The notes under the pieces: generated by a model | What the model was told of the DNA's origin: nothing | The model's database searches: none | What the model saw: the letters and a program-made list of their open reading frames with translations, nothing else | Part shown: positions 1-32,000 of the stretch, piece after piece | Numbering within the stretch: the stretch's first letter is position 1 | Layout: each line of letters starts with the position of its first letter | Program-made: the position numbers and the translations under genes | Source of the DNA: Candidatus Saccharimonadota bacterium | Lineage (GTDB): Archaea > Nanobdellota > Nanobdellia > Pacearchaeales > GW2011-AR1 | DNA: 32,000 nt | Assembly: GCA_049511795.1 (NCBI GenBank) | Contig: JBEKXS010000001.1 | Span: forward strand, 60,001 to 92,000 | Direction of reading: 5' to 3'

Positions 1-1
1 A

Positions 2-325
2 TTAGCTAATTGGTACGGACCTGTATTAGCTTATGCAAATTTAGAAAAAAAAGATCAGGATAAAATTCTTGCAACATTAAATGAGCATGATGAAACTTTA
101 AATGCAATTAGAGAAGCTTCTGAAAAAGCAAATTACATTGTAGATGCTCCTGATGGACTTTTCACTGATGAGCAAAAAGATAGGGCAAAGAAACTTGTGG
201 AAAAATATCAAAAAGTCTTGCTTGTAATAAATGTTCTTGACAACTATAAGTTTGAATCATTAAGAAGCGATGCAGTCACTGTAACAAGCGCAACAGATTT
301 AAAGGGTCTAGCTTCTAAACTTTAA
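2..325 (+). CDS. hypothetical protein, 3' fragment (5' end lies outside the window)
   Basis: Frame is open from the window edge to TAA at 323-325. Translation runs ..LANWYGPVLAYANLEKKDQDK...DLKGLASKL. No recognisable catalytic motif. Confidence 0.45.
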   Translation, partial: LANWYGPVLAYANLEKKDQDKILATLNEHDETLNAIREASEKANYIVDAPDGLFTDEQKDRAKKLVEKYQKVLLVINVLDNYKFESLRSDAVTVTSATDLKGLASKL

Positions 326-369
326 TTTTATTTTAATTTATATTAATTTGTAAAAAATTATACATTTTG

Positions 370-417
370 GGGCTTATTAAGCATTGATTTTTGTTAATGC
401 TTGCCCACGAAATTTTT
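370..417. terminator. GC-clamped hairpin plus T-run between convergent genes (copy A of a repeated element)
   Basis: GGGC(370-373)/GCCC(403-406) clamp an inner perfect stem AAGCATT(379-385)/AATGCTT(396-402). TTTTT follows at 413-417 and a T-run is also present on the opposite strand. It lies between the stop at 325 (+) and the stop at 426 (-). Confidence 0.5.
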
Positions 418-425
418 ATATTCAA

Positions 426-1277
426 TTATTCAATCAAATCCTTGACAAGTTGTGCCATTACATCCAAGAATTCTTCTGTCCTGTCCTGCCAAGCATCAAT
501 TTCAATACCACGAAGCTCATTAATTTCTCCGTGAGCTATTTTTTTATGAAGAACGAGCAAATCCCTGTACCATATTACATATTTCATGTTAAGCTTTTTT
601 TCATCGACAAATGTTGTTTTCAAGTCAATTCCAACATGCTCTGGCGAAGCAGGAGGAACATTTGCGGCTATGAGTGCAGCATGAGCTGAATCAACCATCG
701 CCCAATACAATCCTTCTATTGAGTTTAATACAGAAACTTTGCTTCTCATTATATGCATCGGAGCTCTCTGTAGTGCACTATATATTGCTTCTGGAGTTGA
801 TTTTATTTTTCCTTTTAATAAAAGACTTTTTAATGGGTCAAAAAATCCAGCCATATCAATCATTGCCTCTCCATAACGGAGAACATTAAGTACAACAGGA
901 TCTCCGCGCATCAAATCTTCCCACCATGTGCTTAGCTTGACAGTATTTATGTGCAAAGCCATTTGGTAAGGATTTGCCTTTATTATTTTTTCAAGCTCTT
1001 CCCTGTACCATGCAATTAATTCTTCATCCCAGTTTATTGCAACATCATCAAGAAGAATTATTATGTCAATATCAGACCCTGTCACAGCTGTCTGTTTTGC
1101 AGTTGAGCCAAAAAGAACAACTGACTTTATCAGCTTGTCAAATCTCTGGTAAGCTTTTGTTGCAAAATCCATTGCAATGTCACTTTCTTTTTTAAGCTGT
1201 AATGTAGGAATATTTTTTGGAATCTTCGGAATTTTTAATTTAGAATTTGCTTTCTTCACAACTCTTTTTTTTGCCAT
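426..1277 (-). CDS. nucleotidyltransferase-domain protein (Pol-beta/MNT-like NTase) with Lys-rich N-terminus and helical C-terminal domain
   Basis: ATG at 1277. NTase motif GSTAKQTAVTGSDIDIIILLDD (G-S...D-x-D). The C-terminal ~130 aa is helical and could be HEPN-like, but I see no clear R-x4-6-H motif. Confidence 0.7.
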   Translation of the reverse strand: MAKKRVVKKANSKLKIPKIPKNIPTLQLKKESDIAMDFATKAYQRFDKLIKSVVLFGSTAKQTAVTGSDIDIIILLDDVAINWDEELIAWYREELEKIIKANPYQMALHINTVKLSTWWEDLMRGDPVVLNVLRYGEAMIDMAGFFDPLKSLLLKGKIKSTPEAIYSALQRAPMHIMRSKVSVLNSIEGLYWAMVDSAHAALIAANVPPASPEHVGIDLKTTFVDEKKLNMKYVIWYRDLLVLHKKIAHGEINELRGIEIDAWQDRTEEFLDVMAQLVKDLIE

Positions 1278-1327
1278 TTTATATGCTACAATATATATTA
1301 TCCAATATAGTTTTTAAATTTACTCAA

Positions 1328-3133
1328 TTACTCCATCGGTCTTCCAGACATTCTGCTTCCTTGAGCTCCAGGAGATTGTCCGCCAAGTTCTGAAGGAAGT
1401 CTTGAAAATCCTGAACCAAAAGTTTCATAATTTATCTGAGGAAGCCAATTTCCTGCAAGCCCTCCCTGATATCCTTGGTATAATCCAGATGCCTGAGACC
1501 AATAAGGCGCCATTTTCATACTGTAAATAGGAGAACCTAAAGATTCAAGATTTTCTTGGAAAGGAGGTGTTCCGAAATGCTTCCACCAATGCCCCGCTTC
1601 AATGATTTTTCTTGCATCATATCCTTTTTCTCCAAGCTTTTCCATAATTTGTTTGAAGGGAACATTTCCCATTCCCATTGGGAGCTCTGTGTGCTCCATT
1701 CCAAAATTATCAGAAAGATGAATTTGTTTTAATACGGGAGCGACTTTTTGAGATTCTTTAACTATATCTTCTTCTGTATAACCATATCTTCTGAGAATAT
1801 TTATATGTCCCACATCCCATGTCGCACCAATTAGTTTGTTTGCCTGTTTTCTTGCTTCATCTTCTGTCATACCAGATTTTTTGGCATTGTCTATGAAAAC
1901 ATCTCTTGTTTTCTCAACAACAGCTCTTACATCTTCTCCTTTGCTTAATGCATGTGTTGCAGGAGGATTTTCTATTACAAGAACAGGAGATGTATCTTTG
2001 TATTTGGAGTATGCTTGCCAAGCAGCGTTTCCAAAAGTTTCTGCAGTTTTTTTAATCTGAAATTCTTCTAAAGGAACCCATAATTTAGGAGATTTTTCTT
2101 CCAAAACTTCTGTCATTTGTCTTAATGCTTCTGAATATACTTTTGGATTAAGGTATCTATTCGGATTTATTTTGCCATCTTCCATTATCCCAACAGTTTT
2201 TCCATAATCCTCTGAAGCTTTTTTTAATTCGTCCATCCTTTTTTGGTCACCATCCATTTTTGCAAGCTCATATGCTTTGCTAAAAAGAGAATCAGCTGAT
2301 ATTCTTGCCTGGTCTATAAATTCAAATGCCGAATGTATTTTGCCAATTTCTGCCCTTTCTTCTTTTGAGAATTCGTTTGGATTAACTGCTCCTGCCTTAA
2401 GCTGTGTGAATTGTTGTATAAACATTGGGTGCACATCATGCATAATTCTTTCTGCGTTTTCCCTGTTAACTTCAACCTGAAAGAGCGAATTCTTCCATTC
2501 TGTATTGTTTGCGCTATCAAGGCGCATTTCAGGAGTTTTGGTAAATTCCTTTATTTCTGATCTACCTGGATGAAACTCCTTTTCTGCTTCCAAAGCTGTA
2601 ATTCTTCCTGACTCTCTATTTATTGCCATAAGCTTCTGATATTCTTCATTTTCTTTTCTTTTAGCAGGTGGAAGAAGTTCTGAACCCTGTATCCCCTCTG
2701 ATGTATGAAAATTTACAAAAATATTTCCTTGTGGATTCAAATCATGAGACCTTAACAAAGCTTCTGCAACTTTTCTTTCTGCAACCTCCCTCTCTGATTC
2801 ACTAAATCCTGAGCGAGGGTCAATGCCTGCAACATCTATTACAGGTCCATGCATGGAAACATTAACTCCGGTCAGTTTTGCCATTCTATTAACTTCTCTT
2901 AAATGAGGCTGGGGCATAGAATCAAAAACTTCCGGAATAACAGCGGTTACGTCGACATTTCTTGCACCAGAGGAAATAGTTGTATTAATACTTTGCAAGA
3001 TATTTGCAGTATCTGGTTTTGTCGTCATGCCAAGGCTTCCTGCCCTAGAATAAACATTGTCAGGAGGAACCATTGTAGAATAACCTCCCTGATAAATATC
3101 TGATATTGTATAACCTCTTTTTTCCTCTGCCAT
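1328..3133 (-). CDS. xylose-isomerase-like (AP endonuclease 2 family) TIM-barrel protein with a large internal insertion and a Gly/Gln/Ser/Tyr-rich tail
   Basis: 601 aa, ATG at 3133. N-terminal half-barrel motifs (..VNVSMHGPVIDVAGIDP.., ..NIFVNFHTSEG..). C-terminal half (..PVLVIENPP.., ..WDVGHINIL.., ..IHLSDNFGMEHTELPMGMGNVPF.., ..IIEAGHWW). The two halves are separated by ~250 aa of charged, helical sequence. Confidence 0.6.
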   Translation of the reverse strand: MAEEKRGYTISDIYQGGYSTMVPPDNVYSRAGSLGMTTKPDTANILQSINTTISSGARNVDVTAVIPEVFDSMPQPHLREVNRMAKLTGVNVSMHGPVIDVAGIDPRSGFSESEREVAERKVAEALLRSHDLNPQGNIFVNFHTSEGIQGSELLPPAKRKENEEYQKLMAINRESGRITALEAEKEFHPGRSEIKEFTKTPEMRLDSANNTEWKNSLFQVEVNRENAERIMHDVHPMFIQQFTQLKAGAVNPNEFSKEERAEIGKIHSAFEFIDQARISADSLFSKAYELAKMDGDQKRMDELKKASEDYGKTVGIMEDGKINPNRYLNPKVYSEALRQMTEVLEEKSPKLWVPLEEFQIKKTAETFGNAAWQAYSKYKDTSPVLVIENPPATHALSKGEDVRAVVEKTRDVFIDNAKKSGMTEDEARKQANKLIGATWDVGHINILRRYGYTEEDIVKESQKVAPVLKQIHLSDNFGMEHTELPMGMGNVPFKQIMEKLGEKGYDARKIIEAGHWWKHFGTPPFQENLESLGSPIYSMKMAPYWSQASGLYQGYQGGLAGNWLPQINYETFGSGFSRLPSELGGQSPGAQGSRMSGRPME

Positions 3134-3191
3134 TTTCTAAATATTATGGTTAATATGTTTTAAATAGTTTTTTAGACGGGGAATTGAAATA

Positions 3192-3833
3192 CTACCTCCC
3201 TGATTGAAGTTTTTTTGGATTATACTTTTGGTATTTTATCTCTTCCTTGTCTTTGTTAGTTCCTGCTATGGAAGTATCAAAGCGCCTCATTCTTTCTGTT
3301 CTTTCCAATGAGCCCGAATTAAAACCAAAATCCTCTCTTGCAGAGAATCTTTCAGCAGCATCCCATGTCGTACCTATCTCCCTTCTTTCTCTACCTAATC
3401 TTGAGGTGTCAACATTTTCTATATCTGTTTCTACATGTGTTGACCCTGTATATGTTGCTTCTCCCGACTGATTTGTTGATGGCATATATTTTCCTTCTTC
3501 CGTATTTTCTTCTCCAGAAATTGCATTCGTTGTCTGCGGAATCCCTCCAACAAAAATAGGTCTTGGGGCAGACAAAGCCATTCTTTCAAGAGCAACAGAG
3601 CCTTTTTCATCTTGTTCACTAGGAAGTTTCATAAACTGATTAAATTCAAGATTTTTCAGGTCAAGATTTGTCATGTCAGACTCTTCTGTTTCTAGACCTT
3701 CTTCTAATTTCAAGCCTTCCAAATTTAGGTCAAAATCTTCTATTTTATCGCCTAACTTAATCTTATCGCGCTTACTATTATTAGCATTTTTCTTGTCAAC
3801 TTTCTTGTTTTTTGGCATGAATATTCTAGACAT
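3192..3833 (-). CDS. hypothetical acidic, probably disordered protein
   Basis: 213-aa ORF, co-directional with both neighbours and tightly spaced (58 nt and 23 nt gaps). Composition looks coding. No motif recognised. Confidence 0.5.
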   Translation of the reverse strand: MSRIFMPKNKKVDKKNANNSKRDKIKLGDKIEDFDLNLEGLKLEEGLETEESDMTNLDLKNLEFNQFMKLPSEQDEKGSVALERMALSAPRPIFVGGIPQTTNAISGEENTEEGKYMPSTNQSGEATYTGSTHVETDIENVDTSRLGRERREIGTTWDAAERFSAREDFGFNSGSLERTERMRRFDTSIAGTNKDKEEIKYQKYNPKKLQSGR

Positions 3834-3856
3834 AAGAAATATATAAAATTAGCTGA

Positions 3857-5308
3857 TTAAGTATAGCTTGGCATGCCGTGGGCTTTTTTGTAGACATCAA
3901 AAATTCTGAAATCTAGCTCTTTTGCTTTTTCCTCTGCAAGTGGCCTTAAAACATTTGCTTCTGCATATGATTCTTTTTCAGGCCACCAGGTTTCTTTTTT
4001 TTCTGGTCCTTCTTTTTTGCTTTCCTCTTTTCCTGATTTTTTGTTATATCCCCCAACAAGAGCCACGAAAGGATTTGATGTGTCTTTATTTTGTTCTTCT
4101 TGTAGCTCATCTTTGTCTTCCATGAAGAATTTTATTTCATCCTGAATTGCATCTAAACTTTGTCCTGTGGAGCCCTCGATAAGCTTCATGACATCATCAA
4201 CATCTGAATTTTCAACTTCTTCCTTAAACTTTGCAAGTTCGTCGCTGTTTAATACGTAAGATTTGAATGTAACATCTGCGCGACCACCAAAAGCGTAATG
4301 AGACTGCTGAGCAATCCTTTGTGGAATTCCTCTGAACTTGAATTCAACAAGAGTGCAGGCATAAAACTCTCTTTTCAATTTCTTTTTTTCAAATTCTTTA
4401 GGAAGATTTCCAGCAACAGCTTCTTCATCTGCCTTAATTTGTTGCTTTCCGAAAAGAGTGAGCTGAAGCATTATTGTATTAAATGTCTTGACAAGGGCAG
4501 GTTCTTTGTCCATGTCTTTCATTTCAAGCTGGGCAGCTGCTTTCAAATATGGCTTTGCCCAACGAGCATAAAGTTTCAGTGAATTAACCTGACTTTGTAA
4601 GTATGATTTTTCAAGTTCATATCTTTTTCTTAATTCTTTTTCAGAATTATTCAGCCAATCATTAAATTCTAAGATTCTTGGTCTTAAAATTCTCTTAACT
4701 CTGTCATTCAAATCAATTTTATCTATATCTTTTACATCTTTTGCAAAAAGGAATGCATCAATAAGTGTCTGAAATCCTGCTTGACCCAAAGCCATTGCCT
4801 TTATACTTGAATTTCCTTTTGTAATATCTACTTTGTCCATCCAAACTTGCTTTAAAGCGAGAATTGCAGCCTCGCGATTTTTTGTTTTTAAATCATCATA
4901 TTGACTGAGCCTTATTCTGAATTCTTTCAAGTCATAGACAAGGTTAAGCATGCTTCGCATAACAGTGTTGACATCTCCAAGAATTTTTGTTCCTTGCTGC
5001 TGCATTATTGTTGCCCTTTGCCCCATTTCTGAAAAATGGCCTGAACCAGGAGAAGATGCAAAATTATCCTCAAGCTTTTCTGTCTGAAGCCTGAAATCAT
5101 TCATCATGTCAAGAATGAAGAAATAAATTGGTTCCAAAGTTTCTGATGAAGAATCATAAACAAGCCCATGCTGCGAAAGCGGCTGTTCTTCAACCTTGTC
5201 TGCAGGGATATCTGCAGGAGAACCATATTCTTTCAGAAGCTCTTTTGCGTTTTTAGCATATTTGCCAGGATTTATCTTTCCTATAATCTGCCCGATTGTA
5301 GCGACCAT
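3857..5308 (-). CDS. hypothetical protein (about 483 aa, largely helical/coiled-coil, charged C-terminus)
   Basis: The ORF track begins at a TTG (5323). The first ATG is at 5308 (MVATIGQIIGK..). No P-loop or other motif I can name. First gene of a co-directional three-gene set. Confidence 0.6.
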   Translation of the reverse strand: MVATIGQIIGKINPGKYAKNAKELLKEYGSPADIPADKVEEQPLSQHGLVYDSSSETLEPIYFFILDMMNDFRLQTEKLEDNFASSPGSGHFSEMGQRATIMQQQGTKILGDVNTVMRSMLNLVYDLKEFRIRLSQYDDLKTKNREAAILALKQVWMDKVDITKGNSSIKAMALGQAGFQTLIDAFLFAKDVKDIDKIDLNDRVKRILRPRILEFNDWLNNSEKELRKRYELEKSYLQSQVNSLKLYARWAKPYLKAAAQLEMKDMDKEPALVKTFNTIMLQLTLFGKQQIKADEEAVAGNLPKEFEKKKLKREFYACTLVEFKFRGIPQRIAQQSHYAFGGRADVTFKSYVLNSDELAKFKEEVENSDVDDVMKLIEGSTGQSLDAIQDEIKFFMEDKDELQEEQNKDTSNPFVALVGGYNKKSGKEESKKEGPEKKETWWPEKESYAEANVLRPLAEEKAKELDFRIFDVYKKAHGMPSYT

Positions 5309-5391
5309 ATACAGAATAAACAACTCTCATTTAAAAAATGTTCTTTGCCTCTAATAACTAAATTTAAAAATAAGTCCAGCCTATAGTGATT

Positions 5392-5757
5392 ATGTCGTTT
5401 TTAGGTTTTGGAAAAAAGAAAAAGATTCTTGATTTGACAGAGGGTTACAGTCAAGCAGAGAAAGTAATGCAAGCAAACCAGGCAAAAAGAGATGCTATGA
5501 CTTCAAGTTCTACAGAAAACAGTTTTTCAGGAACAACCCCTTTCTCTGTTTTTGATTCTCCAGGTGCAATGAACTCTAGTTCAGGCTCAGACGATTTTGA
5601 AACAGCAGCAACGCCCGAAGAAAGGAAAAAAAGGCTTGCAAAAAGAATTTTGAACATGACAGAAAGAATCGAGGATTTGTCAAACCAGGTTTATCACTTG
5701 CAGCAAAGAGTTGAAGTTTTGGAAAAGAAGGCAAACATAACAAGCTCTGAGTATTAA
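5392..5757 (+). CDS. hypothetical small protein: Ser-rich low-complexity middle, C-terminal coiled coil
   Basis: The track ORF starts at GTG 5386 and the ATG is at 5392. A TATA-like ATTTAAAAATA lies ~25 nt upstream. C-terminal heptad-like stretch RILNMTERIEDLSNQVYHLQQRVEVLEKK. Confidence 0.5.
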   Translation: MSFLGFGKKKKILDLTEGYSQAEKVMQANQAKRDAMTSSSTENSFSGTTPFSVFDSPGAMNSSSGSDDFETAATPEERKKRLAKRILNMTERIEDLSNQVYHLQQRVEVLEKKANITSSEY

Positions 5758-5788
5758 GATTTATTAATTAAGATTCTTTATCTCAATT

Positions 5789-6409
5789 ATGATATTAAAA
5801 ACCCAAAGATTAATCTTAAGAAAGCCGAAAATTTCTGACTGGAAGGACATTGTTGAAGGGTTAAAGGATGTTAGCGTTGCAGAGGGTTTGGAAGAAATCC
5901 CCCATCCATATAAGAAAAAAGATGCATTAATTTGGATAAAAAAAACGATTGAAAGATGGAAAAAAAAGAAAAAAGAAGTTTATACTTTTATGATAGAACT
6001 AAAATCGGAAAAAAAGATTATTGGTGGTATAGGACTACATAAAGTTGATAAATTTGTAGGAACTGCGGGAACAGGCTCATGGATAAACAAAAAATACTGG
6101 AGAAAAGGTTATGTTACAGAAGCTAAAATTGCTGTGAATGAATTTGCTTTTAACAAGTTAAAATTAAGAAAGCTTTATTCCTATGTTTATACAGATAACA
6201 AGGCCTCAAATAGAACACAGAAGAGTATGGAGTATAAATTTGAAGGCTGCTCAAAAAAAGGGTCAAGAACCAGAGCAACTGGAAAGATAAAAGATGTCAA
6301 TATATATGGTCTTTTCAAAGAAGATTGGAAAAGAAATCTTCCAAAACTTAAGAAGAAATTAAATGAAAAAATAAGAAAACTGGAAAAAAATGACAATGAA
6401 AGATTTTGA
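5789..6409 (+). CDS. GNAT family N-acetyltransferase (RimJ/RimL-like)
   Basis: N-terminus is typical of the family (LKTQRLILRKPKISDWKD). Acetyl-CoA binding region ..IGLHKVD...GSWINKKYWRKGYVTEA... Lys-rich C-terminal tail. Confidence 0.75.
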   Translation: MILKTQRLILRKPKISDWKDIVEGLKDVSVAEGLEEIPHPYKKKDALIWIKKTIERWKKKKKEVYTFMIELKSEKKIIGGIGLHKVDKFVGTAGTGSWINKKYWRKGYVTEAKIAVNEFAFNKLKLRKLYSYVYTDNKASNRTQKSMEYKFEGCSKKGSRTRATGKIKDVNIYGLFKEDWKRNLPKLKKKLNEKIRKLEKNDNERF

Positions 6410-7607
6410 CAAAAAAATAAAGGCATATGCACTGAAAAATGCAATTGCACATGATGGGAAAGCACAGACAGGCAGTGTTATTTCTTCGCTTTTCAACGAC
6501 GGCTTGAAACCAGAAGATGTAAAAAAATATGCAAAAGAAATCAATAAGACTATTGAAGAAGTAAATAAATTACCTTTGGATAAGCAAAAAGAGGAATTTG
6601 AACAGTTTCAAAAAGTTGTCAGCCACAGAGAAGGGCGTGAGGGTCTTCCTGAACTTCCTGGAGCTAAAAAAGGAAAAGTAATAATGCGATTTGCTCCATC
6701 GCCATCTGGTCCATTCCATGTTGGTCATGCTCTTACAGGCAGCTTGTCATATCTTTTTGTGAAGAAATACGGCGGAATATTTTATGTAAGAATTGAAGAC
6801 ACAAATCCTGAGAATATTTATCCTCAGGCATATGACATGATAAAAAAGGAATCAAAGTGGCTTTTCCCTGGGAAATTCCTGAAAATAATAATTCAGTCAG
6901 ACAGAATGAAAATTTATTACAATCTGGCGGAAAAATTGATAAAAAAAGATGTTGCATATGTCTGCACATGCTCACAAGAAGAATTCAAGAAATTTGTAGA
7001 TAATAAAAAAGAATGCCCTTGCAGAGGAATCAGCCCCAAAGAAAACATGGAGCGATGGAAGAAAATGCTTGACAAAAAAGGCTACAAAGAAGGTGAAGCT
7101 GTTTTAAGATTCAAATCAGACATGCATGACAAGAACCCTGCAATGCGTGATTTTCCGCTTGCAAGAATAAATTTAGCAGCACATGCAAGGCAGGGAATCA
7201 AATATAGGGTTTGGCCATTGATGAATTTGGCTGTAACTGCAGATGATATTGATTTGAAGATGACTCATATAATAAGGGCAAAAGATCATAGGGACAATGC
7301 AGAAAGGCAGAAAAGAATTTACATTGCGCTTGGATTGAAGGCAAAGGTTCCCTGGACAGGATTTTTGGGAAGAATAAAATTCACAGATTTGGAGCTTTCT
7401 GCGACAAAAATGCGACAGGCAATTGACGCAGGAGAATACAAAGGATGGGATGACCCAAGGCTTCCAACAATTGCATCAATCATGAAGAAAGGGTACAAGC
7501 CTTCTGCTTTCTGGAAGTTTGCAGAGAGAATCGGGCTGTCTGAAAATGACAAAGTGATGGACAAGCATGAATTTTTCAGGCTTTTGGATGATTTTAATCG
7601 AGGATAA
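6390..7607 (+). CDS. gltX: glutamyl-tRNA synthetase-like protein (archaeal/eukaryal class Ic catalytic core), C-terminally truncated
   Basis: RFAPSPSGPFHVGHA (HIGH), YVRIEDTNPE, WPLMNLAVTADD, THIIRAKDH, LSATK (KMSKS position), GWDDPRLPT. N-terminal helical domain (ALKNAIAHDGKA..) as in archaeal GluRS. The ORF stops at 405 aa, where the anticodon-binding domain would begin. Confidence 0.8.
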   Translation: MTMKDFDKKIKAYALKNAIAHDGKAQTGSVISSLFNDGLKPEDVKKYAKEINKTIEEVNKLPLDKQKEEFEQFQKVVSHREGREGLPELPGAKKGKVIMRFAPSPSGPFHVGHALTGSLSYLFVKKYGGIFYVRIEDTNPENIYPQAYDMIKKESKWLFPGKFLKIIIQSDRMKIYYNLAEKLIKKDVAYVCTCSQEEFKKFVDNKKECPCRGISPKENMERWKKMLDKKGYKEGEAVLRFKSDMHDKNPAMRDFPLARINLAAHARQGIKYRVWPLMNLAVTADDIDLKMTHIIRAKDHRDNAERQKRIYIALGLKAKVPWTGFLGRIKFTDLELSATKMRQAIDAGEYKGWDDPRLPTIASIMKKGYKPSAFWKFAERIGLSENDKVMDKHEFFRLLDDFNRG

Positions 7608-7672
7608 TAACATTTTTAAACTAATATTGTTTTACTAAGACAAGTTATTGATATAACTTTAACTTAATCAAA

Positions 7673-7679
7673 AAGGAGG
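7673..7679 (+). promoter_or_regulatory. Shine-Dalgarno-like site for the pilin gene
   Basis: AAAAGGAGGACAA immediately precedes the ATG at 7684. Confidence 0.5.
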
Positions 7680-7683
7680 ACAA

Positions 7684-8145
7684 ATGCAAAACACAAAAGG
7701 TTTATCGGAAATTGTGGCTACCTTGATAATAATTCTATTGACACTTGTTGCTGTAGGAATTATTTGGGTTGTCATAAGAGGCGTAGTTACCAACGGAGCT
7801 GGTCAGATAAGTGTCAGTGCTGAATGTACTGCTATTAATTTGAATGCTGTTTCTGTTCAGGAAACACCTGCAGGATCAGGAATTTATTCAGTTATATTGC
7901 ATAGAGCAGCTGGTGGCGGAAATCTTAGTGGTATAAAGGTTAGCGTTCTTAATGCTAACGGTTCAAGTAGTGGGCCAATGGATTTTGGGTCACTTCCAGA
8001 GTTAGGTCAAAATACTATGTCACTTAATACTGCAAGCTTAGGATCTAATGTAACGCATGGAAACTCAATAGAGTTTACACCATTCTTTACTGATCCATCA
8101 GGAAATCAACAGCTCTGCTCACAAACACAGACATTCCAATTTTAA
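7684..8145 (+). CDS. archaeal type IV pilin-like protein (class III signal peptide, flagellin N-terminal-like domain)
   Basis: MQNTKG/LSEIVATLIIILLTLVAVGIIWVV: a short charged leader, then a G/L prepilin-peptidase-type site, then a hydrophobic helix. The remainder is Ser/Gly/Asn-rich with sequons. A strong T-run terminator follows the stop. Confidence 0.8.
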   Translation: MQNTKGLSEIVATLIIILLTLVAVGIIWVVIRGVVTNGAGQISVSAECTAINLNAVSVQETPAGSGIYSVILHRAAGGGNLSGIKVSVLNANGSSSGPMDFGSLPELGQNTMSLNTASLGSNVTHGNSIEFTPFFTDPSGNQQLCSQTQTFQF

Positions 8146-8376
8146 TTTTTTTATTTTTTAATATCTGTGTTGCGTTTTTTTGTTAGTTAGAAAAATAATA
8201 AAGATGAGTCCCTAAAGGGGAGGATTTATTCGAATATTATAAAGTTTTTACTAATTCTAGAATCTTAAAGAAAGGTTTTAAAAGCCAGTTATTTATAATA
8301 AAATCATGACAGCAATGTCCGATTACCGGCATAATTAGAAAAGATTTCTTTAGCTGTCGCTATTTTTCTGACAAGG

Positions 8377-8384
8377 TTTTTATA
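8377..8384 (+). promoter_or_regulatory. TATA box for tRNA-His
   Basis: TTTTTATA is centred ~28 nt upstream of the tRNA 5' end at 8409. Confidence 0.5.
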
Positions 8385-8408
8385 CCATTTTCACCTGAAT
8401 TAAATAAT

Positions 8409-8480
8409 GGCGGTTGTAGTATAATGGCAGTACGTGCGGTTGTGGTCCGCAAGAAGAGAGTTCGATTCTCTCCTTCCGCC
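8409..8480 (+). tRNA. tRNA-His (anticodon GTG at 8442-8444), genomically encoded G-1, no encoded CCA
   Basis: Hand-folded cloverleaf. Anticodon stem TGCGG/CCGCA with loop TTGTGGT. T-arm GAGAG-TTCGATT-CTCTC. D-arm GTAT..GTAC. G-1 (8409) pairs with C73 (8480). The acceptor stem has two adjacent T-T mismatches. Confidence 0.8.
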
Positions 8481-8500
8481 CTTGATATAAAGAGAATAAA

Positions 8501-9634
8501 ATGAACACAGAACCAGTAAAGGGCTTCAGGGATTTTTCAGGCGAAGAAGCCGAGAAAAGAAGGGCAATAAAAGAAATTATAGTTGACACTTTTGAAAAAT
8601 ATGGTTTCGAGCCTGCTGAAACTCCAATAATAGAACAGGAAGAATTTGTTCGTGGAGAAAACAAAAGCGACGAAGCTGTTTCAGACATATTCAAACTGCA
8701 GGACAAAGGGAAGAGAAATCTTGCATTGAGATATGAACTTACATTCCAGCTGAAAAGATTGATGCAAAACAAAAAACTTCCTTACAAAAGATACCAGATA
8801 GGTGAAGTTTTCAGGGACGAGCCAATATCAAGCAATAGATTCAGGCAGTTTACCCAATGTGATATTGATGTTGTTGGTTCAACTGTTAAGAACGAAGCAG
8901 AAATTCTTGCACTATGCAACGAGATAATGAAAAAAGTTGGAATTGATCCTGTAATTTTAATAAATAATCGCGAATTGTTAAATGAAATACTCGGCGATTT
9001 GGGAATTTCAAAAAATAAAGAGCAGGTTTTGAGAGAAATTGACAAATTTGAAAAAATAGGAGAAAAAGAAGTTATTACTAATTTAAAAAAATTAAATGCA
9101 GATAAAGTAATCAAGGCATTAAAGCAAGGAGAATCCTATTTTAAAAAATTCTCATCCTACAAAGAAATAATTTCTCTTATGGAATACTGCAAACTTTATG
9201 GTGTGAAAGTTCTGTTTTCTCCAACGCTTGTCCGTGGATTAAGCTATTACAACAAAAATGTTTTTGAAATTAAGGCAAAAAATGTCAAGGAAACACTTAT
9301 CGCAGGAGGAAGCTATATGTTTAATGCTGTTCAATCAACAGGAGTTGCCTTCGGTTTGGACAGAATTGCAATTCTTGCCAAAATAAATGTTGAAAAAAAT
9401 AAAATGCTGGTCATTTCTTTGGAACAGGACAGAAAAGCGATAGAACTTGCGCAGAAATTAAGAGAAAAAGGCAAGATGGTCTCTGTTTATTATGGAAAGC
9501 CATCAAAAGCGCTTGATTATGCAAATTCATATGGAATAAATGAAGTTATATTTGTTGGTGAAAGAGAAATAAAGGAAAAAAAGTTCAAAATCAAGAATAT
9601 GAAGACAGGCAAGGAAAGCGTTCTTAAAATTTAA
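8501..9634 (+). CDS. hisS: histidyl-tRNA synthetase (compact, 377 aa)
   Basis: Class II HisRS motifs: PVKGFRDF, LALRYELT, YQIGEVFRDEP...RFRQFTQCDIDVVG, RGLSYYNKNVFE, AGGSY...GVAFGLDRI. C-terminal anticodon-binding-like domain. Confidence 0.9.
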   Translation: MNTEPVKGFRDFSGEEAEKRRAIKEIIVDTFEKYGFEPAETPIIEQEEFVRGENKSDEAVSDIFKLQDKGKRNLALRYELTFQLKRLMQNKKLPYKRYQIGEVFRDEPISSNRFRQFTQCDIDVVGSTVKNEAEILALCNEIMKKVGIDPVILINNRELLNEILGDLGISKNKEQVLREIDKFEKIGEKEVITNLKKLNADKVIKALKQGESYFKKFSSYKEIISLMEYCKLYGVKVLFSPTLVRGLSYYNKNVFEIKAKNVKETLIAGGSYMFNAVQSTGVAFGLDRIAILAKINVEKNKMLVISLEQDRKAIELAQKLREKGKMVSVYYGKPSKALDYANSYGINEVIFVGEREIKEKKFKIKNMKTGKESVLKI

Positions 9635-9660
9635 AAACCTGTTTTTGTTTGTTATATTCT

Positions 9661-10473
9661 ATGGCTGAAAAATCTGGTGATAATATTATTGAAGTAAAAA
9701 ATCTGGTGAAGAAATTCGGCGATTTTATTGCGGTTGCAAATATATCTTTTGAAGTTAAGCATGGCGAGATTTTTGCTTTTCTAGGACCCAATGGAGCAGG
9801 AAAGACAACAACAATAAAGATGCTTACAACACTTCTTGACCCAAATTCAGGAACAATAAGTGTTAATGGATTTAACCCTGAAAAACAAAAAGATGAAACA
9901 AGAAAATCTTTCGGAATAGTTTTCCAGGATCCTAGTTTAGATGATGACTTGACTGCCATGGAAAATATGGAATTTCACGGAATATTTTACGGAGTTCCTG
10001 ACAAAATAAGAAAAGAAAGAATAGAATATCTTCTGAAATTCGTTGGTTTGTGGGAAAGGAAAGATGATTTAGTCAAAAGATTTTCAGGAGGAATGAAAAG
10101 AAGGCTGGAAATCGCACGTGGATTGATACACCACCCTAAAATTTTGTTTCTGGATGAGCCAACTTTAGGACTTGATCCGCAAACCAGAAACCATCTGTGG
10201 GAATATATAAAAAAAATGAATAAAGATGAAGGAATGACTGTTTTTCTTACAACACATTATATGGATGAAGCAGACAGGGTTGCTGACAGAATAGCTGTGA
10301 TAGACCATGGAAAAATAATCAGCAGAGGAACTTCTTCACAATTAAAAAAGGAAACAAAAACAAAGAATTTGGAAGATGCATTCTTGAAGCTTACAGGTCA
10401 TGGAATTAGGGATGAGGATGCCTCTGCTAAAGAACAATTTAAAAGTCATGCAAGGAGATGGAGGGGAAGATGA
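9661..10473 (+). CDS. ABC transporter ATP-binding protein (ABC-2/DrrA-type exporter)
   Basis: Walker A GPNGAGKTT, signature FSGGMKRRLEIA, Walker B ILFLDEPTLGLD, H-loop TTHYMDEA. The track ORF starts at TTG 9649 and the first ATG is at 9661. Confidence 0.9.
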   Translation: MAEKSGDNIIEVKNLVKKFGDFIAVANISFEVKHGEIFAFLGPNGAGKTTTIKMLTTLLDPNSGTISVNGFNPEKQKDETRKSFGIVFQDPSLDDDLTAMENMEFHGIFYGVPDKIRKERIEYLLKFVGLWERKDDLVKRFSGGMKRRLEIARGLIHHPKILFLDEPTLGLDPQTRNHLWEYIKKMNKDEGMTVFLTTHYMDEADRVADRIAVIDHGKIISRGTSSQLKKETKTKNLEDAFLKLTGHGIRDEDASAKEQFKSHARRWRGR

Positions 10474-11216
10474 ACTCACCGGTTTACATAATGTGGCTGA
10501 GGCAGGTAAAGAAATACCTTCGCTCGAAATCAAGAATAATCGGCTCACTTGGACAGCCACTTTTATTTTTATTTGCATTAGGATTTGGCCTTGGGGGTCT
10601 TTACAAGCAAGCTGGAGGCGGAAGTTTCATAGATTTTTTAGTTCCTGGAATTATAGCAATGAGCATTTTATTCACAGCTATGTTTGCAGGGATAGAAGTT
10701 ATCTGGGACAGGCAGTTTGGTTTTTTGAAAGAGACTCTGATTGCGCCTGTTTCAAGATTCAAGATAATGCTTGGAAGAACTTTTGGAGGAGCAACAACTG
10801 CAATTTTCCAGGGAATAATTGTTTTGGTTATTTCAATAATAATAGGATTCAGGCCTGATTTACTGCTTCTTCCTGTTGCATTACTGTTTATGGTTTTAAT
10901 TGGATTGTTTTTCACTTCTCTAGGAACAGCCCTTGCTTCAAAGCTTGAAGACATGCAGGGATTCCAGTTAATAATGAACTTTCTGATAATGCCAATATTC
11001 TTTCTTTCAGGAGCTCTTTTCCCATTAGCAACTGCACCTGAAGCATTGAAAATAGTTTCTTACTTCAATCCACTAACATATGGAGTTGACGGATTGCGCG
11101 GAGCCTTGACAGGTGTTTCACAATTTGGAATTCCTCTTGATTTAGGAGTAGGAATAGTTTTGACTGCAATTGTTCTTTGGATTGGAAGCGAACTGTTTTC
11201 AAAAATTCAGATATAA
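10470..11216 (+). CDS. ABC-2 type transporter permease
   Basis: Six predicted TM segments. The ATG at 10470 overlaps the upstream TGA (ATGA) and has GGAGG 5 nt upstream. An alternative ATG lies at 10458. Confidence 0.8.
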   Translation: MNSPVYIMWLRQVKKYLRSKSRIIGSLGQPLLFLFALGFGLGGLYKQAGGGSFIDFLVPGIIAMSILFTAMFAGIEVIWDRQFGFLKETLIAPVSRFKIMLGRTFGGATTAIFQGIIVLVISIIIGFRPDLLLLPVALLFMVLIGLFFTSLGTALASKLEDMQGFQLIMNFLIMPIFFLSGALFPLATAPEALKIVSYFNPLTYGVDGLRGALTGVSQFGIPLDLGVGIVLTAIVLWIGSELFSKIQI

Positions 11217-11219
11217 AAA

Positions 11220-11840
11220 ATGAAAACGCTTACATTAAAAGAGTGGAAAAAAGATATATCAGACAATAAAGGAAAAATACTTTTGTCTATATTATTTCTT
11301 ATTATAGCTTATCTATTAACAGTTCTTTCTGGAAATTATGTGGACCAAACAAAGGCTGTTTCTGTTCCAGACCTTATTTTGGATCATATTCCGGTTATTA
11401 ATTTAAGTCCTATATTTCTATATGGAATCTGGATTGTGATAATAGTATTTCTCCTTTACCCCATACTTTACAAACCAAAGAAAATTTATTATGCTGTAGG
11501 AATGCTGAGTTTATTTTTATGTATAAGAGCTGGTTTTCTTGTTCTAACGCATTTGAAAGCTCCAGTAGGAGCAATTAGTATTCCTGCTACAGGAATTCTT
11601 GCATTTTTGTCATACAGCAATGATTTGTTTTTCTCTGGTCATACAGGACTTCCATTTTTAGGTTTTCTTATTTTTGACAACAAGAAAATAAAATATTTTA
11701 TGCTTTTTTCATCAATAATTCTTGCCATAACAAGCTTGCTAATGCATGTTCACTATTCAATAGACATCGCAAGTGCTTATTTCATAACTTATGGTATATA
11801 TAAGATTGGAAACAAAATATTTCTTGACTGGAAGATATAA
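11220..11840 (+). CDS. PAP2_C / sphingomyelin-synthase-like integral membrane lipid phosphotransferase
   Basis: Polytopic membrane protein carrying SGHTG and HVHYSIDIASAY (S-G-H-T and H-Y-x-x-D motifs of the PAP2 C2/C3 boxes). It starts 3 nt after the permease stop. Confidence 0.6.
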   Translation: MKTLTLKEWKKDISDNKGKILLSILFLIIAYLLTVLSGNYVDQTKAVSVPDLILDHIPVINLSPIFLYGIWIVIIVFLLYPILYKPKKIYYAVGMLSLFLCIRAGFLVLTHLKAPVGAISIPATGILAFLSYSNDLFFSGHTGLPFLGFLIFDNKKIKYFMLFSSIILAITSLLMHVHYSIDIASAYFITYGIYKIGNKIFLDWKI

Positions 11841-11849
11841 AAACAAAAT

Positions 11850-12098
11850 TCAAACTTTTTTTCGCCAATCTACGTAACGATATCTGCCTGCAACTCTGCC
11901 GTGCCAGAGTTCTATTATTTTTACAAGAACCAAAGTAAGAAATATCATGACAGAAGCAGGAAACATCCATGCAAATAAGTTGTCAATCATGATTGTTGGA
12001 CCTTTTATTAAAAATAAATAAAGACCTGATGCAACTGCAAAAATAAGCGCTGCAATAATTTCTGCATTTATATCCTGATTTAATAATTTATCAAGCAT
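11850..12098 (-). CDS. small membrane protein (2 TM), hypothetical
   Basis: 82-aa ORF with ATG at 12098, two hydrophobic segments and a basic C-terminus. Confidence 0.4.
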   Translation of the reverse strand: MLDKLLNQDINAEIIAALIFAVASGLYLFLIKGPTIMIDNLFAWMFPASVMIFLTLVLVKIIELWHGRVAGRYRYVDWRKKV

Positions 12099-12144
12099 AA
12101 ATGGAAAAAAACAACTCTAGTTTAAAAAATTATCTCAAAATTTC

Positions 12145-12813
12145 TCATGCAACTTCAATTTCCATTCTCCAAGTGTTATTCTCTCCTGTGAAATCAGCGC
12201 CAAGAACCTTCAGTGGGCGCTTAAAAAGAGGGCATTCAAGAACAAAGCTTTCAAATTCCCCGCCTTCACCTGCAACATGAATTTTATACTTCTCATGTAT
12301 TTTTGTCACATCTTCTATAAATTTTTCATCAACAACTCTTCCCAACCAGGATGCATTCAATGGATAAGCTGCCACTCCAATTATTATAACTTTGAATTTG
12401 CTGTTTATTATATCTCTTAAATATTGGAATTCATCCTTATGCCACAATGGATTGACACATGCAATACCAAGATTGTCGCATATTTTCTGGATTCTTGAAG
12501 CCTGATATTGTGAATGTAATGCACCGGTAATTATTCCTTCTATTTTGTATTTCTTTACAGCATTTTTTATTGCATCTTGCAAATCTTTGAGCTCATCTTC
12601 CTTAACTCCCTTTGTTGTTGCAACCATCAAAGGCAATCCCATGACTTCTGCCTGCTTTTCTGTTTTTCCTATTGATGCAGTATGAAACATGTAGCTTTCA
12701 GGATTTTCTGAATGGATTGTTATAAGGCAAGCTATGTCATGGCCTGCTTTCTTAGCGAGATAAGTTGCCATTGTTGAATCTTTTCCGCCTGAGAACAAAA
12801 CTCCAAGTTTCAT
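12145..12813 (-). CDS. dph6: diphthine-ammonia ligase (Dph6 / MJ0570-type PP-loop ATP pyrophosphatase)
   Basis: PP-loop LFSGGKDS at the N-terminus, ..PLWH.., ..AGEGGEFESFVL.. near the C-terminus. Length matches the stand-alone archaeal domain. Confidence 0.8.
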   Translation of the reverse strand: MKLGVLFSGGKDSTMATYLAKKAGHDIACLITIHSENPESYMFHTASIGKTEKQAEVMGLPLMVATTKGVKEDELKDLQDAIKNAVKKYKIEGIITGALHSQYQASRIQKICDNLGIACVNPLWHKDEFQYLRDIINSKFKVIIIGVAAYPLNASWLGRVVDEKFIEDVTKIHEKYKIHVAGEGGEFESFVLECPLFKRPLKVLGADFTGENNTWRMEIEVA

Positions 12814-12934
12814 GAAAATTACAAGATAGTCTGGTTTTTAAGATATTTTGTGTTGGTATATAAGTGTTGTGATAACATTTATATGAAATCTATATAAGAT
12901 TAGAGTATAATTGGATATTCATGTATTTTGCTAG

Positions 12935-13972
12935 CTAATCCTTTTTTCCGTGTGCAATGCTTTCATTAAAGCCGGCAGAACTTATCTCAATAAAATCAGC
13001 TTTTCCTATAAGATTGTTCATCTCTTTTGCTCCAATATAAGTCATTCCAGAAGCAAAACTTCCGAGAAAATCTCTGACTATTGGTTCTATTGGTCCTTTG
13101 CAAGGAACAAGAGTTTTTTCCCCTTCAACACTTATTACTTCTGGCTTTTCTCCATCTAATTCTTTCTTTTTTATAGTCATATCATAACTGGCAGAACCCC
13201 TATAAATCTTGAGCTTTTGTCCATCTTTTTCAATAATTTCTCCAGGAGTTTCATCTGTTCCTGCAAAAATGCTTCCGCACATTACAGTATCTGCACCAGC
13301 ACCAATTGCTTTTACAACATCTGCAGGTCTTCTTATCCCACTATCTGCACAAATAGGTATTTCCCCCTTGATTGCCTCATAAACATCCATTATAGCTGTA
13401 ATTTGGGGTATTCCCGCTCCTGCTTTTAATCTTGTTGTACATAAACTGCCTGCCCCTATTCCAACTTTCACAGCATCTGCGCCTTTACTTAAAAAATATT
13501 CTGCAGCGTCCTTTGTTGCGATATTTCCTGCCATAATATCAACATTTGGATATTTTTCTTTAAGATGTTCAAGCGTTTTTCCTGCATATTTTGAATGCCC
13601 GTGTGCAATATCTATGACAAGAATGTTTACTCCTGCAGAAACTAGCGCCTCTGCACGTTCTTCAACATCTTTCACTCCGATTGCAGCTGCACAGATTAAA
13701 TTCTCTGCCTTGACTTTTCTGACTTCATTTGCTTGCTGCTCTATTGTCATGAACCTATGCAAAACTCCCAAACCCCCTAACTTTCCCAAGGCAATTGCCA
13801 TTCTTGACTCGCAAACAGTATCCATATTTGCAGCAACAAGAGGAATATCTATAGAGTAATTTCTTGTAACTCTTGTCTTGAAAGAAACATCTTTTCGCGA
13901 AAGAATTTTGTTGTATTTTGGAACAATAAGAACATCATCATAAGAATATCCTTTTCCTATTATTCGTGCCAT
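12935..13972 (-). CDS. IMP dehydrogenase/GMP reductase family protein lacking the CBS (Bateman) insert
   Basis: [18 protein letters not shown], catalytic loop [31 protein letters not shown]. At 345 aa it is GMP-reductase-sized. IMPDH versus GMPR cannot be decided by eye. Confidence 0.8.
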
Positions 13973-14028
13973 ACCATAGGATTACAATTTTTTCCAGTAT
14001 TTATAGGTTGTTATAAAAAATATTATAT

Positions 14029-14943
14029 TTAGTCAGCCATGTCGCCAAGAGGCTTGTCAAACTTTTCATTAATCTCATAAAGCCTTTCTTCTTGCTCTTC
14101 ATCAAGGTTTTCAATTTGCTCTTCAAGCTCTTTTTTTAGCTCTGCATAAGGGTCAGGGTTGTTTTTAAAATAAGTTTCATTCATCCAGATGTCAAAATCA
14201 TTGAACTGGCTCTGTTGTTCCAACCAAACCTTGTTTTGATGGTCAAGATGAAGCAAAGGAGAAAATGAAACAATCCTGTCATCTTTTTTTGTCCCGACAA
14301 AATCAGTGAATGAAATCTTTGTCTTGCTGTTGTCTTTGCTGAAGTAATCAACAAGCTTTTCATAAAGCTCTCGGATTTTGTCTGTTATATTGAATTTTCT
14401 GTGGGGCATGGAAACATCGACTTCCCTGAGCGCGTTCTTGTTCACAATTTCTTTTTTTATTCTTCTGTTTTCTGTTATAATTGCCTTGTTAAGGGAATCC
14501 ATAAGCTCCTGCAAAGTAACTCTTTTGAATCTTGGCATAGGGCTTTTTGGAACAAGCTCTGGAATGAATTCATCAAGCTCAATCCTCTCCATTTCATATT
14601 TTTTCTCCTCTTTTCTCCCAAACAAGATGTCGTCAATTGATTTTATGTATTTGTTGAGAAGAATTTCTGATTTAATTCTCAAAAGAAGAGCTGCTGCAAG
14701 AAGAACTTTGCTTGAAACAAAGAAATCAGCCTCTTCAAGGCTCTTTATCTTGTCAAGATATTTGTCTGTGAGGGTAACTATGTTTATGTTCCATGGGTCA
14801 AGCTGCTCTGTATTGATAAGATCATAAATGATTTCCTGCCAGCCGATTTCCCTGCTGAAAAGCAAGTCGTGAATTTGCTCCTGCTTTACAGAAGGCTGGG
14901 CAGTTTTTTCAACTTCCCCATCTTTTTGCACTCTTTTTTCCAT
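14029..14943 (-). CDS. scpA: segregation and condensation protein A (ScpA kleisin)
   Basis: N-terminal ScpA signature region ..IIYDLINTEQLDPWNINIVTLTDKYLDKIKSLEE..FFVSSKVLLAAALLLRIKSEILL. Winged-helix-like C-terminus and acidic tail. Confidence 0.75.
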   Translation of the reverse strand: MEKRVQKDGEVEKTAQPSVKQEQIHDLLFSREIGWQEIIYDLINTEQLDPWNINIVTLTDKYLDKIKSLEEADFFVSSKVLLAAALLLRIKSEILLNKYIKSIDDILFGRKEEKKYEMERIELDEFIPELVPKSPMPRFKRVTLQELMDSLNKAIITENRRIKKEIVNKNALREVDVSMPHRKFNITDKIRELYEKLVDYFSKDNSKTKISFTDFVGTKKDDRIVSFSPLLHLDHQNKVWLEQQSQFNDFDIWMNETYFKNNPDPYAELKKELEEQIENLDEEQEERLYEINEKFDKPLGDMAD

Positions 14944-14997
14944 GTAATCAATATAATAAACAGGAACTTATAAATTCTATTAAGCTGAAATATAATT

Positions 14998-15127
14998 GTG
15001 TAGTGCCTAACTTAAATATGTTGTAGTACCTACATATAGCTCTGCACGGAAATAGGCTTAGATTTCGTGCAAAGTCACCTACATATATTCAGTGTAGTGC
15101 CTGAAATGTTTATTTGTAGTACCTAAA
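14998..15127 (+). repeat. two ~40-nt imperfect direct repeats, each carrying a GTGTAGTGCCT box and a TGTAGTACCTA box
   Basis: GTGTAGTGCCT at 14998-15008 and 15092-15102. TGTAGTACCTA at 15022-15032 and 15115-15125 (box spacing 24 and 23 nt, unit period 94 nt). ACCTACATATA at 15028-15038 and 15077-15087. A bulged hairpin GCACGGAAAT/ATTTCGTGC (15044-15070) lies between the units. Confidence 0.85.
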
Positions 15128-15201
15128 GAACCCAGATACAGAATTAATTAATTACTACTCTAGGTTAATCAATGGATGTCATTTTTCAAGAGTAACAGAG
15201 A

Positions 15202-15216
15202 CGAAACATTTAAATA
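15202..15216 (+). promoter_or_regulatory. BRE/TATA-like promoter (CGAAAC + TTTAAATA) with no ORF downstream
   Basis: CGAAAC at 15202-15207 is followed by TTTAAATA at 15209-15216. The predicted start near 15240 leads into a GC-richer structured region, not a coding frame. Confidence 0.4.
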
Positions 15217-15237
15217 TGAGCAGGACGTCAGGTTTTT

Positions 15238-15390
15238 ATCACCTCTTTTTCCCCAGGAGACGCTTCAGACCACACTAATTTAAGAGGCCTGAAGCACTCC
15301 CGAGGGTTCATAATCGATTTAGAAAAAATTGATATTGCGGGCTTATTAAGATTCAGTATTTTTATTGATTGCTTGCCCGCGTGATTTTTT
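15238..15390 (+). ncRNA. candidate small structured ncRNA of unknown class (boundaries approximate)
   Basis: Three to four hairpins. 15251-15306: CCCC/GGG, GGAG/CTCC, GCTTCAG/CTGAAGC. 15313-15333: ATCGATT/AATTGAT. 15337-15380: GCGGGC/GCCCGC clamp, copy B of the element at 370-406, followed by T6 at 15385-15390. A separate TATA (TTTTAATA, 15402-15409) serves the next ORF. Confidence 0.35.
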
Positions 15391-15431
15391 ATCACAACAA
15401 AATTTTAATACATTCAATTTAGAAAATAATA

Positions 15432-15710
15432 ATGACAGAAAGCCATTATTCTGAAGCAGAACGCAGAGATTTTAGCAATATAATAGAAGCAACTGAAAAA
15501 TGCTATGCTGCACAAGTAAAACAAGGTTATTGGTGGTATACTAATTGCACAAAAGATGAGCTCGAAAAAGTTAAACAAAAAGTGGTTGCAGATGGTCTCG
15601 AATTTATTGTTGGGAACACTGCTTTTGAGAATTTAATTAAAGGTAAAACGATGAAAGGAAAATGCGCTGTTTTAGTAAGGAAAAAAAGAAGAGAGAGTAG
15701 ATATCCGTAA
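15432..15710 (+). CDS. hypothetical protein (92 aa)
   Basis: ATG-initiated ORF with a TATA-like box ~25 nt upstream and a basic C-terminus. No motif recognised. Confidence 0.45.
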   Translation: MTESHYSEAERRDFSNIIEATEKCYAAQVKQGYWWYTNCTKDELEKVKQKVVADGLEFIVGNTAFENLIKGKTMKGKCAVLVRKKRRESRYP

Positions 15711-15764
15711 ATAACATCTTTCATAACAATTAATCTTTTAAGCTTGGATTTTTTCTTTATATCT

Positions 15765-16085
15765 ATGTCAGACTCTTTAGAAGAAGTTGCCCATTGGAAA
15801 TTGAGAATTAAAGAGGATGCATTGAAGGGGCTAATGATAGGAGTTAGAAACACTGCAAAAGCTTTTCTAGAAGATAAGACTGTAGTTGAAGTTAAAAGAA
15901 TAGATATAGAAGCAGATTCACATAGAATAGACAGTACAATTGATATAGGAATATATGTAAAAAAGAAAGTTGGTGAAGTATATCCTGCTAATCTTGTAGG
16001 AATGATAGCACATGATATAAATAACCGGTTTGGCGCTCTTGTTTATCAAGAATATAGAAGAGAAGATTTTACTTCTTCCCCGTAA
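15765..16085 (+). CDS. hypothetical protein (106 aa)
   Basis: The track ORF begins at TTG 15744 and the first ATG is at 15765 (MSDSLEEVAHWK..). Its 3' end overlaps the convergent rps27ae by 17 nt. Confidence 0.45.
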   Translation: MSDSLEEVAHWKLRIKEDALKGLMIGVRNTAKAFLEDKTVVEVKRIDIEADSHRIDSTIDIGIYVKKKVGEVYPANLVGMIAHDINNRFGALVYQEYRREDFTSSP

Positions 16086-16272
16086 ATTCAGAGTAATGGC
16101 ATTTTCCGCAGTAAGCTCTTCCTTGTGAGATCATAAGGAAAACTCCTGGTCCGCATCTTGGGCAGAAACGCTCACGCTTAACAACATCGCCTTCAATTTT
16201 GTACTTAGTATATTTCTTGCTTGTTGGCTTGTTCTTGTGCGGTTTTTTTCCTTTCTTTTTTTCTTTTGCCAT
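16069..16272 (-). CDS. rps27ae: 30S ribosomal protein S27ae (eS31)
   Basis: Lys-rich N-terminus followed by a zinc ribbon, CPRCGPGVFLM...CGKCHYSEF. Confidence 0.9.
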   Translation of the reverse strand: MAKEKKKGKKPHKNKPTSKKYTKYKIEGDVVKRERFCPRCGPGVFLMISQGRAYCGKCHYSEFTGKK

Positions 16273-16292
16273 TTTTTATTTTTGTTAATTAT

Positions 16293-16586
16293 TTATTTTG
16301 CAGGAGCTGCTTTTTCCTTAACAGCGCCTTCTTTTTTCTTCTTGACTTCAACTATGTTTTTTTCTTTCTCAGAAGTGTAAACATTTGCCTCTATTGTGAA
16401 TGTCTTTTTCCCAAAATTTCCTCTTATATTCTTTATTTTTATATTTTCCACAGGAGAGGAGAACTTTTTTGAAATTACTTCAAGAATCTGGACTCTGCTT
16501 GGGTTTATTTCTGATTCTACAGTGCCCTTGACTTCTTTTCTTCCGAAAAGAGGGTTATTTTTTTCTTCAAGAATTTTAATTTCCAT
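16293..16586 (-). CDS. rps24e: 30S ribosomal protein S24e (eS24)
   Basis: MEIKILEEKNNPLFGRKEV...NPSRVQILEVISKKF...FGKKTFTIEANVY is the typical S24e pattern. Lys-rich tail. Confidence 0.9.
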   Translation of the reverse strand: MEIKILEEKNNPLFGRKEVKGTVESEINPSRVQILEVISKKFSSPVENIKIKNIRGNFGKKTFTIEANVYTSEKEKNIVEVKKKKEGAVKEKAAPAK

Positions 16587-16603
16587 TTTATTTTTATGTT
16601 TGC

Positions 16604-16792
16604 TTATCTTGTCTTAATTGCAAAGTTTCCCTTGTCCTTTATGTTTAGTTTTTTTGCAATCTCTGATTTTTCAGGATTCAATACCTGAATTCTTCCCTTG
16701 AAACCTTCTATTGATTCTTTTGAGCCGCATTTAGGGCATTTTTCTCCTTCATAAATTGAATTGCAAACTCTACATGCTTTTTGTTTAGGCAT
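16604..16792 (-). CDS. spt4: transcription elongation factor Spt4 (RpoE'')
   Basis: CRVC...CPKCGS zinc ribbon, followed by GRIQVLNPEKSEIAKKLNI..GNFAIK. Confidence 0.9.
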   Translation of the reverse strand: MPKQKACRVCNSIYEGEKCPKCGSKESIEGFKGRIQVLNPEKSEIAKKLNIKDKGNFAIKTR

Positions 16793-16991
16793 CTTGAACT
16801 GCTCCTTCTATACCAGATGTTGGATTATTTAATTTTAACGCTGTTTTTTCACTTGGAAATCTCTTTGTGTATGCTTCAAATATATAAGGAAAACATTCTT
16901 CTTCTGTTGGATATAACTTTTTTAATCTTGCAACTTCTTCTTCAGGCAATTGGCTTGCATAGAATCTGACTCCCTGTTCAAGTCCTGTCAT
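16785..16991 (-). CDS. hypothetical 68-aa protein embedded between rpo7 and spt4
   Basis: The ATG at 16991 lies 1 nt after the rpo7 stop (16993-16995). Its stop overlaps the spt4 start by 8 nt. No motif recognised. Confidence 0.5.
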   Translation of the reverse strand: MTGLEQGVRFYASQLPEEEVARLKKLYPTEEECFPYIFEAYTKRFPSEKTALKLNNPTSGIEGAVQDA

Positions 16992-16992
16992 T

Positions 16993-17595
16993 TTACTTCT
17001 TTCCCCCTTTCTTTGCAGCTTTTGCTTCTTCTCTTTCTGTTTTTTTATTTTCCTTTTCTTTCTTCATAGAATCTTCTTTTATCCATTCAAGCTTTCCCAA
17101 TCCAGGCTGCCTCATTGTCAATCCTATTTTTGGCTCATCGCCTTTGTGACTTATAGCAACAATTCTTGCTAGGCACAAATCCCCTGATTTGAGAACTTTT
17201 TTGCTTGATTTTCCAGTAAGAGTATTTGTCTTTGAAAAACTGACGTAATCTTCCATTGTTTGGCTTATATGTATCATGCCCCTCATGCTTCCCATATCAA
17301 TGAAAGCGCCGAAGTTTGTTATCTCAGATATTGTTCCAAAAATAAGTTCATGCAGTTCAGGCTTCCATGTCAAAAGAGTGAATGTTGAATTGTAATAGGC
17401 TGCGCCGTCGCCAGGAATAAGAATTCCCTCGCCAACACGCAAAACATCTATGACAGAAATTACTTTTCCCAATTCCTTGTCATAATAATTAGCATAGCTT
17501 TCTCTCAACTGCTTTTCAACAGCCTCTATAGTAGGAATTCCGAATAGCTTTGGTTCAACACGTATATAGTCTTCAACTTCTGTAAGATAGAACAT
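16993..17595 (-). CDS. rpo7: DNA-directed RNA polymerase subunit Rpo7 (E')
   Basis: MFYLTEVEDYIRVEPKLFG N-terminal domain plus an S1 fold (GTISEITNFGAFIDMG..GMIHISQ). Lys/Glu-rich C-terminal extension. Confidence 0.9.
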   Translation of the reverse strand: MFYLTEVEDYIRVEPKLFGIPTIEAVEKQLRESYANYYDKELGKVISVIDVLRVGEGILIPGDGAAYYNSTFTLLTWKPELHELIFGTISEITNFGAFIDMGSMRGMIHISQTMEDYVSFSKTNTLTGKSSKKVLKSGDLCLARIVAISHKGDEPKIGLTMRQPGLGKLEWIKEDSMKKEKENKKTEREEAKAAKKGGKK

Positions 17596-17656
17596 TTTTA
17601 GCTTGTTTTGCTTTTTTTACCTGTTTGAAATAGTAAAAATCGGTTTAAAAAGCTTA

Positions 17657-17995
17657 TTATATAATTTCAAGTTTTTTTCTTCCTCGAATAATCATCTTTG
17701 AATTCCTTATTTTCTTTTGCAAGCCCTTGTCAAGAGTCGCCACGATTGCTGTCGGGTTTTTTCTGGCGAAAGAGATTATTGCATTGTCTGCATCTTTTCC
17801 TGGCATTTCCAGCAATTCAAATTCATTTTTATTAAGAATTCTGAGCGCAAGCTCTGCTCCAAGGCCTTTCAGCTCTTTTATTGTCTGTTCTGGAACAATA
17901 ATATGAAGTCCCTTGTCCTGTATTTCGTCAAAAAAATCTATTTTCTGGGCAACAGCTGTAATAATAAAGCTTGTGTCAAGTATTATATTTTTCAT
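17657..17995 (-). CDS. small PIN-domain protein (Fcf1/Utp24-like)
   Basis: ILDTSFII (first acidic residue), ..VPEQTIKEL.., ..DADNAII.., ..VATLDKGL... The position upstream of rpo7 is typical for archaea. Confidence 0.7.
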   Translation of the reverse strand: MKNIILDTSFIITAVAQKIDFFDEIQDKGLHIIVPEQTIKELKGLGAELALRILNKNEFELLEMPGKDADNAIISFARKNPTAIVATLDKGLQKKIRNSKMIIRGRKKLEII

Positions 17996-18068
17996 AAATA
18001 TTTCAGCAGATTATTGTATAAAAACTTAACATCTTAACATTTATTAATATAATTCTGCAACATATATA

Positions 18069-18632
18069 ATGCAAGAGAGGGATAACATTCTAAGAATTTT
18101 TCAGGAGACCAAGGTCGCTGTTGAAAGAGATGATTCTGCAGCAATTCACAGCCTGAGCAATCAGACAAACAATACAGCTGCGCTTACAAACGACCCTGAC
18201 AACATCGCTGCTGCAGTTGTTGTATATGCTTTGAGTAATATTGTTGAAAGAAAAGATTATTACTCAAGGGCGCAGGGATGGAAAAAGTTCTATGATTCAT
18301 ATCTTCTCACAATTGACAAAATAATTGATGCAATAGAGAACAGGGATGATGGTGCTTACAGGGAAAACATAAAAGTCATAAGAGGCGCAATAGAAAAACT
18401 TTCTGGAAAATTAAGGGATTACATCCAGGATGTATTCAGAAGAACAAGTATCAACAGGGCCTCAAAACTTTATGAGCACGGGCTTTCAATGGAAAAAACA
18501 TCAAAGCTTTTGGGAGTTTCAATGTTTGAGCTCGCAGAATATGCAGGGGCAAAGCAGCTTGGAGATGTTCCCCAAGCAAGAACAATGGATGTCAGGGAAA
18601 GAATTAAACTTGCAGTGGATTTTTTCAAATGA
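18069..18632 (+). CDS. hypothetical helical protein with a C-terminal helix-turn-helix-like segment
   Basis: 187 aa. GLSMEKTSKLLGVSMFELAEYAG looks like an HTH. Its stop overlaps the next start (ATGA at 18629-18632). Confidence 0.55.
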   Translation: MQERDNILRIFQETKVAVERDDSAAIHSLSNQTNNTAALTNDPDNIAAAVVVYALSNIVERKDYYSRAQGWKKFYDSYLLTIDKIIDAIENRDDGAYRENIKVIRGAIEKLSGKLRDYIQDVFRRTSINRASKLYEHGLSMEKTSKLLGVSMFELAEYAGAKQLGDVPQARTMDVRERIKLAVDFFK

Positions 18633-19360
18633 GCCGCGAACCAGTCAACATCGAAAAGCCGAAATATCTGCCAATAACAAAGAAGGCAATTCTTTTTGAC
18701 TCTGGACCAATAATAAGCTTCGCGATGAATGGAATGACAGGAGTTTTTCGCGAATTAAAAAAGATTTTCAGGGGAAAATTCATAATAACAAATGAAGTCA
18801 AGAGTGAGGTAATTGATGTTCCCTTAAGGATAAAAAGATTTGAGCTTGAAGCATTGATGATAAAAAGACTTCTTGATGAAGGGGTTTTTGAGCTGCCAAC
18901 TTCGCTTGATGTCAAGGATTCTGAAATTGAAAAAATAGATCAGGAATTTCTCAATACCGCAAACTCAACTTTCAATGGTGATGGAAAGGACATACATATT
19001 CTGGACCATGGAGAATCCTCATGCCTTGCATTGAGCAAAATCCTGAATGAAAAAGGAGTGAAAAACATAATAGCAATTGATGAGAGAACAACAAGACTTC
19101 TAGTTGAAAAGCCCGACAATCTTAAGGAACTTTTTGAGGAAAGATTTCACACAAAAATAAAAATGGATTCAGAAAAAACAAAAATGTTTACCAATTTCAA
19201 GATCATCCGCTCCCCTGAGCTTGCATATGTTGCATACAAAAATAACCTTCTTGGAATAAAAGACGGAAAAACAATCCTTGATGCTGTTCTTTATTCAATG
19301 AAATTCAAGGGAGCTTCGATTTCCGGCGAGGAAATCGAGCAGATAAAAAGCATTGGATAA
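18629..19360 (+). CDS. PIN-like domain protein (243 aa)
   Basis: Ordered acidic positions consistent with a PIN fold: ILFDSGPII, ITNEVKSEV, LDHGESSCLAL, IIAIDERTT. Translationally coupled to the upstream gene. Confidence 0.5.
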   Translation: MSREPVNIEKPKYLPITKKAILFDSGPIISFAMNGMTGVFRELKKIFRGKFIITNEVKSEVIDVPLRIKRFELEALMIKRLLDEGVFELPTSLDVKDSEIEKIDQEFLNTANSTFNGDGKDIHILDHGESSCLALSKILNEKGVKNIIAIDERTTRLLVEKPDNLKELFEERFHTKIKMDSEKTKMFTNFKIIRSPELAYVAYKNNLLGIKDGKTILDAVLYSMKFKGASISGEEIEQIKSIG

Positions 19361-19364
19361 AAGC

Positions 19365-19373
19365 TTTTAAAAA
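19365..19373 (+). promoter_or_regulatory. TATA box for tRNA-Trp
   Basis: TTTTAAAAA is centred ~28 nt upstream of 19397. Confidence 0.45.
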
Positions 19374-19396
19374 TCAATTACTTCTTCTAAAAATAA

Positions 19397-19467
19397 GGGT
19401 GCGTAGGCTAGTGGTAGACTACCTGGCTCCAGCCCAGGAGATGGGGGTTCGATTCCCTCCGTGCCCA
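19397..19467 (+). tRNA. tRNA-Trp (anticodon CCA at 19429-19431), no intron, no encoded CCA
   Basis: Acceptor GGGTGCG/CGTGCCC (two G-U pairs). Anticodon stem CCTGG/CCAGG with loop CTCCAGC. T-arm GGGGG-TTCGATT-CCCTC. The D-stem is weak (GGCT/GACT, one C-A mismatch). Confidence 0.8.
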
Positions 19468-19520
19468 TTTTCTAACACAAGTATAACAATTCTTATAAGT
19501 AACAATTTTATTTTTGAGAA

Positions 19521-19934
19521 ATGAAAACACTTGAAGTTGTTGCAGCTGTTATTGAAAAAGATGGAAAATTTTTAGTAGCGCAAAAACCATCAAATCATGC
19601 GGTTATCCCAAATAAATGGGAATTTCCCGGCGGAAGAACAGATGGTCAAGCTCATAATGTAGCATTGAAACGTGAGTTAAGAGAAGAAATGGATGGTTTT
19701 GAAGTTGATATTGAAAGGTTTTTAGGAAAATATACTCACTCTTATGATGGAAAGACAATGATTGAATTATATGCCTATCTATGCTATCCAAAAAATGAGC
19801 CAAGATGCCTGGAGCATCAGAAAATTGCATGGGTTGATCCAAGAAATTTATTATTCTATGATATGGCTCACATTGATATGGAAATTGTCAGAACAGCATT
19901 AGTAAGAAAAACTCAGTATCCAAAAAGTTCTTAA
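19521..19934 (+). CDS. NUDIX hydrolase (MutT-like)
   Basis: NUDIX box GGRTDGQAHNVALKRELREEMDG (G-x5-E-x7-R-E-x2-E-E). 137 aa. Confidence 0.85.
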   Translation: MKTLEVVAAVIEKDGKFLVAQKPSNHAVIPNKWEFPGGRTDGQAHNVALKRELREEMDGFEVDIERFLGKYTHSYDGKTMIELYAYLCYPKNEPRCLEHQKIAWVDPRNLLFYDMAHIDMEIVRTALVRKTQYPKSS

Positions 19935-19956
19935 ATCAATTTTATTTGAATCAGCT

Positions 19957-20118
19957 ATGGCATCATATCCACCAGGACCCCAGAAAGTCAAGATAGACTA
20001 CAACATAGACAGAAAAGCCTATGATGACTTTGTAAGGACATGCAGCAGAAAGGGAATGGCACCTCAGGTAATCTTGGAACAGGCAATGAGAAAATACGCA
20101 CAGACAGGACAAATTTAA
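19957..20118 (+). CDS. small ribbon-helix-helix-like protein (53 aa; below the ORF-track length cutoff)
   Basis: Hand translation: MASYPPGPQKVKIDYNIDRKAYDDFVRTCSRKGMAPQVILEQAMRKYAQTGQI. Strand-helix-helix pattern typical of CopG/RHH proteins. Co-directional with its neighbours. Confidence 0.4.
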   Translation: MASYPPGPQKVKIDYNIDRKAYDDFVRTCSRKGMAPQVILEQAMRKYAQTGQI

Positions 20119-20201
20119 GCAGTTGACAAATTCAACATTCATAAACTTCTTAAAGCCATTTTTCGATAGATAAAAATAAAAGAGGATTAACATAAATAAT
20201 A

Positions 20202-20324
20202 ATGAGCTATGATGGTTCGCATCTTGTATGCGAAAAACACGAAATCGCAACAATATACTGCACAATAAATAAAGAATGGGTTTGTGTTGAATGTGAAATT
20301 GAGAAAAAAAGTAAATCATGGTAA
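20202..20324 (+). CDS. small Cys/His zinc-finger-like protein (40 aa)
   Basis: Hand translation: MSYDGSHLVCEKHEIATIYCTINKEWVCVECEIEKKSKSW. C-x2-H-x6-C-x7-C-x2-C spacing resembles a B-box-type finger. It ends 12 nt before htpX. Confidence 0.3.
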   Translation: MSYDGSHLVCEKHEIATIYCTINKEWVCVECEIEKKSKSW

Positions 20325-20336
20325 ATAAAAAATAAA

Positions 20337-21194
20337 ATGTGGAATCAAATCAAAACAGTCTTGCTGCTAGGAATACTTACTGCAATACTATTACTAATAG
20401 GGGGATTTTTCGGGACAACAGGACTTACTATAGCTATTATTATAGTTGTTCTTATGAATTCCATAACATATTTCTTTTCTGACAAGATTGCCCTTATGAT
20501 GTACAGGGCAAAGCTATTGAAGAAAACAGAATATCCGTGGCTTCATGCGATGGTGAAAGATTTGGCAAAGAAATCAGGAATACCCGAGCCAAAGGGAATT
20601 TACATAATACCTACTGAACAAGCAAATGCTTTCTGTGCTGGTCGCGGGCCAAAGCACTATGTTGTAGCATGTACAGAAGGAATTCTTAAAATTCTTGACA
20701 AAGACGAACTAAAAGGAGTTTTAAGCCATGAATTAAGCCATGCAAAGAACAGAGATGTTCTTATTGCAACAGTTGCAGCAACAATTGCTGGTGTTATTTC
20801 TTATCTTGCTCAGATGGCGCAGTTCGCCGCGATTTTTGGAGGAATGGGAAGAAACAGCAATAATAACAATAATTCAGGAGGAATGATTGAGCTTCTTGTT
20901 CTGGCAATTCTTACACCAATTATTGCTTTAATTATTCAGCTTTCAATCTCAAGAAGCAGAGAATACATGGCAGACGAAAGCGGGGCAAAACTTCTCAATG
21001 ACGGAAAGCCTTTGGCAATTGCTCTGGAAAAAATAGATAGTTCTGTAAAACAAAAGCCAATGAAATTTGGAAACAAGGCTGCAAGCACTCTGTTTATTGA
21101 AAATCCTTTTCAAGGCAGCGCACTTTTGAACCTTTTTTCAACCCATCCACCTACTGCTGAAAGAATAAGAAGACTGAAGGAAATGAAGTTCTGA
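20337..21194 (+). CDS. htpX: zinc metalloprotease HtpX (M48 family)
   Basis: Two N-terminal TM segments, HELSHAKNRD (HExxH), two further TM segments, REYMADESGA (third ligand Glu), STHPPTAERI. Confidence 0.9.
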   Translation: MWNQIKTVLLLGILTAILLLIGGFFGTTGLTIAIIIVVLMNSITYFFSDKIALMMYRAKLLKKTEYPWLHAMVKDLAKKSGIPEPKGIYIIPTEQANAFCAGRGPKHYVVACTEGILKILDKDELKGVLSHELSHAKNRDVLIATVAATIAGVISYLAQMAQFAAIFGGMGRNSNNNNNSGGMIELLVLAILTPIIALIIQLSISRSREYMADESGAKLLNDGKPLAIALEKIDSSVKQKPMKFGNKAASTLFIENPFQGSALLNLFSTHPPTAERIRRLKEMKF

Positions 21195-21240
21195 GAAATA
21201 AAAGCTTTTAAATCTCTAAACACCTCTGAAAAGCATTAAA

Positions 21241-22743
21241 ATGTGCAGATTAAAATTGTTTTTCATTGGGTTAATCTTCTCTTTATTCGGCATTTTGTTT
21301 ATTGTTCAATTAGTCAGTGCAACAGGCCCAAATATATTCCCAGGGATATTTTATGATAATGTAACAAATATAACAATAACAATCGGGCAGAACAACTCAA
21401 TAACTAATTTTTATATGAATACTTCAAATTCTTATTTCGATAATCAAAGTATTGTTTTTTCAACTAATTCTGGAAGTGCAACACAAAAATTTACAGTTTC
21501 TAGTATGCTTGGTTCTGTTGACGGGCAAGTAAGCATACAAAAAGGTATGCAAATACCTAAATTCCTAAGTATGAATCTTCATCCTCTTTCTCCATGGGAT
21601 GCTTATCTTCCAGAAGCTCTTTCAGGGTATAACTTAACAATAAGTCAAATAAACAATGATTGCATAACAAACAACTGTTCAATATTCAACCAATATCTAA
21701 TTAATGATAACATAATCATTCCATCAAAAACAAATCTTATATTCACAAAAAATAGCACAAATTACAGTTTCGCAAATGATTATGGTTATGATAATATAAG
21801 CAGTTATCAAAGTAGTATAAGCCAAATAATAACTGATAGCATAATGCAAATGAACATATCAAATATAATATCAGACATGCTGCCAATGATAACAAATAAC
21901 TTGACATATTACAATGTAGATGTTTCACAACTTCTTCTAAGTGCAATTAATTCTAATTATAGAGTGAGTTATATAAATCTCTCAAAAATCAACTTTAAAA
22001 ATGGTAGTTATACTATTCCTATTACAATAGCTAATGGAACTAATTCAATCATAAAAAATATTTTAGTAAAACTTCAGGACATTTCAAACACAACTCAAAT
22101 AGCAGATACAACTCCACCAGTCATAACAGTAATTTCTCCAAATAATAATGAATTATTTAATGTTTCAAATGTTACTCTTGACATAAATACAAGTGAAGAT
22201 GCAAGTGGGTGGTACAATTTGAATGGAACAAATGTTTCTATGACAAGAACTTCCCCTACTTCGTTTGAAAATGATTTATCTCTTTCAGATGGAAATTATG
22301 TTGTGATTTTCTATGCAGAAGATTTATCAGGGAATATTGGACAAACAACAACAAACTTTAACATAAACACAACAATAATTTCCAGTAATAATATAGGAAC
22401 TAATAATAATAGTAATAGTAGTAATAATGGAAATAATGGTGGATCTTCTGGAGGAGATAGTAATGGAGGAAGTTCTGGTGGTGGAGGCGGTGGTGGAGGA
22501 AGTAGTGGAGGTCACAGTTCTTATGTAAATACACCTCTTAGCAATTCTTTGCCTAATCAAAATGCAAACCCCCAAACAGGAACAATAACTGCACAAGCAA
22601 CAGCTCCATTAAACAGCAAGAACAGCTCATTTGATATAACTGGAGTTTTAGTTATTCTGGGGATATTCGCCGGACTTGGCATTTTTTTAGCTATAATAAC
22701 TTTTTCATTAAATCATAAAAAAATTAGAAATGAAAAATTATAG
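21241..22743 (+). CDS. secreted, C-terminally membrane-anchored surface protein, very rich in N-x-S/T sequons (paralog 1)
   Basis: Signal peptide ..LVSA/TG. Ig-like module TTPPVITVISPNNNELFNVSNVTL...DGNYVVIFYAEDLSGN. Asn/Ser/Gly low-complexity linker. C-terminal TM segment followed by HKKIRNEKL. Confidence 0.75.
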   Translation: MCRLKLFFIGLIFSLFGILFIVQLVSATGPNIFPGIFYDNVTNITITIGQNNSITNFYMNTSNSYFDNQSIVFSTNSGSATQKFTVSSMLGSVDGQVSIQKGMQIPKFLSMNLHPLSPWDAYLPEALSGYNLTISQINNDCITNNCSIFNQYLINDNIIIPSKTNLIFTKNSTNYSFANDYGYDNISSYQSSISQIITDSIMQMNISNIISDMLPMITNNLTYYNVDVSQLLLSAINSNYRVSYINLSKINFKNGSYTIPITIANGTNSIIKNILVKLQDISNTTQIADTTPPVITVISPNNNELFNVSNVTLDINTSEDASGWYNLNGTNVSMTRTSPTSFENDLSLSDGNYVVIFYAEDLSGNIGQTTTNFNINTTIISSNNIGTNNNSNSSNNGNNGGSSGGDSNGGSSGGGGGGGGSSGGHSSYVNTPLSNSLPNQNANPQTGTITAQATAPLNSKNSSFDITGVLVILGIFAGLGIFLAIITFSLNHKKIRNEKL

Positions 22744-23368
22744 GAATATAAGGTCAAAAGTAATTGGTCTGGGTATTGCTGCTATGGCTACTGCTTTCGC
22801 ATCTTGCAAAGATGTACCATTTATGCCAAGATGGGATACTGATTTTTACATGCCTTTGAGCACAAGAGCAATTTATCTCAAGGATTATTTTCAATTTGGA
22901 TTTATACCTTCAGGAATTTCAGCAAATGTAAGCTTTTCTCCTGAAAAGCAGGAACTTCCAGGAGTAGTCAGAGATGCTTTAAAAAATATAGAAACAAATT
23001 CTACAAGAGCAAGAACAGTTCTGACCCTAAACTTATCAAAAAGTACTCCAATAACAACAAGTGATACAATATTAATAACAAAAGATTCTGCAAGTCTTAC
23101 AAATCCTGGCTTGGAAGATATTGTCTTTCCAGTAAATCTAGGCAGTAATGATACTTTAGTAACAGATTCTATACAATTAACTATGCCTTCAATTAGGATG
23201 CTGCAAGATGCAGCATATAATGGGTCTCCATTATGGGTTCAAATGAGAGGTTATGTAAGCAATGATAGTAGTTATTCTATCCCAATAAATGCCTCAGACT
23301 CTATTACTGCAAAATTATCAATAACAGCTAGAATTTTTATATCAGAGAGAGGTGGTGGAAAACCATGA
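22730..23368 (+). CDS. putative lipoprotein (lipobox-like AFASC), function unknown
   Basis: MKNYRNIRSKVIGLGIAAMATAFAS-C: n-region, h-region, then Cys. The start overlaps the upstream stop by 14 nt. The stop overlaps the downstream start (ATGA at 23365-23368). Confidence 0.6.
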   Translation: MKNYRNIRSKVIGLGIAAMATAFASCKDVPFMPRWDTDFYMPLSTRAIYLKDYFQFGFIPSGISANVSFSPEKQELPGVVRDALKNIETNSTRARTVLTLNLSKSTPITTSDTILITKDSASLTNPGLEDIVFPVNLGSNDTLVTDSIQLTMPSIRMLQDAAYNGSPLWVQMRGYVSNDSSYSIPINASDSITAKLSITARIFISERGGGKP

Positions 23369-24708
23369 AGAAGATTTTACTGGGGTTAGTTAGTCTTCTA
23401 CTCCCAACAGTACTTAATGCACAACTCCCAAATCCATCGACTCGTGCTCTTGGAATGGATGGAGCATATACTTCAATAGCTCAAGGTTATGAATCCACAT
23501 TTTGGAACCCAGCAATGTTGGCAACAGAAGGTAGACCTAAATTTAGTATTAGTCTGCCTCATGGAGATTTAGAAATAGGTAGTAATATCTATAATTTTTC
23601 TGATTTTGGAAAATATGCAAATCATTACCTAAGTGACTCAGATAAGCAAACTTTGTTGAGTAAACTAGAACCAGGTCTACCACTTAGAATCCATACAGAA
23701 TTTGGTGTTGTACCTTTTGGATTATCAATCGGTCAATTTGCTATGGCAATTGGCACATATGGCGAAGGTAATGCGTCAATTAGTAATGATGCTATGCAAT
23801 TGTTATTGTATGGTAACTCTACTCTCAGTAATCCAAATCAATTATTTACTGCTAACGGATCAAGAGGAAATGGGTTAGTTGCAACAACCGCTGCAGTAAG
23901 TTTTGCATTACCATTCTCTTTACGAAACAATCGCTTATCTTTTGGTATTACAGGCAAGTATACAATTGGTCACTTCCTGGCTTCTGTAGAGGATTTTGGT
24001 TCGAATATAAACACAAATCCTTCATTTCATATAACAGAAGCAGCACAAGCTATTTATACAAATTATAGTAGTGATTGCAAAAGTATCAATCCATTTAGTA
24101 ATAGTGATTGTGGGGGTATGGCAGGAAGAGGCATAAGTGCAGATTTTGGAGTTACTTTGCAGATTCCAAATAGGGATATAACAATTTCAGCTGTTTTAGT
24201 CAATGGTCTTGGTAGTATGACTTGGAACCAAAATCGTTTTGTTTATAAGCGCACAAAATGCCAGATAGATTATATGTCATCAGATAATTTTATTAAGACA
24301 TGCACTGATTCAACAAAACTAACAACAGAAGAATCAATCAATGCCGATTCACAGGCACGTGTTTTTCGTGATTCTTTGTTGCATAACTCAAATTTCTCTA
24401 GATTAATCCGGACCGGATTTGCACTTAAAAAGAAGAATCTTACTATAGGTAGTACAATGCAGTTTAGATTGGGTAAAGGATTTGATGAACAACCGGAACA
24501 ACTTATTTCTGCTGGTTTGGAATACAATATTTTAGGTTTTCTACCAGTTAGAATTGGGTCTTCATGGGATTTTAATAAAACCAAAACTTTTTCAGCAGGT
24601 ACAGGACTTAAGATTTCAAGAGTAAATGTTGATGTTTCTATAACAAGTATCTCTGGACCATCTTATTCAGGACTACGATTAGGAGCTGGTACCAGTCTTA
24701 TATGGTAA
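23365..24708 (+). CDS. FadL/TodX/PorV-like outer-membrane beta-barrel protein (bacterial-type)
   Basis: Sec signal MKKILLGLVSLLLPTVLNA/Q. The N-terminal plug motif RALGMDGAYTSIAQGYESTFWNPAMLATEGRPKFSIS parallels GLGRAYSGEGAIADD..NPAL..RPTFSAG as I recall the E. coli FadL sequence. Repeated amphipathic strands follow (LSFGITGKYTIGH, ISADFGVTLQI, ISAGLEYNILGF, FSAGTGLKISRVNVDVSI). C-terminal beta-signal ..LRLGAGTSLIW. GGTGG-type RBS upstream. Confidence 0.6.
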   Translation: MKKILLGLVSLLLPTVLNAQLPNPSTRALGMDGAYTSIAQGYESTFWNPAMLATEGRPKFSISLPHGDLEIGSNIYNFSDFGKYANHYLSDSDKQTLLSKLEPGLPLRIHTEFGVVPFGLSIGQFAMAIGTYGEGNASISNDAMQLLLYGNSTLSNPNQLFTANGSRGNGLVATTAAVSFALPFSLRNNRLSFGITGKYTIGHFLASVEDFGSNINTNPSFHITEAAQAIYTNYSSDCKSINPFSNSDCGGMAGRGISADFGVTLQIPNRDITISAVLVNGLGSMTWNQNRFVYKRTKCQIDYMSSDNFIKTCTDSTKLTTEESINADSQARVFRDSLLHNSNFSRLIRTGFALKKKNLTIGSTMQFRLGKGFDEQPEQLISAGLEYNILGFLPVRIGSSWDFNKTKTFSAGTGLKISRVNVDVSITSISGPSYSGLRLGAGTSLIW

Positions 24709-24767
24709 AGAATTGCTGCGTCTCTAAGTAAAAAAGAAGTATTATTATGTACAACAAAAATTTATAA

Positions 24768-26378
24768 ATGTTTAAGAACTCTTTAAAAAGAATTAAAATG
24801 AACAACTCCAAATTATTTCTTGTTGGAGTGATGATATCTTTATTTGTTATTGTCGCTCTTGTCCCTTCTCTAAATGCTATTTCTTCTAGCGATATTAATC
24901 AGTTTCTTCAGGAAAGTGTCACAAATCTTACAGTAACAATACACCAAAATGATGCACAAGCAAATTTATACTTAAATACAAAAGGAACATCTTTTGACCG
25001 GCAGATAATAACTTCAAATAATATCAATATTACAGATTTGCTGAATAAATTAGGAGAAACTTCTCTATGCAATAAACTACCTTTTAATTGTACTAATTTT
25101 AGTCTAACTTTTAATATTTCCGATGTCCTTAATGGAGTTAATTGGTCCATAGGAATAACAAAAGGATCAAACATAACTCAATTAAGTAATTTATCAACTT
25201 CAGAAAATGTTCCTCTTGAAATGATTAGTTCTGGTTGGCCGGATATAAGGTCAATTAACTTCTCAAACATAACGACCATCACAGAGATTAACAATTATCT
25301 AGCGGCACATTCTCTTAATTATACTTTTGACAGAAATATAACTTTCACAAAACAGGGGACAGATTACATTTTATGGAATAGCGACGGGTATGGGGATCTT
25401 GGTTCTGCAACAAAAGATAATATAAGAAAGATAATAAGTGATGATGTTGAAAGCATGACAATCCAGCAAATTGTTGATAAAGCAATTCCTGTGTTAAACA
25501 ATTTGTCAAATGGAAGCGGAGATACTCTTAACAGTTTATTGAATGGAACTAACTTGAATTTCATAGTAACTGCAGTTGATCTTTCAAAGGTTAATTTAGA
25601 GGATGGAAATTATGTTGTTCCTATTACAATTAGTGATGGGACAAATGCTTACACAAAGAAAATCTACTTAGTTTTGCAGGGAATTAAAAACATAGGAACT
25701 GATAATTCAACTGGAGGTGTTTATGAATCAAGCAACCCAGAAATTCAGAATTATCTTAATAATATAATAGGATTCAATGATGGAGCAGTAACTGTTTCAT
25801 TATTTGATGATGGTTCAAATTATCCATCAATTTCAGGAACTGTTATTAAATATCTAGATTTTACATTCACTCAGGGGATAACTGGAAGTGCAATAATTAA
25901 CTTTAAAATTCCTAATTACAAAAACATTGATCCAACAAGAATAGTTTTATACCATTTTGATGGAACAAATTGGAATCAATTATCAACACATTATAACGGT
26001 TTAGATAGCAGCAAAAATTATTTATTTGATGCAACAACAACAAGCTTCTCACCATTTGCAATAGTTGAAACAGTTGCACCCATTGCAATAGCGCCAGCAA
26101 TAGGTAATAATGGCGGAGTTTATGGAGGAACATTTGTAACAGCACCTATAGCAACAACTCCGGCTGTAACTACACCTACAGCTAATACTCCAACAACACC
26201 AACAGCAACAGGATTCAACTTCTTCAGGGCACTTGGTGCAGTCGTGGGAGCTCCTAACAGCACAGGAACAGGCATTGTAGTCTTTATTGTGGTTATCTTT
26301 ATTGTTGGCGGAGTAATTACAGTATTTGTAATGAATAGGAAGCCATCAAAGAAGAAAGCAGAAAAAGACGAAGAATAA
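24768..26378 (+). CDS. secreted, C-terminally membrane-anchored surface protein (paralog 2); alternative start at 24798
   Basis: Shares blocks with 21241-22743 (VTNLTVTIHQN..NLYLNT versus VTNITITIGQN..NFYMNT; SKVNLEDGNYVVPITISDGTN versus SKINFKNGSYTIPITIANGTN). Pro/Thr/Ala linker. TM segment followed by NRKPSKKKAEKDEE. Own TATA (TTTATAAA) at the start. Confidence 0.75.
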   Translation: MFKNSLKRIKMNNSKLFLVGVMISLFVIVALVPSLNAISSSDINQFLQESVTNLTVTIHQNDAQANLYLNTKGTSFDRQIITSNNINITDLLNKLGETSLCNKLPFNCTNFSLTFNISDVLNGVNWSIGITKGSNITQLSNLSTSENVPLEMISSGWPDIRSINFSNITTITEINNYLAAHSLNYTFDRNITFTKQGTDYILWNSDGYGDLGSATKDNIRKIISDDVESMTIQQIVDKAIPVLNNLSNGSGDTLNSLLNGTNLNFIVTAVDLSKVNLEDGNYVVPITISDGTNAYTKKIYLVLQGIKNIGTDNSTGGVYESSNPEIQNYLNNIIGFNDGAVTVSLFDDGSNYPSISGTVIKYLDFTFTQGITGSAIINFKIPNYKNIDPTRIVLYHFDGTNWNQLSTHYNGLDSSKNYLFDATTTSFSPFAIVETVAPIAIAPAIGNNGGVYGGTFVTAPIATTPAVTTPTANTPTTPTATGFNFFRALGAVVGAPNSTGTGIVVFIVVIFIVGGVITVFVMNRKPSKKKAEKDEE

Positions 26379-26380
26379 TT

Positions 26381-27115
26381 CTACAATTTCCCAACTCTTC
26401 CAAACTCATAAACCTTGTCGTCGCCGATGACATAAACCTTGAACTTCAAGATATCTTTTCTGGGAATTATTGAGAAAGAGTCAAGATGAGATTCTTTGTA
26501 CTCATTTACAGGGGTTCCTTCATAGAAGCCAACAAAACTTGGAACAACAATGAATGTTTTTCCTTTAATTTTTCCGACAAGGAAGCACTTGTAATCCTCT
26601 TTTTTAACCCCTGGCTTTTCTGCAAGCGTGACAGATGGATGCCTATGGCCTGAAACAACAATATTTATTTTTTTGTCGAAAACTTCTGGATAAGAAATAT
26701 GACCGTGAAGAAATGCCAAATCCCCCTCAATGTAATAATTTTTCAAGGGCAAACCAAGCTGCGAAGTGTCATGGTTTCCCTTTATTATTATAATGTCTTT
26801 TTCATTGACATATTCATGAAGAAACTCAAGAATTTTGTTGAAGTTCTTTTTTTCAGCGTATTCCCAGCTGAACATATGTTTGACATCTCCGATAAAAATC
26901 ACTTTCTTGATTTTCCATGAACTTTCCTCAATTTTTTTTATGATTTTCTTTAAGTCCTCTATAACCTCCTTGACCTGCTGTTCTGGAACAAGAATTCCTG
27001 ATTCAATCAGAGCTTCCTCATATCCAATATGCAAATCTCCTATTACAAGAATGCCTTCTTTTGGGAAGAAAAGGCATTTGTCAATTAACTCGTAGCGTGA
27101 TTGTAGTTGTGCCAT
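26381..27115 (-). CDS. metallophosphoesterase (calcineurin-like, MPE type associated with Lhr helicases)
   Basis: VIGDLHIG, FIGDVKH, IKGNHD, FLHGH, VSGHRHP are the metallophosphoesterase motifs in canonical order. Confidence 0.8.
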   Translation of the reverse strand: MAQLQSRYELIDKCLFFPKEGILVIGDLHIGYEEALIESGILVPEQQVKEVIEDLKKIIKKIEESSWKIKKVIFIGDVKHMFSWEYAEKKNFNKILEFLHEYVNEKDIIIIKGNHDTSQLGLPLKNYYIEGDLAFLHGHISYPEVFDKKINIVVSGHRHPSVTLAEKPGVKKEDYKCFLVGKIKGKTFIVVPSFVGFYEGTPVNEYKESHLDSFSIIPRKDILKFKVYVIGDDKVYEFGRVGKL

Positions 27116-27174
27116 TTTATTATCTTATTTTTAAAATATAAATCCTTAAAAACTCATCGGAATTATTATCATTA

Positions 27175-27375
27175 ATGGATATGTATTTGGACGGAGAATT
27201 TTACACTCCAGTTGCCTTTGATTCTTACAACGGGGTTTTATATTTCGCGCTTTTACCTATTGATTTAATGATGATAGAAGATTGTGTTAATGAAAAGGAA
27301 GGTGAGTTAGAGAGTTTGATAATTAGTAGTCAAGATATAGGAGATGCAGGAGAAAGAGTTTCTATAAAAGTTTAA
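27175..27375 (+). CDS. possible small acidic protein (66 aa), weakly supported
   Basis: ATG ORF in the 256-nt gap between lhr and the phosphoesterase gene. A TATA-like TTTAAAATATAAA lies upstream. The 3' end overlaps the lhr stop. No motif. Confidence 0.25.
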   Translation: MDMYLDGEFYTPVAFDSYNGVLYFALLPIDLMMIEDCVNEKEGELESLIISSQDIGDAGERVSIKV

Positions 27376-29972
27376 TCATTAATTTCTCCCTTCTTTATCA
27401 CATTCTGCATGTGAAGCTGATGCATTCTTCGCAAAAATGCCTGTTTGTCTTCAATCCTTATTAAATCAGAATGGCCCTGAAGGATAAGATTAAGAGCAAA
27501 CGGAGAAGGAATAGGAGTTTCAATCATCTTTATTTTTACTTTTCCTTGCTCTATCCAATGAAGAATTAGTTTTGCGCTTTCAACATCCATCAAATCCTCG
27601 AAAATCTCACGCCTTGCTTCTCGCAAAATGGGAAATTCATTGCTGATTTTCTTCACAGCTGCAAGAAGGAAATGGGATTTCATCTGCTGCTTTCCAACTG
27701 TTCTTCTTACTCCTTTGTAATTTCGCAGGATCATTAAAGCACGGGTTGCACAGTGACGAAAACGCCTTGCCAAAACATCTGTCCTGTCGATTGCTTCTTT
27801 AAGATATTTTTCAAGATTTTTTTCCTTTAATTCAGCTAAAGCACGAGTTATGATCATGTTTTCCCCTGAAAGGAAGAATCCATTATCAGAGATGCCAACT
27901 TGGATGTCCCTGCCTCCTAAAGCCCCTATCATGTATCCTATAGCCCTTGAGAGAGCATCATTTACTCTTCTGCCATAAAGAGTGTGGAATAAAAGATATT
28001 TTTTGTCATTATCTACAAATTTTTCAACAATTATTGTGCTTTCATCTGGAATTTCAAGGAAACTATACTGTTCTAGAAAATAATTGTAAATTGATTCTGC
28101 TGTTTCTTCAGGAACATAAAGATATCCTCTGATAAATTCAAGAATTTGTTTTTTTGGCTGCTTTGATTTCAGCTTTTTGTTCATGAGCGTACGAAATTGG
28201 TTTATTTCAAGGGCAGAATCAAAGCTTAAAGGAAGCATCTCTGAAAACCAAGATGGAATTGTTGGACTCTTTCTTACTTCTGAAGCAACATAAAGATTCA
28301 TTCCTCTTGTATATCTGTTAAGATATTTTTTTCCTCCAAGGACAAAAACATCTCCTGCCCTCATCCTGGAAAGAAATGTTTCATCAATCATCCCAACAAC
28401 TTCATCTGTTCCAGCTACTTTTACTTTGATAAAAGACTCTTCAGGAATTGTTCCAATGTTTGTTAAGTAAAGCACACGAGCCATCATTCCTCTTTTTCCT
28501 ATTTCCTTTGTCTCCTTGTCATACCAGATTTTTGCATAAACATGATTTTTTTCAAGCGCATATTCTCCTGACAAATAACTTATGACATCCATAAAATCAG
28601 AACGTGTCAAGTCTGAGTAACAATAGCTTTTTCTTAGCAAATTGAAAAGCTCCTGCTCTTTCCAAACTTTATAGATTGCCATTCCAAATATTTGCTGGGA
28701 GAGAACATCAAGGCAGTTTCTTGGAAAACGGATTTTGTTTATTTTTCTTTCAACCATTTCTTTCTGAATAACGGCGCATTCAACAAGATCATCTCGGTCA
28801 AGAATAATGAATCTTCCTTTCGCCATGCTGTGAAGCTGATGACCTGCACGTCCGAGACGCTGCAATGCACGCGAACTGCTTTTTGGAGAACCTAACATTA
28901 TAACCAAATCAATAAAACCAATATCAATTCCCAGTTCAAGAGATGTTGAGCATACGACAACTTTCAGTTTTCCTTGTCTAAGGCGTTCTTCAATATCATA
29001 TCTGTGCGCCTTGCTGAGCGAAGAGTGATGCGCAGCTATGTTTTCATCTCCATAAACTGTTGGATATCTTTCTTTCAGAAAATTAACAACACGCTCTGTT
29101 GCAGAACGCGTGTTTGTGAAAATCAATGTTGTTTTATGTTCCTGAACAAGCTTTGATACAAGATCATACATCTTAAGACTAAGTCCTTCATCTTCAACAA
29201 CGTTTTTTACAGGAGAAAGGACCTGGATATCAATCTTTTTTTCAAGATTTATTTTTGCAATTGAAACTTCACGATCATCTGAAATACCGACGAGAAATCG
29301 TGCAACTTCTGGCATTGGTTCTATTGTTGCGCTGAGACCAATTTTAACAGGCCAGCTTGTGCTTACTTCATTCAGCCTTTCAAGCGTAATGCTAAGATAT
29401 GCTCCACGCTTGTTGTCAAGAGAATGAATTTCATCTACAATGCAGAACTCAACTTCGCGAAGATTTTCTATGAAATTCTTGCTGGTAAGAATTATTGCAA
29501 GAGATTCAGGAGTTGTTACAAGAATATGAGGCGGATTTTTCAGCATTTTTGACTTTTCTGCAGCTGTTGTATCTCCTGTTCTGAGTGCAATCCTGATTTT
29601 CTGGAATTTTATTCCCTTTTTTTCAGCGAGTGCTTCGATATCATGCAAAGGTTCAATAAGATTTTTGTGAATATCATTGCTCAATGCTTTCAATGGGCTT
29701 GTATAAACAGCGTAGATCTTGTTCTTCAGCTCGTTTTTTTCTGCAAGAATTATCAAATGATTAAGAATAGAAAGAAAAGCTGTAAGTGTTTTTGTTCCGC
29801 CCGTTTCTGCAGAAATAAGAATGTTTTTTCTTTTCCAAATGTTGAGAACGCCATATTTTTGTGTTAATGAAAACTCCCAGAATTTTGAAAAAAACCATTC
29901 AGTAACAAGGGGATGAAGAATTTCCTTTATTTCAGCAACAGTGTTCTGCTTAGCTTCGATTATTTTTGTCAT
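27372..29972 (-). CDS. lhr: Lhr-type (Lhr-Core) superfamily 2 DEAD/DEAH-box helicase with C-terminal DEAD-associated domain
   Basis: Motif I AETGGTKT (deviant), motif II VDEIHS, motif III SAT, motif VI LQRLGRAGH. The long C-terminal WH/beta-barrel region is typical of Lhr. 866 aa. Confidence 0.85.
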   Translation of the reverse strand: MTKIIEAKQNTVAEIKEILHPLVTEWFFSKFWEFSLTQKYGVLNIWKRKNILISAETGGTKTLTAFLSILNHLIILAEKNELKNKIYAVYTSPLKALSNDIHKNLIEPLHDIEALAEKKGIKFQKIRIALRTGDTTAAEKSKMLKNPPHILVTTPESLAIILTSKNFIENLREVEFCIVDEIHSLDNKRGAYLSITLERLNEVSTSWPVKIGLSATIEPMPEVARFLVGISDDREVSIAKINLEKKIDIQVLSPVKNVVEDEGLSLKMYDLVSKLVQEHKTTLIFTNTRSATERVVNFLKERYPTVYGDENIAAHHSSLSKAHRYDIEERLRQGKLKVVVCSTSLELGIDIGFIDLVIMLGSPKSSSRALQRLGRAGHQLHSMAKGRFIILDRDDLVECAVIQKEMVERKINKIRFPRNCLDVLSQQIFGMAIYKVWKEQELFNLLRKSYCYSDLTRSDFMDVISYLSGEYALEKNHVYAKIWYDKETKEIGKRGMMARVLYLTNIGTIPEESFIKVKVAGTDEVVGMIDETFLSRMRAGDVFVLGGKKYLNRYTRGMNLYVASEVRKSPTIPSWFSEMLPLSFDSALEINQFRTLMNKKLKSKQPKKQILEFIRGYLYVPEETAESIYNYFLEQYSFLEIPDESTIIVEKFVDNDKKYLLFHTLYGRRVNDALSRAIGYMIGALGGRDIQVGISDNGFFLSGENMIITRALAELKEKNLEKYLKEAIDRTDVLARRFRHCATRALMILRNYKGVRRTVGKQQMKSHFLLAAVKKISNEFPILREARREIFEDLMDVESAKLILHWIEQGKVKIKMIETPIPSPFALNLILQGHSDLIRIEDKQAFLRRMHQLHMQNVIKKGEIND

Positions 29973-30054
29973 GTTTTATTTTTTCAAACAAGCTAGGAAT
30001 GATATTAATAATATGATATTAAATAACTTATGCACGACAGATTTTGGGATAAAA

Positions 30055-30297
30055 TTACCTTCTTTTTCTCTTGTAATATGCCTTTTCAGTCACGATAAGG
30101 TAAATTATTTCTGGAATTCCAAGAAGATTCACTATTAAAAATACAATAAACCACACAATATGATTCATTCTGGCAGATCTCCATAATGCAAGAGCTTTCC
30201 AGACAACTGTCCATATTACAACAAGCACGAAAAGAAGCACAAGCATTCCAACAGACATCCCAATATTGGATGCAATCATGTCTAATGTTGTAGCCAT
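30055..30297 (-). CDS. small two-TM membrane protein, hypothetical
   Basis: 80 aa. Contains ..WKALALWRSARMNHIVWFIVFLIVNLLGIPEIIYL.., a pattern I associate with a small-membrane-protein family common in CPR/DPANN genomes. TTTATAAA lies ~25 nt upstream. Confidence 0.55.
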   Translation of the reverse strand: MATTLDMIASNIGMSVGMLVLLFVLVVIWTVVWKALALWRSARMNHIVWFIVFLIVNLLGIPEIIYLIVTEKAYYKRKRR

Positions 30298-30460
30298 AGA
30301 CAGAATAAGCTGCCCGAGTTTATAAACTTTGCAAAAAATATATTGAGAAAATGTCTTTACAATTGTATATTCATGTTATTATATATCAGTAAGTATAAAT
30401 CTTTAAATACTTCCCGAAGTTCTGGTCTTCAATTATACAAGCTCTTGGGATAAAAGAGTG

Positions 30461-30486
30461 TTGCATATACAATAGGTTGTATACAA
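30461..30486. promoter_or_regulatory. tandem palindromes abutting the nrdR start (candidate operator)
   Basis: TTGCATATACAA (30461-30472, imperfect palindrome) and TTGTATACAA (30477-30486, perfect palindrome), 4 nt apart. The second ends at the A of the ATG. Confidence 0.35.
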
Positions 30487-30920
30487 TGAACTGCCCATAT
30501 TGCGGTGGAGATTCCAAGGTTACGGACAAGAGAGGCTCTCCTGAGGGAACGAGAAGGCGTCGTGAGTGCTTGAGATGTAAAAAGAGGTTTACCACTTACG
30601 AAAGATTGAGCCACGGCGATTTTTTTATAATTAAGAAAGATGGGCGCAGGGAGAAATATTCAAGGGAAAAGCTTGAAACCGGAGTTGAAAGGGCGTTTGA
30701 AAAGCGGCCTGTTGCAAAGGAAAAGATAACAAAAATGATAAACGAGATTGAAGAGCAGCTTGGAAAACTTGGAAAAAAAGAGGTTAAGAGTGCGTTCATT
30801 GGCGAGTTAGTCATGAAAAAAATAAAAAAGCTTGACAATGTTGCCTACATCAGATTTGCTTCTGTTTACCGTGATTTTCAGGACATAAAAGATTTCAAAA
30901 AGGAGCTGAAGGAACTGTAA
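30486..30920 (+). CDS. nrdR: transcriptional repressor NrdR (zinc ribbon + ATP-cone)
   Basis: MNCPYCGG...RRRRECLRCKKRFTTYE zinc ribbon, then an ATP-cone (IKKDGRREKYSREKLETGVERA...). The track ORF starts at TTG 30477 and the ATG is at 30486. Confidence 0.9.
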   Translation: MNCPYCGGDSKVTDKRGSPEGTRRRRECLRCKKRFTTYERLSHGDFFIIKKDGRREKYSREKLETGVERAFEKRPVAKEKITKMINEIEEQLGKLGKKEVKSAFIGELVMKKIKKLDNVAYIRFASVYRDFQDIKDFKKELKEL

Positions 30921-30921
30921 A

Positions 30922-32000
30922 ATGGGAACTATTAACTATTCTCGCCAAGAAATAAGAGTATATGACAAAGAAAGGCATGTTTCTGTTGAAGAAGCAAATG
31001 AATTATTAGGAAAAAATGATTTGTCTCCAGAATTATTAAAAACAGCAATGGAAACTGGGTTGATAAGAATATATAAATTCAATGGTGGCAAATACCTTGA
31101 CAGACTTGATATAGGTAGGGTTTATGAGAAACCTGTCACAGAAAAAAAAGGTCTTTCTATAGAAAGATTTTTTACAAGACAAGGAGAAAGTCCTTTAGAA
31201 ACAGAAAAATATTCACAAAAACATTTAGAAATAAAGACCAAGGATGGAAAAGTTATTTTTGAAATTGATGCAGAGTTCCCTGAATCATGGGATGAAAATT
31301 CTGCAAGAATAGTTGCTCAGAAATATTTCTTCAGACCCGTAGAATCAGAATGGCAGGAAAGAATAAAAAATAAAACTGGCTTTCCTGGGGAAAACTCATT
31401 GAAGCACTTAATTTCCAGAGTTACAAATTTTTTTGCGGATGAAGGAGAAAAAAGAGGCTATTTTGCAACTCCTGAAGACAAAAGTGCATTTAGGGATGAG
31501 CTATTGTGGTTACAGCTTCATAGAAGGGGCGCATTCAATTCTCCAGTACAGTTCAATGCAGGAATTTTTAATGAATACGGAATAAGGGGGAGCCATAGCA
31601 TAAATTTTTACAGAAACCCAGAAACAGGAGAAGTTATTAAAATGGAAAATCAAGAGTTCATGCATCCTCAGGCTCATGCCTGTTTTATTACAGGACCAAG
31701 AGATGATTTGGAAAGCATTCTTCAACATACTGTTAATGAAGGAGCAATTTTTAGCGCAGGTTCTGGTGTTGGGCAAGATATTGGAGCATTAAGAGAAGAA
31801 GGGGCTCCTTTATCTGGCGGTGGAAAATCTTCAGGACCATTGAGTTTCTTAAAAACAATGGATGATAATGCAGGAACAATAAAATCAGGAGGCAAAAGCA
31901 GAAGAGCTGCAAGAATGACAACAATGAGATATTACCATCCAGACATTATGAAATTCATCGAAGCGAAATTGAAAGAGGACAAAAAGGCTCTTACTTTAAT
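30922..32000 (+). CDS. nrdJ: class II (adenosylcobalamin-dependent) ribonucleotide reductase NrdJ, 5' portion (runs off the window)
   Basis: Not in the ORF track because it has no stop. Hand translation from the ATG at 30922: ..GLSIERFFT..PESWDENSARIVAQKYFF..AFNSPVQFNAG..HACFI..EGAIFSAGSGVGQDIGALREEGAPLSGGGKSSGPLSFLK..AGTIKSGGKSRRAARM..HPDIMKFIEAK. Starts 1 nt after the nrdR stop. Confidence 0.85.
   Translation, partial: MGTINYSRQEIRVYDKERHVSVEEANELLGKNDLSPELLKTAMETGLIRIYKFNGGKYLDRLDIGRVYEKPVTEKKGLSIERFFTRQGESPLETEKYSQKHLEIKTKDGKVIFEIDAEFPESWDENSARIVAQKYFFRPVESEWQERIKNKTGFPGENSLKHLISRVTNFFADEGEKRGYFATPEDKSAFRDELLWLQLHRRGAFNSPVQFNAGIFNEYGIRGSHSINFYRNPETGEVIKMENQEFMHPQAHACFITGPRDDLESILQHTVNEGAIFSAGSGVGQDIGALREEGAPLSGGGKSSGPLSFLKTMDDNAGTIKSGGKSRRAARMTTMRYYHPDIMKFIEAKLKEDKKALTL

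What the first reader, a model, noticed from the sequence alone, without database searches (positions are those of the whole stretch)
22730..24708. Bacterial-type lipoprotein + FadL/TodX/PorV-like outer-membrane beta-barrel pair embedded in an archaeal surface-protein operon
Everything else in the window is archaeal (eS31, eS24, Spt4, Rpo7, class III pilin, Dph6). Yet 23365-24708 encodes a protein with the hallmarks of a Gram-negative outer-membrane protein. It has a Sec signal peptide (..VLNA/Q) and an N-terminal plug motif closely resembling FadL (RALGMDGAY...FWNPAML..RPKFSIS). About 14 alternating amphipathic strands follow, and the C-terminus has an aromatic beta-signal (..GAGTSLIW). It is translationally coupled (ATGA) to an upstream lipobox-type lipoprotein. 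The lipoprotein start in turn overlaps the stop of an archaeal-style glycoprotein gene by 14 nt. Archaea are not known to have BAM-assembled porins, and most have no outer membrane. A FadL-type hydrophobic-substrate channel in a lipid-auxotrophic DPANN-like cell has several possible explanations. It could be a lipid or hydrophobic-compound scavenging device at the host interface. It could be delivered into a bacterial partner's outer membrane. It could also indicate an unrecognised outer envelope. The beta-barrel gene shows a codon shift relative to neighbours: many CGN Arg codons (about 9 of 17 by my count, versus about 3 of 17 in hisS) and GGT-dominated Gly. This is consistent with acquisition from a bacterium.
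Basis: partly seen in the sequence, partly recalled or inferred. Interest (0 to 1): 0.88.

Follow-up and report, generated by a model that had tools for sequence, protein, structure and literature searches.

The report
Bacterial outer-membrane barrel inside an archaeon
A small DPANN-type archaeon (Pacearchaeota) carries a two-gene set for a bacterial outer-membrane channel-like barrel and its lipid-anchored partner, taken from Gemmatimonadales-type bacteria and kept intact under selection, although archaea are not known to make or assemble such proteins.

Summary
ORFs 22730-23368 (212 aa, lipobox protein) and 23365-24708 (447 aa) exist as described, overlap by ATGA, and the first overlaps the upstream archaeal glycoprotein gene by 14 nt. 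The 447-aa protein is a Pfam DUF5723 member (E 7e-18). It relates to PorV/PorQ below threshold. Its AlphaFold model matches TbuX, PorV, FadL, TodX and BamG-like barrels, and a 14-strand topology with an N-terminal WNPA plug can be derived.

It is not an assembly artefact. Six independent assemblies are 100% identical across both junctions. Two further archaeal species carry diverged orthologues (64% and 60%) at the same position.

Phylogeny places the three archaeal sequences (bootstrap 100) inside a Gemmatimonadales clade. There the same lipoprotein+barrel pair ends a kinase/phosphatase/protease operon. The archaeal copies are recoded to 36-43% GC (donors 65-71%). They evolve under purifying selection (dN/dS 0.13-0.27) and keep the lipid-facing hydrophobic belt, plug, signal peptide, lipobox and C-terminal aromatic signal.

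So this is an old, single bacterium-to-archaeon transfer of a functional envelope module. Which bilayer it sits in, and how it folds without BAM, remain unknown. I favour a self-inserting surface complex used at a contact with a diderm bacterial partner.

The parts
21241..22743 (+). Upstream archaeal surface glycoprotein (500 aa; N-terminal signal/anchor, C-terminal TM helix). Its stop overlaps the partner gene start, so it is probably co-transcribed with the cassette.
   Evidence: Hydrophobic segments at residues 1-30 and 462-492, and 25 N-X-S/T sequons against 15.5 expected. Collinear paralogue of 24768-26378 (local alignment score 374 vs shuffles 73+-12.6, z=24). The same gene precedes the cassette in two other archaeal species.
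22730..23368 (+). Partner gene: 212-aa lipobox protein of bacterial origin, with a beta-sandwich body.
   Evidence: 40-51% identical to the gene immediately upstream of the barrel in Gemmatimonadales-type loci. No Pfam or NCBIfam family. AlphaFold pLDDT 78, all-beta, with only weak jelly-roll-like PDB matches. Small family: 46 clusters among 1.84 billion representatives. dN/dS 0.21-0.27.
22730..22807 (+). Partner signal peptide and lipobox-like F-A-S-C (Cys26).
   Evidence: Sequence read. Cys26 is invariant in all 17 aligned partners. Position -3 is Phe rather than the canonical L/V/I, as in the bacterial donors.
22805..22855 (+). Conserved tail right after the lipidated Cys (C-K-D-V-P-F-x-P-R-W-D-x-D-x-Y-x-P). 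It is the best-conserved part of the partner and a candidate barrel-binding tail.
   Evidence: C26, P30, P33, W35, D36, D38 and P42 are invariant. The same motif starts a 374-aa lipoprotein upstream of distant Gemmatimonadota barrels (hhalign 89%, E 2.4e-6). The binding role is inferred by analogy with BamH-BamG (PMC12611786).
22730..22743 (+). 14-nt overlap between the stop of the archaeal glycoprotein gene and the start of the partner gene.
   Evidence: Identical in six independent assemblies.
23365..23368 (+). ATGA start/stop overlap between the partner and barrel genes.
   Evidence: The same 4-nt overlap is called in both other archaeal species: L012 and L096.
23365..24708 (+). Barrel gene: 447-aa DUF5723-family outer-membrane-type beta-barrel.
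   Evidence: Pfam PF18990, E 7e-18. PorV_fam 4.8e-11, below cutoff. AlphaFold pLDDT 77, pTM 0.75. Foldseek matches to TbuX, PorV, FadL, TodX and BamG-like chains. dN/dS 0.13-0.15.
23365..23421 (+). Barrel Sec-type signal peptide (MKKILLGLVSLLLPTVLNA|Q).
   Evidence: Sequence. Conserved with the bacterial homologues. The cleavage site is inferred; no predictor was run.
23422..23541 (+). N-terminal plug/hatch region with the R-A-L-G..A-Y..W-N-P-A motif.
   Evidence: Most conserved region across the archaeal/bacterial divide (78% to the bacterial consensus). W47-N48-P49 are invariant. It aligns with the PorV N-terminus and with the FadL hatch including its NPA motif (48 columns, 33% identity, E 0.013). 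Low pLDDT in the model.
23542..24705 (+). 14 amphipathic transmembrane strands, with four long loops (L1 residues 74-106, L2 140-166, L3 211-253, L4 288-345) on one face and 2-4-residue turns on the other.
   Evidence: DSSP strands combined with the hydrophobic phase of each strand. Topology table. Lipid-facing hydrophobicity is 1.48 in archaea vs 1.58 in bacteria.
24238..24321 (+). Polar hairpin in loop L4 carrying an archaea-only Cys pair (C299, C313).
   Evidence: Both Cys are invariant in the three archaeal sequences. Bacteria have mostly R/Q and mostly T/V at these columns. Disulfide formation is inferred.
24676..24705 (+). C-terminal strand ending in ..L-I-W (aromatic beta-signal-like terminus).
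   Evidence: Family terminus G-x-G-[LI]-[IM]-[WF].
24768..26378 (+). Downstream archaeal surface glycoprotein (536 aa; PGF-pre-PGF domain, C-terminal TM helix).
   Evidence: TIGR04213, E 1.3e-11. Paralogue of 21241-22743. Follows the cassette in all three archaeal species.

Best explanation
SHOWN. The two genes are a bona fide bacterial outer-membrane module: a lipoprotein plus a 14-strand plugged beta-barrel of the DUF5723 / PorV-FadL superfamily.
- The module moved once, as a pair, from a Gemmatimonadales-type diderm bacterium into the ancestor of a small Pacearchaeota (DPANN) clade.
- It landed between two tandem paralogous archaeal surface-glycoprotein genes.
- It has since been recoded to archaeal base composition.
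- It has been kept under purifying selection in at least three species.
- All biogenesis and structural signals are intact: both signal peptides, the lipobox Cys, the plug motif, the lipid-facing hydrophobic belt and the C-terminal aromatic end.

INFERRED (about 0.3 for this specific chain).
1. Both proteins are exported by the archaeal Sec system and expressed together with the flanking glycoproteins.
2. The partner is lipid-anchored by the archaeal lipoprotein pathway (AliA-type).
3. The barrel folds into a lipid bilayer at the cell surface without BAM, by slow self-insertion, and binds the conserved tail that follows the partner's lipidated Cys.
4. The complex acts as a plugged PorV/FadL-like docking or hydrophobic-ligand conduit at the contact zone with a diderm bacterial partner, plausibly of the donor lineage. 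It does not act as an open porin.
For: Reality of the locus:
- The exact protein occurs on 18 contigs from JGI, ENA and Logan assemblies, 8 of them 0.2-1 Mb.
- Six loci are 100% identical to the window across both junctions.

Family and fold:
- Pfam DUF5723, E 7e-18.
- All 33 homologues hit PorV_fam, best E 1.7e-12, below cutoff.
- A profile search of PDB sequences finds only PorV.
- Foldseek: TbuX 6.5e-7, PorV 7e-7, FadL, TodX and Bacteroidota BAM-complex chains (BamG-like), TM 0.40-0.48.
- A 14-strand topology can be derived.

Transfer:
- The genome scan finds one archaeal species (64% identity) and otherwise Gemmatimonadales at 42-52%.
- In the NJ tree the archaeal trio (bootstrap 100) is nested in a 35-taxon clade (bootstrap 100) whose order-level-labelled members are all Gemmatimonadales (one carries only a phylum-level label); the sister subclade has bootstrap 75.
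- Bacterial loci carry the same partner+barrel pair at the end of a Zn-ribbon-FHA / Ser-Thr kinase / PP2C / FHA-trypsin operon, next to peptidoglycan-recycling genes.
- The partner is also homologous, so the pair moved together.

Retention:
- Syntenic orthologues occur in two more archaeal species.
- GC is 0.36-0.43 in archaea against 0.65-0.71 in bacteria.
- dN/dS is 0.13-0.15 for the barrel and 0.21-0.27 for the partner. Barrel identity (64%) lies between housekeeping neighbours (80-92%) and the flanking glycoproteins (43-49%).
- Lipid-facing hydrophobicity is kept, and inward-facing residues are the most conserved class. The plug is 78% identical to the bacterial consensus.

Plausibility of the inferred steps:
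- Lipoproteins and AliA are reported in DPANN (PMC12462473).
- Large barrels can self-insert into liposomes (PMC13018214).
- A FadL-family barrel holding the lipidated tail of a lipoprotein is known from BamG-BamH in the FCB superphylum (PMC12611786).
- Pacearchaeota have been proposed as episymbionts of bacteria (PMC8204110).
Against: - No BAM/Omp85 machinery is known in archaea, and I could not inspect the whole genome for it.
- A barrel exported through Sec into a single-membrane cell would have to push four long polar loops (27-58 residues) across the cytoplasmic membrane. The archaea-specific Cys pair in loop L4 fits an oxidising, extracytoplasmic location for those loops better than the cytoplasm. 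That favours a second bilayer (rival explanations 1 and 2).
- The short turns on the periplasmic face are the most diverged part relative to bacteria (34% vs 69% within bacteria), so the original periplasmic contacts may be lost.
- Structural matches are modest (TM <0.5) and the plug is modelled with low confidence.
- There are no expression, localisation or host data.
- Only three archaeal species carry the module.
- The immediate bacterial sister subclade is on short unlabelled contigs. Its Gemmatimonadales assignment rests on operon structure, 70% GC and tree position.
Confidence: 0.6

Rival explanations
1. Host-membrane insertion. The barrel is made by the archaeon but ends up in the outer membrane of a diderm bacterial host (the donor lineage, Gemmatimonadales), either through the host's BAM or by insertion from outside. 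The partner stays lipid-anchored on the archaeal membrane, so the pair forms a cross-cell tether or conduit.
For: The donor is one specific diderm order, and gene transfer between DPANN symbionts and their hosts is documented (PMC6349945). Pacearchaeota have been proposed to attach to bacteria (PMC8204110). The C-terminal aromatic beta-signal and plug are retained. The loop-L4 Cys pair gained in archaea fits an extracytoplasmic location. The module sits in an operon with surface glycoproteins that could act as adhesins. Only a narrow archaeal subclade has it, as expected for a host-specific accessory.
Against: No route is known by which an archaeal Sec substrate could reach a bacterial periplasm. 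Insertion through an LPS leaflet from outside is unfavourable. The partner's most conserved segment lies directly next to its lipid anchor, which suggests that both proteins share one membrane. No co-occurrence or physical-association data were obtained.
Confidence: 0.2
2. Own outer envelope. This Pacearchaeota subclade has a second, outer lipid bilayer (or sheds vesicles), and the barrel-lipoprotein pair resides there as in a diderm bacterium.
For: Topology is simplest with a second bilayer: termini and short turns face inward and long disulfide-bearing loops face outward. The hydrophobic belt is fully retained. Double membranes have been reported for other small archaea, ARMAN and Altiarchaeum (PMC4243693, PMC8871954).
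Against: Only three species carry the module, while the rest of the Pacearchaeota lack it, so it cannot be a core component of a lineage-wide outer membrane. No other outer-membrane biogenesis gene is seen in the 32-kb window or in the related loci. No ultrastructural data exist.
Confidence: 0.1
3. Tolerated passenger. The genes are transcribed with the surface operon, but the products have no membrane function (misfolded, degraded, or reused as a soluble binding protein).
For: There is no known assembly pathway in archaea. The barrel evolves faster than its housekeeping neighbours (64% vs 80-92% identity). The periplasmic-face turns are strongly diverged.
Against: ORFs are intact in three species separated by dS of about 1 or more, with dN/dS 0.13-0.27. 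The lipid-facing hydrophobic pattern, plug motif, signal peptide, lipobox Cys and C-terminal aromatic residue are all retained. A soluble role would select against a hydrophobic belt.
Confidence: 0.07
4. Artefact. A bacterial fragment was mis-assembled or mis-binned into an archaeal contig.
For: The protein family is otherwise bacterial.
Against: Six assemblies from different pipelines and samples are 100% identical across both junctions. The partner's start overlaps the archaeal gene's stop. GC is 0.356 in a 0.349 window, against 0.65-0.71 in bacterial homologues. Diverged orthologues sit at the same position in two other archaeal species.
Confidence: 0.01

Closest known systems
Pfam DUF5723 (PF18990), uncharacterised bacterial outer-membrane beta-barrels
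   Same: Full-length match above the gathering threshold (65.9 vs 26.8 bits, profile positions 6-371 of 376). NCBI already labels the protein DUF5723. Other members are reported in P. gingivalis outer-membrane vesicles (PMC12937337) and modelled as a barrel in Brachyspira (bioRxiv 10.1101/2025.01.03.631275).
   Different: It is encoded in an archaeal chromosome, recoded to 36% GC, and carries an archaea-specific Cys pair in loop L4. No DUF5723 protein has a known function, and I found no paper that mentions one in archaea.
PorV/PorQ family (type IX secretion outer-membrane shuttle; NF033709; PDB 6h3i_F)
   Same: All 33 family members hit the model (best E 1.7e-12). The only PDB sequence found by the family profile is PorV, through the N-terminal R-A-x-G-L..W-N-P-A motif. 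Foldseek E 7e-7. It has 14 strands and pairs with lipoproteins or cargo.
   Different: The score (42.8) is far below the family cutoff (90), and the equivalog models fail. No type IX secretion genes lie nearby in either the archaeal or the donor loci.
FadL/TodX/TbuX hydrophobic-compound channels (Toluene_X, PF03349)
   Same: Best structural matches (TbuX E 6.5e-7, TM 0.40/0.45; FadL; TodX). 14 strands. The N-terminal hatch aligns, including FadL's NPA motif.
   Different: No Pfam Toluene_X hit even at E<=1. hhalign covers only 48 N-terminal columns at E 0.013. The lateral opening and substrate site could not be examined.
BamG-BamH of the Bacteroidota/FCB-superphylum BAM complex (PMC12611786; PDB 9n2d, 9hiv, 9hjm)
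   Same: [quoted passage not shown] The FCB-wide phyletic distribution is reported (six of seven further phyla; PMC12611786); I did not check whether this covers the donor phylum. BAM-complex chains reach the highest TM-scores (0.43/0.48). The partner's most conserved segment is the tail next to its lipidated Cys.
   Different: BamH is a large two-domain surface lipoprotein, whereas the partner here is a 200-aa single beta-sandwich with no detectable similarity. In the donors the pair belongs to a kinase/phosphatase/protease operon, not to a BAM locus.
Bacterial genes laterally acquired by DPANN archaea (PMC8204110, PMC6349945)
   Same: A bacterium-to-DPANN transfer that is retained and recoded. 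It concerns Pacearchaeota, which were already suspected of associating with bacteria because they encode murein-degrading surface proteins.
   Different: Those reports list cytoplasmic pathways, chaperones and lytic transglycosylases. A text search of PMC8204110 finds no mention of 'outer membrane', 'porin', 'lipoprotein' or 'beta-barrel'. The only related hint I found is a possible distant PopA relative in Altiarchaeales (PMC12228718).

Membership tests
Pfam DUF5723 (PF18990) | Whole-protein score above the curated gathering threshold, with near full-length profile coverage | tested here: met
   65.9 bits vs 26.8; residues 55-422 on profile positions 6-371 of 376. Precomputed PF18990 hits for most homologues.
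PorV/PorQ family (NCBIfam NF033709) | Score at or above the curated cutoff (90 bits) | tested here: not met
   42.8 bits, E 4.8e-11. All 33 relatives hit, but below cutoff. This is a superfamily-level relation only.
T9SS PorV proper (NF033710) / PorV2 (NF052325) | Equivalog score cutoffs (250 / 325 bits) and a type IX secretion gene context | tested here: not met
   13.8 and 24.3 bits. No T9SS genes in the archaeal or donor loci.
FadL/Toluene_X (PF03349) | Sequence-profile match to the family | tested here: not met
   No hit at E<=1 in Pfam. phmmer and profile searches of PDB sequences do not retrieve FadL.
FadL/Toluene_X (PF03349) | 14-stranded barrel | tested here: met
   Of 17 DSSP strands, 3 are polar and extramembrane. 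The other 14 give alternating long loops and 2-4-residue turns. This was derived without model coordinates, so barrel closure was not checked.
FadL/Toluene_X (PF03349) | N-terminal hatch with NPA motif plugging the lumen | tested here: inconclusive
   The motif aligns with FadL residues 3-53 (33% identity, E 0.013; FadL sequence verified against 1t16). W-N-P is invariant. The region has pLDDT <50, so plugging is not seen in the model.
FadL/Toluene_X (PF03349) | Lateral opening in the barrel wall for hydrophobic substrates | not testable with these tools
   Model coordinates cannot be inspected. Foldseek TM is only 0.37-0.45.
Bacterial BAM-dependent outer-membrane proteins (general) | Sec signal peptide, amphipathic strands with a lipid-facing hydrophobic belt, C-terminal aromatic beta-signal | tested here: met
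   Sequence. Lipid-facing mean hydropathy is 1.48 (archaea) vs 1.58 (bacteria), and lumen-facing is -0.56 vs -0.42.
Bacterial BAM-dependent outer-membrane proteins (general) | BamA/Omp85 and an outer membrane in the same organism | not testable with these tools
   Only 32 kb plus about 20-kb flanks of related loci were readable, and none shows such genes. Whole MAGs could not be scanned.
Lipobox lipoproteins | [L/V/I]-[A/S/T/V/I]-[G/A/S]-C after a positively charged, hydrophobic signal peptide (motif as given in PMC12462473) | tested here: inconclusive
   MKNYRNIRSKVIGLGIAAMATAFAS-C. Positions -1 (S) and -2 (A) fit, but -3 is F, not L/V/I. The Cys is invariant and most donor partners also have F (V in three) at -3. 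No predictor was run, and lipidation enzymes (AliA/AliB or Lgt/Lsp) were not searched in the genome.
BamG-BamH pair | Barrel homologous to BamG plus a large two-domain surface lipoprotein BamH, associated with BamA | tested here: not met
   The match is structural only (TM 0.43/0.48). The partner is a 212-aa single domain with no family hit. The donor operon is not a BAM locus.

The most novel reading that the evidence does not exclude
A Pacearchaeota subclade uses a captured bacterial outer-membrane barrel-lipoprotein pair in a second lipid bilayer. That bilayer is either the outer membrane of a Gemmatimonadales host, to which the archaeon attaches, or an outer membrane or vesicle of its own. 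The first case would be the first molecular evidence for an archaeon-on-bacterium episymbiosis and would name the host lineage. The second would be a beta-barrel membrane protein assembled in an archaeon without BAM.
Probability: 0.25. Interest if true: 0.92.

Novelty: new variant of a known kind. Interest (0 to 1): 0.74.

Why it matters
Transmembrane beta-barrels of the outer-membrane type are regarded as a signature of diderm bacteria and their organelle descendants. I found no report of a functional one in archaea.

Here one has been kept by selection, together with its lipoprotein partner, in a DPANN lineage whose hosts and envelope are unknown. This gives three concrete handles:
- a candidate partner lineage (Gemmatimonadales) to test by co-occurrence, FISH or Hi-C;
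- a natural experiment on BAM-independent barrel assembly, possibly in an isoprenoid-lipid membrane;
- a specific surface marker (barrel, partner and two flanking glycoproteins) for locating and imaging these cells.

It also draws attention to an unstudied Gemmatimonadota operon in which this pair is coupled to a Ser/Thr kinase, a PP2C phosphatase and an FHA-trypsin protease.

Tried and rejected
- **Chimeric assembly or contamination:** rejected.
- **Archaea-to-bacteria direction of transfer:** rejected, because the archaeal clade is nested in the tree and the family is broadly present in Gemmatimonadota.
- **Codon-usage shift as evidence of transfer:** the counts are right but not discriminating.
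- **Mobile-element vector:** no tRNA, repeat scars or integrase at the cassette, and no homologues in plasmid or phage collections.
- **N-glycosylation sequon gain as a sign of surface adaptation:** not consistent. The window's partner has 7 sequons against 2.3 expected, but the other two archaeal partners and all barrels are at expectation.
- **Functional assignment of the partner:** none obtained. No Pfam or NCBIfam hit, only weak jelly-roll fold matches, and a very small family.
- **Two scans of metagenome contigs for more archaeal copies:** nothing found.
- **Profile search of the large protein database:** no further archaeal members.
- **Organism names for the closest bacterial clusters:** none on record.
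- **Single-sequence search of PDB sequences:** only noise (frataxin and a 4v96 chain named ORF46).
- **First tree script:** timed out and was replaced.
- **First structure request for the partner:** It was rerun with alignment A4.

Full report
**1. The observation**

The window contains the two ORFs exactly as described: 22730-23368 (212 aa) and 23365-24708 (447 aa), both on the + strand.
- The partner's ATG lies 14 nt inside the end of the upstream 500-aa gene (…AGAAATGAAAAATTATAG).
- The two cassette genes overlap by ATGA.
- A 59-nt spacer separates the barrel gene from the next gene.
- The surrounding genes are archaeal: ribosomal proteins S24e and S27a-type, Spt4, Rpo7, diphthamide synthase and an Lhr-type helicase.
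- NCBI holds the identical protein as 'DUF5723 family protein [Candidatus Pacearchaeota archaeon]'.

**2. What the proteins are**

*The 447-aa protein, by sequence.*
- It matches Pfam DUF5723 over its whole length (E 7e-18; 65.9 bits against a cutoff of 26.8).
- It matches the NCBIfam PorV/PorQ model at E 4.8e-11, but below that model's cutoff. All 33 aligned relatives do the same.
- It gives no Toluene_X/FadL hit in Pfam even at E<=1.
- A profile of the family finds only PorV among all PDB sequences, through the N-terminal R-A-x-G-L…W-N-P-A segment.
- The same segment aligns with the hatch of E. coli FadL, including its NPA motif, but weakly: 48 columns, E 0.013. I confirmed that the FadL sequence I used is identical to 1t16.

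*The 447-aa protein, by structure.*
- An AlphaFold2 model built on 33 sequences has pLDDT 77 and pTM 0.75. It is almost all beta after residue 60.
- Its best PDB matches are TbuX, PorV, FadL, TodX and the FadL-like accessory barrels of Bacteroidota BAM complexes. E-values are 1e-6 to 1e-5 and TM-scores 0.37-0.48.
- DSSP lists 17 strands. The alternating-hydropathy test shows that three of them (222-232, 292-303, 309-319) are polar.
- The other 14 give a self-consistent topology: four long loops on one face (74-106, 140-166, 211-253, 288-345) and turns of 2-4 residues on the other.

*The 212-aa protein.*
- It has a basic/hydrophobic leader ending in F-A-S-C.
- It has no family assignment.
- Its body is a confident all-beta fold (pLDDT 78) that resembles nothing informative in the PDB.

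**3. It is not an artefact**

The exact barrel protein is recorded on 18 contigs from JGI, ENA and Logan assemblies, eight of them 0.2-1 Mb long. Six fetched loci from different samples are 100% identical (one of them has a single mismatch in 5,138 bases) to the window across both junctions. The cassette's GC (0.34-0.36) equals the window's (0.35).

**4. Where it came from**

*The barrel family.* A search of 5.8 billion proteins gave 35 relatives, and a family-profile search added no new archaeal ones.

*Archaeal copies.* Two relatives (64% and 60% identical) lie in loci with the same order: archaeal glycoprotein, ~225-aa partner, barrel, second glycoprotein. The larger of those loci (64%) also has the same flanking Rpo7, PIN, M48 peptidase, metallophosphatase and Lhr genes; the other (60%) is a 5-kb contig holding only the four-gene core. 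GTDB's record calls the 64% one 'Nanoarchaeota archaeon'.

*Bacterial copies.* The other relatives whose loci I read sit in 65-73% GC DNA with plainly bacterial neighbours: Amidase_3, AnmK, a MurQ-like SIS protein, GH3, LepA, Mfd and heptosyltransferase.

*Donor lineage.* The scan of one genome per GTDB species returned, after the archaeon, only Gemmatimonadales at 42-52% identity. A 22-29% tier came from Gemmatimonadaceae, Longimicrobiales and Eisenbacteria.

*Tree.* In a neighbour-joining tree with 100 bootstraps the three archaeal sequences form a clade (100). That clade is nested inside a 35-taxon clade (100) whose order-level-labelled members are all Gemmatimonadales (one carries only a phylum-level label); its immediate sister group has support 75.

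*Caveat.* That sister group is on short, unnamed contigs. One of them shows the donor-type operon at 70% GC.

*The partner moved too.* It is 40-51% identical to the gene immediately upstream of the bacterial barrels, with an invariant lipobox Cys followed by K-D-V-P-F-x-P-R-W-D. More distant Gemmatimonadota have a 374-aa lipoprotein with the same tail in that position.

*Donor operon.* In the closely related (39-58% identical) donor loci that were read, the pair is the distal end of a conserved operon encoding a Zn-ribbon-FHA protein, a Ser/Thr kinase, a PP2C phosphatase and an FHA-trypsin protease. Only the last two genes reached the archaeon.

*No vector.* No vector or insertion scar is visible.

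**5. It is maintained, not decaying**

Between the window and the 64% species:

| Gene class | aa identity |
|---|---|
| Neighbouring housekeeping proteins | 80-92% |
| Barrel | 64% |
| Partner | 53% |
| Two flanking glycoproteins | 43-49% |

- Nei-Gojobori dN/dS is 0.13 for the barrel and 0.27 for the partner. Synonymous sites are near saturation in this comparison.
- Between the two closer archaeal species the values are 0.15 and 0.21, at dS of about 0.5-1.0.
- The barrel gene of one species is still at 42% GC in a 36% GC locus. This is a residual trace of its high-GC origin.
- Positions defined as lipid-facing on the bacterial sequences are just as hydrophobic in the archaeal ones (1.48 vs 1.58). 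Inward-facing positions are the most conserved strand class.
- The plug region is the most conserved region overall, at 78% identity to the bacterial consensus.
- The signal peptide, the lipobox Cys and the C-terminal L-I-W are kept.

Changes specific to the archaeal clade:
- more polar loops;
- strongly diverged short turns on the periplasmic face (34% identity to the bacterial consensus, against 69% among bacteria);
- a new Cys pair (C299/C313) placed symmetrically in a polar hairpin of loop L4, in addition to the C238/C249 pair shared with bacteria.

**6. How it most likely works**

*Shown.* This is a functional, selected, membrane-type barrel with its cognate lipoprotein. It is embedded between, and probably co-transcribed with, two paralogous surface glycoproteins anchored by C-terminal helices (z=24 for their similarity).

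*Inferred.*
- Both proteins are exported by Sec.
- The partner is lipidated by the archaeal pathway. Lipoproteins and AliA are reported in DPANN (PMC12462473).
- The barrel folds without BAM. Unassisted insertion of large barrels into liposomes has been demonstrated (PMC13018214).
- The partner's conserved tail next to its lipid anchor binds the barrel, as BamH's tail binds the FadL-family barrel BamG (PMC12611786).

*Role.* Because the lumen is plugged and the family is PorV/FadL-like, I expect a docking or hydrophobic-ligand role rather than an open pore.

*Which bilayer.* This is unresolved.
- The simplest reading is the cell's own membrane.
- However, the topology argues for a second bilayer. 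The termini and the partner-binding face lie on one side. Four long loops carrying a newly gained probable disulfide lie on the other.
- That second bilayer could be the outer membrane of a diderm partner or an outer membrane of the archaeon itself. Double membranes have been reported for ARMAN and Altiarchaeum (PMC4243693, PMC8871954).
- The donor lineage is one diderm order, and Pacearchaeota have been proposed as episymbionts of bacteria (PMC8204110). Together these make a Gemmatimonadales partner a specific, testable idea.

**7. Comparison with what is known, and novelty**

- The protein is a member of DUF5723. It is related to, but not a member of, PorV/PorQ and FadL/TodX (see the membership table).
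- Bacterial genes in DPANN genomes are well known (PMC8204110, PMC6349945). That study's text does not mention outer-membrane proteins, porins or lipoproteins.
- Full-text searches found no paper on DUF5723 in archaea. They found only a passing remark on a possible distant PopA relative in Altiarchaeales.
- I therefore rate it a new variant of a known kind: a known barrel family in a cellular context where it has not been described and where its assembly is unexplained.

**8. Limits**

- I had no access to whole genomes, reads, expression data or model coordinates.
- The tree is distance-based.
- dS is high.
- Only three archaeal species are available.
- Signal peptide and lipobox calls are by eye, not by a predictor.

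Noticed in passing
window 24238-24321 (barrel residues 292-319, loop L4): Cys299 and Cys313 are invariant in the three archaeal barrels, while bacteria have R/Q and T/V at these positions. They sit symmetrically across a polar hairpin, which suggests a lineage-specific disulfide gained after the transfer.
   Followed up: partly
window 21241-22743 and 24768-26378: The two genes flanking the cassette are collinear paralogues (local alignment z=24 against shuffles) that BLASTP with composition adjustment missed. Both are sequon-rich (25 vs 15.5 and 18 vs 11.3 expected) and have a C-terminal TM anchor. They evolve faster than anything else in the locus (43-49% identity between species).
   Followed up: partly
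L007 2224-9347; also L014, L011, L097: In Gemmatimonadales-type bacteria the lipoprotein+barrel pair is the end of a conserved six-gene operon: double-Zn-ribbon-FHA protein, Ser/Thr kinase, PP2C phosphatase, FHA-trypsin protease, lipoprotein, DUF5723 barrel. In the longer loci (L007, L014, L011) peptidoglycan-recycling genes (AnmK, MurQ-like, GH3) lie downstream. This looks like an unstudied envelope-signalling system.
   Followed up: partly
L012 10001-11344 vs the whole locus: In the 64%-identical archaeal species the barrel gene is 42% GC in a 35.8% GC locus (43% in the third species). In the window it is fully equilibrated (35.6% vs 34.9%). This is residual high-GC signal of the donor.
   Followed up: yes
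barrel residues 123-124, 186-189, 268-271, 357-358, 390-392, 418-419 (short turns): The short turns on the presumed periplasmic face are well conserved among bacteria (69%) but are the most diverged class between archaea and bacteria (34%). This suggests that the original periplasmic contacts were lost or replaced. The class has only 35 columns.
   Followed up: partly
window 24757-24798: A TTTATAAA box lies 34-41 nt upstream of a second in-frame ATG (24798, MNNSKLFLVGV…). That ATG gives a more typical signal peptide than the ORF's first ATG at 24768. The downstream glycoprotein may therefore have its own promoter and a start 10 codons later.
   Followed up: no
window 22730-23368: The window's partner protein has 7 N-X-S/T sequons against 2.3+-1.4 expected from its composition. 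The orthologues in the two other archaeal species have 2, which is at expectation.
   Followed up: partly
window 30477-30920: An NrdR-type repressor (Zn-ribbon plus ATP-cone) lies next to the ribonucleotide reductase gene in this archaeal genome, and also in the related species (L012). From my own knowledge NrdR is typically a bacterial regulator. This may be another bacterial acquisition.
   Followed up: no
partner family (P0036, P0061-P0105): The partner family is very small: 46 clusters at 50% identity with E<=0.001 among 1.84 billion representatives, nearly all about 200 aa. It appears restricted to the lineages that carry this barrel subfamily.
   Followed up: partly
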